Of a stretch of DNA of 64,000 nucleotides, positions 1 through 64,000 are shown in pieces. The stretch comes from Capsulimonadaceae bacterium. GTDB lineage: Bacteria > Armatimonadota > Armatimonadia > Armatimonadales > Capsulimonadaceae. The position numbers and the translations under genes are program-made. The first letter of the stretch is position 1, and every line of letters starts with the position of its first letter. The DNA lies in NCBI GenBank assembly GCA_965215505.1, contig OZ244065.1, forward strand, positions 5,632,001 through 5,696,000. Direction: 5' to 3'. The notes below the pieces were generated by a model. That model did not search any database and was not told where the DNA came from. It saw only the letters and a program-made list of their open reading frames with translations.

Positions 1-2
1 TT

Positions 3-1100
3 TCCAATGCCATCAAGTATACCCCACACGGGGGCTGGGTCAAGGTCAGCCTGGAAGTCACCGGCGAGAGCAGCGTCACGACCTGTGTTGCGGACAGCGG
101 CATCGGGGTGACAGACGAGGATCAGGCCAAGCTGTTCCAGAAGTTCTTCCGGGCCGATAACACCAGCACGCGGGAGGCGGGCGGGACCGGCCTGGGCCTG
201 GTCATCGCCAAGACGATCATCGAACTGCTCGGCGGCGCGATCTGGGTGGAGAGCGAGCCGGGACGGGGCAGCCGCTTCTCGTTCACCCTGCCGCTCTTCC
301 CCGAGGCGGCGGGCGGGTCCGCGCCCGCCCCGGTCGCCCTGCCGGATCGGGGCATCGGCCTGGTCCTGATCGTGGACGACGACGGCTACGTCCGCAGCCT
401 GATCCGCCACGCCCTGCACCGGCGCGGATACGGCACGCTGGAGGCCGGGGACGCGCGGGAGGCGCAGCAGAAGGCGCGGCTTCACAAGCCCGATGCCATC
501 ACGCTGGACATGATGATGCCGGACATGGAAGGCCTGCGCGCCCTGCGCGCGCTCAAGGAGGACCGGGCCACGTCGCCGATCCCGATCATCGTCCTCTCCG
601 TGCTGGGCGACCCCGCGCGGGGGGAGCTGGCGATGGGCGCGTTCTCGTTCCTGCAAAAGCCGCTGTCGTCTCTGGAGCTTTCGTCGGTCATCGCCGCCGC
701 CCTGCATGGGAAGCCGGCCGGTAAGGCGCTGGGGGTCTGCGGGCGGGACGCGGCCGTCTGCGAGGATCTGGAAGGGGCGGCAGCACGGCTGCGAACCGAA
801 GGGATCACGCTCCACCTGGCCGCGACCGCGCCGGACGCCGTCGCGTATGTCATCACCGAGTCGCCTGCGCTCATCCTGCTCGACTCGGAGGCGTCCGACC
901 GTGAGCTGTTCGAGTTGCTGAACGCCCTGAAGGCCGAGGAAGAGGCCGCCCGCATCCCGATCGTCCTGCTGACCGAGGACGTCTCGCAGGAAGGCTTGCA
1001 CTTCCATACCGGCGCGGCGGCGGACAACACGGCCCTGCTGGACTATCTGTGTGAACAACTCCACCGAGTCCTCTTGACGCCCGAGATGCGGGTGAAGTGA
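3..1100 (+). CDS. Hybrid sensor histidine kinase/response regulator, 5'-truncated by the window edge (HATPase + receiver + degenerate receiver)
   Basis: Frame is open from base 3: N box SNAIKYT, G1 DSGIG, F box LFQKFFRAD, G2 GGTGLGL; receiver VLIVDDD...DAITLDMMMP...FLQKP; second, degenerate receiver (LILLDSE). Confidence 0.9.
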   Translation, partial: SNAIKYTPHGGWVKVSLEVTGESSVTTCVADSGIGVTDEDQAKLFQKFFRADNTSTREAGGTGLGLVIAKTIIELLGGAIWVESEPGRGSRFSFTLPLFPEAAGGSAPAPVALPDRGIGLVLIVDDDGYVRSLIRHALHRRGYGTLEAGDAREAQQKARLHKPDAITLDMMMPDMEGLRALRALKEDRATSPIPIIVLSVLGDPARGELAMGAFSFLQKPLSSLELSSVIAAALHGKPAGKALGVCGRDAAVCEDLEGAAARLRTEGITLHLAATAPDAVAYVITESPALILLDSEASDRELFELLNALKAEEEAARIPIVLLTEDVSQEGLHFHTGAAADNTALLDYLCEQLHRVLLTPEMRVK

Positions 1101-1115
1101 AGGAAGCTGAGTACT

Positions 1116-2156
1116 ATGCCTGAGTATAACGTCGCCGTCGTCGGCGCGGGCGTCGTCGGCAAGGAGATGCTGCGCGTTCTCGCCGAACACCATTTCCCGG
1201 CGCGGGAGGTTCGCGTCCTGGCCCGGAGCGAGCGGACGCTGACGGTGGACGGTCGCGACTACGAAGTCCGCGCCACCACCCCGGAGGCCTTTGACGGGGT
1301 ACACATCGCCCTGTTCGCCGGGACCGAGGGCGAGAAGGGGGCGGCCGTCACCTTCGGCCCGGAGGCGGTCCGGCGCGGCGCGGTCATCATTGACAACGGT
1401 GCGGACTTCCGGATGCGCCCCGACGTCCCGCTCGTCGTCCCCGAGGTCAACGCCGAGGCCCTGAAACGGCACGAGGGCATCGTCGCCAACCCGAACTGCT
1501 CGACGGCCCAGCTCGTCCTCGCCCTCAAGCCGCTGCACGACGCCGTGCGCGTCACGCGCGTTCTCGTCGCCACCTACCAGGCCGTGTCCGGCGCGGGCGG
1601 CGCGGCGGCGGAGGAGCTGAAGGACCAGAACATCGCGCTGTCCGAGGGCCGCGCCATCACGCAGCCCGGCCCGGCCTTCGCGGTCCAGATCGCCGCGAAC
1701 GTCATCCCGCAGATCGGCGGCTTCGACGAGGCGGGCTACACGTCCGAGGAGATGAAGCTGGTCCACGAGACGCACAAGATCATGGGCGACGACACCATCC
1801 GGATCACGCCCATCGTCGCTGCCCGCGTCCCGGTCTTCGTCGGCCATTCCGAGGCGGTCTACATCGAAACCGAGCGGCCCATCACGCCCGCCGAGGCCCG
1901 CGCCCTCTGGCATGACGCGCCCGGCATCGGCGTCCTGGACGAAACCGGCGGGGATGACCCGTACCGCGCCTACCCGACCCCGCTGATGGCGGCGGGCAAG
2001 GACACGACCTATGTGGGACGCATCCGGCAGGATTTGGGCAGCCCGAACGGCCTGAACTTCTGGGTCGTCAGCGACAACCTGCGGAAAGGCGCGGCGACGA
2101 ACGCCGTCCAGATCGCCGAGAGCCTTGTAGCGCAGAACCTTTTGAGGAAGAACTAA
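1116..2156 (+). CDS. asd: Aspartate-semialdehyde dehydrogenase
   Basis: VAVVGAGVVG, ANPNCST catalytic Cys, YQAVSGAG, DNLRKGAATNAVQIAE. Confidence 0.97.
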   Translation: MPEYNVAVVGAGVVGKEMLRVLAEHHFPAREVRVLARSERTLTVDGRDYEVRATTPEAFDGVHIALFAGTEGEKGAAVTFGPEAVRRGAVIIDNGADFRMRPDVPLVVPEVNAEALKRHEGIVANPNCSTAQLVLALKPLHDAVRVTRVLVATYQAVSGAGGAAAEELKDQNIALSEGRAITQPGPAFAVQIAANVIPQIGGFDEAGYTSEEMKLVHETHKIMGDDTIRITPIVAARVPVFVGHSEAVYIETERPITPAEARALWHDAPGIGVLDETGGDDPYRAYPTPLMAAGKDTTYVGRIRQDLGSPNGLNFWVVSDNLRKGAATNAVQIAESLVAQNLLRKN

Positions 2157-3058
2157 TGGCAAGCCCCGAGCCGATCTTTGGCCGCGTCCTGACCGCCATG
2201 ATCACTCCCTTCGACGCGGCGGGGAACGTGGATTACGCTGAGGCCGCGCACATCGCGCAGTGGCTGACCGAACACGGCTCGGACGGGCTGGTCGTCACCG
2301 GCACCACCGGCGAGAGCGCGACCCTGAGCCTGGACGAGAAGATGCGGATGTACGAAACCGTCGTCAAGGCCGTCGGTGGTCAGGCCAAAGTCCTGGCCGG
2401 GACGGGCAGCTACGACACCGCCGAGACGGTGGAACTGACGCGGGCGGCCTCCGAAACGGGCATAGACGGCCTGCTCGTCGTCACCCCCTACTACAATCGG
2501 CCCTCCCAGGAGGGCCTGTACCAGCATTATCAGGCTGTCGCGGGGGCTACCGCACTCCCCATAATGCTCTACAATGTCCCGGCCCGCACCGGGATCAACC
2601 TGGAAGCGGCGACTGTGCTGCGCCTAACCCAAATCGAGAACATCGTCGCCGTGAAAGAGGCCAGCAAACTGCTGGACCAGGTCGGCGAGATCATCGCGGG
2701 CGCACCCGAAGGCTTCCAGGTCTATGGCGGGGCCGACGAGGTCAATCTGCCCATCCTCGCGCTCGGGGGTGTCGGCAACGTCAGTGTGATCTCACACGTC
2801 GTCGGCCCTGACCTCCAGAAGATGCACCAGGCGTTCTTCCAGGGCGACCTGGAAACCGCCCGCCGGATTCACCTGGACACGCTGCCCATCACGCGGGCGA
2901 TGTTCATCGCCCCCTCCCCCGTCCCGACCAAGACGGCCCTCGCGATGATGGACGTCCTGCCGTCCAGCCGCGTCCGCCTGCCTCTGGTCGAAGCCAATGA
3001 GAAAGAACGCGGCCTCATTCACGCCGCACTGAAAGACTATGGGCTGCTGCGCGGCTGA
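2156..3058 (+). CDS. dapA: 4-hydroxy-tetrahydrodipicolinate synthase
   Basis: TAMITPF, GTTGES, LYNVPART, AVKEAS; asd-dapA-rnj synteny. Confidence 0.96.
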   Translation: MASPEPIFGRVLTAMITPFDAAGNVDYAEAAHIAQWLTEHGSDGLVVTGTTGESATLSLDEKMRMYETVVKAVGGQAKVLAGTGSYDTAETVELTRAASETGIDGLLVVTPYYNRPSQEGLYQHYQAVAGATALPIMLYNVPARTGINLEAATVLRLTQIENIVAVKEASKLLDQVGEIIAGAPEGFQVYGGADEVNLPILALGGVGNVSVISHVVGPDLQKMHQAFFQGDLETARRIHLDTLPITRAMFIAPSPVPTKTALAMMDVLPSSRVRLPLVEANEKERGLIHAALKDYGLLRG

Positions 3059-3082
3059 CGCCGCCAAGCCCGAAACGAGATT

Positions 3083-4807
3083 ATGACAACACAAAACACC
3101 AAAACACGCTCCGGCAAGCCGAATGCCGGCGCTGCGGCTGCCAAAGCAAACACCCGCACACTCCAGATCATCCCCCTCGGCGGCATCGGCGAGATCGGCA
3201 AGAACATGACCGCCGTCCGCTGCGGCGACGAGATCCTCGTCATTGACTGCGGCCTGGCCTTCCCCGGCGCGGACCAGCTCGGGGTTGACCTGGTCATCCC
3301 CGATATTTCCTACCTGCTCGAACACAAGGAGATGGTCAAAGGCATCATCCTGACCCACGGCCATGAGGACCACATCGGGTCATTGGCCTTCGTCCTGCGG
3401 CAGCTCAACGTCCCCGTCTACGGCACACGGCTCACCATCGGCTTCACGAAAGGCAAGCTGAGTGAGTACAAGGTGCTGGACAAGGCCAAGCTGCACACCT
3501 TCAACGCCGAAGACCGGTTCAAGGTCGGGAGCTTCGACGTCGAGCCGTTCCGCGTCGCGCACTCCATCCCCGACGCCGTCGGCTTTGCCGTCCACACACC
3601 GGCGGGGACACTGGTCCACACAGGCGACTTCAAGTTCGACCAGACGCCCGTGGACGGCCAGCTCTTCGACATCGCCCGCCTGACCCGCATCGGCCAGGAG
3701 GGGGTTCTCGTCCTGCTGTCCGACTGCACGAACGTCGAGCGGCCCGGCTTCGTGCCTTCGGAGCGCAACGTCGGGGATGCCTTCGATGCCATCTTCAAGG
3801 ACGCCCCGCGACGCATCATCATGGCCTGCTTCGCCTCCAACGTCCACCGGGTCCAGCAGGCGATTGACTTCTCGGTCAAGTATGGCCGCAAGGTCGCCCT
3901 GATGGGCCGCTCGATGGAGCGGAACATGGACATGGCCCAGCAGATGGGCTACCTGCGTGTGCCGGAGGGCACGCGCATCCGGGCCGACGAGATCGAAGAC
4001 TACTTCCCGCAGCAGGTGACGGTCATCACGACCGGCTCCCAGGGCGAGCCGATGGCCGCCCTCTCGCGCATCGCCGTGGATGACCACCGCAAGCTCAAGA
4101 TCGTGGCGGGCGACTCCGTCATCCTGTCCGCCTCGGCCATTCCGGGCAACGAGGACGCCGTGTACCGGACGATCAACCACCTGTTCCGGCGCGGCGCGAA
4201 CGTCTTCTATGACAGCATCGCCAAGGTCCACGTCTCCGGCCACGGCTACTCCGAAGAGCTGAAACTGATGCTCAACATCGTCGAGCCGCAGTACGTCATG
4301 CCCGTCCACGGCGAGTACCGGATGCTGCACATGTACTCCAAGATCGCCGAGGACATGGGCTGGCCGCCCGAGGACATCATCCGGGCGGAGATCGGCGACA
4401 TCGTCGAGGTCGGCGAGGACGTGGCCGGCGTCGTGGGCCGCGTCGAGAAGAGCGGCGCGGTCCTCATTGACGGCACCGGCATCGGCGACGTCAGCGACAT
4501 CGTCCTGCGCGACCGCATGCACATCGGGACGGACGGGTTCCTGGTCCTGGTCGTCGGCATCTCCCAGGAGACCGGCGAGATCGTTTCCGGCCCCGAGGTC
4601 ATCTCGCGCGGCTTCGTCTACATGGACAAGTCCGAGGAGCTGGTCGAGCAGATCAAGCAGGTCATCATCGAGAAGATCAAGAACCTGCCCGAAGAGGACA
4701 ACGACTGGCTGGTCGTCCAGCAGGACCTGCGCGACGCCGTCGGCAAGTTCCTGTACAAGAAGACCGCCCGCCGCCCCATGATCCTGCCGATCCTGCTGGA
4801 TCTGTGA
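3083..4807 (+). CDS. rnj: Ribonuclease J
   Basis: PLGGIGEIGKNM, THGHEDHIG, HTGDFK, TGSQGEP, HVSGH, RRPMILP C-terminus. Confidence 0.97.
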   Translation: MTTQNTKTRSGKPNAGAAAAKANTRTLQIIPLGGIGEIGKNMTAVRCGDEILVIDCGLAFPGADQLGVDLVIPDISYLLEHKEMVKGIILTHGHEDHIGSLAFVLRQLNVPVYGTRLTIGFTKGKLSEYKVLDKAKLHTFNAEDRFKVGSFDVEPFRVAHSIPDAVGFAVHTPAGTLVHTGDFKFDQTPVDGQLFDIARLTRIGQEGVLVLLSDCTNVERPGFVPSERNVGDAFDAIFKDAPRRIIMACFASNVHRVQQAIDFSVKYGRKVALMGRSMERNMDMAQQMGYLRVPEGTRIRADEIEDYFPQQVTVITTGSQGEPMAALSRIAVDDHRKLKIVAGDSVILSASAIPGNEDAVYRTINHLFRRGANVFYDSIAKVHVSGHGYSEELKLMLNIVEPQYVMPVHGEYRMLHMYSKIAEDMGWPPEDIIRAEIGDIVEVGEDVAGVVGRVEKSGAVLIDGTGIGDVSDIVLRDRMHIGTDGFLVLVVGISQETGEIVSGPEVISRGFVYMDKSEELVEQIKQVIIEKIKNLPEEDNDWLVVQQDLRDAVGKFLYKKTARRPMILPILLDL

Positions 4808-4831
4808 GGCACCGCCACCGAGGCAGATGCT

Positions 4832-5038
4832 ATGGCCGACTCGGAAGAGCATGAAGACATCGTGTGGGATATGGAGGAAGACGCGGACCTACGCGCCGCC
4901 GCCCAGGAAACATGGGGTTTCTGGCATAACCCCGTGGACGACGCCGTTTGGAATGAAGGGGGTGAGGCTGACAAGGGCCTGCCCCAAGGAGAAACCCCAT
5001 GGTCATCGGCAGAATCGGCGCGGACCTGCGCCCCATAG
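4832..5038 (+). CDS. Small acidic protein, possible orphan antitoxin fragment
   Basis: 68 aa, acidic; WHNPVDDAVWN resembles the WNRPEEDTAWS tail of the antitoxin at 46669-46887. Confidence 0.4.
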   Translation: MADSEEHEDIVWDMEEDADLRAAAQETWGFWHNPVDDAVWNEGGEADKGLPQGETPWSSAESARTCAP

Positions 5039-5373
5039 TCCCGATCGTCGTCCAGGGCGCGGACGGGCAGGAGCGGAAAATCCCCGTCCTGCTCTCCACC
5101 GGCTTCGGCGAGGCCCTGCTCCTGCCCCCCGCCGAGGTCGCCGCGCTGGGCCTGCCGCAGACGGGGGCGCGCACGGTCCAATTTCCCGACGGCAGCAGTG
5201 TCGTGGCGACCATCCACCCGGCCCGCATCCTGCTGGCGGGCGAGGCACGAGACGTGGACATCCTGGCCGGCGGCTGGGAGCCGCGCATGGGGATGCATCT
5301 GCTGCAAGGCTGCCGCATCAGCATGAGGTTCCGGGAAGGTGAGGCGGTCAACGTGGAGCGCCTGGAGGCGTAG
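4999..5373 (+). CDS. Clan AA aspartic protease-like protein (AF_0612 type) lacking the catalytic Asp
   Basis: IPVLLSTGF..LLLP...ALGLP...DGS...PRMGMHLLQG pattern; DTG is replaced by STG. Confidence 0.7.
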   Translation: MVIGRIGADLRPIVPIVVQGADGQERKIPVLLSTGFGEALLLPPAEVAALGLPQTGARTVQFPDGSSVVATIHPARILLAGEARDVDILAGGWEPRMGMHLLQGCRISMRFREGEAVNVERLEA

Positions 5374-5377
5374 GCCA

Positions 5378-5486
5378 GCCTGGACTGAAGTACGGTCCGG
5401 CCCCAGAGCGACCCGGCCCTGAAGGGCCGGTCTAGGGTTTTATTGGGGTACTCCCGGCTGCGCCGGCGGGCCGCCCCCTTCGGGGC
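5378..5486. repeat. Cluster of short GC-rich hairpins (REP-like)
   Basis: CCGGCCC-TGAA-GGGCCGG (5413-5430), CCGGC-TGC-GCCGG, GCCCCCTTCGGGGC (5473-5486). Confidence 0.5.
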
Positions 5487-5546
5487 TTCGGAGACGCCTC
5501 CTGTGGCTCCTTGAAGGCTCTCGACCCGCGCGACCTCTAACGAGAC

Positions 5547-7868
5547 ATGAAGAACAGCCTTAGCTTCCTCGTGCTGCTCCTCCTGACCTGTCTCCGGCTG
5601 CCCGCCGCCGGTGCCGCTCCGGACTTCGAGGCGGCTCGGCTCAACGCCGTGTCGGCCAATCCGTCCGGCGTTTCCCTCACGTTGAGCCTGTCCAGCGGCA
5701 GGACTCAGTTCCACCAGGGCGAGGTCATCTCGCTCATCGCCACCTTCGCGAGCAGCCGGCCCAAGGCGTACAAACTCAACACCGGCCCTGGTGACCGAGA
5801 TACGCCCTGGAATACCGATGCATTCTCCGTAGACAACCCGACCGGCGCGGTAGACCCACTGGCCGCCTACTACGCTAACGGCTTTCCCGAAGCCTTCAGC
5901 GGAGCCGGGCCGCAGTTCCAGGACCTCACGGCACAGCCCGCTTCCGTCTCCTACGCTCTGAATGAATGGCTGCGCTTTAACGTACCGGGCCGCTACCGCG
6001 TCTACCTGACGAGTGGCAGGATTATTGATGTCGGCTGGAAATGGCGGGGCCGCCCAGGATTGGAAGGCCGCGTCACGACCTCCAACGCCGTTGACCTGGA
6101 GATACTGCCCCGCGACCCCGCCCTGGATGCTCAGACACTACAGCAGGCGCTGCCGCTCTTCAATGAAGACGGATTTGATCCCAGGACCCAAATCACCCGG
6201 CGGGCCGCCGTCCGCGCGATCCGCTTCCTCGGAACGCCCGACGCCGCGCGGGCGATGGTCGCGCGCTACGGCCACCTCAGCGACATCTACTTTTTCAGTT
6301 CCCCTGCCTATTCCCAGACCCGTCTTGCCCTGTTCGGATTTCGGCAGCCGGCAGTTGTCACCCAGGAAATGGAACACAGAATCGCAGACGCCGACTTTCC
6401 CGTCCCCTTGTTGTTCATGCAGGACCTAGCGCAGACACAGCTCCTCGCCACCCATCCTCAACCCTCGCCCCCCTACAATGCCGCCGACCCCGAGGGGAAC
6501 AAAAAACGGCAGCAGTTGCTCCACGAACGCCGCGATGCCCTCGCAGTGTTGACCAAACAAGATCGGGACCGACTGGCCGCCGCTATCACCACGAAACAAG
6601 GAAGGGCGCGGGCCGTCAGCCTCTACACGCTGTTCCAGATGGGCGTCTCGCCACCAGATACGGCAGCGGATCGGGCGCTGGCAAGGGCGCTGGTGCCCGT
6701 CTTCGACGCCCTGACGACGGAGGAGCAAACTGGCCTGCTTTATGATGAGAGTTGGAAACTAGTGCGTGGTCCGGACATGCTGCCGGTTCTGAGGCGCCTC
6801 CTTGCGAAGCCTGGCCGCATAGATGGGTATGAGGCGCCATGGTCTGAGGCGGTACAACTCGACAGCCTTGCTCTCCGCCGCCTCATGGAGTTGTCGCCCG
6901 TCGAGGGCCGCGCGCTGCTGCTCACGGAAATTCAAAGCCGCCACCCACATGTAGATTTGTCCACGCTGTGTTCCCTCCCTGACAAAACCCTGCCGGGTTT
7001 TGACGCCGTCCTTGCGAATGACCTCGAAGGAAACCTGCACAACAGCGGGGATTGGCAGTACGCTCCGGGTCTGGTCGAGCGCTATGCGACGCGGGCCATC
7101 CTGCCGCGCGTCAAGGCCGCGTATAGCAGCAACGGCGACGGGTGGGGCGGCGACACCCAATCCAGCCTGTTGGCCTACTTCCTGCGGATGGACCATGACT
7201 ATGGTCTGGAGCAGATGCGGGATGCGCTGGCATCACGCAAGAAGAGTGGTTGGTATAAGTCCGTCCTGAGTGATGTCGCCGCTCTCCTCCCTAGCCCCGA
7301 CCCGGATATAGATCGCCTGGCCATCGCCCACCTCGACGACCCCGACCCGGAGGTCGGCGTTGATGCCATCAGGATGCTCGGTGCCTACGGTTCTCCCGCC
7401 GCCGAAGCCCCGCTCTGGGCGCGGATGCGCGACTGGCACCGGCAGGAAGTGGGGAAGGCCGAGCGGAGTACGCCCGCACCGGAGGAACTGGAATACGTCT
7501 TCACCAACGCCCTCGCGACCTCGCCCGGCTGGCTTGCGGACCGCGCGAAGCTCCGGGCGCTGGAGGACCTGTGTATTACGCCAAATGGCCGTGCCAACGT
7601 CGCCGCGTTCTTTCAGCAGTGGCAGGAGCCGGTCACGGTCACCTTCATGCGCGATCAGGGACAATGGTCGGTGGTCCAGTACGGGCAGCTTCCCTCGCTC
7701 GCCGCCCTGGAAAGAAAGCTGGCCCAATTCCCGCGCGGTTCGCGGTTCCGGCTCGCCCACTGGAACTTCCCAGGCCGGGCGGAGCAGGCGCAGGCATTCG
7801 GGCGGCTGAAGCCGTTCCTGGAGGCGCGCGGGATGCGGCTGGAAGAGGAGCCGTTTCCAGCCCATTGA
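5547..7868 (+). CDS. Secreted hypothetical protein: N-terminal beta-rich domain plus helical HEAT-like region
   Basis: Signal peptide MKNSLSFLVLLLLTCLRLPAAGA; HEAT-like LDDPDPEVGVDAIRMLGAYG. Confidence 0.75.
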   Translation: MKNSLSFLVLLLLTCLRLPAAGAAPDFEAARLNAVSANPSGVSLTLSLSSGRTQFHQGEVISLIATFASSRPKAYKLNTGPGDRDTPWNTDAFSVDNPTGAVDPLAAYYANGFPEAFSGAGPQFQDLTAQPASVSYALNEWLRFNVPGRYRVYLTSGRIIDVGWKWRGRPGLEGRVTTSNAVDLEILPRDPALDAQTLQQALPLFNEDGFDPRTQITRRAAVRAIRFLGTPDAARAMVARYGHLSDIYFFSSPAYSQTRLALFGFRQPAVVTQEMEHRIADADFPVPLLFMQDLAQTQLLATHPQPSPPYNAADPEGNKKRQQLLHERRDALAVLTKQDRDRLAAAITTKQGRARAVSLYTLFQMGVSPPDTAADRALARALVPVFDALTTEEQTGLLYDESWKLVRGPDMLPVLRRLLAKPGRIDGYEAPWSEAVQLDSLALRRLMELSPVEGRALLLTEIQSRHPHVDLSTLCSLPDKTLPGFDAVLANDLEGNLHNSGDWQYAPGLVERYATRAILPRVKAAYSSNGDGWGGDTQSSLLAYFLRMDHDYGLEQMRDALASRKKSGWYKSVLSDVAALLPSPDPDIDRLAIAHLDDPDPEVGVDAIRMLGAYGSPAAEAPLWARMRDWHRQEVGKAERSTPAPEELEYVFTNALATSPGWLADRAKLRALEDLCITPNGRANVAAFFQQWQEPVTVTFMRDQGQWSVVQYGQLPSLAALERKLAQFPRGSRFRLAHWNFPGRAEQAQAFGRLKPFLEARGMRLEEEPFPAH

Positions 7869-7970
7869 CTACTTCTCGTTGGCGATGTAGTCCACGATCA
7901 CCTTGCACGGCGCGGCCAGGAACAGTTCGCGGGCCGTGTCGCCGGGCAGGCCGCGCGTCCGGTCCGGGCC
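7869..7970 (-). repeat. Diverged duplicate of the last 33 codons plus stop of the USP gene (8757-8858)
   Basis: Reads GPDRTRGLPGDTARELFLAAPCKVIVDYIANEK* vs RPDRTRGLPGDMARELFLAAPCEVIVDYIANEK*; 11 differences in 102 nt by manual alignment. Confidence 0.95.
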
Positions 7971-8330
7971 TCAGAGTGGCAGGTAAACGATGCGGTCCTC
8001 GTACTCGCCGGGTAGGGCAGCGAGGGCGACCAGGAGCAGATCGTCCAGGTTGCCGGCCATGTCGCGGGTGATGTCTACGGTGAGGATTCCGGGGATGTGC
8101 CGGCCTGCCGCAAGGTGATCGGCGAGATGCACCGGCATGGATTTTCGGTTGTTGGTGACCAGGATGAAGTCGTTCGCTTCGCACCAGAGCAGGATTTCGG
8201 GATCAAGCGTTCCCGACGGCGGTACGCCGGGCATCCCGATCTTCCAGAGGGTCAGACTCGGCGCGCGGGACAATAGTTGGGTCCGGTAGGCGAGCGGCAT
8301 GTGTTCGTCGAGAAGATATTGGATGGGCAT
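7971..8330 (-). CDS. DUF5615 PIN-like protein (putative toxin)
   Basis: YLLDEHM, TLDPEILLWCE, ILVTNNRKSM, HIPGIL; lies downstream of a DUF433 gene. Confidence 0.85.
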   Translation of the reverse strand: MPIQYLLDEHMPLAYRTQLLSRAPSLTLWKIGMPGVPPSGTLDPEILLWCEANDFILVTNNRKSMPVHLADHLAAGRHIPGILTVDITRDMAGNLDDLLLVALAALPGEYEDRIVYLPL

Positions 8331-8337
8331 TAGGCGC

Positions 8338-8730
8338 TCAAGCGGTGATCAAGCGCCCTATCTCTGAGGCTTGCTCTTCGGCCCGTTCGCGCAGGTAGCG
8401 TTCCGGGGGCAGGCCGGAAGCCTCGATATCCGCTTTGAGCGCACGGAGGCGAGTGACGGCGGGTGAAGGGTTCTGACTCTGCTCTGCCCGCGCGCTTCGG
8501 CTGAACTCAAGCCACCTCGCCAAATAATCATCCACACTTTGCTTGTTCCGCAGGTAATACAGGATCGCCGCGTGGACTTGTTCCAGAGTAAGGCTCGGAA
8601 AAGTCTCCTGGATCGCCTCGGGGCTTTGGGCGCGATAGACGTGTTCGTACAAGACCGACTCGATGCCGATGCGGCTCCCTTTGATGCGGATGTCGTCTGC
8701 GGTCAGAAAGTCAAAATAGTCCTCCAGCAT
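8338..8730 (-). CDS. DUF433 protein (putative antitoxin); alternative start at 8760 coupled to the USP stop
   Basis: DIRIKGSRIGIESVL...PEAIQETFPSLTLEQVHAAILYY; GGAG RBS before the ATG at 8730. Confidence 0.85.
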   Translation of the reverse strand: MLEDYFDFLTADDIRIKGSRIGIESVLYEHVYRAQSPEAIQETFPSLTLEQVHAAILYYLRNKQSVDDYLARWLEFSRSARAEQSQNPSPAVTRLRALKADIEASGLPPERYLRERAEEQASEIGRLITA

Positions 8731-8756
8731 TGCATTCTCCAGTCTAGGAACCGTGG

Positions 8757-9257
8757 TCATTTCTCGTTGGCGATGTAGTCCACGATCACCTCGCACGGCG
8801 CGGCCAGGAACAGCTCGCGGGCCATGTCTCCGGGCAGGCCGCGTGTGCGGTCGGGGCGCGCGCCGAGGACGAGCAGGTCCACTTTGCCCTCGGGAATCAG
8901 GGACAGGATGCGCTCGTGCGCCTTGCGGGTGCGGTGGATCACCGACTCGACGTTTACCTTGTAGGGGATGGCGGCGCGCTCGGCGATGTGCAGGGCGTTG
9001 GCCGCCACCGACTCGGCATCGGGCAGGGCGGCGTTCAGCGGCAGGATGCGCGGGACTTCGATTAGGTAGGCGAGCTGGATGCGGGCGTCGGTCCCCTGCG
9101 CCAGCCGGAAGGCGACTTCGAGGGCGCGGTTGGAGTACGGCTGGTCCACGGCGGGAATCAACAGGGAGCGCCACTGGCCCGGCGTCTGGCCCGCGCCCGT
9201 CGGGGTGGGGGAGGATGCGTTGGGGCGGGCCGGGAAAAGGCGGCTGAGGAGGGACAT
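8757..9257 (-). CDS. Universal stress protein
   Basis: LLIPAVD..YSNRALEVA, LAYLIEVP, VDLLVLGAR, APCEVIV. Confidence 0.85.
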   Translation of the reverse strand: MSLLSRLFPARPNASSPTPTGAGQTPGQWRSLLIPAVDQPYSNRALEVAFRLAQGTDARIQLAYLIEVPRILPLNAALPDAESVAANALHIAERAAIPYKVNVESVIHRTRKAHERILSLIPEGKVDLLVLGARPDRTRGLPGDMARELFLAAPCEVIVDYIANEK

Positions 9258-9260
9258 GGT

Positions 9261-9311
9261 TTGACAGGGCCTTTCGGGAAGGGGTACAATCTTCAAGAGG
9301 ATTGTACCCCT
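9261..9311 (+). promoter_or_regulatory. Sigma70-type promoter of mrp with an overlapping 12-bp perfect inverted repeat
   Basis: TTGACA(9261)-N18-TACAAT(9285); AGGGGTACAATC-N8-GATTGTACCCCT (9280-9311). Confidence 0.7.
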
Positions 9312-9312
9312 A

Positions 9313-10434
9313 ATGGCTATTTTGCAGGACAGAACGACTACACAAGGCAGCACGCAAGAGATTACAAAGGATCAGGTACTTGATGCGCTGCGGCGCGTCA
9401 TTGACCCGGACTTTCATAAAGACCTCGTGACGCTCGGCATGATCAAAAACGTCGTCGTGGACGGGCCGGTCGTCGCCTTCACCGTGGAGCTGACCACGCC
9501 CGCCTGCCCGCTGAAAGAAGAGATCGAGCGGATGTGTCGCGTCGAGGTCGGAAGCATCGAGGGCGTCGGCGAGATCAGGATCGAGATGACGGCCCGCGTG
9601 CGGGCCAACACCGGCAAGGGCACGCAGCAGCCGATACCGGGCGTCAAGAACATCGTCGCCATCGCCTCGGGGAAGGGGGGCGTCGGCAAAAGCACGGTCT
9701 CGGCCAACATCGCCTGCGCACTGGCCCAATCGGGCGCGAAGGTCGGGCTGATGGACGCCGACATCTACGGGCCGTCCATTCCCATCATCATGGGCGTCGA
9801 GGACAAGCAGCCCTTGGTGGACGAGAAAAAGGAAAAGATGCTGCCAATCGAGCAGTACGGCGTCAAGGTCATGTCCATGGGCTTCTTACAGCCCGGCGGC
9901 GCGGCCGTCATCTGGCGCGGCCCGATGGTCGCCAAGGCCGTGCAGCAGTTCCTGCGGGACGTGGAATGGGGCGAGATAGACTACCTGATTGTGGACCTGC
10001 CGCCGGGTACGGGTGACGCGCAGCTTACGCTGGCCCAGGCCATCCCGCTGTCCGGCGCGGTCGTCGTGATGACCCCGCAGGACCTCGCCGCCGCCGTGGC
10101 CGTCAAGGCCGTCTCCATGTTCAAGCGGCTGGACGTGCCCATTCTGGGCATCGTCGAGAACATGTCCTACTTCCTCTGCCCCACCTGCAACTCCCGCCAC
10201 CACGTTTTTTCGCACGGCGGGGGCCAGCAGGCGGCTGAGGCGCTGGACGTGCCGTTTTTCGGCGGCATCCCGCTGGCCCTGGACATCGGGGCCGAGGCCG
10301 ACGAGGGGACGCCCTCCGTGGTCGCCAGCCCGAACGGGCCTTACGCCCAGGTCTTCCGCGAGGTGGCCGAGCGAATCGCGCAGGCGGTCAGCATCCGCGC
10401 CCGGACGTTCGTGCCGCTGGCGATGACGAAGTGA
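9313..10434 (+). CDS. mrp: Mrp/ApbC (NBP35) Fe-S cluster carrier ATPase with N-terminal DUF59 domain
   Basis: VIDPDF, LTTPACPL, ASGKGGVGKST, DADIYGPS, WRGPM, DLPPGTGD, CPTC. Confidence 0.95.
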   Translation: MAILQDRTTTQGSTQEITKDQVLDALRRVIDPDFHKDLVTLGMIKNVVVDGPVVAFTVELTTPACPLKEEIERMCRVEVGSIEGVGEIRIEMTARVRANTGKGTQQPIPGVKNIVAIASGKGGVGKSTVSANIACALAQSGAKVGLMDADIYGPSIPIIMGVEDKQPLVDEKKEKMLPIEQYGVKVMSMGFLQPGGAAVIWRGPMVAKAVQQFLRDVEWGEIDYLIVDLPPGTGDAQLTLAQAIPLSGAVVVMTPQDLAAAVAVKAVSMFKRLDVPILGIVENMSYFLCPTCNSRHHVFSHGGGQQAAEALDVPFFGGIPLALDIGAEADEGTPSVVASPNGPYAQVFREVAERIAQAVSIRARTFVPLAMTK

Positions 10435-11258
10435 CCTGGCCGGAACTCGTCGTCCTGGCCGTCGCCCTCCTCTTCGGCTTCGGCGGTGCGGCCTGGCTCA
10501 TCCGCCGCTACGACCTGCACCGCCCCAACTTCCAGGGGCGGCGCATCCCCATGATCGCCGGGCTGGCGTTTGTGCTGGGCGGCGAGTTCTTTTACGCCTG
10601 CGAGTGGTTCTTGCAGGGCCTCCACACCAGCCTCGCCTCCGTCTACTTCCTTGTGACTCTGGGCTTCGGCGGTCTGGGGCTGCTGGACGACCTGAAGGGG
10701 GACCGGAAGGTCGGCGGGTATCGGGGCCACCTGGGGGCGCTGGCGCGAGGGAGGCTGACGACTGGGGCGGCCAAGGCCTTCGGTGGCGGACTGGTCAGTC
10801 TGGCGGCCGGGTTCCTGGTCGCCGCGCCCCGGCCCTTCGGCCATGCCCTGCTGGCCGGCCTGGTGATCGCGCTCTCCGCCAACACTTTGAACCTGCTGGA
10901 CCTGCGGCCGGGCCGATGCCTGTTCGGGTTTGGCGTCGGCACGGCGACTGTCGGGGCGGTCCTCTTTTCGCAGCACGCGCTGGGGACCGGCTACCTGCTG
11001 TGGGCGGCCCTCGCCTTCGCCCTGATCCTCTACCCCCTGGACGCCTGGGGTTCGGCGATGCTGGGGGACACGGGAGCCAACACCTTCGGGGCGGTTTTGG
11101 GCGTTGCCGGGGCCGTCTGTTTCTCCCCGCTCTGGCAGGGCGTCCTCGTGTTCGGCCTGCTCGGCTTCCAGCTCTGGTGCGAGCGCTACTCGCTGTCGCG
11201 CGTCATCGAAGGCAGTCCGTTCCTAGGCGGCCTCGACCGCAAAATCGGCGTCCGCTGA
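10431..11258 (+). CDS. MraY/WecA-like (glycosyltransferase family 4) membrane protein
   Basis: Multiple TM segments; LGLLDD, NTLNLLDLRPGR, MLGDTGAN. Confidence 0.8.
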   Translation: MTWPELVVLAVALLFGFGGAAWLIRRYDLHRPNFQGRRIPMIAGLAFVLGGEFFYACEWFLQGLHTSLASVYFLVTLGFGGLGLLDDLKGDRKVGGYRGHLGALARGRLTTGAAKAFGGGLVSLAAGFLVAAPRPFGHALLAGLVIALSANTLNLLDLRPGRCLFGFGVGTATVGAVLFSQHALGTGYLLWAALAFALILYPLDAWGSAMLGDTGANTFGAVLGVAGAVCFSPLWQGVLVFGLLGFQLWCERYSLSRVIEGSPFLGGLDRKIGVR

Positions 11259-12119
11259 CAGCCGGACCGCGCCGAGATATTTCCCCACATACTCGGGTTC
11301 ATCGCAGTCATCGATCCGCACGCCCTGCCCGCCCCGCGCGTGCAGGAAACGGCCGTCACCCAGGGCCAGCCCGATGTGCGTGGGCTTTTTGTCCTCGCGG
11401 CGGCTGAAGACGACCAGATCTCCGTCTTCCAGCAGCGCCGTATCGAACGACTGCCCCTCCTCCACCCGCCGGAACCGCCTGTCCGTGAACTGGATGTCGG
11501 CGTCGCGCAGGAGCTGTATGCCGTTGAGCTTGTAGGCGAGCTGCGTCAGCCCGGAGCAGTCAATCCCGAAGGGGGTGCAGCCGCCCCACAAGTAGGGGGT
11601 GCCGATGAGGCGCTTGGCGGTCTCGACGATGTTCCTGCCCAACGCCGCGATCAAGTCTTCCCGCGCGATTCGGTCCCGCAGCGTCTGCACCGCGGCCTCG
11701 GGGGCGTGCGTGAGGTTCAGGCTGACCCGGTGGACGTAGCCCGTTTGACCGTCCGGAAGAAGGAGGGGGACCCAGTCGCCGGCCTCGGCCCGCCGGGCGA
11801 TGACGGCCCTGGTGCCGACCACCAGCTTGGTCAGCATCTCGGAGCGGGCGTCTGGGGCGGAGAAGACGTCGGCGAAGAGGGTGGCGATGGTTGTCGTCAG
11901 CGCATCCGAGTCGTCGCGAACCGGCAGGAGAAGGCGGGCGGCGGCCCAGCCCTCATAGCGGTCCCCGGTCGCGACGCGGCAGAAGTCGCCCTGCGTGTCT
12001 AGGACGCGGACGCGGTCGCCCAGAATGGCCTGCGAGGCCAGTTCGGAACCTGAGTCCGGCTCCTCGTACACATCGGCGACGTTCTGCGCGACGACGCACT
12101 CTTGGAACTCTGGACTCAC
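11223..12119 (-). CDS. NlpC/P60 (C40) peptidase with two SH3b-like domains, YkfC-like, no signal peptide
   Basis: GTPYLWGG...GIDCSGLTQ, THIGL, FLHA; SQAILGDRV...YEGW. Confidence 0.9.
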   Translation of the reverse strand: MSPEFQECVVAQNVADVYEEPDSGSELASQAILGDRVRVLDTQGDFCRVATGDRYEGWAAARLLLPVRDDSDALTTTIATLFADVFSAPDARSEMLTKLVVGTRAVIARRAEAGDWVPLLLPDGQTGYVHRVSLNLTHAPEAAVQTLRDRIAREDLIAALGRNIVETAKRLIGTPYLWGGCTPFGIDCSGLTQLAYKLNGIQLLRDADIQFTDRRFRRVEEGQSFDTALLEDGDLVVFSRREDKKPTHIGLALGDGRFLHARGGQGVRIDDCDEPEYVGKYLGAVRLSADADFAVEAA

Positions 12120-12943
12120 TCGAAAACAATTTCCGTCCGCTCGCCGACCCGGATGCGGTCGCCATGCGCCAGCGGCCTCTCCTCATGGGCGAGTAGGGTT
12201 TCGCCGTTCAGCAGGGTGCCGTTCGTGCTGCCCGTGTCTACGATAGAATAGGCACCGTCGCGCCGGATGATCTCCGCGTGGCGGCGCGAAACGGCGTCGT
12301 CCAGGTCTATCTCCACGTCAGGGTAGTAGTGCATCTCGCCGTCGGGCCGCCCGATGACCGTCACCTCCTTGGTGATGTCGAAGGCGGCTGAGAGCCGGCC
12401 CATGCGTAAGACCAGGCGGGGCGGCGTCTCCTCGGTGGCGGGCGCGACCAGGGGGGCGTCCAGGACGAACGGCGCGACGATGGGAATGCCGGTCGGCGCG
12501 GTCGGGGTGAAGGCCGCCGCCAGCTCCTCGCGGGTCATGCGGAGGGTGGACGTGAATTCCCCGGCGTCCTCGCCGGGTTCCGCCGTGGAGGTGTCGAAGG
12601 ACGGCGTCGCCAACGTCGGCATCTCTGCCGTGGGGGCGGCAGGCGTGTCTTTGAGCGGTGGCGCGGCGATGACGGGCGCGGAGGCCAGCGGCAGGAGGTC
12701 TCCGGCGTCCGAGTAGTCCATCATCTTCAGCGGGCCGTCTTCGTCCTCGAAGTGCAGGGAATCGCCCGCTTCCATATCAGAGGCGGGCGCGTGCCCGAAC
12801 TCCGCCGGCGACTCGGTGCCGATCGCCGAAGCGCTGTAAATCTCCGCACCGCCCTCGGGCGTGATTGGCCCCGCCGCAGTCGCGGTCTCCGCATCCGGCG
12901 AATCCGACTGCGTCTTGTCCTTGCGTAGTTTCCATCCCGCCAT
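12116..12943 (-). CDS. FHA-domain protein with a long acidic, low-complexity N-terminus
   Basis: IGRPD, VSRRHAEI, DTGSTNGT, LAHGDRIRVG; start at 12943 chosen from GGGAG RBS and upstream promoter. Confidence 0.88.
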   Translation of the reverse strand: MAGWKLRKDKTQSDSPDAETATAAGPITPEGGAEIYSASAIGTESPAEFGHAPASDMEAGDSLHFEDEDGPLKMMDYSDAGDLLPLASAPVIAAPPLKDTPAAPTAEMPTLATPSFDTSTAEPGEDAGEFTSTLRMTREELAAAFTPTAPTGIPIVAPFVLDAPLVAPATEETPPRLVLRMGRLSAAFDITKEVTVIGRPDGEMHYYPDVEIDLDDAVSRRHAEIIRRDGAYSIVDTGSTNGTLLNGETLLAHEERPLAHGDRIRVGERTEIVFE

Positions 12944-12996
12944 AATGAAGGCTGCTCCCCGCCGAAGGTGGTTTTCGGCCGCTAAAAAGTTTCCAC

Positions 12997-13070
12997 AGTA
13001 TATCACGGCCCGCCCTGCGTGTCAAGCGGGCCGCCCGCCCTTGTCAAAAGGGGCCGTGATGTGCTATAAT
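12997..13070. promoter_or_regulatory. Back-to-back sigma70-type promoters for the FHA gene (minus) and the rpmH operon (plus)
   Basis: Minus: TTGACA-N17-TATACT (13025-12997) with TG extension. Plus: TTGTCA(13041)-N18-TATAAT(13065) with TG extension. Confidence 0.75.
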
Positions 13071-13128
13071 CCCTCACCAATTTCGCCTGAACTCCGATAG
13101 CGAGAGACTTGAAGAAGGACCCGAACCC

Positions 13129-13293
13129 ATGAAGCGACCCTACCAGCCGAACGTCCGGCACAAGATGAAAACGCACGGTTTCCGCGAGCGCATGAGTACG
13201 CCCGACGGCCGCAACGTCCTCAAGCGCCGCCGCGCCAAAGGCCGCTACAAGCTGTGCGTGACCCACACCGCCACGATCCCCAAGAGCATATAG
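13129..13293 (+). CDS. rpmH: 50S ribosomal protein L34 (not in the ORF track)
   Basis: Manual translation [54 protein letters not shown]. Confidence 0.97.
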
Positions 13294-13299
13294 TCACTG

Positions 13300-13674
13300 A
13301 TGTTGCCGCGCCCTTCGCGCCTGAAACGCAGCCGGGACTTCCAGGCCGTTTACAAACGCCGGGCCTCCTGGGCATCGCCCCACCTTGTCTTGTACGTCCG
13401 CTTCCGCGCCCCGCGCGAGGGGGAAGACTCGCGTCTGGGCTTCGTGATCAGCAAGAAGATCGCCAAGCGCGCGCACGACCGGAACCGCCTGAAGCGCCGC
13501 CTGCGCGAGATCACGCGGCTCCACCTGCTGGCAGGCAGCCTCCGGCCTTATGACGCCCTCGTGGTCGCGCGGACGTCCGCCCCGGCGGTCGGCTTCGCGG
13601 CACTGAGGGCGGAACTGACCGGCATGGCCGTGCAGGCCGGGCTGCTCAGGGGGGCGGGGCTTGTGGGGGCATGA
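13300..13674 (+). CDS. rnpA: Ribonuclease P protein component
   Basis: [34 protein letters not shown] (RNR motif). Confidence 0.95.
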
Positions 13675-13883
13675 TGGGGCACGTTCTAGTCTCGATTATT
13701 CGTATGTACCAGCATTACATCTCGCGCTGGACGCCCTCCGCCTGCCGGTTCCGGCCCACATGCTCGGAATACGCCGCCCAGGCCATCCTGCGGCATGGGG
13801 CGCTGCGCGGGGTGGGCATGGCCGCCCGTCGGCTCTGCCGCTGCCACCCGTTCCACCCCGGCGGCTATGACCCCGTGAAGTGA
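13671..13883 (+). CDS. yidD: Membrane protein insertion efficiency factor
   Basis: [30 protein letters not shown]. Confidence 0.95.
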
Positions 13884-13937
13884 TGAACGGGGATAGTGAT
13901 GGACGGGAATAAGAAAAGCTTGTACTTGGGAGCATTG

Positions 13938-15344
13938 ATGAAGAACTGTCTCGCCGCCTCACGGATACTGCTCTGCGCGGCGTTTTTCCTGACCTCCGGC
14001 GTGGCCGCCAGCGCGCAGGCGCCCGGCGACCCCAACTCGCCGCCCGCCTACGGGGTCGCCATGCGGCTCCAGGCGGAGGCGCAGGCCGCCCGCTCGGCTG
14101 GCCAGCTCGAAACCGCCCACAACCGCGCCTATCAGGCCGTCCTGCAATTCCAGCAGGTGGTCAAGAGCCGCGCCTATGGCCACACCCCCTATGCCCGCGA
14201 GGCGCTGCGGCAGCAGGCCGTTCTGGAAGAGAGCTTCTTGCAGGACAAGAACGCCGCCATCCAGTCCCTCCAGACCCTGCACAACACTTTCCCCGAAGAT
14301 CAGGCCGTCTTGATGCAGATCCAGCGTGTCGGGAACGCCCTGGACCAGTTCAACAAGACCATCACGCCACGGAGTACGCCGTTCCACGTTCTGGGCGCGC
14401 TCCTCTACCGGACCATGGACTTCCTGGTCGCGCTGACGGGCCGGCAGCCGTGGTCGTATTTCCTCGCCATCCTGATGGTTTCCGTCCTGGTCAAGCTGGC
14501 CCTGACGCCGCTCTCCAACAAGCAGTACGCCTCCATGAAGGAGATGCAGAAGCTCCAGCCGTACATGGCGGAGCTTCAGGCCAAGCACAAGAACGACAAA
14601 GAGCTGCTGGGCCGCAAAATGATGGAGCTGTACAAGGAACACAGCATCAACCCCGCCGCCGGGTGCATCACCATGCTGCCGACGATCCCCATCATGTACC
14701 TGCTCTACTACATGATCCGGCTCTACCAGTACCAGTTCTCGCACGGCACCTTCCTGTGGATCGGCAGCGGCCTGTCGCACCTGTTCCCCAGCATCATGGG
14801 CATCAACCTGGGCCAGCCCGACTGGCCCCTGCTGCTGCTGTACGCCGGCTCCATGTACGTCACGCAGAAGATGACGATCCAGCCCTCCATGGACCCGCAG
14901 CAGGCCGAGACGCAGAAAATGATGACGATCATGACGCCGTTCATGACGACCTACTTCTTCTACCAGTATCATCTGCCGTCCGCCTTCGTCCTGTACTACC
15001 TGATCTTTAACATCCTGTCCACGTCGCAGCAGAAGTACTACATGAGGAAGCGGGCCGGCGATGCCCCGAGCGCGGACAGCGGCGGCGACGGCGGCAGTAA
15101 GCGTCTTCCCCTCCTGCCTACCGGCCCCAGCGGCGGCCAGTCGAAGCCCCTGACCAACGGGAACGGCACGAGCAACGGCAACGGCAGCCGCCGCATCGGG
15201 CCGGGCCGGACCGTTCCCATCGCCGAGGCCAAAGAGGAAGACCGCACGGGCGACAATTTTGCGCCCCTGCGGAACGGCACCGCGCCGACCGCGCGGGGCG
15301 TGATTGCGCCGAAAAAGGTCCACCCCAAGAAGAAGCGACGCTAG
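13938..15344 (+). CDS. yidC: YidC/Oxa1 membrane insertase with N-terminal exported helical domain and long basic C-tail
   Basis: VKLALTPL, MQKLQP, MELYKEHSINPAAGC, LPSAFVLYY; synteny. Confidence 0.93.
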   Translation: MKNCLAASRILLCAAFFLTSGVAASAQAPGDPNSPPAYGVAMRLQAEAQAARSAGQLETAHNRAYQAVLQFQQVVKSRAYGHTPYAREALRQQAVLEESFLQDKNAAIQSLQTLHNTFPEDQAVLMQIQRVGNALDQFNKTITPRSTPFHVLGALLYRTMDFLVALTGRQPWSYFLAILMVSVLVKLALTPLSNKQYASMKEMQKLQPYMAELQAKHKNDKELLGRKMMELYKEHSINPAAGCITMLPTIPIMYLLYYMIRLYQYQFSHGTFLWIGSGLSHLFPSIMGINLGQPDWPLLLLYAGSMYVTQKMTIQPSMDPQQAETQKMMTIMTPFMTTYFFYQYHLPSAFVLYYLIFNILSTSQQKYYMRKRAGDAPSADSGGDGGSKRLPLLPTGPSGGQSKPLTNGNGTSNGNGSRRIGPGRTVPIAEAKEEDRTGDNFAPLRNGTAPTARGVIAPKKVHPKKKRR

Positions 15345-15388
15345 AAAAAGCGACGCTAGGGAGCGCCCCGAGAGGAATCGCCGCAGCC

Positions 15389-15871
15389 GTGCCAGACACC
15401 GATCTCGAAATCGCCAGCGCCACCGCCCTGGCCCACCTGCAAACCCTGCTGACCCTGGGCGAGCTGTCGGCGGTCGCCGCGCCCGAGTCGCTCGAGCGCG
15501 AGACGCTGACGCTCGCCGTCACCGGCCCCGACGCCTCCTTCCTCGTCGGGGCGCATGGGCAGACGCTCGACGCCCTCCAGTACCTGCTGATGCTGATGAC
15601 CAACAAGGGTCAGGGCAGCCGCCTCCGCGTCACCGTGGACGCCGACTCGTACCGCGCCCGCCGCGCCCGGAAGCTGGCCGAGTTCGCAAACGAGTTGGCC
15701 GCCGAGGTGGGCAAGACCGGCCAGGAGGCCATCACGGACGCCTTGAACCCGATGGAGCGCCGCCTCATCCACACCGCCCTGGTGGATCACCCCGACGTCG
15801 AGACATACTCCGAAGGGGACGAGCCGAACCGATACGTCGTCATCACGCCGCGCAAAACGGCGGCGGGCTGA
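15389..15871 (+). CDS. jag: Jag/KhpB (EloR) KH + R3H RNA-binding protein, lacking the Jag_N domain
   Basis: LVGAHGQTLDALQYL, NPMERRLIHTAL, TYSEGDEPNRYVVI. Confidence 0.9.
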   Translation: MPDTDLEIASATALAHLQTLLTLGELSAVAAPESLERETLTLAVTGPDASFLVGAHGQTLDALQYLLMLMTNKGQGSRLRVTVDADSYRARRARKLAEFANELAAEVGKTGQEAITDALNPMERRLIHTALVDHPDVETYSEGDEPNRYVVITPRKTAAG

Positions 15872-15904
15872 CCACCCGTTTTCCGGTCCGTGGACGGGGC
15901 AAAG

Positions 15905-15960
15905 AGGCAGGCTCTCTTAAAGGGCCTGCCTTGACTTTTGTGTGGGGAACCCCGTATAAT
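15905..15960 (+). promoter_or_regulatory. Terminator-like hairpin after jag, followed by the recG promoter
   Basis: AGGCAGGCTCT-CTTAA-AGGGCCTGCCT; TTGACT(15931)-N18-TATAAT(15955). Confidence 0.6.
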
Positions 15961-16033
15961 GTCGTGTTAAGCAGCGTTCCTACTAGATGTGCTATGCAGG
16001 CACGGGGCGAGGCGATTGGACTCTCAACACGCT

Positions 16034-18184
16034 ATGGTGACACGCGCTGCTAAGGTGAAAGATTTACCGGAGGACACGGCGGAAGGGGGGCCGCCGGAAG
16101 ATCCGGCGGAGAAGTCGCTCGACGACCTGGTGACCCGCCTGCCCGGCGTCACCGAGCAATTCGCCGCCGCACTAGGCAAGGGGCTGGCCGTCCACACGGT
16201 CGGCGATCTGCTGCGCCACTACCCGCGCCGCTACGAGGACCGAACCCACTTCAAGCCCATCTGCGACGTCCGGCACGGCGAAGCGGTGACCATCAGCGGC
16301 AAGGTGATCAGCGTCGAGAACATCCCGACCCGCTCCCGCGTCACGCTCACCAAGGTCGCCCTGGATGACCGCAGCGGCATCGCCTTCCTCGTCTTCTTCA
16401 ACCAGTGGTATCTCAAGAAGCAGTTCGACAAGCTGCGCGGCAAGGTCGTCGTCGCCTACGGCAAGTCCTCCCGCGCCGGGCGCGGCGGCCTGGACATGAC
16501 GGATGTGGAATGGGAAGCGCCCGAGGACGACAAAGATGCTCTGTCTTCGGGCCGCATCGTGCCGGTCTACCCGCTCACCGAGGGCGCGTTGCAGGCGCGC
16601 GTCCGCCGGGCCGTTTGGTGCGCCCTGGAGGAGTACGGTGATCTGGCCGAGGAAACTCTGCCGCCGGACCTGCGCGGCCGCCGGGACCTGCCGCCGCTGG
16701 CCGACGCCTTGCGCGCGATCCATTTCCCCGAGACGGAGGAAACCCGGCTGGCCGCCCAGCGCCGGTTCGTCTTCGATGAGTTCTTCGGCCTCCAGCTCCT
16801 GCTCGCCGTCCGCAAGCGCCAGGCCGACAAGATGCAGGGCACGGCCTTCGCTGAGACGAGTGGCCCGATCGCCGAACTCCGGGGGGTCCTGCCGTACCCC
16901 CTGACCGGCGCGCAGGACCGCGTCATCGGCGAGCTTGCCCTCGACATGGCCTCCACGCGGCCCATGAACCGGCTGGTGCAGGGGGACGTCGGCGCGGGCA
17001 AGACCGTCGTCGCCATGTCCGCCCTGCTGATCGCGGTCCGCAACGGCTACCAGGCCGCCCTGATGGCCCCGACGGAGATACTCGCCGAGCAGCACTATCT
17101 GGGCATCCGGCGCACGATGGAGTCGCTGGGCGTCACGGTCACGCTGCTCTCCGGCAGCCTGCCCGCGAAGGAGAAACGCGCCGCCCTGGCCGCCGCCGCC
17201 TCGGGCGAGGCGAACATCGTGGTCGGGACGCACGCGCTCATCCAGGATGACGTAGTCTTCCACCGCCTGGGCCTGGGCGTCGTGGACGAGCAGCACCGCT
17301 TCGGCGTCATGCAGCGCGCCGCCCTGAAGCAGAAGGGCTTTTCGCCGGACGTCCTGGTCATGACCGCGACGCCGATCCCGCGCACACTGACCTTGACCGT
17401 CTACGGCGACCTCGACGTCAGCATCATCGACCAGTTGCCGCCGGGCCGCAAGCCCATCAAGACGCACTGGAAGCGCAGCCACGAGCGTCAGGCCGTTTAT
17501 GAAACCCTGCGCCGTTTGCTGAAAGAGGGCCGCCAGGCGTATGTCATTTGCAGCCTGATCGAAGAAAACGAGAAGCTGCAAGCCCGCGCCGCGACTGAGC
17601 TTGCGAGCCACTTGCAGACCCACGTCTTCACCGAGTACAAAGTCGGCCTGCTGCACGGCCAGATGAAGCCCCTGGAGAAGGAAGCCACCATGACGAGCTT
17701 CCGCGACCGCGAGTTGCAGCTTCTGGTATCCACCACGGTCATCGAGGTCGGCGTGGACGTGCCCAACGCCTCGGTCATCGTCATCGAGGATGCCGACCGG
17801 TTCGGCATGGCCCAGCTCCATCAGCTCCGGGGGCGGGTAGGGCGCGGCGATACGCAGTCCTACTGCCTGCTCATCGGCGACCCGAAGACGGAAGACGGCT
17901 CCTCCCGCCTGACCACGATGGCCCAGACGACCGACGGCTTTCTGATCGCCGAGGAGGACCTGAAGCTGCGGGGTCCGGGCGACTTCTACGGCACGCGCCA
18001 GTCCGGCCTCCAGCCCTTGCCGTTCATTGACGTCGTCCGCGACGTGCCCGTCCTGAAGGAAGCCCGCGAGGAGGCGTTCGCCTTGCTGCTGGACGACCCG
18101 AAGCTCGCCCGCCCCGAACACGCCGCGTTGAAAGCCGTCGTCAAGAGCAAATACAAGAACGTGCTGGGGCTGTCGGCGAGTTAA
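16034..18184 (+). CDS. recG: ATP-dependent DNA helicase RecG (start approximate)
   Basis: HYPRRYEDR, QGDVGAGKT, MAPTEILAEQH, DEQHRFG, MTATPIPRTL, QLHQLRGRVGRG. Confidence 0.97.
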   Translation: MVTRAAKVKDLPEDTAEGGPPEDPAEKSLDDLVTRLPGVTEQFAAALGKGLAVHTVGDLLRHYPRRYEDRTHFKPICDVRHGEAVTISGKVISVENIPTRSRVTLTKVALDDRSGIAFLVFFNQWYLKKQFDKLRGKVVVAYGKSSRAGRGGLDMTDVEWEAPEDDKDALSSGRIVPVYPLTEGALQARVRRAVWCALEEYGDLAEETLPPDLRGRRDLPPLADALRAIHFPETEETRLAAQRRFVFDEFFGLQLLLAVRKRQADKMQGTAFAETSGPIAELRGVLPYPLTGAQDRVIGELALDMASTRPMNRLVQGDVGAGKTVVAMSALLIAVRNGYQAALMAPTEILAEQHYLGIRRTMESLGVTVTLLSGSLPAKEKRAALAAAASGEANIVVGTHALIQDDVVFHRLGLGVVDEQHRFGVMQRAALKQKGFSPDVLVMTATPIPRTLTLTVYGDLDVSIIDQLPPGRKPIKTHWKRSHERQAVYETLRRLLKEGRQAYVICSLIEENEKLQARAATELASHLQTHVFTEYKVGLLHGQMKPLEKEATMTSFRDRELQLLVSTTVIEVGVDVPNASVIVIEDADRFGMAQLHQLRGRVGRGDTQSYCLLIGDPKTEDGSSRLTTMAQTTDGFLIAEEDLKLRGPGDFYGTRQSGLQPLPFIDVVRDVPVLKEAREEAFALLLDDPKLARPEHAALKAVVKSKYKNVLGLSAS

Positions 18185-18195
18185 GGCATAATCTT

Positions 18196-18462
18196 GTGGA
18201 CGAGGAAACAAACCACCTTCCATATTTCGGGGAGGTCTTACCGGACGGCAGCCTGAGCATTCCCACTTTTGGGTGTTCATCAAGTGGTGAAAAATGGGAT
18301 GGGCGCGTTGTAGTGACGCCGGAACACCCAAGCTACGCGCTCTGGCTATCACAGATCAACAACCAAGCCGCCTATCATGCGGCTCTCGCCGAAGAGCGGA
18401 GGCAAGCGAGAGAACAGAGAAGGCAGGGGAGCAGAGGGCGAAGGCAAGAGCGTCAGCCATGA
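18196..18462 (+). CDS. Hypothetical protein (88 aa)
   Basis: Lower-GC ORF filling the gap after recG; its stop overlaps the next ATG (ATGA). Confidence 0.5.
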   Translation: MDEETNHLPYFGEVLPDGSLSIPTFGCSSSGEKWDGRVVVTPEHPSYALWLSQINNQAAYHAALAEERRQAREQRRQGSRGRRQERQP

Positions 18463-18671
18463 CAAACTGCGTTGAGGGCCAGTACACTTCCGATGCTGAC
18501 GGCAAAGAGATCGGCGTTATTCTGCCAATCAAGCTTTGGCACGAGATCAACTCCGAGCGCGAAACGGCCCACCTCCTGAAAAGCGAGAACATGAAGCGCC
18601 GCCTGTTGGAAGCCAAAGGGGGCGAGAATGTTATCCCTTCTGACAAGGTCTTTTATCTACTTGGCTTGTGA
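18459..18671 (+). CDS. Phd/YefM-like antitoxin, orphan
   Basis: QYTSDADGKEIGVILPI...ERETAHLLKSENMKRRLLEA (YefM-like ETxxLL motif); no YoeB-like gene follows. Confidence 0.65.
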   Translation: MTNCVEGQYTSDADGKEIGVILPIKLWHEINSERETAHLLKSENMKRRLLEAKGGENVIPSDKVFYLLGL

Positions 18672-18695
18672 CCAGTCGCGGAGGAGCAACAGACT

Positions 18696-18980
18696 ATGAC
18701 ACTTACAATCACACCACAGACGGAAGCCCTGCTGCTGGCGAAAGCCGAGCGAGACGGCGGAGACATCAATACCGTTGCGGACGTGCTGCTGGCGTATATT
18801 CTCGCGCGTGAGCAGGAGGAAGAGATTGCCGCATTGCGCGTCGGACTGGAGGCGAGTGACGCGGGGCGTGTCCGTTCACTAGCCGAAGTCGCCGCAGAGA
18901 AGCGCGCTAAGTATCACCTGCCGACACACCTCTCCGATGAAGAAATTTTCTCGGGTGAAGAAGGTATCCCCCGCAAGTGA
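18696..18980 (+). CDS. ParD-like antitoxin
   Basis: MTLTITPQTEALL...ALRVGLEASDAGRVRSL; GGAGG RBS; GTGA overlap with the toxin gene. Confidence 0.7.
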   Translation: MTLTITPQTEALLLAKAERDGGDINTVADVLLAYILAREQEEEIAALRVGLEASDAGRVRSLAEVAAEKRAKYHLPTHLSDEEIFSGEEGIPRK

Positions 18981-19327
18981 GCTTCATCGTTGAGACTTCG
19001 GACGTTGCCGAGGCTGAGATCGACGCGGCCTACTTCCGGCTCTCTGCCCGGAACCCTGAGTTCGCGGGCCGCTGGCTGGAAGGTATCTATCGCAAAATCG
19101 CTACGCTTGACACATTCCCAATGAGCCATGCCCGTGTCTCGGAGAGCGACGTTTTAGGTCGCGAGGTGCGGCGGATGCTCTACCGCAACGGGAGGACCGT
19201 CTACCGGATTTTGTTCACGCTGATGGACACCGATGGCGACGGTGAAGCCGACACGGTGCGCGTCCTGCGCGTCCTTCATGGGGCGCAGCAACCGCTCAGG
19301 CAGCGGAGTGACGAGGACGACAGATGA
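18977..19327 (+). CDS. RelE/ParE family toxin
   Basis: AEAEIDAAY, LDTFP, YRILF, VRVLRVLHGAQ. Confidence 0.85.
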   Translation: MSFIVETSDVAEAEIDAAYFRLSARNPEFAGRWLEGIYRKIATLDTFPMSHARVSESDVLGREVRRMLYRNGRTVYRILFTLMDTDGDGEADTVRVLRVLHGAQQPLRQRSDEDDR

Positions 19328-19803
19328 CCGCCGTCTATCCCGGCAGCTTTGACCCCGTGACCAGCGGGCACTACGACATCATCGTCCGGGCGGCGGGGAT
19401 GTTCGAGACGCTTACCGTGCTGGTGGCCGCGAACTCCGCCAAGTCCCCGCTGTTCACGGCGGAGGAGCGGGTGGCCCTGCTGCGGCAGTCCTGCGCCGCC
19501 CTGCCCAACGTCAGGGTCGAGATGCTGCCGCCCACGCTGCTGGTGCAGTATGTGGCGCAGAACGGCGCGAAGGTCATCGTCAAGGGCCTGCGGGCCGTCT
19601 CGGACTTCGAATACGAGTTCCAGATGGCGCTGCTCAACCGGCACCTGGAGCCGGGCGTCGAGACGATCTTTTTGATGACGGCAGCGGAACACTCGTACCT
19701 GTCGTCCAGCATCGTGAAAGAGATCGCGCGTTTGGGCGGTGACATCGCCGGGCTGGTCCCCGAAGTCGTCCGGTCCGCGCTGGAACAAAAGTTCGGCCGG
19801 TGA
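19324..19803 (+). CDS. coaD: Phosphopantetheine adenylyltransferase
   Basis: AVYPGSFDPVTSGH, KGLRAVSDFEYE, SSSIVKE. Confidence 0.97.
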   Translation: MTAVYPGSFDPVTSGHYDIIVRAAGMFETLTVLVAANSAKSPLFTAEERVALLRQSCAALPNVRVEMLPPTLLVQYVAQNGAKVIVKGLRAVSDFEYEFQMALLNRHLEPGVETIFLMTAAEHSYLSSSIVKEIARLGGDIAGLVPEVVRSALEQKFGR

Positions 19804-19900
19804 CGAGAGTTTTGGCCGGTAAGGGCCAGTCGCAGATAACCACAACCGAAACCTTACCAATGAAACACAAAAAAGGAACGGCCCGATAAAGGGGGACACA

Positions 19901-20575
19901 ATGGACATCATCAAACTGCTGAATGAGCTGGAACGGCTGATCGAGGGGCAGAAGACCTTCGTCGGCTTCACCTACGACTTCCACTCCGACGACTATCTGG
20001 ACATCACCAACAAGATCCGCGCCTCGCTGCCCGAGGAAGTCAAGCGCGCCAGCCGCCTGACAGCGGAGAGTGACAAGATCGTGGACGGCGCGCGCGAGGC
20101 CGCCGAGCAGACCCTGGAAGACGCCACGGTGGAGGCCGACGAGATCGTCCGCGAGTCGCGCATCAACGCCGAAAGGATGCTGCGCGAGGCCGAGGCGCAG
20201 GCCAACAAGATGACGCTGTCCGCCGAGGCGACCGCCAAGCAGGGCGTCGAGGACGCACGCCAGCGGGCGGAGAAGATGCTGGCCGACGCCCACCAGCAGT
20301 CCGAGATGATGGTCAGCCAGAGCGAGGTCGTCCGGCTCGCCACCGCCCAGGCCCGCGAGATCGTTGCCGCCGCCGAGTACGAGACGCAGTCGCTCCGGCA
20401 CGGGGCCGACGAGTACGCGCACGGCGTCATGACCGACCTGGAGAAGCAGGTGGGCGAGCTGATGGCGACTATACAGCGCGGGCGGGTAAAACTCGACCAG
20501 CGCGTCGCCGTCGCCGGCCCGCCCCACGTTGCCAACGGGAACGGCCGCGCGCCGGAAATGGCCGCGCGCCGCTGA
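19901..20575 (+). CDS. DivIVA/SepIVA-like coiled-coil protein
   Basis: IRASLPEEVKRA, AREAAEQ-type heptads, GADEYA; typical coaD-X-yceD position. Confidence 0.7.
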   Translation: MDIIKLLNELERLIEGQKTFVGFTYDFHSDDYLDITNKIRASLPEEVKRASRLTAESDKIVDGAREAAEQTLEDATVEADEIVRESRINAERMLREAEAQANKMTLSAEATAKQGVEDARQRAEKMLADAHQQSEMMVSQSEVVRLATAQAREIVAAAEYETQSLRHGADEYAHGVMTDLEKQVGELMATIQRGRVKLDQRVAVAGPPHVANGNGRAPEMAARR

Positions 20576-20588
20576 AGCCCCCGGCGGC

Positions 20589-20736
20589 TTGATTTTTCCC
20601 GTTTTTGTGGTAGAATAGGGGGCGGCTTTGACTGTCCTGCGCTCCGCGCCGCCTGGCCCGTGCCGGAGGGGGAAGGGCGGGCGTAGCCGCAAGAGGAAGG
20701 CCGAGGGCCAAGTGCCGAGGAGTAGAGGCCGCCGCC
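20589..20736 (+). promoter_or_regulatory. Promoter and structured 5' leader of yceD-rpmF-plsX-fab
   Basis: TTGATT-N16-TAGAAT (20589-20616) with TG extension; 20621-20633 is complementary to 20721-20733. Confidence 0.55.
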
Positions 20737-21243
20737 ATGCTGCGCTATGATCTGACGGAACTGTTGCGGACCCCTGGGATGCGGCAGGTTTTTGAAATCC
20801 ACGAGGCCCCCTATACCGACGAAGACGTGGAGTACGTCGCGCCGGTCGTCGGGCGCGTCGTCGTCACCAATACTGGGACGATGGTCCTGGTGCGCGGCCC
20901 GATAGACACGGTGATCGCGCTCGAGTGCAGCCGCTGCCTCGACCCGGTCCGCGCCCCGATCCACGCGGACCTGGAAGAAGAGTTCGACCTCAACGTCGTC
21001 GAAGAAGGCATCCGCCACGACAAGGACGTGCAGGTGGTCGAGGAGGAGGTGGGCCGCGTGTTCGAGGGGAAGACCCTCCAGCTCGACGTACTCATCCGGC
21101 AGGCCGCCCTGCTGAACGCGCCGCTCCAGCCGCTCTGCCGGGAGAACTGTCCGGGCATACCCGTACAAGAGACTCAGGACCCTGACGAGGAGGCGGTGAA
21201 GAACTCGCCCTTCCATGCGCTGGGTCAACTGTTAAAAGAATAA
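20737..21243 (+). CDS. yceD: DUF177/YceD family protein
   Basis: ECSRCLDP, PLCRENCPG; upstream of rpmF. Confidence 0.9.
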   Translation: MLRYDLTELLRTPGMRQVFEIHEAPYTDEDVEYVAPVVGRVVVTNTGTMVLVRGPIDTVIALECSRCLDPVRAPIHADLEEEFDLNVVEEGIRHDKDVQVVEEEVGRVFEGKTLQLDVLIRQAALLNAPLQPLCRENCPGIPVQETQDPDEEAVKNSPFHALGQLLKE

Positions 21244-21280
21244 ATTTCGTTCCATAATTTCGTTCCGAGGAGACCGTTCC

Positions 21281-21511
21281 ATGCCACTGCCGAAGCGACG
21301 CCATTCCAACCAGCGCACCCGCAAGCGCCGTACTCACTATAAGCTCACCCCGCCGACCCTGGCGCGCACGAGCGTCTGCCCCATCGCGTCACAGCGCGGC
21401 GGCTGCCCCGTCTTCCAGTACCGCCTGGACCACCACGCCTGCCCCGAGTGCGGCTTCTACGACGGCAAACAGGCGGTCGTAATCAAAGAAAAAGCGACCG
21501 CTGAAGAGTAA
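21281..21511 (+). CDS. rpmF: 50S ribosomal protein L32
   Basis: MPLPKRRHSNQRTRKRRTH...HHACPECGFYDGK. Confidence 0.95.
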   Translation: MPLPKRRHSNQRTRKRRTHYKLTPPTLARTSVCPIASQRGGCPVFQYRLDHHACPECGFYDGKQAVVIKEKATAEE

Positions 21512-22555
21512 ATGATGCCCATGAAGATCGCGGTTGACGCGATGGGCGGCGACCACGCCCCCGCCGAAGTCATCAAAGGGGCGCTCCAGGTGGCGCGCGA
21601 TTCGGCGGGAGTGCAGATCGTCCTGGTCGGCGACGAGGCCGCCATCCGGGCCGTGCTGGACACCCAGGAAGGTGTCCCCGACAGTGTGACCGTCCGTCAC
21701 GCCTCTCAGGCGGTCGCCATGGGCGAACACCCCGTTCAGGCGACGCGGCGCAAGCGGGATTCTTCCCTGGTCGTCGCGGGCATGATGGTCAAGAACGGCG
21801 AGGCTGACGCGACATTCAGCGCCGGCAATACCGGTGCGGCGATGGCGATCGCGACGCTCGACATCGGGCGCATCCCCGGCATCGAGCGCCCCGCCATCGG
21901 CACCAGCATCCCGACCATCCAGGGCCAGGCGCTTCTCGTGGATGCCGGTGCGAACGTGGACTGTTCGCCGCGCAACCTGCTCCAGTTCGCCCTCCTCGGG
22001 GCGATCTACGCGGAGCGCGTCCTGAAGGTGCCGAACCCCAAGGTCGGCCTGCTGAACATCGGCGCGGAGGAGGGCAAGGGCAACGACCTGACCAAAGAGG
22101 CATTCCGCCTCCTCAGGGCCACCTCGCTCAACTTTTTCGGCAATGTCGAGGGCAAGGACGTCTTCGAACACGCGGTTGATGTGGTGATCTGTGACGGCTT
22201 CGCCGGGAACGTGTTGCTTAAGAGCGGCGAAGGCATGGCCGAAATGGTCTTCGACCTGATGCAGCGCGAGATCAACATGCAGCGCGAGGCCAGCACGGAC
22301 CCGCTCGTCGCTGAGGCGCTCGACCTGTTCACGCCGATCCTGCGCCGCGTGACCCAGCGTGTCCACTACTCCGAGTTCGGCGGCGCACCCCTCCTGGGTG
22401 CCAACGGTGCCTCGTTCATCGCCCACGGCCGCTCCAACGCCAAGGCAATCGCCGGCGGGCTGCGTACCGCCATAACGGCTGCGGGCAGCGGCTACGTCCA
22501 GGCCATCCGTGAGGCGCTCCCCGGTCTAGAGGGCAAGGCTGAAGGCAAGGCATGA
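21512..22555 (+). CDS. plsX: Phosphate acyltransferase
   Basis: IAVDAMGGDHAP, SAGNTGA, DAGANVD, CDGFAGN, HGRS. Confidence 0.97.
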   Translation: MMPMKIAVDAMGGDHAPAEVIKGALQVARDSAGVQIVLVGDEAAIRAVLDTQEGVPDSVTVRHASQAVAMGEHPVQATRRKRDSSLVVAGMMVKNGEADATFSAGNTGAAMAIATLDIGRIPGIERPAIGTSIPTIQGQALLVDAGANVDCSPRNLLQFALLGAIYAERVLKVPNPKVGLLNIGAEEGKGNDLTKEAFRLLRATSLNFFGNVEGKDVFEHAVDVVICDGFAGNVLLKSGEGMAEMVFDLMQREINMQREASTDPLVAEALDLFTPILRRVTQRVHYSEFGGAPLLGANGASFIAHGRSNAKAIAGGLRTAITAAGSGYVQAIREALPGLEGKAEGKA

Positions 22556-23541
22556 CTCAGACGACCCCGCTGCGCCGTGCCGGCATCCTCGGCACCGGCT
22601 CCTTCGTGCCGCCCAAAGTCGTCACCAATGATGACCTCGCCGCCCGCATGGACACCACGGACGAGTGGATCGCCAGCCGGACCGGGATACGCTCCCGCCA
22701 CATCGTCGAGCCTGGCGTCCTGACTTCCGATCTCGCCGCCGCCGCCGCCCGGAATGCTCTGGCCGGTTCGGGCCTGACGGCCTCCGACCTGGATCTGATC
22801 ATCGTCGCCAGTTCCACGCCCGACTATCCCGGCTCTTTTCCCTCGACGGCGACGGTCGTTCAGGCAAGCCTCGGCGCGGCCAATGCCGCCGCCTTCGACC
22901 TGGGCGCGGTCTGCTCAGGCTTCGCTTATGCGCTGCATGTCGCCGCCCAGATGGTCGCGACGGGAGCCAACCGCCACGTTTTGGTCATCGGGGCTGAGAC
23001 GTTCTCGCGGGTCCTGAACTGGGACGACCGCAGCACCGCCGTCCTGTTCGGCGACGGCGCGGGGGCGGTCATCGTCGGCGAGGTGCCGGAGGGCGGTTAC
23101 CTCGGCGGCGTCCTGGGCGCGGACGGGGTGGGCGGCGAGCTGCTGTGCATCACGCGCAGCGGGGAATGCCCCGGCACGATCTACCAGAATGGCCGTGAGG
23201 TCTACAAGTTCGCCGTGCAGATCATGGGCGAAGTCGCGCTCAAAGCCGTCGAGGCCGCCGGCCTGACGCCCACAGACATTGACTTGCTGATCCCGCACCA
23301 GGCCAACATCCGAATCATCGAGAAGGCCGCCGAGCGTATGGGGCTGCCGCGCGAGAAAGTCGTCGTCAACCTGGACCGCTACGGCAACACCTCCGCCGCT
23401 TCCATCCCGCTCGCGCTGGACGAGGCCGCTCGGGCGGGGCGGCTCCAGCCCGGCAGCCTGCTCGTCCTCGTCGGATTCGGGGCGGGCCTGACCTGGGGCG
23501 CGAACGTCATCCGCTGGTCCGGTAACACCATCAATGGCTAA
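22552..23541 (+). CDS. fabH: 3-oxoacyl-ACP synthase III
   Basis: AVCSGF, LFGDGAGA, PHQANIRI, GNTSAAS, GFGAGLTW. Confidence 0.97.
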   Translation: MTQTTPLRRAGILGTGSFVPPKVVTNDDLAARMDTTDEWIASRTGIRSRHIVEPGVLTSDLAAAAARNALAGSGLTASDLDLIIVASSTPDYPGSFPSTATVVQASLGAANAAAFDLGAVCSGFAYALHVAAQMVATGANRHVLVIGAETFSRVLNWDDRSTAVLFGDGAGAVIVGEVPEGGYLGGVLGADGVGGELLCITRSGECPGTIYQNGREVYKFAVQIMGEVALKAVEAAGLTPTDIDLLIPHQANIRIIEKAAERMGLPREKVVVNLDRYGNTSAASIPLALDEAARAGRLQPGSLLVLVGFGAGLTWGANVIRWSGNTING

Positions 23542-24499
23542 AATCGCCTACATTTTCCCCGGTCAGGGGTCACAGGCCGTCGGCATGGGGCAGAACCTGT
23601 GCGCGCACTCCCCCGCCGCACTGGCCGCCTTTGACGAGGCGGACTCGCTCATCGGGACCAAGCTGAGTACGCTCTGCTTCTACGGTCCGGAGGAGTCGCT
23701 GCGCCAGACCACTTACACGCAGCCCGCCCTCTACGTCACGTCCGTCGCCGCCCTGCGCGCCTTGCGGGAGGCCGGGGCCGCCCCGCCCGAGGCCTTCGCG
23801 GGCCACTCCGTGGGCGAATACGCCGCCCTTTTTGCGGCGGGGGGCTTTGACTTTGAAACCGGCCTGCGCCTCGTCGAGCGTCGCGCGCAGGAGATGCACC
23901 GGGCGACGCTCGCGCGCCCCGGCGCGATGGCCGCCGTCCTGGGCCTGACCGGGCCGGAAGTGGCGGCGGCCTGCGCCGAGGCCGAGGCGGGCGGCGCGGG
24001 CGCGGTCCAGCCCGCGAACTTCAACGGCGGCGGCCAGGTTGTGATCTCGGGCAGCCCCGAAGGCGTCGCCCGCGCGTCGGAAATTGCGAAAACGAACGGC
24101 GCGCGGCGGGTCCTGCCGCTGGCTGTCTCCGGCGCATTCCATTCGCCTCTGATGGCACCCGCCGTGGAGGCCATGTCTTACGCCCTTGCCGACGCCGCGA
24201 TTCTTGACACAACCCTGCCCGTGGTCGCAAACCTCTCGGCGGAGTACGAAACCCGGCCGGACGAGATCCGGGCCAGCCTGGCCGCACAGATAGATCACCC
24301 GGTCCGGTGGGAAGAAAGCATCGCGCGGCTTATCGCCGACGGTTTTGACACCTTCGTCGAGGTCGGGGCGGGGACCGTGCTGACCGGCCTGATGAAGCGG
24401 ATCGCGCCGGACGTGCGCGCCTTCAGCGTCGGCGACAGTGCCGGCGTGAAAGCGTTCGTGGAGGCAGTGGGCGCGAAAAATCCGCCCGCCGGGTCTTGA
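23534..24499 (+). CDS. fabD: Malonyl-CoA:ACP transacylase
   Basis: FPGQGSQ, TQPAL, GHSVGEY, VSGAFHS, PVRW. Confidence 0.97.
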   Translation: MAKIAYIFPGQGSQAVGMGQNLCAHSPAALAAFDEADSLIGTKLSTLCFYGPEESLRQTTYTQPALYVTSVAALRALREAGAAPPEAFAGHSVGEYAALFAAGGFDFETGLRLVERRAQEMHRATLARPGAMAAVLGLTGPEVAAACAEAEAGGAGAVQPANFNGGGQVVISGSPEGVARASEIAKTNGARRVLPLAVSGAFHSPLMAPAVEAMSYALADAAILDTTLPVVANLSAEYETRPDEIRASLAAQIDHPVRWEESIARLIADGFDTFVEVGAGTVLTGLMKRIAPDVRAFSVGDSAGVKAFVEAVGAKNPPAGS

Positions 24500-24524
24500 C
24501 AACACGGGGCGGTTTGGATATAGT
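24496..24524 (+). promoter_or_regulatory. Sigma70-type promoter of acpP
   Basis: TTGACA-N17-TATAGT. Confidence 0.7.
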
Positions 24525-24636
24525 AGAGGGCAGCGCCGGGACGACCCGAGACGGGCCGCTGCCCCAGCCGGCCGTCAGGCGAAATCTTTAAACGAATCAT
24601 TGCACAAGAACAGGGAAGCCTGAGGAGGAAGAAAAC

Positions 24637-24870
24637 ATGTCGACTTTTGATCGAGTCAAAAAAGTGGTGGTGGAACAGCTAGAGGTGGCCGAAGACGAGG
24701 TCACCCCGCAGGCGTCCTTCGTGGACGATCTGGGGGCCGACTCCCTGGACGTCGTCGAGCTGGTGATGGGCCTCGAAGAAGAATTCGATGTCGAGATTCC
24801 GGACGAGGACGCCGAGAAGATCACCACCGTTCAGGAAGCGGTGAGCTACATAGACGACAAATCCAAATAG
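24637..24870 (+). CDS. acpP: Acyl carrier protein
   Basis: [24 protein letters not shown]. Confidence 0.98.
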
Positions 24871-24939
24871 CGCCCTCCTCACGATGGCCCGCTGCACCGC
24901 GCGGCGGGCTTTCGCTTTCTCAAGCTTTCTTCTTATCCT

Positions 24940-26199
24940 ATGATGACTATGGCGAATGACCGACGAGTAGTGGTGACCGGGCTGGGGGCGATCACGCCGC
25001 TCGGCACCGGGGCGGAACAGTATTGGCAGGCGCTCCTGGCCGGCCGGAGCGGCGTCAGCCCCGTGCAGGGCTTCGACTGCTCCGCCATCGCGACGCGGAT
25101 CGCCGCCCAGGTCAAGGACTTCCGTGCCGAGGACTATCTGGACCGGAAGGAGGCGAAGCGCATGGACCGCTTCGCCCAGTTCGCCGCCGCCGCCTCCAAG
25201 ATGGCCGTCGCCGACGCCGCCCTACCGATCAGTGACGAGACGCGCGCCCGCGTCGGCGTCTTCATCGGCAGCGGCATCGGCGGCATCGCGACCTTCGAAG
25301 ACCAGCACCGGAAGATGATGGAGGGCGGGCTTGGCCGCGTCAGCCCCTTCTTCATCCCCATGATGATCGCCAACATGGGGACGGGCAACGTCGCCAAGAT
25401 GCTTGGCGCACAGGGGCCGAGCGAAACCGCCGTGACCGCCTGCGCCACGAGTACCAACTCCATCGGCGACGCCTACCTCGTCATCAAGCGCGGCGAGGCC
25501 GACGCGACGGTCGCGGGCGGGGCCGAGGCCGCCGTCGTCCCGATCTCCATGGCCGGCTTCTCCAACATGAAGGCCATGACCACCCGCAACGACGACCCCG
25601 AACACGCCTCCCGGCCCTTCGACGTGGGCCGCGACGGCTTCATCCTGGGCGAAGGCAGCGGCATCCTCGTCCTGGAAGAACTCGAAGCCGCCCGGTCGCG
25701 CGGCGCGACTATCTACGCCGAGGTCATCGGCTACGGCATGAGCAACGACGCCTACGACATGGTCCACCCCGCCCCCGAGGGGGCCGGGGCCGCCCGCGCC
25801 ATGACGGCCGCCCTGAAGAGCGCCTGCATCCCTGCCGACGCCGTCGGCTACATCAACGCCCACGGCACCAGCACGCCGGCCGGCGATGTCCTGGAAGTGC
25901 AGGCCATCAAGAGCGTCTTCGGGGCGCACGCCCGCCGCCTTGCCGTCTCCTCCACCAAGTCCATGACCGGCCACCTGCTCGGCGCGGCCGGGGCCATCGA
26001 GGCTATCGCGACCGTTCTGGCCTTGCAGCGCGGCATCCTGCCGCCGACCATGAACCTCGAAGCCCCCGACCCCGAGTGTGACCTGGACTTCGTCCCCAAC
26101 AAGGCCCGCGAGCAGCAGGTGGAAGTCGCCGTCTCCAACTCCTTTGGCTTCGGCGGTCACAACGCCACCCTCGTCTTCAGGCGCTGGTCCGGCGAGTAA
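24940..26199 (+). CDS. fabF: 3-oxoacyl-ACP synthase II (start may be 24949)
   Basis: RVVVTGLG, TACAT, NAHGTST, KSMTGHLLGAAG, SNSFGFGGHN. Confidence 0.97.
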   Translation: MMTMANDRRVVVTGLGAITPLGTGAEQYWQALLAGRSGVSPVQGFDCSAIATRIAAQVKDFRAEDYLDRKEAKRMDRFAQFAAAASKMAVADAALPISDETRARVGVFIGSGIGGIATFEDQHRKMMEGGLGRVSPFFIPMMIANMGTGNVAKMLGAQGPSETAVTACATSTNSIGDAYLVIKRGEADATVAGGAEAAVVPISMAGFSNMKAMTTRNDDPEHASRPFDVGRDGFILGEGSGILVLEELEAARSRGATIYAEVIGYGMSNDAYDMVHPAPEGAGAARAMTAALKSACIPADAVGYINAHGTSTPAGDVLEVQAIKSVFGAHARRLAVSSTKSMTGHLLGAAGAIEAIATVLALQRGILPPTMNLEAPDPECDLDFVPNKAREQQVEVAVSNSFGFGGHNATLVFRRWSGE

Positions 26200-26227
26200 C
26201 ATCTGTTGCAGCCGAGGGGGGAGGGCG

Positions 26228-26869
26228 ATAAAAAAGTACATCCTATTCGATCATGATGGTGTGCTGGTTGATACCGAGTTCTGGTATTTCAGAGCCGCAG
26301 AGCGCGCCCTGGCGGACATCGGCTTCGCTCTGGACAAGCAGCAATACCTCCGGGACATGACGCTGGGGTTGGGCAGTTGGGTCCAAGTCAGGGCGGCTGG
26401 GATTGATGAGCAGGCGCTCAGTACGCGGCGTGCGGCTCGTGATGCCTACTACCAGGAATATCTGAGAACCGAGGCCATCGAGATCGAAGGCGTCGTCGAG
26501 GCGCTTGCGGAACTGTCGAGATACGCCCGCATGGCCATCGTGACTAGTGCAAAGCGTGTGGATTTTGAGATCATCCATGAAAAGCGCCAAATCCGACAAT
26601 TCATGGATTTCGTCCTCGTTCGCGACGACTACGAGTTCGCCAAGCCGCACCCGGAACCATACCTGACCGGCCTGACCCGCTTCGGAGCCGGCAAAGAAGA
26701 GGCGCTGGTGGTAGAGGATTCAGCCAGGGGGCTGGGCTCAGCCGTGGCGGCCGGTATCGACTGTGTCATTGTCTATAACGACTTCACGAAAGCGCACGAC
26801 TTCTCACAAGCCAGCTATCGGATCGACACTCTGATTGGGTTGAAGGACATCATCCTGACTGTGAGCTGA
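26228..26869 (+). CDS. HAD-superfamily (IA) phosphatase; apparent ATA start codon
   Basis: (I)KKYILFDHDGVLVDTE, IVTS, KPHPEPY, VEDSARG; G-rich RBS before ATA; no in-frame ATG/GTG/TTG between the fabF stop and motif I. Confidence 0.8.
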   Translation: MKKYILFDHDGVLVDTEFWYFRAAERALADIGFALDKQQYLRDMTLGLGSWVQVRAAGIDEQALSTRRAARDAYYQEYLRTEAIEIEGVVEALAELSRYARMAIVTSAKRVDFEIIHEKRQIRQFMDFVLVRDDYEFAKPHPEPYLTGLTRFGAGKEEALVVEDSARGLGSAVAAGIDCVIVYNDFTKAHDFSQASYRIDTLIGLKDIILTVS

Positions 26870-27031
26870 GGAGCATCTATCAGCGTATGCACGCGCCTCC
26901 GAAAGCGAAAGACGACGGCTCAGACCCGAATCAGCCGTGTATGCTTGATTATCCGCGTCCCTTTCTGTTTCTCCTCTCTAGCCTCTTTGGCTTCGGTCGG
27001 TTATAGCGCCACTGAGAAAGCCACTACTTCC

Positions 27032-29821
27032 ATGTATCTTCGCTCCCTCCTCATCCTCTCTGCCCTCTTCCTCCTGTTCGGCAACATAGCCGCAAGGGCG
27101 CAGGAGACCCAGACCCAGTACCTCTCCGGCCATGACAAGGACGATGCCGTGTTGTGGGACTTCTACAGTACCGCCGGGCGCAACGCGAACCAGTGGACCA
27201 AGATCAAAGTACCCTCGAACTGGGAGCTACAGGGGTTCGGTCGGTTCACCTACCAGACCGGCCCGCCCGCAGGCGAGGCGCAGGTCGAGGGGCGCTACAA
27301 GCGGACGTTCTCGGTGCCTGAGTCCTGGTCGGCCAAGCGCGTGTTCCTGACGTTCGAAGGCGTCATGACCGACACGTCGGTGCAGGTCAACGGCCAGTCT
27401 GCCGGGCCGATGCACCAGGGCGGGTACTATCGCTTCCAGTATGAAGTCACGAAGCTGCTCAAGTTCGGCCAGGACAACCTGCTGGAAGTGACGGTGGATG
27501 AGGAATCCGCCAACGCTTCCATCAACAACGCCGAGCGCCGGGCCGATTACTGGAACTATGCCGGCATCTACCGGCCCGTCCTGCTGGAAGCCGTCCCGAC
27601 CACCTACATCCAGCGCACCGCCATCAACGCGAAGGCCGACGGCAGCCTTGCCGTGGACGTCTACGGGAACGGCACCATCCCCGGCGATACCGTCGAGGCC
27701 CAGGTCATGGACCTCAAAGGCACCCCCGTCGGTCAGCCGTTCTTACAGTCCCTCTCCGCAGGCCCGGAACCTACCCGACTGCAAACCCAGTTCGCGGCCC
27801 CTCGCTTGTGGACTGCGGAGACGCCGAACCTCTATCAGATCGAGGTGCGCCTGAAACGCGGCGTGACGGTCCTGCACTCGCTCCGGCAGCGGTTCGGCTT
27901 CCGGACCATCGAGCTGCGGCCCGGCGACGGTATCTACGTCAACGGTCGGCGCGTCATCCTGAAAGGCAGCAACCGGCACTCGTTCTGGCCGGACTCGGGG
28001 CGCTGCACCAGCGAAAAGATCAGCCGGATGGACATCGGGCTGATGAAGGACATGAACATGAACGCCGTGCGGATGTCCCACTATCCGCCCGACCAGCATT
28101 TTCTGGACGACTGCGACGAGATGGGCCTCTACGTCCTGGATGAGCTGGGCGGCTGGCAGCACACCTATGACACCCCCACGGGTCACCGGCTCGTCGGCGA
28201 GATGGTGGTGCGGGATGTGAACCACCCCTCTATCCTGTTCTGGGACAACGCCAACGAGGGCGGCTGGAACAAGGCCCTGGACGATGATTTCGCGCTCTGG
28301 GACCCGCAGCAGCGCCACGTCCAGCACCCCGGCGGGGGCCTCTTCCGCGACGTTGATGATCCCCACTACCCCGACTATGCCCGCACCCAGCAACTAGCCG
28401 CCGGTGCCAACGTCTACATGCCGACGGAGTTCCTGCACGGGATCTATGACGGCGGGGCGGGGGCGGGCCTGGCCGATTATTGGGACGCCATGCGCTTGAG
28501 CAAGGTCCTGGGCGGCGGCTTCATCTGGGCCTTCCTGGATGAGGACGTCAAGCGCGTGGACCTCGACGGCCATCTGGACAGCCACGGCAGCAACGCGCCG
28601 GACGGCATCGTCGGCCCCTACCGAGAGAAAGAGGGCAGCTATTACACGATCAAAGAGGTCTGGTCGCCCATCGTGCTTGAGGAAGGCCGCCTCAGTCAGT
28701 TGCCGTCGGTATTCGACGGAACGCTGACGGTCGAGAATCGCTACGACTTCCTGGACGCGCGGCAGTGCCGGTTCACCTGGCAGCTACGCAAGTTCGGGCG
28801 TCCGGGTGCGGCCGGGGGGGCCTTCTCCGTCCTGGCGCAAGGGGTGGGGAAGCTGGCTTCTTCAGTCCCGCCTGGAGGCAGTGGGGCGCTCACTCTGGGC
28901 CTGCCGCGAACATGGCGGCAGGCGGAGGCGCTGGCGGTGCGGGTGGACGATCCCACCGGGCACACCCTCTATACTTGGGTCTGGCCGCTCCCGCACGCAT
29001 CGGACTATCGGGCCATCACCGGCACACCGGGAGACACGAGAACGACGGTTTCGGAAACCGCTGACGCGATCCAGGTCCGCAGCGGCGCTCTTGTGGCGAC
29101 GTTCAGCAAACAGAACGGCCGGCTTTTGTCGGTGGAGCGGGGAGGCAAGCCGTTCTCGCTGAGAAACGGCCCGCGCCCGGCTGCCGGTGAGGCCACCCTG
29201 GCGAACATCGAACACCACGCGGAAGGACCGGACACGGTCATCAGCGCCACCTACACCGGGAACATGAAAACGGTCCGCTGGCGCATGAAGAGCAATGGCT
29301 GGCTGCAACTGGACTACGACTACGCGCTCGAAGGTCCGCAGGACCTCTTCGGCGTCAGTTTCGATTATCCCGAGGCGGACGTCAAGGCGATGACATGGCT
29401 TGGGAAGGGGCCGTATCACGTCTGGAAGAACCGGGTGGAAGGCACGACGCTGGGCGTCTGGTCCAACACCTACAACGACACGATCACCGGGGATGCGGTC
29501 TGGAAGTACCCCGAGTTCAAGGGCTACTTCGGCGGCGTCCGCTGGGCACAGCTCCAGACCACTGAGGGACCGATCACGGCCGTCATGGGCCAGGATGACC
29601 TCTTCCTTCAGGTGTTCACCCCGAAGTTCCCGACGAATCGGGAGTCCCGTTATACGTCCCCTGCGTTTCCCATCGCAGGCTTGTCATTCCTCCATGCCAT
29701 CCCGCCGATCGGCAGCAAGTTCACCCCCGCCGCCCGGAGCGGCCCGCAGGGGGAGCCTGCCGTCGCCACGGGTTCGTATCACGGCACGGTCAGTTTCTAC
29801 TTCGGCGGGCTGCCCAAGTGA
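27032..29821 (+). CDS. Secreted GH2 family glycoside hydrolase (beta-galactosidase-like)
   Basis: Signal peptide; VPSNWE, FEGV, AGIYRPV, WTAETPNLY, GFRTI, NAVRMSHYPP, NHPSILFWDNANEG, PTEFLH. Confidence 0.92.
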   Translation: MYLRSLLILSALFLLFGNIAARAQETQTQYLSGHDKDDAVLWDFYSTAGRNANQWTKIKVPSNWELQGFGRFTYQTGPPAGEAQVEGRYKRTFSVPESWSAKRVFLTFEGVMTDTSVQVNGQSAGPMHQGGYYRFQYEVTKLLKFGQDNLLEVTVDEESANASINNAERRADYWNYAGIYRPVLLEAVPTTYIQRTAINAKADGSLAVDVYGNGTIPGDTVEAQVMDLKGTPVGQPFLQSLSAGPEPTRLQTQFAAPRLWTAETPNLYQIEVRLKRGVTVLHSLRQRFGFRTIELRPGDGIYVNGRRVILKGSNRHSFWPDSGRCTSEKISRMDIGLMKDMNMNAVRMSHYPPDQHFLDDCDEMGLYVLDELGGWQHTYDTPTGHRLVGEMVVRDVNHPSILFWDNANEGGWNKALDDDFALWDPQQRHVQHPGGGLFRDVDDPHYPDYARTQQLAAGANVYMPTEFLHGIYDGGAGAGLADYWDAMRLSKVLGGGFIWAFLDEDVKRVDLDGHLDSHGSNAPDGIVGPYREKEGSYYTIKEVWSPIVLEEGRLSQLPSVFDGTLTVENRYDFLDARQCRFTWQLRKFGRPGAAGGAFSVLAQGVGKLASSVPPGGSGALTLGLPRTWRQAEALAVRVDDPTGHTLYTWVWPLPHASDYRAITGTPGDTRTTVSETADAIQVRSGALVATFSKQNGRLLSVERGGKPFSLRNGPRPAAGEATLANIEHHAEGPDTVISATYTGNMKTVRWRMKSNGWLQLDYDYALEGPQDLFGVSFDYPEADVKAMTWLGKGPYHVWKNRVEGTTLGVWSNTYNDTITGDAVWKYPEFKGYFGGVRWAQLQTTEGPITAVMGQDDLFLQVFTPKFPTNRESRYTSPAFPIAGLSFLHAIPPIGSKFTPAARSGPQGEPAVATGSYHGTVSFYFGGLPK

Positions 29822-30252
29822 CGCGACTGACCGAGGTCGCGGAGCGCGTCAACACGGGAGCGGATGACCCGGAAACGTCCCGCGCCCTGGTCGTTTTCAA
29901 CCAGGCCGACCTGCCGGTGAGCGGCGTCGCCGTCTTCCGGGCCGCCATGTCCTGGCCGCGCGCCCTGCCCCTGCCACCGGTCGTGGTCACGGACGACGGG
30001 CAAGCCGTCGCTTCCGCCGTCTGTGACCGGGCCGAAGCGCCGGACCTGAAAGGCCGTACCGACCGCTGCCTCCTGTCCTTCTCCCTCTGCTTCGCCGTCT
30101 CCGATGTTCCCGCGAACGGCTGGCGCACTTACATCGCCGCCTACACGGACGCGCCCGCCCCCCCGCTCGGCGATTTTGTGGAGACTCCCGGCCTCGTTGT
30201 GGTAGAAACAACGAGGCACGGCGGCGACCTGCCGCCAGTAGGAAACTTTTGA
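29818..30252 (+). CDS. Hypothetical protein (beta-sandwich-like, LVVFN motif)
   Basis: GTGA overlap with the GH2 stop; host-like codon usage. Confidence 0.6.
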   Translation: MTRLTEVAERVNTGADDPETSRALVVFNQADLPVSGVAVFRAAMSWPRALPLPPVVVTDDGQAVASAVCDRAEAPDLKGRTDRCLLSFSLCFAVSDVPANGWRTYIAAYTDAPAPPLGDFVETPGLVVVETTRHGGDLPPVGNF

Positions 30253-30286
30253 TGCCGCCGCCGCGTTTATATGCTATACTGAAACG

Positions 30287-30619
30287 ATGTTCCTGCAAAC
30301 GCTGGTCCAACTCAATATCCTGATTCTGGCGACCCCCGCGCTGGCCGGCTGGACCCTGATGCCGCTCACCCAGCCGGGCGCGGTGCGGGCCGCCTGCGTC
30401 GTCTGGCAGGGCCGGACGGTCGAGGCGGTCGCGCCCAAATCGGAGCAGGTAGAGGTGGCGAAGACTCGGCAGGCGGCGCGTCCGCAGCCGCTCATCCTGC
30501 CGCGCTTTGTGTCGCCGAGCGCGGCTAGGCCAGCACATCAGGCCCTCGCATTCTTTGTCGCCCCGACGGTAGCCCCCGCCTCGTTTAATCCCTTCCCCCA
30601 TGCCACCCGCGCCCCCTGA
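30287..30619 (+). CDS. Signal-peptide-bearing ORF upstream of secA ending ...HATRAP*; candidate translation-arrest (secretion monitor) peptide
   Basis: Hydrophobic N-terminus ending ALA; C-terminal CGC GCC CCC TGA; TGcTATACT (30272-30280) 6 nt before the ATG. Confidence 0.6.
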   Translation: MFLQTLVQLNILILATPALAGWTLMPLTQPGAVRAACVVWQGRTVEAVAPKSEQVEVAKTRQAARPQPLILPRFVSPSAARPAHQALAFFVAPTVAPASFNPFPHATRAP

Positions 30620-30632
30620 GATCGCCCCCTGG

Positions 30633-30688
30633 CCCCCAATTCTGGGGGGATCGGAGGACGCTGTAGGGGCGAACCTTGTGTTCGCCCT
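30633..30688. repeat. CCCCCAATTCTGGGGG hairpin plus GTAG-type REP
   Basis: GTAGGGGCGAAC-CTTGT-GTTCGCCCT at 30663-30688; same core inverted at 49666-49688. Confidence 0.8.
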
Positions 30689-30758
30689 CATGACCTGGCT
30701 CCTTACCTAGACCTTTGTGAGCTGGGCCATCTTGTGTGAGAGGCAATCACTAACAACC

Positions 30759-33869
<3,111 letters not shown>

Positions 33870-33925
33870 GCGCGGCGTTGAATAGCCGGGGGTGGCACGG
33901 ATGCCGCCCCCGGTCTGGAGAGAAT

Positions 33926-35011
33926 ATGGCGGACCAGACAAACCCGTGGGCCGACCCCCACCCGGAGATCCCGTACCTGCCCAAGCCGCCCGCCCAGGCG
34001 GCTGACTGGCTTGTGGAGCATGCTCCCGTCAACCCGAATGCCGCCCCGGAGGCGCGGGCGCTCCTGCACTACCTCTACAGCCTCTCTGGGACGCACACGC
34101 TGACCGGCCAGCACAATTTCCCCGGCCAGTCCGAGTATTCCACGAACCTGTCTACCAGCCTGACCGGCGAGACGCCTGCCCTTTATGGAACTGACTGGGG
34201 CTTCGCCGCTGCGGGCGACAAGGACTCAGCCTATGTGCGGCATGAACTTACTGCCGAACTCATGCGGCGCTGGCAGGGTGGGGCGGTCATCACCCTCTGC
34301 TGGCATGCCGTTCGCCCGACCGAAGACGAGCCGGTCACATTCTCCGATAGTGTGCAGGGCCATCTCACCGATGCAGAATTCGATGCGTTGCTGACGCCCG
34401 GTACTTCCATCCACAAGCACTGGTGCGTGCAGGTGGATATGGTCGCCGAGTACCTGAAGCAGCTTCAGGACGCGCATGTGCCGATCCTGTGGCGGCCGTT
34501 CCACGAGATCAACGGGGACTGGTTCTGGTGGAATGGGCGGCGCGGGGACGACGCCCACGGAACCAAGCAGCTCTACCGCCTGCTCTATGACCGTCTGGTC
34601 AATTTCCACGGCCTGAACAACCTGCTCTGGGTGTGGAACCCGGACCGGCCCGCCCGCGCCGACCGGCAGTTCGTGGACTACTTCCCCGGCCATGACAGGG
34701 TGGACGTGCTGGCCCTGGACTGCTACGGGGCGTTCGAGCAAAGCTATTATGATGACCTGAACGCTCTGTCCGACGGCAAGGTGATGGCGATTGGGGAGAC
34801 ATCCCACTCGCCGTCCATGACCGAGTACGAGGCACAGCCTAAATGGGCCTACTACATGAACTGGGCCGTTGATACCCCGGCAGTGGGGGGCGCACAGCCC
34901 GACCTGGACGCTCGGGCGGGTGGCCCGCGCCTGCTCTGCCTGGAAGACCCGGCCTACCGGGCAGGAATCAATCCGGTCCGCGCGGCCTGCGGCTTGAAGC
35001 CGATCGAATGA
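33926..35011 (+). CDS. GH26 beta-mannanase-like protein, no signal peptide
   Basis: LTGQHN, TLCWH, WRPFHEINGDWFWW, WVWN, YFPG..VDVLALDCY, AIGE. Confidence 0.9.
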   Translation: MADQTNPWADPHPEIPYLPKPPAQAADWLVEHAPVNPNAAPEARALLHYLYSLSGTHTLTGQHNFPGQSEYSTNLSTSLTGETPALYGTDWGFAAAGDKDSAYVRHELTAELMRRWQGGAVITLCWHAVRPTEDEPVTFSDSVQGHLTDAEFDALLTPGTSIHKHWCVQVDMVAEYLKQLQDAHVPILWRPFHEINGDWFWWNGRRGDDAHGTKQLYRLLYDRLVNFHGLNNLLWVWNPDRPARADRQFVDYFPGHDRVDVLALDCYGAFEQSYYDDLNALSDGKVMAIGETSHSPSMTEYEAQPKWAYYMNWAVDTPAVGGAQPDLDARAGGPRLLCLEDPAYRAGINPVRAACGLKPIE

Positions 35012-35079
35012 AGAACCAGCCATGAACGGCCGGCCTACTCTTGGGGGAAAAATTCTTCGGGGTTGAATGCACGCCGAAC

Positions 35080-35106
35080 GTAGGGGCGCACCTGGGTGTG
35101 CGCCCT
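35080..35106 (+). repeat. GTAG-type REP
   Basis: GTAGGGGCGCAC-CTGGGT-GTGCGCCCT. Confidence 0.8.
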
Positions 35107-35207
35107 TCTTCTCTGCTTCCCTCCGCCTTCTCCTCTGCACTTTTCTCCCCGCCTTTTCCTGCCACCATCTCGCTGCCGAAGACCTCGCTCAGACACTCAT
35201 GCGCCTC

Positions 35208-35262
35208 TTGACAAACCCCGCGCCCTCGTGCTATTCTATATCCGACTGAATTAGTCGGAGAT
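35208..35262 (+). promoter_or_regulatory. Promoter with an Rrf2 (IscR type-1-like) palindrome over the transcription start
   Basis: TTGACA(35208)-N18-TATTCT(35232) with TG extension; ATATCCGACTGAATTAGTCGGAGAT (35238-35262). Confidence 0.65.
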
Positions 35263-35273
35263 TAGCACGAAAA

Positions 35274-35305
35274 ATGCCCCGGACGCTTGCAGGCGTCCGG
35301 GGCAT
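35274..35305. terminator. 13-bp hairpin in the DUF1559 leader; U-tract on the minus strand
   Basis: aaaa-ATGCCCCGGACGC-TTGCAG-GCGTCCGGGGCAT. Confidence 0.55.
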
Positions 35306-35431
35306 GGCGGGAAATGGCGGATACCACCCCTTTACCAACGGTATTCTACCCGATTTTCCTCCTGACGGTTCTTCTCCCGGCGGCTCAATCGCAATCGACG
35401 GCATCGCTACGGTTGCCGCAGGAGGAAAACC

Positions 35432-36226
35432 ATGTCATCTCACTCTCAGCGCGCCTCGCGGAAGGCGTTCACGCTGATCGAGCTGCTCGTCGTCATCGCC
35501 ATCATCGCGGTGCTTGCAGCCATTTTGTTTCCGGTCTTTTCCCAGGTCAGGGAAAAGGCGCGTTCCCTGGCCTGTCTGTCGAACATGAAGCAGATCGGGC
35601 TGGGCGTCCAGATGTACGTTCAGGACAATGACGAGCGGATCTTCTTCCGCGCGACCTCGAACGCCGCCTCTACGCGCACCGGCGCATCCATCGCGAAGAC
35701 CGCCCCCGTCTACAACTCGCTCCAGTGGTGGAACGGCATCATGCCCTTCGTCAAGAGCTACGCCGTCTTCTCCTGCCCGGATGACCCCGGCCCGACCCTG
35801 AGCGCCGATCCCGGCGGCAGCCTGGTCATCCCACGCTCTTACATCGCGTCCGCCGCCGTCGAGGACCTGACGCTGGCGCAGATCGGGGACCCGGCCCAAA
35901 CCCTCGTTATCACGGAGAAGTGGGACAAGAACGCGGCGGGGGCGGCCGTCAGCGCGCCGTGGATGGACGCCTTCGACGGCGACATGGCACCGGACGCGCC
36001 GCACGTCATGAAGGACGTCGCCGACCGCCACCAGGGCGGGCTGAACTGCGCCTTCTTCGATGGGCACGCCAAGTGGTATCGCCCTGGCGTACTCACAACC
36101 AGCCGTGACCTGACCGGCTGCACCTTGATTCACCAGTATCCGACCAGCCGGATGTGTGATGCCAGCATCCCCGGATGCACGAGCGTTCCGCCGGTCAACA
36201 ACCTGTGCAATCAGTTCACCTATTAG
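35432..36226 (+). CDS. DUF1559 prepilin-type N-methylation protein with H-X9-DG motif
   Basis: [54 protein letters not shown]. Confidence 0.93.
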
Positions 36227-36238
36227 GCGACCCAAAGC

Positions 36239-36269
36239 AAAAAGCCCCGCCGAACCCGGCGGGGCTGTT
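36239..36269. terminator. Intrinsic terminator between the convergent DUF1559 and pilT genes
   Basis: AAAA-AGCCCCGCCG-AACC-CGGCGGGGCT-GTT. Confidence 0.75.
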
Positions 36270-36287
36270 GACACGTCCGGCAGCGGA

Positions 36288-37349
36288 TTATGGCCGTCGC
36301 AGCATCTGCTTCATCTCGGTCACGTTCCCGGCGTTCGCCAGTGCCTCGTCTTCGGAGATCAGCCCGGCCTTCACATACTTGATCAGGCACTGGTTCATCG
36401 TCTGCATCCCCCAGAAGTTGCCCTCGGCGATAGACCCGTAAAGCTGGGACGCGCGGCCCTCCTCGATTAACTTGGCGATGGTGGGCGTGACCACCATCAC
36501 CTCGACCGCGCCGACCCGGCCCGTACCGTCCATGCGCGGCGGGAGCTTCTGCGAGATGACGCCGCGCAGCGAGCTGGAAAGCCGCAGGCAGACCATGTCG
36601 CGGTCCTGCGGCGGGTACATGTTGATGATACGGTCCAGGGTCTCCGCCGCCGACGCGGTGTGCAGCGTGGAGAAAACGAGGTGGCCGGTTTCGGCGGCGG
36701 CCAGGCCGACGCTCATCGTCTCAATGTCGCGCATCTCGCCGATCAGCAGGATGTCCGGATTCTGACGCATCATGTACTTCAGGGCGTCCGCGAACGAGTC
36801 CGTGTCCAGGCCGATCTCGCGCTGGGAGACGATGGACATCTTATCCGGGTGCATGAACTCGATGGGGTCCTCGCAGGTGATGATGTTCGCCCGGCGCGTC
36901 GAGTTGATCAGGTCGATCATGGCGGCCATCGTCGTGGTCTTGCCCGACCCGGTCGGCCCCGTCACGAGGATCAGGCCTTGACGCGACTTGGTAAGCTCCG
37001 CCAGGACGGGCGGCATGCCGAGCTGTTCCAGGGTGAAGATTTTCAGGGGGATGAGCCGAAGTACCATGCCCATGGTCCCGCGCTGCATGTAGACGTTGCA
37101 GCGGATGCGGCAGACGCCCTCCACCTCGAAAGCCAGATCCAGTTCATGCCGGTGTTCGAAGCGGCCGATCTGCTCGTGGGTCATGATGCTGTACGCCAGG
37201 TTGCGGCAGTCATCGGCGGACAGCGGGGGCGCGTCGGTCATGTGGATGCGACCGCTGATACGCATCGCGGGCGGGCTGTTGGCCTTGATGAACAGGTCGG
37301 AGGCTTTCTTGGCCGCCGCCACCGTCAGAAGCTCATTGATCTCTTCCAT
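36288..37349 (-). CDS. pilT: Type IV pilus retraction ATPase PilT/PilU family
   Basis: ASDLFI, VTGPTGSGKTTT, EDPIEF, RQNPDILLIGEMRD, ETGHLVFSTLHT, GMQTMNQ. Confidence 0.92.
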   Translation of the reverse strand: MEEINELLTVAAAKKASDLFIKANSPPAMRISGRIHMTDAPPLSADDCRNLAYSIMTHEQIGRFEHRHELDLAFEVEGVCRIRCNVYMQRGTMGMVLRLIPLKIFTLEQLGMPPVLAELTKSRQGLILVTGPTGSGKTTTMAAMIDLINSTRRANIITCEDPIEFMHPDKMSIVSQREIGLDTDSFADALKYMMRQNPDILLIGEMRDIETMSVGLAAAETGHLVFSTLHTASAAETLDRIINMYPPQDRDMVCLRLSSSLRGVISQKLPPRMDGTGRVGAVEVMVVTPTIAKLIEEGRASQLYGSIAEGNFWGMQTMNQCLIKYVKAGLISEDEALANAGNVTEMKQMLRRP

Positions 37350-37369
37350 CGCTTTATCCTTTTTGCCGA

Positions 37370-38113
37370 TTATCCCTTTATACCGATCTTGGTTCGGCCT
37401 TCTGCCACTGGGTCAGCGCCCGCGTGAGGCGGCGGGGGTGGGGGCGTCTTCCGGGACATCAGGGCGTACACCAGGACGCCCGCCGCCCCGGACGCGCCCA
37501 GGATGCCCAGCACCAGCACCCAGGGCGATCTGCGCCGGGGGGCACTGCTCCCCGCGCTCGCGGGGCGGGGCAGGCCCAGGCGGGTGAACTGCGGGTTGAG
37601 TATTTGCACCTGATAGGTGTAGAGCGTCCCGCGCTGCTGCAACGCGATCCGGACATCATTGTCGGCATAGTCACGCGGTCCCTGGAACTGATACCCGGCA
37701 CCGACGTTGAAGATCAGGGCGAGGCGCTTGTATGCGCGGAACGCGGTCAGCACCTGCTCGACCGGCAGCACCGGGGAGTTCTCCAGGACGCCGCCCGCGA
37801 TGGCGGACACGCCGCTGGTCATCCGCGCCCCCGGCACGGCCGGCGAAGGCCCGTCCGTGATGCGGCTCGGCCCCAGCGCCCACCCGGTCGCCTGTGCCAG
37901 CGCATCCAGGTCACGCTGCGCCTGTGCGTGGGGGACCGTGCGGGCATAAGTGATGTCCACGGCGTCCGCCTGGGCAGACTGCGGGAGGACCAGGAGCAGG
38001 ACGTCCGGCCGGCCCTCCGGGGCCGCGACCGGCGGGGCCTGCGCCCGGCCCGGCATCGCCGTCCCGAGCGCGGCCGCCGCCCCGACCGCCGCCATGACTC
38101 CCCATCGCCTCAT
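37370..38113 (-). CDS. Exported protein with C-terminal membrane anchor, unknown function
   Basis: Signal-like N-terminus; TM WVLVLGILGASGAAGVLVYALM; lies between phr and pilT. Confidence 0.7.
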   Translation of the reverse strand: MRRWGVMAAVGAAAALGTAMPGRAQAPPVAAPEGRPDVLLLVLPQSAQADAVDITYARTVPHAQAQRDLDALAQATGWALGPSRITDGPSPAVPGARMTSGVSAIAGGVLENSPVLPVEQVLTAFRAYKRLALIFNVGAGYQFQGPRDYADNDVRIALQQRGTLYTYQVQILNPQFTRLGLPRPASAGSSAPRRRSPWVLVLGILGASGAAGVLVYALMSRKTPPPPPPHAGADPVAEGRTKIGIKG

Positions 38114-38122
38114 TCCGACTCC

Positions 38123-39589
38123 TTACTCCGACTCCTTCGCCGCTTTCCCCGTCACCGCCCCGTACATCGCCAGCGCCCGCACGCGCTGCCTGGCATGGTC
38201 CACGACCGGGGCGGGATACTCGGAACACCCTAGATGCTCCCGCTCCGCCGCCGTCAGCTTCCACGGCGCGTGGATGGACTTCGCCGGGACGCGCGCCAGC
38301 TCGGGCACCCAGCGCTTCACATAGGCCCCATCGGGGTCGAACTTCTCCCCCTGACTTGTCGGGTTGAAGATGCGGAAGAACGGCTGGGCGTCCGTCCCCG
38401 TCCCCGCCGCCCACTGCCAGCCGCCGTTGTTCGCGGCCTGGTCGCCGTCCACGAGCTGACGCATGAAATACCTCTCGCCCCAGCGCCAGTCTATGAGCAG
38501 GTCTTTGGTCAGGAACGAGGCGACCACCATCCGGCCCCGGTTATGCATCCAGGCTTCGCTGTTCATCTGCCGCATCGCCGCATCCACGATAGGATACCCG
38601 GTCCGGCCCTCTTTCCAGGCGGCGAACAGGCTTTCGTTGTTTTCCCACTCCAGGGCGTCGAACTGCGGCCGGAACGCGCCCCCGGCGACGTGCGGGAAGT
38701 GGTGCAGGATTTGCAAGTAGAAATCGTGCCAGGCGACCTCCGACAGGAACGTTGAGTGCCCCGGCTCGGGCTGGTGTTCGCCCGGCGTTCCGCCCGAAGG
38801 CCTGTCCTTCCCCGTCCGCCGCACCGCGTCCACGACGGACCGAGCCGACATCGTCCCCAAATGCAGGTGCCGCGAGAGCAGCGAGGTCCGATCTTCGGCC
38901 AGGATGTCCCGGCCCGCATCGTAGCCGCCGACCTTGTCCTTCAGGAAGACGCGCAGCAGGTCCTGGGCCGCGTCCTCGCCGCCGGTCGCGAACGTCTGCC
39001 CCGTCGAGAACTTCAGGTCTGCGGCCGTCGGCAGCACCTCGCCGCTCGCCTCGGGCGGGGTGGGTATGTGGCGCGGGACCGGCAGCGGTGCGTCGGCAGG
39101 CCTGCTGAACCACTCGCGCTTGTACGGCCCGAAGACGGTGTAAACCGACCCCGTCTTGGACAGGATTTCATCCGGCTCAAAGAGGGCAAGGCCGGGGAAC
39201 GTCTCGACCGCCTTGCCGCGCTCCCGCAGCGCCGCCGCCACCGACTCATCGCGCTTCCGTCCGAACGGCTCGTACTCGCGCTGGTGGAAGACGCCGTCCG
39301 CCCCGAAGTCGTCTACGGCCCGGATGATCTCCTCGGGCACCTTCCCCCGCCGCACGATCAGTCGCCCGCCGCACTTTTGCAGATTAGAATCCAGCACTCG
39401 CAGCGCGTCCAGCAGGAAGGCGACGCGGGCCGCCCCGGTGTCCTCTCTGCCCAGGATATCCGGGTCGAAGACGAACAGTGGGATGACGCTCTCCGCCTGC
39501 CGGCAGGCTTCGTGCAGGGCCGCGTTGTCCGTCACCCGCAGGTCGCGCCGCAGCCACACGAGGAGTGTCTTGTATTTCTTGCCGGCCAT
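38123..39589 (-). CDS. phr: CPD photolyase (class I/III)
   Basis: WLRRDLRVTDNAAL, TSLLSRHLHLG, GRTGYPIVDAAMR, WMHNRGRM, NNGGWQW, FRIFNP. Confidence 0.95.
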   Translation of the reverse strand: MAGKKYKTLLVWLRRDLRVTDNAALHEACRQAESVIPLFVFDPDILGREDTGAARVAFLLDALRVLDSNLQKCGGRLIVRRGKVPEEIIRAVDDFGADGVFHQREYEPFGRKRDESVAAALRERGKAVETFPGLALFEPDEILSKTGSVYTVFGPYKREWFSRPADAPLPVPRHIPTPPEASGEVLPTAADLKFSTGQTFATGGEDAAQDLLRVFLKDKVGGYDAGRDILAEDRTSLLSRHLHLGTMSARSVVDAVRRTGKDRPSGGTPGEHQPEPGHSTFLSEVAWHDFYLQILHHFPHVAGGAFRPQFDALEWENNESLFAAWKEGRTGYPIVDAAMRQMNSEAWMHNRGRMVVASFLTKDLLIDWRWGERYFMRQLVDGDQAANNGGWQWAAGTGTDAQPFFRIFNPTSQGEKFDPDGAYVKRWVPELARVPAKSIHAPWKLTAAEREHLGCSEYPAPVVDHARQRVRALAMYGAVTGKAAKESE

Positions 39590-39692
39590 GTTCCTCACCT
39601 GTTCTATCTCTCTATTCTACCTCCCCCGCCGCGCAACCTGCAAAGGGCCGGGTTTATTTTCTTCGCACCCGCCTCAGCCGGGGCCATCTCCA

Positions 39693-40007
39693 TCAGTCAA
39701 GGTGGAAGACCTCGGGCAGCTCCCTGCTCTCCGGGCTGTCGTCGGGGTTTGACGGCATGATGTCTTTCATGTGCGCCCACCAGCGCCGGCACACCTCCGT
39801 CTGCGCGATGGCGTCCCAGCGCGCCTCGCTCTCCACCTCGACGTACCCGAACAGTTGAAATGTTTCGGGGTGCAGGAAGATGGAGTAGTTGTGGACGCCG
39901 TGGGCGGTGAGCGTCTGGGCCAGCTCCGGCCAGATGGGGTTGTGCCGCCGCGCGTATTCGTCCCGCGCATCCGGGTTCACGGACAGCACGAAGGCTTTTC
40001 GGATCAT
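39693..40007 (-). CDS. rhaM: L-rhamnose mutarotase
   Basis: MIRKAF..VNP...[41 protein letters not shown]. Confidence 0.95.
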
Positions 40008-40124
40008 GGTTGTCCTCCAAAGGGGGTGCCACTCCCGTTCGGCCCCGAGGCCCGGAATTCCTCCCCGCGCTCCGCTTGTATCGCCCCGCCCTATTGTGTT
40101 ATAATGCCGCAGGAGAACGCCCCC

Positions 40125-41036
40125 ATGCCCACAGTTCCCGATGCGATTCTCATCATCAACCCGACGGCGGGGCGCGGCAAGGCCGGCAAGCAGGTCCCCG
40201 AGATCCGACGCCTGCTCGGCCCGGCGGCCCGAGACTGGACCTGGCAGTACACGCAGAAAAGCGGCGACGCCACGGCCCTCGCCCGCGCGGCGGCCGAGAG
40301 CGGCGTCCGTCTGGTCATCGCGGTCGGCGGCGACGGCACGCTGCACGAGGTCGCGAACGGCGTCCTGGGGACCGAAGCGACGGTCGGGCTAATCCCCTAC
40401 GGCACCGGCAACGACTTCGCCCGCGCGCTGGGCCTCTACGGGAGCCTCGAAACGGCCTGCGCGGCGCTGACATCGGGCGTCGTCCGGCACATAGACATGG
40501 GCGTCATCGACGGGGAGGGGACCGGCGGGCCGCGCCACTTCCTGGTCCTGACCGGGACCGGCTACGATGCCCGCACCGCCCGGACCGTCAACGAGGGCAT
40601 CCGGCACCTGTCCGGCCCGCTGGCCTACGTCTGGGGGGCCATCCTGACGCTCCGCACCTTCGAGCCGTTCGCCCTGACCCTGACCCTGGACGACGACCCG
40701 CCGCGCTCGGTCGAAGCCATGTTCGTCTCGTTCGCCAACGCCGAAACGACGGGCGGCGGCATGAAGATCGCGCCCGGCGCGGTCGTGGACGACGGCTGCC
40801 TGGACGTCTGCCTGGTCGAGTCCGTCTCCAAGATGACACTGCTGTATGAACTGACACAGGTGTTCTCGGGCAAGCACGTCAACCACCCCGCCGTGACCAT
40901 GCTGCGCGCGCGGACGATCCTGGTGGATGCCGACCCGCCGCAGCCTCTGCTGATTGACGGCGAGGTCTGCGGGACGACGCCTGCGAAGATTACCCTGCTG
41001 CCCGGAGTGCTGCCCTTCATGGTGCCCGCCCCGTGA
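40125..41036 (+). CDS. Diacylglycerol/lipid kinase family (DgkB/YegS)
   Basis: [37 protein letters not shown]. Confidence 0.92.
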
Positions 41037-41800
41037 CCTTCGATGCCGTCATCCCCGCCGGCGGGACCATTGACGCCGCCTACGCCCAGGCCATCGGCTC
41101 TGCTTACCGGCCTCTAGCCCCGCTGGGTCCTTCGGGAACGCCGGTCTTGCAGCACGTCGTAGACACCTTGCGGGCGAACAAAAACGTCGGGCGCATCGTC
41201 TGTGTCGCACCCCAAGCCGTCGCAAACGGCATTCACAATGTAGACCTGTGGCTGCCCGAAGGCGCGAGCGGCCCGGACAATATCCGTTCCGGGCTGGCCC
41301 AGGTGCCGCCCGACCGGCCCGCCATGGTCTGCGCTTCCGACCTGCCGCTCCTGACGCCCGGCTCGGTGCATGACTTCCTCGCCGCCTGCCGGCCCGACGT
41401 GGAGGTCGCCGTCGGCCTGATCAAAGCGGCCGACTATAACGCCGCTTACCCGGACGCGCCGCCGTCCGAGTTCGTCCCATTGGCCGACATCGGGCCGGTG
41501 ACGGCGAGCGGCCTGTTCGTGGTGCGCCCGGACCTCCTGGTCCGCCACGCGGCCTTGTTCCAGGCCATGTTCCAGGGGCGCAAGGAGCAGTGGCGCATGG
41601 CGGGCCTGCTCGGGCCGCGCCTGCTCTGGCAGTTCGCCACCCGCACCCTGCGCCTGCCGGACATCGTCGCCCGCGCCGAGGTCATCCTCGGCGGCCCCGT
41701 CCAAGTCGTCGAAGGAGTCGCGCCCGCCCTGGCCTACGACATTGACAACCAAGATGATTACACCTACGCCCGATCGCGCCACGCAGGACCTCATGGATAG
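41033..41800 (+). CDS. MobA-like NTP transferase family protein
   Basis: FDAVIPAGG, LQHVVDTL, ASDLPLL, AYDIDN. Confidence 0.75.
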   Translation: MTFDAVIPAGGTIDAAYAQAIGSAYRPLAPLGPSGTPVLQHVVDTLRANKNVGRIVCVAPQAVANGIHNVDLWLPEGASGPDNIRSGLAQVPPDRPAMVCASDLPLLTPGSVHDFLAACRPDVEVAVGLIKAADYNAAYPDAPPSEFVPLADIGPVTASGLFVVRPDLLVRHAALFQAMFQGRKEQWRMAGLLGPRLLWQFATRTLRLPDIVARAEVILGGPVQVVEGVAPALAYDIDNQDDYTYARSRHAGPHG

Positions 41801-42716
41801 CCCCGTACCGGCCCGCCCGCGCCACTTCCTCAGCGAACGCTCCATGCTGACCCGCATCGTCGTGGGGGTGCTGCTGGCCGCGCTCTACATCTACCTTGTC
41901 TTCGCCGCGAACGGCCTGCCCTTCGCCCTCTTCATCGCGACCCTGTCCGTCATCGGGGTCAAAGAGTTCTACAACGCCGTCCGCAAGCAGGGCGGTGAGC
42001 CGACCGAGGCGCTGGGCCTGATCGCCTGCATCGGGTTCCAGCTCGCCGCCTGGACCCACTACGGCCAGAAGTTCGCCCCCTACCTGCCCGCCCTGCTGCT
42101 CGTGCTGGTCCTCTCCACACTGCTCGCCGAGCTGGGGAAGCGCCGCCCCAAGCCCATCGTCACCATCGGCACCACGTTCACCGGGGCCGTCTACGCCGGC
42201 TGGCTGCTCTCCCACCTGACCCTCCTCCACGGGATGCAGCCCGGCATGATCCGCGTCAGCGGCGCGAACATGCCGCTCCTCGTCCCGCCCTTCCAAAACA
42301 CGACGCCCGGCGAATGGCTGGTCATCTTCGTCTCCGCCTGCACCTTCATGAGCGACACCGGCGCCCTGTTCGTCGGCAAGGCCCTCGGGCGGCACAAGCT
42401 GGCCCCCGCCATCAGCCCCGGCAAGACCTGGGAAGGCTCCCTCGGCGGCGTCCTGACCTCCCTCGTCACCGGCGCGGCCCTGGGCCTGTGGCTGCACCTG
42501 CCGCTCGTCCACGCGCTGGGGCTTGCCGCCATGTGCGCCGTCTTCGGCCAGATCGGCGACCTGTGCGAGTCCGCCCTGAAGCGCGACCTGGGCGTCAAGG
42601 ACTTCGGCACCGTCCTCCCCGGCCACGGCGGCATTTTGGACCGCATCGACAGCCTCCTCTTCTCCGCCCCGCTGGCCTACTATTACGTCCTCTACTTCCT
42701 GATGCGCGCGCATTAG
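41793..42716 (+). CDS. cdsA: Phosphatidate cytidylyltransferase
   Basis: SDTGALFVG, ISPGKTWEG, GDLCESALKR..GVKD, PGHGGILDRIDS. Confidence 0.95.
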   Translation: MDSPVPARPRHFLSERSMLTRIVVGVLLAALYIYLVFAANGLPFALFIATLSVIGVKEFYNAVRKQGGEPTEALGLIACIGFQLAAWTHYGQKFAPYLPALLLVLVLSTLLAELGKRRPKPIVTIGTTFTGAVYAGWLLSHLTLLHGMQPGMIRVSGANMPLLVPPFQNTTPGEWLVIFVSACTFMSDTGALFVGKALGRHKLAPAISPGKTWEGSLGGVLTSLVTGAALGLWLHLPLVHALGLAAMCAVFGQIGDLCESALKRDLGVKDFGTVLPGHGGILDRIDSLLFSAPLAYYYVLYFLMRAH

Positions 42717-42744
42717 GAACACACCCGCGCAGGTAATCCATAGC

Positions 42745-45700
42745 ATGAACATCACACGGCGCGGCTTCTTGGTACGAGTCGCGGGCCTCATCACGGCGCG
42801 CGAAGTCCTCTCGCCTGGCGGTGTGGAGGCGGCCCTGTCTTCCCCCACTCCCGTCACCGTCCTGCCCCCCGTGGCCCTGCGCGCCTATGGGACGCTGTCC
42901 GCCGTCTTCCGGCACGTCGGAAATGGCTCCCTGACCCACATCACCTGCGACTCCGCCGCAAAGGCGCTGCTGACGCAGGCCAAGTACCTTTCCGATCTGG
43001 GGTGCATTCCGGGGATGAAAGAGGCGGCGCTGAGGCTCCACGGCCATGAGATTCCCGCGCACCGCGCGGCCCTAGGAGGCATCATCGCCTGCTGCGCGAG
43101 TGGCCGGGACGTGGTGATCGTCGCCGCCGCTTCGGAGGCGCGGGCGGCGGCCCTGCTCGGCGCGGCGCTGACGGGCGGCGTTCACCCGCCGGACTTCCGC
43201 CCGCGCGTCAAGGTGCCGATGTACCTGGACAGGTGGGACAAACACGGACTGCTCATTTATTACGGCCTGTATGACCTGCCGGGGGGCTACAAAGGGGCCG
43301 CGCAGGCTTACGACTACAGCCAGGACCTGGAGTTCATGCGGGACAACGACACGGGGCCTGTCCTCTGGACGAACGGCCTGGACGTTGACTCCGCCGAAGG
43401 GCTGACGACCGAGGTGAACTGGGCCTGGCTCCAGGAGAACGCCCGGCGCATGAACATCCCCGTCCACATCAACACGTCGTACCGCTACCCTGTCCTCTGG
43501 CTGTCGAACCGCTACCGGGAGCAGACACAGCTCAAAGCGCCGCAGTTCCTCGGCGGCTATTACGGCGTCGCCAATGACACTCTGGGACAGGGCGCGGTCT
43601 CCTGGGCCGCCGAAGAGGCTTATGACGCCTACATGGGGCTATACCAGCACACGGTCAAACGCTTCAGCCCGGATGCCAACATCGTCGGCTGGCTGGAACC
43701 GCACGGCGAGACGGCCGAGAATCCCCAGGCCGTTATGCTGGAGTATGGCCCGGTTGCCGACAAGTCATACCGGCGCTTTTTGCAGGACCGCTGGGGATCC
43801 CTGGTGGCGGTCTCCAAGCGTTGGCATGGCGACGCCGATCACTTCAAGACCTGGAACGAGGTCCGTCTGCCCGAGGTCGCCGAGTTCTGCGGCTTCGGCC
43901 CGAACGCCATTGACCTGCGCGGCGCGTGGCGCATCAAGTACGCGCCGCCGACGCCCGCGCCTGTGCCGCCCGCCTGGTACACACCGGGCTTTGACGACGG
44001 CGGCTGGGACGAGTTCGTTGCGCCCGGCAATGACCGGGTGCGCCTGATCCCCCGCACCCCGCTGGTCTACCGCCGCCGCATCGACATCCCCGCCGACTGG
44101 CGGAAGGGCAAGCCCGTTCTCCTGTATGTCTGGAACATGGCTGGTGCCGCCCCGCAGGCTTATGTCAACGGGCAACAAATCCACCCGCAGCGCCGCAATA
44201 GTTTCTTTGCCAATTGGAGCTTCTTCGATGTCAGCGATGCGTTGGAGCCGGGCACGAATCAGGTCACGCTGTACGTTCCCGAGGCGCTGCTGTGCTACCG
44301 CGTCTATCTGACGACCGAGCCGCACGGCGACTACCCCCATTTTGGCGTCCAGAAGAACGCCCGCTGGGCGGACTTCGCCGACTGGATCGGCTGGTCGCGC
44401 GGCAATCAAGTCCGGCGCGGGGCCGAGATGATCCGTCAGGTTGACCCCGACCGCTCCATCAACTTCATGGCCCCGGACCCCGCCGGCCCCATCGCCGAGG
44501 TCTGCCGGGAATACGGCGGCCGGTTCCACGACACCGGCGCGATGGCCGGTTTCTGGACCGACGAACCCTCCCTAATGATGGCGGGGAAGGGCCTGCCGGC
44601 CAGCGCCGAGCCGGGCAACGGGGCCGCCAATGCCCGCGACTTCCAGCTCTTCTGGGGCCGCTGGCTGACGGAGGGCCTGGCCGGCATCCACTACTTCCAG
44701 ACCCTCTACGAGATAAAGGACAGGCCGGACGTGCTGGCGGTCTTCAAGGCCAACCGCGCCCTGTACGGGATGATCGGCAAGTACCACGTCCCGTTCACTC
44801 GGCTCGGCATCCTGTTCAGCAGCCGCGTCGGCCAGCTCACCGGCTTCCCCTGGGACCCCGGCGTCAGCGGCTTCCAGGAGACGGGGTACTACCGCATCGG
44901 CTTCCCCGCCGCGCTGGCGCAGACGTGCCCGCGCGGCGGTGTCACCGAGGAAGATTTCCGCTCGCCGGTCGTCAGCGCCTACAAGATGATCGTTGACTGC
45001 AACACCCCGTTCTTTGACGACCGACTGACGGACAATATCGAGCGCTGGGTGCGGGCGGGCGGCGTCTTCATGACCTACGCGCAGACCGGGCGGCACACGG
45101 AAACGGAGCCGGACTCGTGGCCGATCAGCCGCCTCTCCGGCTACCGACAGCTCGACTTCGACGTCTACCCGCGCGGGTTCGTCGCCTCCGCCGCGAAGGG
45201 CCAGACCATCCTGACTGGCGACGAGTGGACGACCCCGTGGCGCGCGGGCGGGACTGCGCTCAAGAAGGAGGCCGCTGACTGTGTCGACCTGCTCGTCTAC
45301 AACGACGGCTCGACCGCCGTCGGGATGCGCCCGCTCGGGAAGGGCTGGGTCATCCACACCGGCCTGCAAAACGACGCCCCGCGCATCGCCAGCCTCATCA
45401 CCGCCCTCGCCAAGCACTTCGGTGCGGCGGAGCCTGTCCCCGTGACGGCCTCCCCCTGGCCGAACGGCCTCCACCTGCGCCACTATGTCAGCAACACCGG
45501 CCTCTACGACGTCTTTGTGCTGTTCAACGAAGGCGCTCCGCCGATGAAGGTTGACCTGGTTTTCCTGCCGGGCTTCCACCCGCCCGCCCTGACTGATCTG
45601 CTCACGCAGGAGGCATTGCCGATCACGCGGCATCCGGCAGGCGACACTATTGAGGGCGTGACGCTCGACTCGTGCCAGACGCGGATGTTCCTCGCCCCGC

Positions 45701-46629
45701 GCGCCGACATCACCGCCTCGCCGCTGGAATGGCTGACCCTCCAGCGCGGCTGGTGGCAGGGCACGAAGAAGCCGCCCACAAAGCCCCTGCCGACGACCAA
45801 AGAACTCCAGCGGCACCTGCTGGACCTCAGCGACGACTGGGCCTGGAAGCGCGTGGACGGCCTGACCGACGACGAGGCGCTTGCCCTCGCACAGCCCGAA
45901 CACGACGACAGTTCGTGGGAGCGACGTAACCTCGACGCCTGGCTCTATCCGGGCGACCTGAACCCAAAGCGGATCGTGATGCGTAAGCGCGTCACCGTCC
46001 CGGCCCACTGGAACAACGGGCGCATCTTCCTCACCGTCAACTTCGCACACGGCGAGTACCAGGACAACGCGCGCACCATCATTCAGGGGAAGGTCTTCGC
46101 CAACCGTTCTTACCAGAATGGCCCGATGACGGAGGAGTTCCCCGACGTGTTCATCCCCGGCACGACCTTCGTCCTCGCCGCCGACATCCGCTCCAACAAC
46201 TCCCTCATCGGGTGGCGCGAGCCGATCTGGATGCACTACCTCCCCGAGCCTCCCGCCCGTCAGGACCTCGCCGGGACCTGGGCAGTCCACTCGGACGCCA
46301 TCCACGCCGCCGGCACCCTGACGCTCCCCGGCCCCACCACCCACGCCGCCTTCCTCAGCCGCACGGTCGTCATTGACGCCGCCCACCGAAATAGCAACGT
46401 CGTGGTCTTCGTGGAGCAGGTGGATGTCGGCATGACCGCCATCCTGATTAACGGCCGCCAGATAGACATCATGCCCACCCCCGGCAAAGCCTTCGCCGTC
46501 GTCAACATCACGCCCATGGTGGCCTTCGGCGGCGAGAACACCGTCGAGCTTCGCTGCGGGGCAAACCCGCAGCCCACCTCCATCAAAGCCGTCGAGCTGC
46601 GTTTCTACGAGAAAGGCGTCTTCCCGTGA
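42745..46629 (+). CDS. Large Tat-exported multidomain glycoside-hydrolase-like protein (GH42-like core plus GH2_N-like beta-sandwiches)
   Basis: TRRGFL Tat motif; GWLEPHGE and SAEPG candidate catalytic Glu; RRFLQDRWGSL; WVRAGG; repeated DLxGxW...DDxxW modules. Confidence 0.7.
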   Translation: MNITRRGFLVRVAGLITAREVLSPGGVEAALSSPTPVTVLPPVALRAYGTLSAVFRHVGNGSLTHITCDSAAKALLTQAKYLSDLGCIPGMKEAALRLHGHEIPAHRAALGGIIACCASGRDVVIVAAASEARAAALLGAALTGGVHPPDFRPRVKVPMYLDRWDKHGLLIYYGLYDLPGGYKGAAQAYDYSQDLEFMRDNDTGPVLWTNGLDVDSAEGLTTEVNWAWLQENARRMNIPVHINTSYRYPVLWLSNRYREQTQLKAPQFLGGYYGVANDTLGQGAVSWAAEEAYDAYMGLYQHTVKRFSPDANIVGWLEPHGETAENPQAVMLEYGPVADKSYRRFLQDRWGSLVAVSKRWHGDADHFKTWNEVRLPEVAEFCGFGPNAIDLRGAWRIKYAPPTPAPVPPAWYTPGFDDGGWDEFVAPGNDRVRLIPRTPLVYRRRIDIPADWRKGKPVLLYVWNMAGAAPQAYVNGQQIHPQRRNSFFANWSFFDVSDALEPGTNQVTLYVPEALLCYRVYLTTEPHGDYPHFGVQKNARWADFADWIGWSRGNQVRRGAEMIRQVDPDRSINFMAPDPAGPIAEVCREYGGRFHDTGAMAGFWTDEPSLMMAGKGLPASAEPGNGAANARDFQLFWGRWLTEGLAGIHYFQTLYEIKDRPDVLAVFKANRALYGMIGKYHVPFTRLGILFSSRVGQLTGFPWDPGVSGFQETGYYRIGFPAALAQTCPRGGVTEEDFRSPVVSAYKMIVDCNTPFFDDRLTDNIERWVRAGGVFMTYAQTGRHTETEPDSWPISRLSGYRQLDFDVYPRGFVASAAKGQTILTGDEWTTPWRAGGTALKKEAADCVDLLVYNDGSTAVGMRPLGKGWVIHTGLQNDAPRIASLITALAKHFGAAEPVPVTASPWPNGLHLRHYVSNTGLYDVFVLFNEGAPPMKVDLVFLPGFHPPALTDLLTQEALPITRHPAGDTIEGVTLDSCQTRMFLAPRADITASPLEWLTLQRGWWQGTKKPPTKPLPTTKELQRHLLDLSDDWAWKRVDGLTDDEALALAQPEHDDSSWERRNLDAWLYPGDLNPKRIVMRKRVTVPAHWNNGRIFLTVNFAHGEYQDNARTIIQGKVFANRSYQNGPMTEEFPDVFIPGTTFVLAADIRSNNSLIGWREPIWMHYLPEPPARQDLAGTWAVHSDAIHAAGTLTLPGPTTHAAFLSRTVVIDAAHRNSNVVVFVEQVDVGMTAILINGRQIDIMPTPGKAFAVVNITPMVAFGGENTVELRCGANPQPTSIKAVELRFYEKGVFP

Positions 46630-46668
46630 GGCAGTTTGGTGTATACTATCGCAAGGAGGAAGACCCCC

Positions 46669-46887
46669 ATGATCCGCACCGTCGAAGCCATCATTGATGA
46701 ACAAGGAACCGTGCTTCTCCAGGAAGCCATTGCCCTCACCGGCCCGCACCGCGCCCTTGTCACCATACTTGAGGAAGAACCGCATCCGAACGCGACCGCA
46801 CTACTGAGTGAGGCGGCCCTGGCCGAAGACTGGAACAGACCCGAGGAGGATACCGCATGGTCCCATCTTCAGCCGGCGCGGTCGTGA
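46669..46887 (+). CDS. Antitoxin of a PemK/MazF module
   Basis: TVEAIIDEQG...TALLSEAALAEDWNRPEEDTAWSHL; AAGGAGG RBS; overlaps the toxin gene. Confidence 0.8.
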   Translation: MIRTVEAIIDEQGTVLLQEAIALTGPHRALVTILEEEPHPNATALLSEAALAEDWNRPEEDTAWSHLQPARS

Positions 46888-47195
46888 TGGTGCCGTTCCC
46901 CTTCTCCGACCTGTCGCAGACCAAACTGCGGCCCACCGTCGTTCTGGCGGCAGCAGGGCGCGGGGATTGGGTGCTGTGCCAGATCACGAGTAATCCTTAC
47001 GCCGACCCACGCGCTGTGCTGCTGGAGAGCCGCGATTTCGCGGCGGGTTCGCTCCGCCTCACAAGCCACGCCCGCCCTGGGAAGCTGTTCACGGCGAACG
47101 CCAGTCTCATCGCCTCCGAGATCGGCACGTTGACATCTCCCGCATTCGAGCGCGTACTTGAAGCCGTCGTCGCCCTGCTGAAGCCTGACAGCTAG
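46857..47195 (+). CDS. PemK/MazF family toxin
   Basis: GAVVMVPFPFSD...KLRPTVVL...CQITS...SHARPGKLFT. Confidence 0.88.
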   Translation: MVPSSAGAVVMVPFPFSDLSQTKLRPTVVLAAAGRGDWVLCQITSNPYADPRAVLLESRDFAAGSLRLTSHARPGKLFTANASLIASEIGTLTSPAFERVLEAVVALLKPDS

Positions 47196-47367
47196 AGCCT
47201 GTTATGAACTTCGCACTGGCAGAAAGTCCTAGCGTCCGCTAACGGTTGTCATTCCGCCTGCTGGCGTGATGGATAGTGGGTCTGCCCGGCATTCATTAGA
47301 ACCCGCCCTGATCAGGGGGCGTATAGAAAAGGCCAATCAGGGGCCGAAAGTGCATAACAGGCTCTAG
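47192..47367. mobile_element. MITE (176 bp including the CTAG ends), IS5-like termini
   Basis: Left CTAGAGCCTGTTATGAACTT vs right (revcomp) CTAGAGCCTGTTATGCACTT, 19/20 match; no ORF; sits at the toxin TAG stop. Confidence 0.85.
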
Positions 47368-47456
47368 GTGAGGCGCTCCGCACCCTAGTCAGAGCCAGCC
47401 GGAGGAGCATTAAGTCTGGGCAGCGTGGAGCATTCCAATAGCATCCACACCAAACG

Positions 47457-47488
47457 AAAAGCGGCCCCGTCCAGTGGACGGGGCCGCT
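47457..47488 (-). terminator. Intrinsic terminator of the GH27 gene
   Basis: AAAA-GCGGCCCCGTCC-AGT-GGACGGGGCCGC. Confidence 0.8.
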
Positions 47489-47500
47489 CCTCTGTCAGTC

Positions 47501-49513
47501 CTAATCCGTGACGCTGGGCTGCCCCACCTTGACCAGCACCGTGCCGTGGGCGGGGACGGAGACGGTGTAGCCATTCGCGAACCGGCCCATGTCCTTGCGC
47601 TGCCACAGGTCGCGGACGGGCTGGGAGCCGGAGAGGCCGAGCTGGGACCAGGGAACGGTGATGTCCAGGCGGTCCGAGCCGAGGTTGACCAGGCCGACGG
47701 CCTGCGTGCCGTCGAAGAGGGGACGCGCCCAGATCTGGGCGTCGCCCGTCTCGGAGATGCGCCCGGCGGGGCGGCCCAGGGGGTCCTGGTTCACGTCCAG
47801 CACGTCGTCGTTGGTCAGGAGGGCCTTGGTGAAGGCGTCCAGCTTGGTCAGGTCGCAGCCGATCAGCAGGGGGGACGACAGCAGGCTCCACATCGAGATG
47901 TGCGTGATCTGCTCGTTCGGCTTCAGGTGCGTCGGGTGCGTGTTGCCGAAGCCGACGACGCCCACCATCAGCATGTCCGGGTCATTCCAGTAGCCGGGCC
48001 CGACATACTCCTGGTGGCCGTTCTGGCTGGTGAAGATGCCGCGCACGCTGTTCCAGTTGTCCTGGATGTCGCCCGTCGTCCGCCAGGCGTTGCCGCCGAT
48101 GGTCGCGCCCCACTTCCAGACGTCGGCCATGCCGTACTGGCAGAGGCTGAACAGAATGTCCCGGTCGGTCTTCTTGAGCGCCGCGCCCATCAGCCGGTAG
48201 GGCTTGACCTGCTTCTCCAGGCCGTCCCCGGTCGCCACGTCGCCGTAGGAACACCAGTCGTACTTCAGGTAGTCCACGCCCCAGCCCGCGTAGGTGTCCG
48301 CGTCCTGCTGCTCGTGCTGGTAGCTGCCCGTGTAGCCGCCGCAGGTCTTGGGGCCGGGAGACGAGTAGATGCCCATCTTCAGGCCCTTGCCGTGAACGTA
48401 ATTCGCCAGCGCCTTCATGTCCGGGAACTTGTCGTTGGTCAGGATGGCACCGCTTGCGTCCCGGCCCGCCTCCCAGGTGTCGTCAATGTTGACGTACTGG
48501 AAGCCGTGCGCGGCCAGGCCCGCAGAGATGAGCTGGTCGGCGGCGTCCCGGACCTTCCCGGCGTCCACGCGGCCCGCCCAGACGTTCCAGGAGTTCCAGC
48601 CCATCGGCGGCGTCAGGGCCAGCGCGCGGCTGCCGCCGACGATGGTGAGCGACCGGCTGGACGACCCGCGCGGCCCGCGCACGGTCAGCCTGACCTTGGT
48701 CGAGCTGACGCCCGGCAGGACGCCCGAAATGATCCCCGTATTCTTGTCCAGGGTCAGCCCGGCGGGCAGGTTCGCGGCCTCAAACGTCAGCGGCCCCTCG
48801 CCCGTCGCGGGGATCATGAACTCGAACGGCTTGCCCGGCGTCGCGCCGGTGATGCGCGGGCCGTGGATGGCCGGGACGGGCGAGTCGGCCCCCATGAAGA
48901 TGGGCATGGGCGGTTCATTGGCCGTGACATCGGCCATGGTGACGGGCCGGGCCGCCGCGCCGGGAACGAGGGTCAGCAGCGCGCCCGCCCAGTCGGCGTG
49001 GTCGTAGGTGTTGCCGTCGCCGCCGTCCTCGACGACCAGTGTCATCCGCTTCGCGCCGGTCAGGTCAACGGAGACGGGCACGGGCGCATCGCCGCCATGA
49101 AGGATAGCGGTTTCGGCCTTCTTTTTGCCGTCCACGAAGACCTGGAACTGGACCGAGCCGCGCCCCTGTGCTTTCTCCTCATCGTCTACCCCCGCCAGCG
49201 CATCAAAGTGGGTGGCACTGCCTTTGAGATCAATTAGAAGGCGACTGACGGAGTGGGTGCCCAGCCCGTGCGGGTAGGCGATGCCGTTCACTGTCATCGG
49301 GCGACTGTCTACGGATTTGCCTGCATGGGCCGTGCCGTAATCCTGGGTGACGTTGGCGAGGTCGAGGGTGTCGAGCCAGAGGGCGTTCGCGGGTGCGTCC
49401 TGGGCGCGCAGGGCCGCCATGTCCTGCGCGTGGGCGGCTACGGGATAGATGAAGGCCGTTGCGGCCAGCGCCGTCCAAGCGGCGCGTTTCCAGAGGGGGA
49501 GTGTGTTTCTCAT
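47501..49513 (-). CDS. Secreted GH27 alpha-galactosidase with NPCBM and Ig-like domains
   Basis: Signal peptide; GLGTHS...DHADW (NPCBM); LPAGLTLD..TGIISG (Ig); TPPMGWNSWN, NIDDTW, YLKYDWC, WRTTGDI, WNDPDML. Confidence 0.93.
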   Translation of the reverse strand: MRNTLPLWKRAAWTALAATAFIYPVAAHAQDMAALRAQDAPANALWLDTLDLANVTQDYGTAHAGKSVDSRPMTVNGIAYPHGLGTHSVSRLLIDLKGSATHFDALAGVDDEEKAQGRGSVQFQVFVDGKKKAETAILHGGDAPVPVSVDLTGAKRMTLVVEDGGDGNTYDHADWAGALLTLVPGAAARPVTMADVTANEPPMPIFMGADSPVPAIHGPRITGATPGKPFEFMIPATGEGPLTFEAANLPAGLTLDKNTGIISGVLPGVSSTKVRLTVRGPRGSSSRSLTIVGGSRALALTPPMGWNSWNVWAGRVDAGKVRDAADQLISAGLAAHGFQYVNIDDTWEAGRDASGAILTNDKFPDMKALANYVHGKGLKMGIYSSPGPKTCGGYTGSYQHEQQDADTYAGWGVDYLKYDWCSYGDVATGDGLEKQVKPYRLMGAALKKTDRDILFSLCQYGMADVWKWGATIGGNAWRTTGDIQDNWNSVRGIFTSQNGHQEYVGPGYWNDPDMLMVGVVGFGNTHPTHLKPNEQITHISMWSLLSSPLLIGCDLTKLDAFTKALLTNDDVLDVNQDPLGRPAGRISETGDAQIWARPLFDGTQAVGLVNLGSDRLDITVPWSQLGLSGSQPVRDLWQRKDMGRFANGYTVSVPAHGTVLVKVGQPSVTD

Positions 49514-49563
49514 AGTTGCCGTATAAATACGCCATGGGGCCGGCGTTTTCCTGCCTGATCCGC

Positions 49564-49688
49564 GTAGGGTCGCCGCTTGCCGTGCCCTCTTTTCCGGTCG
49601 GCGTTCCGGGAGAGGGCGCGGCAAGACCAGGAGGGCGCGGCAAGCGGCGACCCTACACGACAGCAAGGGCGAACACAAGGTTCGCCCC
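49564..49688. repeat. REP cluster (REPIN-like inverted doublet plus one extra REP)
   Basis: GTAGGGTCGCCGCTTGCCGTGCCCT (49564-49588) inverted at 49632-49656; partial copy 49613-49625; AGGGCGAACACAAGGTTCGCCCC (49666-49688). Confidence 0.8.
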
Positions 49689-49714
49689 CAAGACAGTCAA
49701 TGAGGCGGGTGAGC

Positions 49715-50434
49715 CTAGATGGACTCGCCGATGTGTATCCCGCACTCGCGCTTCAGCCCGAAGAACCGCGTCTCCTCCTCGGTCATGTCCGCGCCCATGG
49801 GCCGCGAAGTCTGGACATCGCCGATGGAGACATAGCCCTCATACCAGAGCGGGTGATACGGCAGCTCGTGGCGCGTGAGGTACTGGTGAACGTCCTTGTT
49901 GGACCAGTCGTAGATCGGGTGGACCTTGACGCGCCCGTCCTGCGCGGCCAGCGTTTGCAGGCCCGCCCGCGTGGACGACTGCGACCGGCGCAGGCCCGTG
50001 ATCCAGGCGGCAGCTTCAAGTTCATGCAGGGCGCGGCCCATCGGCTCCACCTTGTTGACCGCGTTGAAGCGCGTGATGCCATCCACCCCCTGCTCCCACA
50101 GCCTGCCCCAGCGCGCCTCCTGCCACTCCCGGCTGATCGGCGACGAGTAGACCTTCAGGTTCAGCCCCAGGCGGCCAGTCAGCTCGTCCACAAAGCGGTA
50201 CGTCTCCGGAAACAAGTATTGGGTGTCCAGCAGGACGACGGGGATCTCCGGCCACTGCCGCGTGACCATGTGCAGCAGGACGGCGGCCTGCGCGCCGAAG
50301 CTGGACGTCAGCAGGATGTCCGGCTTCCACCGGCCCAGGGCGTAGGCGACCCGCTCCTCTGCGGTCGCCGTCGCCAGCGTTCCATTGGCCGCTTCCAGTT
50401 CTTGGGCTTCCAAGTCTCCAGTCAAGACGTTCAT
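49715..50434 (-). CDS. cysH: Phosphoadenylyl-sulfate reductase
   Basis: [53 protein letters not shown]. Confidence 0.95.
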
Positions 50435-50440
50435 ACACTC

Positions 50441-52156
50441 TTAATGCCCGGCGGGCGTCGGCAAGTTCCCCAGCCAGGCGAGGCAGGCCTGGTCGCTCGC
50501 GGCGTCCTTGTTCCGCGCGTACTGCGGCAGGGGCAGGCTGTCCCCGATGGGCGTGAACTCCACGGCCCGTGTGGTCCCGATGTCCCGGACGGTGATGCTG
50601 ATGTGCTGGTCCGGGTCGCCCAGGCGGAACGGCGCGCAGGAGATCACCTCCTGGCCGTCCCTCAGCCCCGCCCAGAAGGCGCGGCTGCCGCGCTTGACGC
50701 CCACGACGGCCTGATGTGCCATCGTCGCCTCGCCGTCAAACCCAAGCTCGAACTGCGGCCTCTTGACCGTCCGCAGCGCGAATCCGGGGCCGAGGGCGCA
50801 CGGGTCGGGGGAGAAGGTCTCGCCGTTCTCGACGACGCGCGCAAGATCGGCGGCGGGGTCGGCAACGCCGTACTGCCGGAGCGCGGCGGCGACTGAGGCC
50901 GCAGACACGGGGGCGGCGGAGGCTCTGAGGCCCCGCATGACGTCGTCCAGGGAGTGCCCGCCCGACGCCACCGACCGGATCGCCGCGTTCCAATGGGCGG
51001 CCAGCAGCGCGCCCTGCTGGTAGGGGAGCCGGGCGAGCGCCGTGCCCGAGTAGAAGCCGTCCGCCGCCTCGCCCCCTTTGCGGTTGCGGCAGGGCGACTC
51101 GGCGTACTCGCGGAGCAGCGCGTTGGTCTGCTGCGCGTAATCGTCCAGGGAGATCAGGCCCGCCCGCAGCAGCAGCAGGCGCGCGTAGTGGTCGGTGATG
51201 CCCTCGCTGAACCAGAGCAGCGGGGCGTCACCCGCGCGCATCTGGTCGGCATTCCACTCGTGGAACAGTTCATGCGCCAGGACGTGCTTCAGCCCGAAGT
51301 CCAGAGTCCGGCTCTGCGGCTGGTACAGGGCCACGGAATGGGTCAGCTCCACCCCGCCGCCCTCCGTGTCGCCACCCGCCCGCGCGGCCTGTTCTAGCGG
51401 GAGGAGCGTCACCAAGTAATAAGGGAAGTCGTTGTCGTGCCAGAAGTCCCGCTCCGCCGCGACGATGCGCCCGGCGAGGGCCGCGAACTCGCCGTCGGAG
51501 AACTTCCACTTGCCGCGCACGGCGACCATGACCGGCCTGCCGCCCGCCTGCACCGTCTGGATGCGGAAGTCGCCGGCGACATAGACCGTCTCCAGGAACT
51601 TCTCCAAAGCCCCCGTGAACTGCTGGTCGGCCTGCCCCGCGCCCAGGCTGTCACAGAAGGCCCAGCCCGCCGGCAGCTTCCAGTGCAGCGTGACGGCCAG
51701 CGGCCCGCCGTACTGGGCGGGGTAGGCCCAGACGGTCGTGCCGATGAAGTGGAAATCGCTCGCCTGGAGCGTAGGCCGGAAGTACGCGCCGGGCTGACTC
51801 GAACGGGTTTCCGCGTCCGGCGCGACCTCATAATGCAGGCGCACGGCCTGGCCGGGTGCGAACGTCACTTGCTTGACGTCCGGCGCGTCCGTGTCCGCCA
51901 GGGTGACGCCGGGCGACACGGCGGCCAGCCCTTGTATGTTTTTGTCCAGCCCGCGCTGGCCCGAAAAGTGGCTCGGCAGGTACAGCCGCGTGTGGCCGGT
52001 CGCGTCGCCGGGGAAAGCCAGGTCCACGCTCAGAGTGAGGCCGCCAGCGCGTGGGACGGCCTGCACAGTGTAGGTGAGTTGACTCTGCGCGTCGGCGCAT
52101 AGGGGAGGGAGGAAGAGGGCCAGAAGAAACAACGCGCAAGCAAAGAAAGCTTTCAT
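50441..52156 (-). CDS. Secreted M61-family (M1-like) metallopeptidase with PDZ-like C-terminus
   Basis: Signal peptide; AHELFHEWN, WFSEGITDHY, PYQQG; AGLRDG. Confidence 0.85.
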   Translation of the reverse strand: MKAFFACALFLLALFLPPLCADAQSQLTYTVQAVPRAGGLTLSVDLAFPGDATGHTRLYLPSHFSGQRGLDKNIQGLAAVSPGVTLADTDAPDVKQVTFAPGQAVRLHYEVAPDAETRSSQPGAYFRPTLQASDFHFIGTTVWAYPAQYGGPLAVTLHWKLPAGWAFCDSLGAGQADQQFTGALEKFLETVYVAGDFRIQTVQAGGRPVMVAVRGKWKFSDGEFAALAGRIVAAERDFWHDNDFPYYLVTLLPLEQAARAGGDTEGGGVELTHSVALYQPQSRTLDFGLKHVLAHELFHEWNADQMRAGDAPLLWFSEGITDHYARLLLLRAGLISLDDYAQQTNALLREYAESPCRNRKGGEAADGFYSGTALARLPYQQGALLAAHWNAAIRSVASGGHSLDDVMRGLRASAAPVSAASVAAALRQYGVADPAADLARVVENGETFSPDPCALGPGFALRTVKRPQFELGFDGEATMAHQAVVGVKRGSRAFWAGLRDGQEVISCAPFRLGDPDQHISITVRDIGTTRAVEFTPIGDSLPLPQYARNKDAASDQACLAWLGNLPTPAGH

Positions 52157-52276
52157 GGGCGGTTCCTGCCTTCAGTGGCAATGGCGGCGACACGGATTGT
52201 CGCCGCCACTCATTCTACCATGATTCATCCGCCGCCGCCAGCGCCCGTTCCAGCCTGGCAGAGCGATGGCATATAG

Positions 52277-52368
52277 AGGGCAGGCACGGGACAAAGGGCA
52301 GGCACGGGGGCCTGCCCCTACATGATCATGCCCGGTCCTCGGTAGGGGCAACCCCCTGTGGTTGCCCT
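52277..52368. repeat. GTAG-type REP pair
   Basis: Revcomp GTAGGGGCAGGC-CCCCGT-GCCTGCCCT (52295-52321); GTAGGGGCAACC-CCCTGT-GGTTGCCCT (52342-52368); partial copy 52277-52290. Confidence 0.8.
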
Positions 52369-53304
52369 TCAAACGCGGATGGCGGCTAGAAGAGCGGCGT
52401 TCGCCATGGCACCCTCCCAGCCCTCGTCGTTGTCTTCGACGCCCCACACGGCGGACAGCACGGCCTGGGCGACTGCCCACCCCCGCACCCGTGCCCGGTC
52501 TAGTTCCAATTCCTCCGCCAACTGATGCGCCCGGCGTTCCAGCAGCCGGGCAGGGTCCCGATGCGCGTGCCGGTCCGGCCATAGGTTCCGCAGCAGTGCG
52601 CCGACTTCATAGGCCGGCTCGCCGACCAGCCCCTTGGGGTCAATCGCCAGCCAGGGCGAACGCCCGGCGGACAGGATGTTGTCGTGGTGCAGGTCCCCGT
52701 GCAGCAGGACGGGCGGCGCGCTCGAAGCCAGAAGCTCGGCGAAGAGTGTTTCGGATTCCTCCACCTGCGCTCGGGGCAGCGGGCCGGTGCCGCCGCCGAA
52801 ACGCTCCCGCAGGCGCGCAAAGCCCTGGCCCCAATCCGCCACCGTAGGGAACTCATGGCCGGACGGGGCGGGGCACCACAGGCCGCGCATGACGGAGGCG
52901 GCGATGGCGGTGGCTCCGTCATCGCGCGCCTCGTCGGCCAGCGTTGTCAGTACCGCCCCCGGACGCAGCCGCTCCAGCAGAAGCAGTCCTGCGTCGGCCC
53001 CAGATTCCAGCAGGCGAACGCTGCCCCGACCGTCGAAGGCGCGCAGGGCGGCGGCCTCAGTCCGCAGCTCTTTGTTGGGGACGCCGACCTTCAGCACGGC
53101 CTCGGTTCCGTCCGCCCGGAGCGCGGGCGTGACGTAGTTGAAGGTCAGGTTGGGGAAGGGCGGGGCGAGCGTCAGGGACCAGCGCCGGGCGCAGTCGTCC
53201 AAAAGGCCGGGCAGATCGCGGAGCCACGCCCGGCCCGGCTCGCCCCAGGTGGAGCTGACCGTCTGCTTGAACCGCCCCGGCAGAGCCGGCCCCTCTGCCT
53301 CCAT
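52369..53304 (-). CDS. APH(6)-like aminoglycoside/hydroxyurea resistance kinase family protein
   Basis: AVLKVG, LLLERL, LLHGDLHHDNIL, AIDPKGLVGEPAYE. Confidence 0.88.
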   Translation of the reverse strand: MEAEGPALPGRFKQTVSSTWGEPGRAWLRDLPGLLDDCARRWSLTLAPPFPNLTFNYVTPALRADGTEAVLKVGVPNKELRTEAAALRAFDGRGSVRLLESGADAGLLLLERLRPGAVLTTLADEARDDGATAIAASVMRGLWCPAPSGHEFPTVADWGQGFARLRERFGGGTGPLPRAQVEESETLFAELLASSAPPVLLHGDLHHDNILSAGRSPWLAIDPKGLVGEPAYEVGALLRNLWPDRHAHRDPARLLERRAHQLAEELELDRARVRGWAVAQAVLSAVWGVEDNDEGWEGAMANAALLAAIRV

Positions 53305-53316
53305 CCCTGCCCCCCC

Positions 53317-54423
53317 CTACTCGTCCAGCGTGCCGAACGGCAGGCCGATGGGCATGGCGGCGGGGCGCTCGTAGGGCGCGGAGAGTGTGTACGCCCGGCC
53401 CGACTGCGAGGAGTCGAGGAAGCCCTGCATGGCGTCCAGCACGGCGTAAGCCTGCTCGCCACTCGCCCGGTGCGCGCGCCCCGACCGGATGGCGTAGGCC
53501 ATGTCGGCGACGCCCACCATGCGGCCGTAGCCAGTCGGGAAGGCGGGCGGAACGTCCTCAAAGCCGCCGCCCGTGTTGACCTGGACCGTGCCGTCGAAGC
53601 CGTTGGGGTCGGGCACTTTCAGCGTGCCCTCCGTGCCGTAGACCGTGATCGGGAACTGGCTGTCGTACTGGGCATGGCCGGTGGCGAACGAGGTGATGAT
53701 CGTCCCGAGCGCGCCCCCTCCGAACTCCATCGTGCCGGCGATATGGTCGGGCGTCGTTACTTTAATTTCTTTGCCGTGGAGGGGCTGACTCGTGATGACC
53801 CGGTCAGGGATGGCGATGCTCGCCGCGCCGGTCAGGCGCTTCAAAGGTCCGAGCAGGTTGAAAAGGGCGGTCAAATAGTACGGCCCCATGTCGAACATCG
53901 GGCCGCCGCCGGGCTGATAGTAGAACTCCGGGCTGGGGTGCCACGATTCGTGCCCTCGGCCCATCATGAAGGCCGTGAAGGCGACGGGCCGGCCGATGGC
54001 CCCGTCGTCTATCACTTTACGCGCCGTCTGGATGCCCGCCCCCAGGAACGTGTCCGGCGCGCAGCCGACTCGGAGGCCTTTGGCGGACGCCTCGGCCAGC
54101 AGCGTCTGCGCCTCGGCCCGGTCCAGGCCCAGCGGCTTCTCGGCGTAGGTGTGTTTCCCCGCGGCGATGGCCCGGCGGGCGAGAGGGATGTGGGCCTGGG
54201 GGATCGTCAGATTGAGGACGATCTCGATCTCAGGGTGTGCCAGCAGCTCCTCGACGGTGAGTACCTGCGGGACGCCGAACTTCTCGGCCTGCGCCCGCGC
54301 CTTTTCCCCGTCCAGGTCGGCGCAGGCGACGACCTCCAAAATAGGGAACACGGGGGCATGGCTGAAATAGGCACCGCTGATGTTGCCGCAGCCGATCACG
54401 CCGACTTTGACGGGATGAGTCAT
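53317..54423 (-). CDS. Gfo/Idh/MocA oxidoreductase
   Basis: VGVIGCGNIS, GKHTYAEKP, GCAPDTFLG, GGGPMFDMGPYY. Confidence 0.92.
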   Translation of the reverse strand: MTHPVKVGVIGCGNISGAYFSHAPVFPILEVVACADLDGEKARAQAEKFGVPQVLTVEELLAHPEIEIVLNLTIPQAHIPLARRAIAAGKHTYAEKPLGLDRAEAQTLLAEASAKGLRVGCAPDTFLGAGIQTARKVIDDGAIGRPVAFTAFMMGRGHESWHPSPEFYYQPGGGPMFDMGPYYLTALFNLLGPLKRLTGAASIAIPDRVITSQPLHGKEIKVTTPDHIAGTMEFGGGALGTIITSFATGHAQYDSQFPITVYGTEGTLKVPDPNGFDGTVQVNTGGGFEDVPPAFPTGYGRMVGVADMAYAIRSGRAHRASGEQAYAVLDAMQGFLDSSQSGRAYTLSAPYERPAAMPIGLPFGTLDE

Positions 54424-54506
54424 GGGGAATGGTCCTTCAGTGCAATGAGATGGAGCCTAGTTCGTCATGCCGGGCGCGATTCCTGCGCGATCTGTCCCTC
54501 TGGCAC

Positions 54507-55673
54507 TCAGCCCGGCGGCGTCAGCGTCAGGTCCGCGATGACCGGGCAGTGGTCCGAGCCGACCGCATTCCCGACCCAGCACCGCTCGACCCGCCACCGG
54601 CGGCCCGCGAGGATGTGGTCAATGCGGGTGTAAGGCGCTCGGACGCGGGTATAGCCGCCGTAGGTGTAGCCGTAGCCGAAGCCAGCCTCCGAGAAGGCGT
54701 CCCGCAGGCCCGCGCCGAACAGGCGGCGGCAGGCCAGCGACTGCACCGGCGCGTTCAGGTCGCCCGTCACCAGCGTCGGCCCCGTCTCCGCGCCGACATA
54801 GTCGGCCAGACGCCCCGCCTCGGACAGCCGTTGCTGCGCGTTCTCCTGCATCCCCCCGGCCTGCCGGTGCCGCACCGAGAGCAGCCCCGTCCGGGGCGAC
54901 AGCAGGTGGACGTTGTAGACGGCGACCGCGGCCCCGCCGACCCGAAGCACGGAGCGGAGGCAGTGGCTCTGGGAGCCGGGGGAGGAAATGTCCCGGACCT
55001 CCACGGCGGACAAGGGGAGGCGACTCGCGACCAGATATTGGTCATCCACATGCACGTTCCAGCCGGCCAGCGCCTTGCCGACGACGCCGCCCATCACGCC
55101 GTCCGCGTCCTGCATCTGGATCAGGCCCGGCTTGAAGGCGGCGATGTCGCGGGCGACGGCACCCGCGTCGCGGGAGCCGCCCTTGACGTTGTAAGTCATC
55201 ACCCGCAGGTGCCCCGGCCCGGCGGGCGGGTCGCCCGGCGACGCGGGCCAGCCCCAGTGCCAGCACAGCCCCATGACCGGCCCCAGCACCCACACCAGGG
55301 CCGCCAGCGGCACCCAGGTCAGGCGGCGGGCGAGGGCCCACGTCAGCGGCACCAGGACGGCGGCGGGCAGCGCCCACAGCCACTGGGGCAGGTAGAGGTT
55401 GAAACTGCCCGGCCACCACCGCTCCGGCCCCGCCGCGTCCGTCAGCCACAGGGCCAGCAATGCCAGGAGGAAGGCCAGGTTGAGCAGGAAGACCGCCCCC
55501 TGACGCCGCCCCTTCGGGGCCGCCGCGCGGAGCCACCTGCCGGGCAGGGACGTCCTGACGTCCCGCGCCCCGACCAGCGTCTCCTGGCAGTTGCTGCACC
55601 GATACAGGCCCTTTCCCTGCGGCGTGTCGGGCAGGCGGTTCTTACGTCGGCAGTGCGGGCATTGGATGATCAT
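54507..55673 (-). CDS. Membrane-anchored endonuclease/exonuclease/phosphatase (EEP) protein with N-terminal zinc ribbon
   Basis: CPHC...CSNC; three TM segments; RVMTYNV, NVHL, GDLN, RIDHIL, SDHCPV. Confidence 0.85.
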   Translation of the reverse strand: MIIQCPHCRRKNRLPDTPQGKGLYRCSNCQETLVGARDVRTSLPGRWLRAAAPKGRRQGAVFLLNLAFLLALLALWLTDAAGPERWWPGSFNLYLPQWLWALPAAVLVPLTWALARRLTWVPLAALVWVLGPVMGLCWHWGWPASPGDPPAGPGHLRVMTYNVKGGSRDAGAVARDIAAFKPGLIQMQDADGVMGGVVGKALAGWNVHVDDQYLVASRLPLSAVEVRDISSPGSQSHCLRSVLRVGGAAVAVYNVHLLSPRTGLLSVRHRQAGGMQENAQQRLSEAGRLADYVGAETGPTLVTGDLNAPVQSLACRRLFGAGLRDAFSEAGFGYGYTYGGYTRVRAPYTRIDHILAGRRWRVERCWVGNAVGSDHCPVIADLTLTPPG

Positions 55674-55747
55674 ACAGATCGCACGAGGTATATGGTCATT
55701 TCACCGAGGATATGAGCAGGCGGCGCTAGCGGGATGTGTGGTTCGTC

Positions 55748-55776
55748 TTGATTTTTCAATGTTTACTGCCCATAAT
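55748..55776 (+). promoter_or_regulatory. Sigma70-type promoter pointing at the 3' end of the DUF3800 gene
   Basis: TTGATT-N17-CATAAT; no plus-strand protein gene follows. Confidence 0.55.
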
Positions 55777-55781
55777 AGTAG

Positions 55782-55820
55782 CGGAGGCTTTGGGGCGCGC
55801 AAGCGCAACATTGCCTTTTC
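55782..55820 (+). ncRNA. Candidate small hairpin RNA convergent with DUF3800
   Basis: GGAGGC-UU-UG-GG-GCGC-GCAA-GCGC-AA-CA-UU-GCCUUU-U: GNRA loop, symmetric internal loops; abuts the DUF3800 stop. Confidence 0.5.
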
Positions 55821-56705
55821 CTATTCCTCCCTATCCTCTCTCGCCCGCAGATCAGAAATCACCGCGAAACTCCATATCGTGTAATCCGGTATGCCATCCA
55901 CTTCCCGCGCGGTCCGATACCTAAGCCGCATTACCTGTTCCGCAAGCCCGTTCATCTCCGAGCGCGCGGCCTGCTTCATTCCTGACACCCGCACTCCCCA
56001 CGAGACGATATACGCTACAAGGTCTGCCAGTTGTATCCCGGTGGTAAGATCGCTGTGTACAAAGAACGGTTCGGGAACGATCTGACCAGACCGTTGCCTT
56101 CCTTTGGCAGTGAACTTGAAGTAACGGTCCATTTGGCTCAATAAAACATGGCTTTGACTCTTTTCAAGCTCATCAAACACAATGATTCCTGATGGAGACG
56201 CCTCCTTGTCTTCTAGGAAGTAATAGAAGCGTTCGAACAGATAGGCGTAATCTTTGCGGAGGTGGCTGTGACTTGGGCGTGGGGAGTCCTTACCAACGAT
56301 GCTGGCAAAAGCTTTGCAACGGTAACAAGCGCAAATGTCCAGCAGATCACTGACGTAGGCTAGCTTTGCCTGCGCCAGTCCAGCAAGCTCTTGCCGTCCT
56401 GCGGTTTCACCTGATTCCGGAGCCGACTTCGCCATATCCCGCCGCTCTTCTACTGGAAAAGGCGGTAGCATGGAAGCTAATTTGTAGGTCTTCGTCTTCA
56501 GCAGCTTTTTAGCTTTCAGTTCCCGCTCGCCATCACTATATCGTGTTCCAAAATGCCTGACTTCGGCTTCCTGCAAACTCTGAATCAGGTTCCATAGGTC
56601 GCGGTCCTCAACTGCCACACCTGCCAACACCTCACACGACGATTCGCGGTGATCCTGTCCGCTCTCATCGACAAAAAGAAAGCCATACCTGACTACACAC
56701 CCCAT
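55821..56705 (-). CDS. DUF3800 family protein
   Basis: FLFVDESG, IIVFDE, IQLADLVAY; visibly lower GC than the flanks. Confidence 0.85.
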   Translation of the reverse strand: MGCVVRYGFLFVDESGQDHRESSCEVLAGVAVEDRDLWNLIQSLQEAEVRHFGTRYSDGERELKAKKLLKTKTYKLASMLPPFPVEERRDMAKSAPESGETAGRQELAGLAQAKLAYVSDLLDICACYRCKAFASIVGKDSPRPSHSHLRKDYAYLFERFYYFLEDKEASPSGIIVFDELEKSQSHVLLSQMDRYFKFTAKGRQRSGQIVPEPFFVHSDLTTGIQLADLVAYIVSWGVRVSGMKQAARSEMNGLAEQVMRLRYRTAREVDGIPDYTIWSFAVISDLRAREDREE

Positions 56706-56872
56706 TTAGTAATACCCGACCAAGATTACAGCAATGCTGTTGTGCCGTAAGTTCTTTGCCTGCAACGTCTATTCCTGCTCTCCCTCTGCTGGGCTAAGGC
56801 GTCGCAAGGAAAACCCGCTGTTACATTCGTCCCTGTTCCGGGAACAATGCCCGTAGATGTTTTGTTAAGAAG

Positions 56873-56936
56873 GTTGACAATGCCGCGCTCAACTGATATA
56901 ATAAGCGGCGGCAGGATTAAAAAGCAATTACTCAAG
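56873..56936 (+). promoter_or_regulatory. dnaK promoter with HAIR-like (HspR) operators
   Basis: TTGACA(56874)-N17-TATAAT(56897); GTTGACA-N7-GCTCAAC (56873-56893); ATTAAAA-N7-ACTCAAG (56916-56936). Confidence 0.7.
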
Positions 56937-56950
56937 CATGAACACCATAA

Positions 56951-58831
<1,881 letters not shown>

Positions 58832-58920
58832 CATGCGCTTTGGCCCGGCACCTATGGTGCCGGGCCATCCTGCCCCCTTGGGGGCATCAACAACACACCA
58901 CACTTGGAGGAAAACCGACA

Positions 58921-59379
58921 ATGCCGACAAACATCGTTCGTTTCGATCCTTTTGAGGACATGGCCCGCTTGCAGCGGGAAGTGAACCGCCTGTTCGACGA
59001 CAGCAGCCGCCCAACAGGCCGGGGCGGGGGCGAACTCGCCCCCGCCCGGACCTGGGCACCCGCCGTGGACATCTTCGAGGACCGCGAGGGCATCACGGTC
59101 CGGGCCGATCTGCCCGGCCTGCGCCTGGAAGACATCGACATCGAGCTGACCGGCGACACGCTCACCCTGAAGGGCGAGCGCAAGTTCGAGGACACGCAGC
59201 GCAAGGACGGCTACGTCCACGTCGAGCGCGCCTACGGACAGTTCCGGCGGACGTTCACCATCGGCTCTCCCGTCCGCAACGACGCCGTGAAGGCGTCGTA
59301 CAAGGACGGCATCCTGGAAGTGTACCTGCCCAAATCCGAGGAGACCAAGCCGAAGAAGGTACAGGTCTCAGCCGGGTAG
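58921..59379 (+). CDS. Hsp20/alpha-crystallin small heat-shock protein
   Basis: RFDPF, PAVDIFE, DLPG, ERAYGQFRR, ASYKDGILEV; GGAGG RBS. Confidence 0.95.
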   Translation: MPTNIVRFDPFEDMARLQREVNRLFDDSSRPTGRGGGELAPARTWAPAVDIFEDREGITVRADLPGLRLEDIDIELTGDTLTLKGERKFEDTQRKDGYVHVERAYGQFRRTFTIGSPVRNDAVKASYKDGILEVYLPKSEETKPKKVQVSAG

Positions 59380-59391
59380 GCGGCACAAAGC

Positions 59392-59430
59392 AAGGGCGGC
59401 GCGGGATAGTCCCGCGCCGCCCTTTTGTTT
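59392..59430 (+). terminator. Terminator of dnaK-hsp20
   Basis: AAGGGCGGCGCGGGA-TAG-TCCCGCGCCGCCCTT-TTGTTT. Confidence 0.85.
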
Positions 59431-59439
59431 GTACCCGCA

Positions 59440-59862
59440 CTATGTCGACCAGTCTTCCGCTCGCAATCCGGGAACTCTGCCGAAATCCTTCATGTTGCGC
59501 GTCAGCAGCGTCGCGCCGTTCGCTAGGCAGGTCGCGGCGATCTTCAAGTCCATCGCACCGATGCGGACACGCTCGTGACGCGAACGCTCGAACTCAGCGG
59601 AGGCTGCCGCATCATAGTCAATCAGTGGGATGCGGCGGAAGTGTTCCACGAACAGCCGAAGTTTCCGGTAGGCTTCCACCTGACGTGACGGACCGTTGGC
59701 CTGGGCGACGTAGCTTAACCACCCGCGCATTTGTTCTTCATAGGTGATGATGGACACCGCGACTTCTCCCGGAGGCACACCCGCAAGGCGTCTGCCGATG
59801 TTAAAAGCCGCCATCGTGTCTTGGTCAACGAGGCTGAGGTGGTCGGTGTCGAGGATGAGCAT
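59440..59862 (-). CDS. vapC: VapC PIN-domain toxin
   Basis: ILDTDHLS, ITYEEQMRGW, GAMDLKIAA, LLTRNMKDF..VPGL..EDW. Confidence 0.9.
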   Translation of the reverse strand: MLILDTDHLSLVDQDTMAAFNIGRRLAGVPPGEVAVSIITYEEQMRGWLSYVAQANGPSRQVEAYRKLRLFVEHFRRIPLIDYDAAASAEFERSRHERVRIGAMDLKIAATCLANGATLLTRNMKDFGRVPGLRAEDWST

Positions 59863-59870
59863 CAACCCCC

Positions 59871-60077
59871 CTAATCGTCCTTTGGTCGCAGCGACTCCCG
59901 GTACTCACGGCCAAGACGCATGGCCTCATCGTAGTCAGGGTCATTTTTGAAGGTCCCGCGTATCTGCTCCCACCAGGGACGAGTGTCCTGGGAGGCTGTG
60001 GCACCGTGCTTCTGTTCGAGTTGTTCCAGTTTTGTTTCTAACTTTGCGACGCGCTCCTCCAGCGATGCTATTGCCAT
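59871..60077 (-). CDS. Putative antitoxin of vapC
   Basis: LEERVAKLE...PWWEQIRGTFKNDPDYDEAMRLGREYR; directly upstream of vapC. Confidence 0.8.
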   Translation of the reverse strand: MAIASLEERVAKLETKLEQLEQKHGATASQDTRPWWEQIRGTFKNDPDYDEAMRLGREYRESLRPKDD

Positions 60078-60131
60078 GATTCCATACCTCGTGATGAGAA
60101 TAAAACCATTATACCCGGACCGAGCAACGCA

Positions 60132-60791
60132 ATGAGGAACGGCTTTTTGCTACTCCTGATCGGCGCCGGGCAGATCGCGCTGGCGAAACTGTACCCTCGT
60201 GCCGCATGGCTGCTGGTCTGGTCCGGCCTGAGCTTTTTGATCGTCGCGGTGGCCTATGCACTTCAAACGCCACGTGTGTTCGGGAAGCGGGTGGACGGGA
60301 CGCTGGCGTGGGAGCCGTGTGTTCTGCTGCTGCCGTACCTGCTGCTCACCTGGCTGCTCTGGTACTGTCAGACCTGCCTTTCACGGGAAGCCGTCTGCAA
60401 CGAGGTCGCGCCGGGGCTATGGCTCGGACGCCGTGTGGGTGCCGTGGAATTGCCGCCGGCCGTCACGCTGGTGATTGATCTGACTTCAGAGTTCGGCGAG
60501 CCGTTTGGCCTGCGAACGGGCCACGCTTATCTCTGCCTGCCCGCACTGGATAACGCGGCCCCCAACCCAACTGCGTTCAGGGAGGCTGTTCAGAAAGCCG
60601 CCTCCTGGGAAGGGACGATCTACGTTCATTGTGCGCTCGGGCACGGCCGCTCCGCGCTGGTGGCTGCCGCTGTCTTGATGGCCCGTGGCCTTGCTGCCGA
60701 CCCGGAAGAGGCGTTCGCGCGAGTGAGGCAGGCGCGGCCTGCCGTCAGGCTGAACCGCGATCAGGAAGCGTTCCTGAGAAAGCGGGCGTGA
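60132..60791 (+). CDS. Membrane-anchored dual-specificity (CX5R) phosphatase
   Basis: N-terminal TM segments; YVHCALGHGRSA. Confidence 0.88.
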   Translation: MRNGFLLLLIGAGQIALAKLYPRAAWLLVWSGLSFLIVAVAYALQTPRVFGKRVDGTLAWEPCVLLLPYLLLTWLLWYCQTCLSREAVCNEVAPGLWLGRRVGAVELPPAVTLVIDLTSEFGEPFGLRTGHAYLCLPALDNAAPNPTAFREAVQKAASWEGTIYVHCALGHGRSALVAAAVLMARGLAADPEEAFARVRQARPAVRLNRDQEAFLRKRA

Positions 60792-60801
60792 GACAGGCAT
60801 G

Positions 60802-60833
60802 AAAAAGGGCGGCGCGGATCACCGCGCCGCCCT
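60802..60833 (-). terminator. Terminator of the LEA-like operon; same 12-bp stem as the hairpin at 59393
   Basis: AAAA-AGGGCGGCGCGG-ATCA-CCGCGCCGCCCT. Confidence 0.8.
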
Positions 60834-60846
60834 CCCTATGCCGGCC

Positions 60847-62190
60847 TTAGCTGGCCGGGGTCTGGTCTTGCGGCTGACCCTGCGGCTGGTCCTGAGCCGC
60901 AGGCTGCTCCGGCGCGACGGCCCCCGCTGCGGCGTCCGCAGCGGCCTCTGCCGTCAGGCCCTGGTTCTTGGCCTCAGCCTTTGCCGACTCGACGGCATCG
61001 TGGGCCGCCGTCTGCGCGACGGTCGTGACCTTCTGCGTCAGGTCCTGGGCGGCGGCCGTGACCTTGTCCGCAAGCTCGTCCCGCTTCTTGCCCAGCATCT
61101 TGTTCTCGTAGTCCGACTCGGGGACCGAGAAGCCCAGCCCCGCACCGAAGACGATCGCCATCGCGCCGATCGCCAGCGGATTCTCGTAGAGGGTCTTGCT
61201 GAACCAGCTCGCACTCCGCGAAGCCTGGTCCGATACCTGACCGGTCAGGTTGGTCGCGGCGACCTGGACGTGGCCCGCCACCGTCCCCACCTTCTCGGCG
61301 GCGTTGCCCGCCGCGTCCGTGATGCTGACCGGCGGCTGGGCGGCGGTGGCCTTGTTATTTCGCACCAGCCAGATCACGCTGGCGATCACGAAAATGGCCT
61401 GGAGCGGGTTGCGCTGGAACAGGAGCCACAGAGCAGACCCCGCGCTCTGCGCGCCGGACGCGCTCGCCGTGCCGATCTTGCTGGCGGCATTCCCGAGGAC
61501 GCCTTTGGCGGCGGGGACGGCGGCCTTTGCGGAGTCCACGGCGTTCCCAGCAGCAGCCTTCGCGACGGAAGCCTTATCTGCGACCTTGCCGGTCACATCC
61601 TGCGCTTTGTCGGCGATGGTCTGCGCGACGTCCTGTGCCTTGTCGGTTACAGTCTGCGCAACGTCCTGGGCCTTACCCGTCACGCCCTGGGCGACATCCT
61701 GGGCCTTGTCTGCCACGCCCTGGGCGATGTCCTGAGCCTTGCCCGCAATGTCCTGGGCAGTGTCCTTGGCCTTGTCGGCAGCGCCCTTCACGGCAACTTG
61801 AGTTGATTGAGCCACGTCCTGCACCACATCCTGGGCCTTGTCGCCCGCGTCTTGGGCCGCTCGGGCCACTCCCTGTGCCGCGTCAGCGGCTTTGTCCGTC
61901 ACCGCATCTTTGGCGGTGTCCAGCGTCGCGCCGACTGCCCCGATGTCGGGCACTGAGAGGGCAGGCGTCGGTTCTTCTTTGTTCTCATAAGAAGGCTCGA
62001 CATAGTCGTCAGTCAAACTCCTGCCGAGAGGGAGCGCGTCCACCGGGCCATCCACCAGGATGACCTCCCCGACCTCGATGGTGTCCTCGATGGGGTCAAA
62101 GACCTCGACCACCACGACCTCCGTCTGCTCGGTGATGGCCGGCACTTCGCTGACTGGCTCGTGATACTGCGGCCTGTTTTTTCTGCTCAT
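60847..62190 (-). CDS. LEA-like general stress protein with 11-residue repeats and two hydrophobic hairpins
   Basis: KAQDIAQGVAD / KAQDVAQGVTG / KAQDVAQTVTD / KAQDVAQTIAD; RNPLQ... and ENPLAIGAMA...P.SDYEN..LG. Confidence 0.8.
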   Translation of the reverse strand: MSRKNRPQYHEPVSEVPAITEQTEVVVVEVFDPIEDTIEVGEVILVDGPVDALPLGRSLTDDYVEPSYENKEEPTPALSVPDIGAVGATLDTAKDAVTDKAADAAQGVARAAQDAGDKAQDVVQDVAQSTQVAVKGAADKAKDTAQDIAGKAQDIAQGVADKAQDVAQGVTGKAQDVAQTVTDKAQDVAQTIADKAQDVTGKVADKASVAKAAAGNAVDSAKAAVPAAKGVLGNAASKIGTASASGAQSAGSALWLLFQRNPLQAIFVIASVIWLVRNNKATAAQPPVSITDAAGNAAEKVGTVAGHVQVAATNLTGQVSDQASRSASWFSKTLYENPLAIGAMAIVFGAGLGFSVPESDYENKMLGKKRDELADKVTAAAQDLTQKVTTVAQTAAHDAVESAKAEAKNQGLTAEAAADAAAGAVAPEQPAAQDQPQGQPQDQTPAS

Positions 62191-62213
62191 TTCTGTTCTC
62201 CAAGGAAATTATG

Positions 62214-62675
62214 TTAGGCCGAAGCGGCTTGACCGGAACTCTTCAGGAAGCGGGCAGCAACGAAGCCGACGAGTGTGGCAATGCCGACGAAGGCGGCTGG
62301 CTGGAGCCGTGCGAAATCCTCAGTGTCCCGGATCACCTCGTCGATGTCCTTCTGCTGTGCCGTCGTCCCGAAGTCGGTCAGCTTCTGGGCCGCCTGATCA
62401 ATGTAAGGACTGGCGAGCGACCCGAGGCCCTTGCCGCGCAGGTCGTCGCCGCTCTGCTTGACGATCTGGGCGACGTCTATGACGCCGGTCGCGAGGTGGT
62501 CCTTCTGCTGACTCAGGGCGGTTTTGACCCGCGTACTCAACAGATCCACCGCCTGGCCCGCGTACTGCTGACCCTGCTGGACGACCTGCTGTGTCTGCTG
62601 TTTGACCTGGTCCTTGACCTGCTCGGTAAAGGGCGCATCTGCGCCGACTGGAGTTGTCTCTGGGGTGTCTGCCAT
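62214..62675 (-). CDS. Helical stress-associated hypothetical protein with C-terminal membrane segment
   Basis: KDIDEVIRDTEDFARLQPAAFVGIATLVGFVAARFLKSS. Confidence 0.75.
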   Translation of the reverse strand: MADTPETTPVGADAPFTEQVKDQVKQQTQQVVQQGQQYAGQAVDLLSTRVKTALSQQKDHLATGVIDVAQIVKQSGDDLRGKGLGSLASPYIDQAAQKLTDFGTTAQQKDIDEVIRDTEDFARLQPAAFVGIATLVGFVAARFLKSSGQAASA

Positions 62676-62711
62676 TGCGAATAGTCTCCTGCGGGTTGCT
62701 GTTGACCGTTG

Positions 62712-62737
62712 ATACCCTTAGAAGTATGAGGTCAAAC
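62712..62737 (-). promoter_or_regulatory. SigB/SigF-type general stress promoter
   Basis: Minus strand GTTTGA-N14-GGGTAT, about 37 nt upstream of the ATG at 62675. Confidence 0.65.
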
Positions 62738-62804
62738 GGATAAGCCCGAATATCGGGAGGCTCGCCAGCATGGGAACCTGATGCCGACGATTTTTGTTAG
62801 ATGA

Positions 62805-62834
62805 GTTGACAGCGACACGCTCATATGCAATACT
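62805..62834 (+). promoter_or_regulatory. dnaJ promoter with HAIR-like operator
   Basis: TTGACA(62806)-N17-AATACT with TG extension; GTTGACA-N7-GCTCATA. Confidence 0.6.
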
Positions 62835-62874
62835 AGAGCCGTTGGGAAGTCACTTGCGAGGGGAAGCACAGACC

Positions 62875-64000
62875 ATGGCCGTTGACTACAAAGATTATTA
62901 CAAGATTTTGGGGTTGCCGAAAACGGCCACTGACAAGGAGATCAAGGCGGCTTACCGGAAACTCGCGCGCCAGTTCCACCCGGACGTGAACCCCGGCGAC
63001 AAGAGCGCGGAGGACAAGTTCAAAAACGTGGGTGAGGCCTACGAGGTGCTTTCCGACGCAGACAAGCGCGCGAAATATGACCAGTTCGGGGACGAATGGA
63101 AGTCGTACAGCCAGGGTGCCCCGACCGGGGCCGGGCCGGGGGGCTATCGCGGCGGCGTCCGGACCGAGTACGACTTCGGCGGCGCGGGCGGCGGCGCGGG
63201 CATTGACGATTTCCTGTCCTCATTGTTCGGCGGCGCGGCAGGCGGCGGGCAGGCGGGCGGGCCGGGGGCCGGCTTCGGCGGCTTCAGCAGCGGGCGGCCC
63301 GCCGCCCGGTCCGCGCGGCAGCCGTCGCTTCAGGAGGTCGAGCAGACGGCCGAGATCAGCCTGGAGGAAGCCTACAAAGGCACCAGCAAGAGCTTCACCG
63401 TCAGCATCCCCGAGACGTGCGGCCGGTGCGGCGGGGCCGGGGCGGTCTCGGCCGGCAAGGGGCGGCCCTGCCCGACGTGTGCCGGCAGCGGCAAGGTCAA
63501 GGGCGGGCGCAACATGTTCGGCAACAGCATCTGCCCGCAGTGCGGCGGGACGGGCGAAGCCACAAACGTCTGCCCGGACTGCCGCGGGGAGGGGACGGTC
63601 ACCAAGCCGCGCCGCATCTCCGACGTCAAAATCCCCGCCGGGGTGGCCGACGGCCAGCGCATCCGGCTGGCGGGGCAGGGGGCGGGCGGCGGCGACCTGT
63701 TCCTGAAGATCAAGGTCAGGCCGAACGCGCAGTATGAGCGCAGCGGCGACGACTTGAAGACGGATTTCGCCGTGCCGTACACTGTGGCCGCTCTTGGCGG
63801 GGAGGCGTCCGTCGAGACGTTCACCGGCCGCAAGACGCTGAACGTGCCGCCGGGCACGCAGAGCGGGCAGTCGTTCCGGCTGACGGGGCAGGGGATGCCC
63901 AGGCTCAAGGGGGGCGGAGCGGGCGACCTGTACGCGCGCGTAAAGATGACGGTCCCCAAGGACCTCTCGCCGCGCGAGCGGGATCTGCTGACGGAGCTTG
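62875..64000 (+). CDS. dnaJ: DnaJ chaperone, 3'-truncated by the window edge (not in the ORF track)
   Basis: Manual translation [13 protein letters not shown]...[16 protein letters not shown]-rich region; four CxxCxGx[14 protein letters not shown]. Confidence 0.93.

Follow-up and report, generated by a model that had tools for sequence, protein, structure and literature searches.

A candidate secA secretion-monitoring arrest peptide ending in R-A-P-stop in the Capsulimonadaceae

Export-sensing arrest peptides are the main known feedback route onto the levels of bacterial SecA, SecDF and YidC. In a stretch of 64,000 nucleotides from a Capsulimonadaceae bacterium of the phylum Armatimonadota (contig OZ244065.1; the window hereafter), a small open reading frame (ORF) that opens with a hydrophobic segment and closes with R-A-P-stop lies ahead of secA. 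This locus raises the question of whether the ORF encodes a monitor of this kind and, if so, how a ribosome could be arrested on a motif that is followed by a stop codon.

The ORF ahead of secA, its family and its promoter

The ORF and the gene that it precedes comprise the following features, in window coordinates:
30287 to 30619 (stop codon included), + strand: candidate secretion-monitor arrest peptide of 110 aa, based on the ORF call, homologs, codon-position variation and a profile search
30287 to 30352, + strand: codons 1-22, a hydrophobic, signal-peptide-like N-terminus that ends in P-A-L-A-G-W and has no basic n-region, based on invariant or near-invariant alignment columns and hydropathy
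30590 to 30616, + strand: codons for P-F-P-H-A-T-R-A-P; the invariant R-A-P (30608-30616) is the proposed arrest motif, whose Pro would occupy the P site
30617 to 30619, + strand: TGA stop, the proposed A-site codon of the stalled ribosome (TAG, TGA or TAA in relatives)
30759 to 33869, + strand: secA, the presumed regulated gene, with four Pfam SecA domains and synteny at 24/25 loci

The earlier note had described a 110-aa ORF placed 6 nt 3′ of TGcTATACT, with a hydrophobic N-terminus ending in ALA, a Pro/Ala-rich linker and the C-terminus FNPFPHATRAP followed by TGA, 139 nt ahead of secA. Re-reading the sequence and its coordinates (secA ATG at 30759), together with hydropathy and composition, confirmed this description. 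The N-terminus reads MFLQTLVQLNILILATPALAGW and carries no charge over residues 1-33. By hydropathy and alignment, the two analyses applied to it, the segment of residues 1-22 has a Kyte-Doolittle mean of 1.42, is nearly invariant up to its P-A-L-A-G-W end and lacks a basic n-region. The linker (residues 23-110) consists of 20% Ala and 15% Pro. No family in Pfam (E up to 0.01) or NCBIfam was matched by the ORF, and its protein has no name attached in the protein collection. Across the family, 97-191 nt separate the stop codon of the ORF from the secA ATG on the same strand. Downstream of secA lies a family-26 glycoside hydrolase gene.

A protein search of 40 relatives recovered a full-length homolog without internal stops in 23/23 genomes of the same genus and in the one other genus of the family that was sampled, and none at E<1e-3 in the 16 genomes of the sister family. 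At 24/25 loci, secA lies just 3′ of the homolog on the same strand; the contig of the 25th stops 3 nt past the ORF. All 25 ORFs of this first sample (93-111 aa) end in R-A-P-stop, always in frame, with TAG in 12, TGA in 7 and TAA in 6. Two further genera of the family, taken from the phylum survey described below, end in the same way (G090, ...HACRAP, then TAG; G177, ...FPRAARAP, then TGA), giving 27/27 in total. The recurrence of the same ORF with the same end in every one of these genomes is far beyond chance, and, judged from sequence, ORF 30287-30619 is a real gene.

The alignment of the homologs falls into distinct zones. The N-terminal consensus, M-L-L-Q-T-L-x-Q-L-N-I-L-I-L-A-T-P-A-L-A-G-W, is nearly invariant, above all at M1, Q4, T5, Q8, L9, N10, L12, P17, L19, A20, G21 and W22, and is followed at residues ~33-51 by a second, moderately conserved block. 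The middle zone varies in sequence and length, W22 being 71-89 residues from the end in ORFs of 93-111 aa. In the C-terminal zone, P104, A106, R108, A109 and P110 are invariant. Pairwise differences at codon positions 1, 2 and 3 were 0.151, 0.013 and 0.441 over the first 22 codons and 0.154, 0.086 and 0.522 over the last eight, and this excess at the third position indicates selection on the peptide and not on the DNA alone. Rare A/T-ending codons are retained near the start (CAA in 22/25 and 24/25 genomes, AAT in 22/25).

Searching 1.84 billion representative proteins with a family profile yielded 53 matches. Two of these were long proteins that matched just a short internal stretch of the profile, repeated 19 and 6 times, and they were discarded as spurious. 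The 51 retained are metagenomic family matches of 54-269 aa, and 46 of them end in RAP; the other five align only to the N-terminal part of the profile and so appear to be truncated or frameshifted. The earlier note had made its reading depend on the conservation of the C-terminal RAP in orthologs. The comparison of secA-upstream ORFs among relatives agrees with it on this point, as both the hydrophobic N-terminus and the RAP-stop end are conserved family-wide (27/27 genomes, with a RAP end in 46/51 metagenomic matches).

Upstream of the ORF, two promoter elements can be recognized:
30249 to 30254, + strand: -35-like hexamer TTGATG within the conserved block GGAAACTTTTGAC(A), 20 nt from the -10 hexamer here as against 17-18 nt in most relatives
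30272 to 30280, + strand: extended -10 TGCTATACT (hexamer 30275-30280), conserved in relatives and followed here by GAAACG (6 nt) and the ATG at 30287

The arrangement of GGAAACTTTTGAC(A), a spacer and TGnTATAST is conserved across the family, with an extended -10 in 24/25 genomes and a hexamer without the TG in the 25th. The ATG lies 6 nt past the -10 in 6 of these genomes, 8 nt past it in 14 and 18-21 nt past it in 5. In the window, the long 20-nt spacing between the two hexamers may be compensated by the TG extension. The same upstream region also holds a family-2 glycoside hydrolase gene and an unassigned 144-aa ORF that terminates within the -35 block.

With the -10 hexamer at 30275-30280, the predicted transcription start is the A of the ATG or a nucleotide adjoining it, and the mRNA of the ORF is probably leaderless. 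Among 2685 long ATG-first ORFs of the genome, 3.5% have a TANNNT that ends exactly 6 nt before the ATG (background ~0.7%), and 0.86% have the extended form TGnTANNNT at that distance (background ~0.05%), a peak which implies that the organism has a class of genes with the same -10/ATG geometry. SD-like 4-mers peak 6-9 nt before starts genome-wide, so that SD-led initiation is also used. The suggestion in the earlier note that the ORF looks leaderless therefore gains support from both the conserved promoter and this gene class. A consensus promoter scan of 29700-31000 gave no match. As the scan overlooked even the conserved promoter of the ORF itself, it is poor evidence on whether secA has a separate promoter in the spacer.

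Arrest-type motifs ahead of secA in Armatimonadota and in published systems

We located secA in 152 of 161 Armatimonadota genomes and fetched a hand-picked set of 60 upstream regions from 31 families (1-6 genomes per family), of which 57 gave a usable secA start. The motifs found at the ends of the upstream ORFs were distributed as follows:
RAP-stop: only in Capsulimonadaceae, the family of the window, 2/2 survey loci
RAPP or RGPP, then 1-14 residues: the sister family (f2), 6/6 loci, and one other family (f9), 2/2 loci
RDGP or RAGP: a further family (f11), 4/4 loci
No credible motif: the remaining 43 survey loci

Among the 43 loci without a credible motif, three offered less than 500 nt of upstream sequence, and RSGP, RSPP and QAGG, found at three, were weak matches taken as chance. 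At one sister-family locus there is a further short ORF, which matches RGGG weakly. Across the phylum the motifs are patchily distributed, as has also been published for such arrest peptides. In the window's genome, neither the fused secDF gene nor yidC (which follows rnpA-yidD) has an arrest-like upstream ORF.

The earlier note had placed a stop codon where the final Pro of a RAPP-type motif would be, and the RAPP and RGPP ORFs at the same position in the sister family fit this placement. Comparison by hhalign of the Capsulimonadaceae ORFs with the six RAPP ORFs of the sister family, each trimmed to a Met picked by eye, showed no similarity (probability 0.1%, E 0.55). Descent of RAP-stop from a RAPP ancestor is plausible from phylogenetic position, while hhalign shows no sequence homology.

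Fujiwara 2024 (PMC10987492) screened >30,000 genomes for candidate monitoring substrates of Sec and YidC by four criteria (i-iv). Set beside these, ORF 30287-30619 is a small unannotated ORF ahead of a sec/yidC gene (criterion i); its nearly invariant hydrophobic N-terminus, which lacks a basic n-region, is a candidate for the secretion signal or transmembrane segment of criterion ii; its R-A-P is invariant in 27/27 genomes, as are P104 and A106, and a RAP end recurs in 46/51 metagenomic matches (criterion iii); and this signal-like N-terminus stands 71-89 residues (counted after W22) from the end, where criterion iv asks for >30 residues between localisation signal and conserved end. The same paper describes an RQH family of RAPP-like ORFs in nine phyla, including uA_RQH_Fimbriimonadales. 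Fimbriimonadales is an order of Armatimonadota, and we infer that the survey family with RDGP or RAGP ends is this published group. The word 'Armatimonad' does not occur in the main text of Fujiwara 2024 (PMC10987492), the part compared here; the full list of groups stands in its supplements.

The RQH family, ApdA and ApdP resemble the Capsulimonadaceae ORF in their position ahead of a sec gene (secA or secDF in the published cases), their localisation signal (signal-like in the Capsulimonadaceae ORF) and their variable spacer. R-A-P forms the last three positions of the nascent chain at the arrest point, as it would at the proposed arrest point of our ORF, the third residue of the RAPP-like motif occupying the P site (Fujiwara 2024, PMC10987492). 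They differ at the fourth residue, which is an A-site Pro or Gly in the RAPP-like ORFs and a stop codon in every Capsulimonadaceae member. Of the RQH motif (R/Q/H)-(A/G/D)-(P/G/S)-(P/G), the ORF thus has the first three positions and a stop at the fourth in 27/27 genomes, which places it outside that class. The difference bears on the mechanism: Sakiyama 2021 reports that ApdA and ApdP uniquely need the A-site Pro, all 19 substitutions having weakened arrest, and Morici 2024 (PMC10951233) attributes the arrest to a hydrogen bond that the A-site Pro makes with the Ala carbonyl of R-A-P. With a stop codon in place of this Pro, the published elongation arrest cannot apply. In the main text of Morici 2024 (PMC10951233), the terms 'release factor' and 'termination' are absent.

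A closer match in this respect is found in uA_NSP-stop (Sphingobacteriaceae, ahead of secA) and uDF_NAP-stop (Bacteroidota), which stall with a required stop codon in the A site (Fujiwara 2024, PMC10987492). Like them, the Capsulimonadaceae ORF has an N-terminus of the localisation-signal type, lies ahead of a sec gene (secA) and has Pro as its last residue, directly before the stop. They belong to another phylum, however, and end in N-S/A-P, with Asn at -3, where all Capsulimonadaceae members have R-A-P, with Arg at -3; this comparison is by description only. The Methods of Fujiwara 2024 (PMC10987492) also name 'RAP*' among the query motifs, as seen in ORFs clustering with ApcA. These share the C-terminal letters R-A-P-stop with our ORF, but the ApcA gene sits upstream of yidC and not of secA, and the mention of RAP* there is as a search motif.

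Two systems of Escherichia coli complete the comparison. SecM is a secreted monitor encoded just ahead of secA and has an R-A-x-P type end; the Capsulimonadaceae ORF, a candidate monitor, shares this position and type of end. With its long basic n-region and its elongation stall at RAG/P, SecM differs from the Capsulimonadaceae ORF, which is probably leaderless and ends at the motif. The view of the earlier note that nothing outside the motif resembles SecM held up, as neither a Pfam SecM match (E up to 0.01) nor sequence similarity was found. TnaC, with peptidyl-tRNA(Pro) in the P site, stalls when its own stop codon is reached and in this way controls a downstream gene; it differs from our ORF in needing free tryptophan, in having no export signal and in acting through Rho. 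A literature search found nothing on RAP-stop, on arrest peptides of Armatimonadota or on secA regulation in Capsulimonas.

Proposed stalling, coupling to secA and alternative readings

Taken together, the comparative evidence leads us to regard ORF 30287-30619 as a likely secA secretion-monitoring arrest peptide, of the RAPP-like kind and adapted to stall at termination. The idea of the earlier note, an analogous Sec monitor in another lineage, is in line with the conserved N-terminus, the variable linker, the conserved end and the position upstream of secA. On this proposal, peptidyl-(R-A-P)-tRNA(Pro) in the P site of a ribosome that has reached the stop codon would resist hydrolysis by release factors, and the ribosome would pause on the last codons. 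A working Sec machinery would engage the exposed N-terminus and pull the chain, ending the pause; when export is impaired, the ribosome would stay in place and secA expression would rise. The use of TAG, TGA and TAA within the family implies a block that is not tied to any one release factor, and as an A-site Pro is absent, R-A-P would need a chemical block other than that of the published model. We give about even chances to a more specific version, in which nature has turned a RAPP-type elongation arrest into arrest at termination by way of R-A-P-stop. The R-A-P geometry at the peptidyl-transferase centre would then block both release factors, a step further than preventing attack by an A-site Pro-tRNA, on a leaderless mRNA and with an export signal that lacks the usual basic n-region.

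How such a pause would act on secA depends on the spacer between the two genes, which contains the following features:
30620 to 30652, + strand: the spacer hairpin nearest the ORF (GATCGCCCCCTGGCCCCCAATTCTGGGGGGATC), which begins 1 nt past the stop codon and has similar copies elsewhere in the genome
30666 to 30687, + strand: copy of a dispersed REP-like palindrome, GGGGCGAAC-CTTGT-GTTCGCCC, with 90 genome copies by pattern, 37 of them exact
30734 to 30745, + strand: conserved box ahead of secA, GTGTGAGAGGCA here and GYGCGAAAGGCA in most relatives; it is complementary to the codons of the arrest motif and includes an SD-like AGG 15 nt before the ATG

Hairpins in the spacer, to which the earlier note had drawn attention, are indeed present, but they are not specific to the locus. 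In this genome they belong to dispersed palindromic repeats (90 copies of the pattern GGGCGAAC-N4-7-GTTCGCCC; 56 BLAST matches for the spacer repeats), which weakens the case for a regulatory role.

The box GYGCGAAAGGCA is the sole conserved element of the spacer and ends 6-13 nt before the secA ATG. Its sequence is complementary to the A-x-R-A codons (30602-30613 in the window). A ribosome paused at the stop would sit on these codons and on the foot of the hairpin that begins 1-5 nt past the stop, so that stalling could remodel the spacer RNA. In folding predictions, the arrest codons and the box form a helix with a pairing probability of at least 0.5 in 15/25 genomes. Pairing of the box to the footprint is 0.53, as against 0.16 when the box is shuffled, and exceeds the shuffled value in 22/24 genomes; 76% of cells pair in register as against 19-50% in slid registers, these comparisons being between related genomes and thus not independent tests. 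In the window's own genome, where the box reads GTGTGAGAGGCA, the predicted probability of the helix is 0.00. Covariation for the helix was not above that of shuffles (74/500 score as high), as both of its strands are nearly invariant.

In the published model for SecM and secA, the stalled ribosome melts RNA structure near the secA start (Fujiwara 2024, PMC10987492). SD unmasking of this type is not supported by folding in the window's genome, and in its simple form it was rejected across the relatives, an imposed ribosome footprint leaving secA -20..+5 with a predicted unpaired probability of 0.54 as against 0.53 (mean of 26 genomes). The coupling to secA is therefore the weakest and least secure step of the model, the codon/box helix not being predicted in the window's genome. 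It may consist of RNA remodelling near the secA start or of a transcriptional effect, and we prefer neither.

An effect on transcription is at the centre of a first alternative, in which the stalling is real and the ribosome at the stop codon blocks a terminator-like hairpin or the loading of Rho. Blocking of Rho loading by a stalled ribosome is known from tnaC. As this alternative would have it, a stable hairpin begins 1-5 nt past the stop in 26/26 genomes; the hairpin of several relatives extends across the spacer, with a U/C-rich tract (CUUUUUUG or AUCUUGUG, for example) behind it. Against this, many genomes have a poor U tract or none at all, with no consistency among the relatives that were compared, no terminator-like site was found within 29700-31000, where we rejected an intrinsic terminator, and the hairpins derive from different dispersed palindromic repeat families in different genomes. 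We consider control of this kind unlikely.

It is quite improbable that the ORF encodes an ordinary small exported or membrane-anchored protein of a secA operon, in which R-A-P would belong to the mature protein, for example as a tag for processing, sorting or binding, and no stalling would take place. The signal-peptide-like N-terminus with its A-x-A site would suit such a protein, as would the moderate conservation at residues ~33-51. This reading does not account for the linker, which changes rapidly in both sequence and length and has no match in Pfam or NCBIfam, nor for conservation that is strongest at the last three residues, directly before the stop. Moreover, other families of Armatimonadota have unrelated ORFs ending in RAPP, RGPP, RDGP or RAGP at the same position ahead of secA, which points to the end motif, and not a mature protein, as the carrier of a shared function.

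More improbable still is a translated and conserved but plain upstream ORF, with secA translation set by termination-reinitiation or by ribosomes unfolding the RNA as they pass, and R-A-P-stop acting as a slow-termination context that is not force-sensitive: a C-terminal Pro before the stop is a generally poor termination context in E. coli, and modelling gives no large change in the accessibility of the secA start site, yet this reading leaves unexplained both the invariant Arg at -3 and Ala at -2 (27/27 genomes, 46/46 full-length matches) and the conserved, export-signal-like segment at the other end of the peptide.

What a termination-stalling monitor would add

Sec-monitoring arrest peptides, RAPP-like motifs and Pro-stop termination arrest are already known. 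What appears to be new, as far as the published main texts go, is a family-wide R-A-P-stop form ahead of secA in Capsulimonadaceae, probably on a leaderless mRNA. The combination of an invariant R-A-P with a constant stop codon in the A site would offer a direct test of whether the nascent-chain geometry of RAPP also blocks release factors. If the conversion to termination arrest is true, it would link the RAPP-like and X-P-stop classes within one phylum and widen a structural model that now rests on the A-site proline. RAPP, RGPP, RDGP/RAGP and RAP-stop would form a within-phylum series in which the change of a sensor can be studied, and Sec monitors would be extended to the little-studied phylum Armatimonadota and to leaderless mRNAs.

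Sequences flanking the candidate monitor

Two features flank the candidate arrest-peptide ORF (the monitor, 30287-30619, + strand), the second lying in the spacer between its stop codon and the secA ATG:

29818-30252, + strand: 144-aa ORF, coding-like (GC3 0.81)
30666-30687: REP-like palindrome, GGGGCGAAC-CTTGT-GTTCGCCC, one copy of a repeat dispersed genome-wide

The 144-aa ORF has a 4-nt overlap with the GH2 gene stop, and its own stop codon falls within the -35 block of the monitor promoter. No family match was found for it in Pfam or NCBIfam; a similar ...LPPVGNF end is preserved in relatives. The palindrome occurs in 90 copies in the genome by pattern, 37 of them exact, frequently arranged as inverted pairs ~50 nt apart, and copies are also present within the ORF-secA spacer of the relatives G012, G022, and G005.

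Other Sec genes and long SecA frames

Two further export genes of the same genome (G000) were located:

about 14457-15044 of the window: yidC, in the usual order after rnpA and yidD
G000:C1:497768-500600: secDF, a single fused gene (~940 aa)

The fused secDF is preceded by a TTGACA/TATAAT promoter, and no arrest-like ORF was found upstream of either gene. In two other Armatimonadota families, f5 (G130, G108, G140, G156, G058, G083, G096, G043, G148, and G071) and f16 (G093, G054, G067, and G080), the open frame carrying the SecA N-terminus spans 2200-2600 aa, which, being about twice the length of a normal SecA, suggests a large fusion or extension.

Probable leaderless geometry

Among 2685 long ATG-first ORFs of G000, 3.5% have a TANNNT hexamer ending exactly 6 nt before the ATG, with a second, smaller peak at 8 nt. 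SD-like motifs at the other starts peak 6-9 nt upstream. By its -10-to-ATG geometry, the TANNNT group forms a distinct class of genes that are probably leaderless. The first codons of the monitor (30287-30352) and of its relatives retain forms ending in A or T (CAA, AAT). Such codons are rare at the 66% G+C of the genome, with its GC3 near 0.9, and keeping them fits the need of a leaderless mRNA for an unstructured 5′ end. The RAPP-ending ORFs before secA in two genomes of family f9 (L080 in G047 and L081 in G062), whose start codon is GTG, likewise begin 6 nt past a TAGAAT hexamer; the leaderless layout may therefore be shared by several of these secA-upstream monitors in Armatimonadota.
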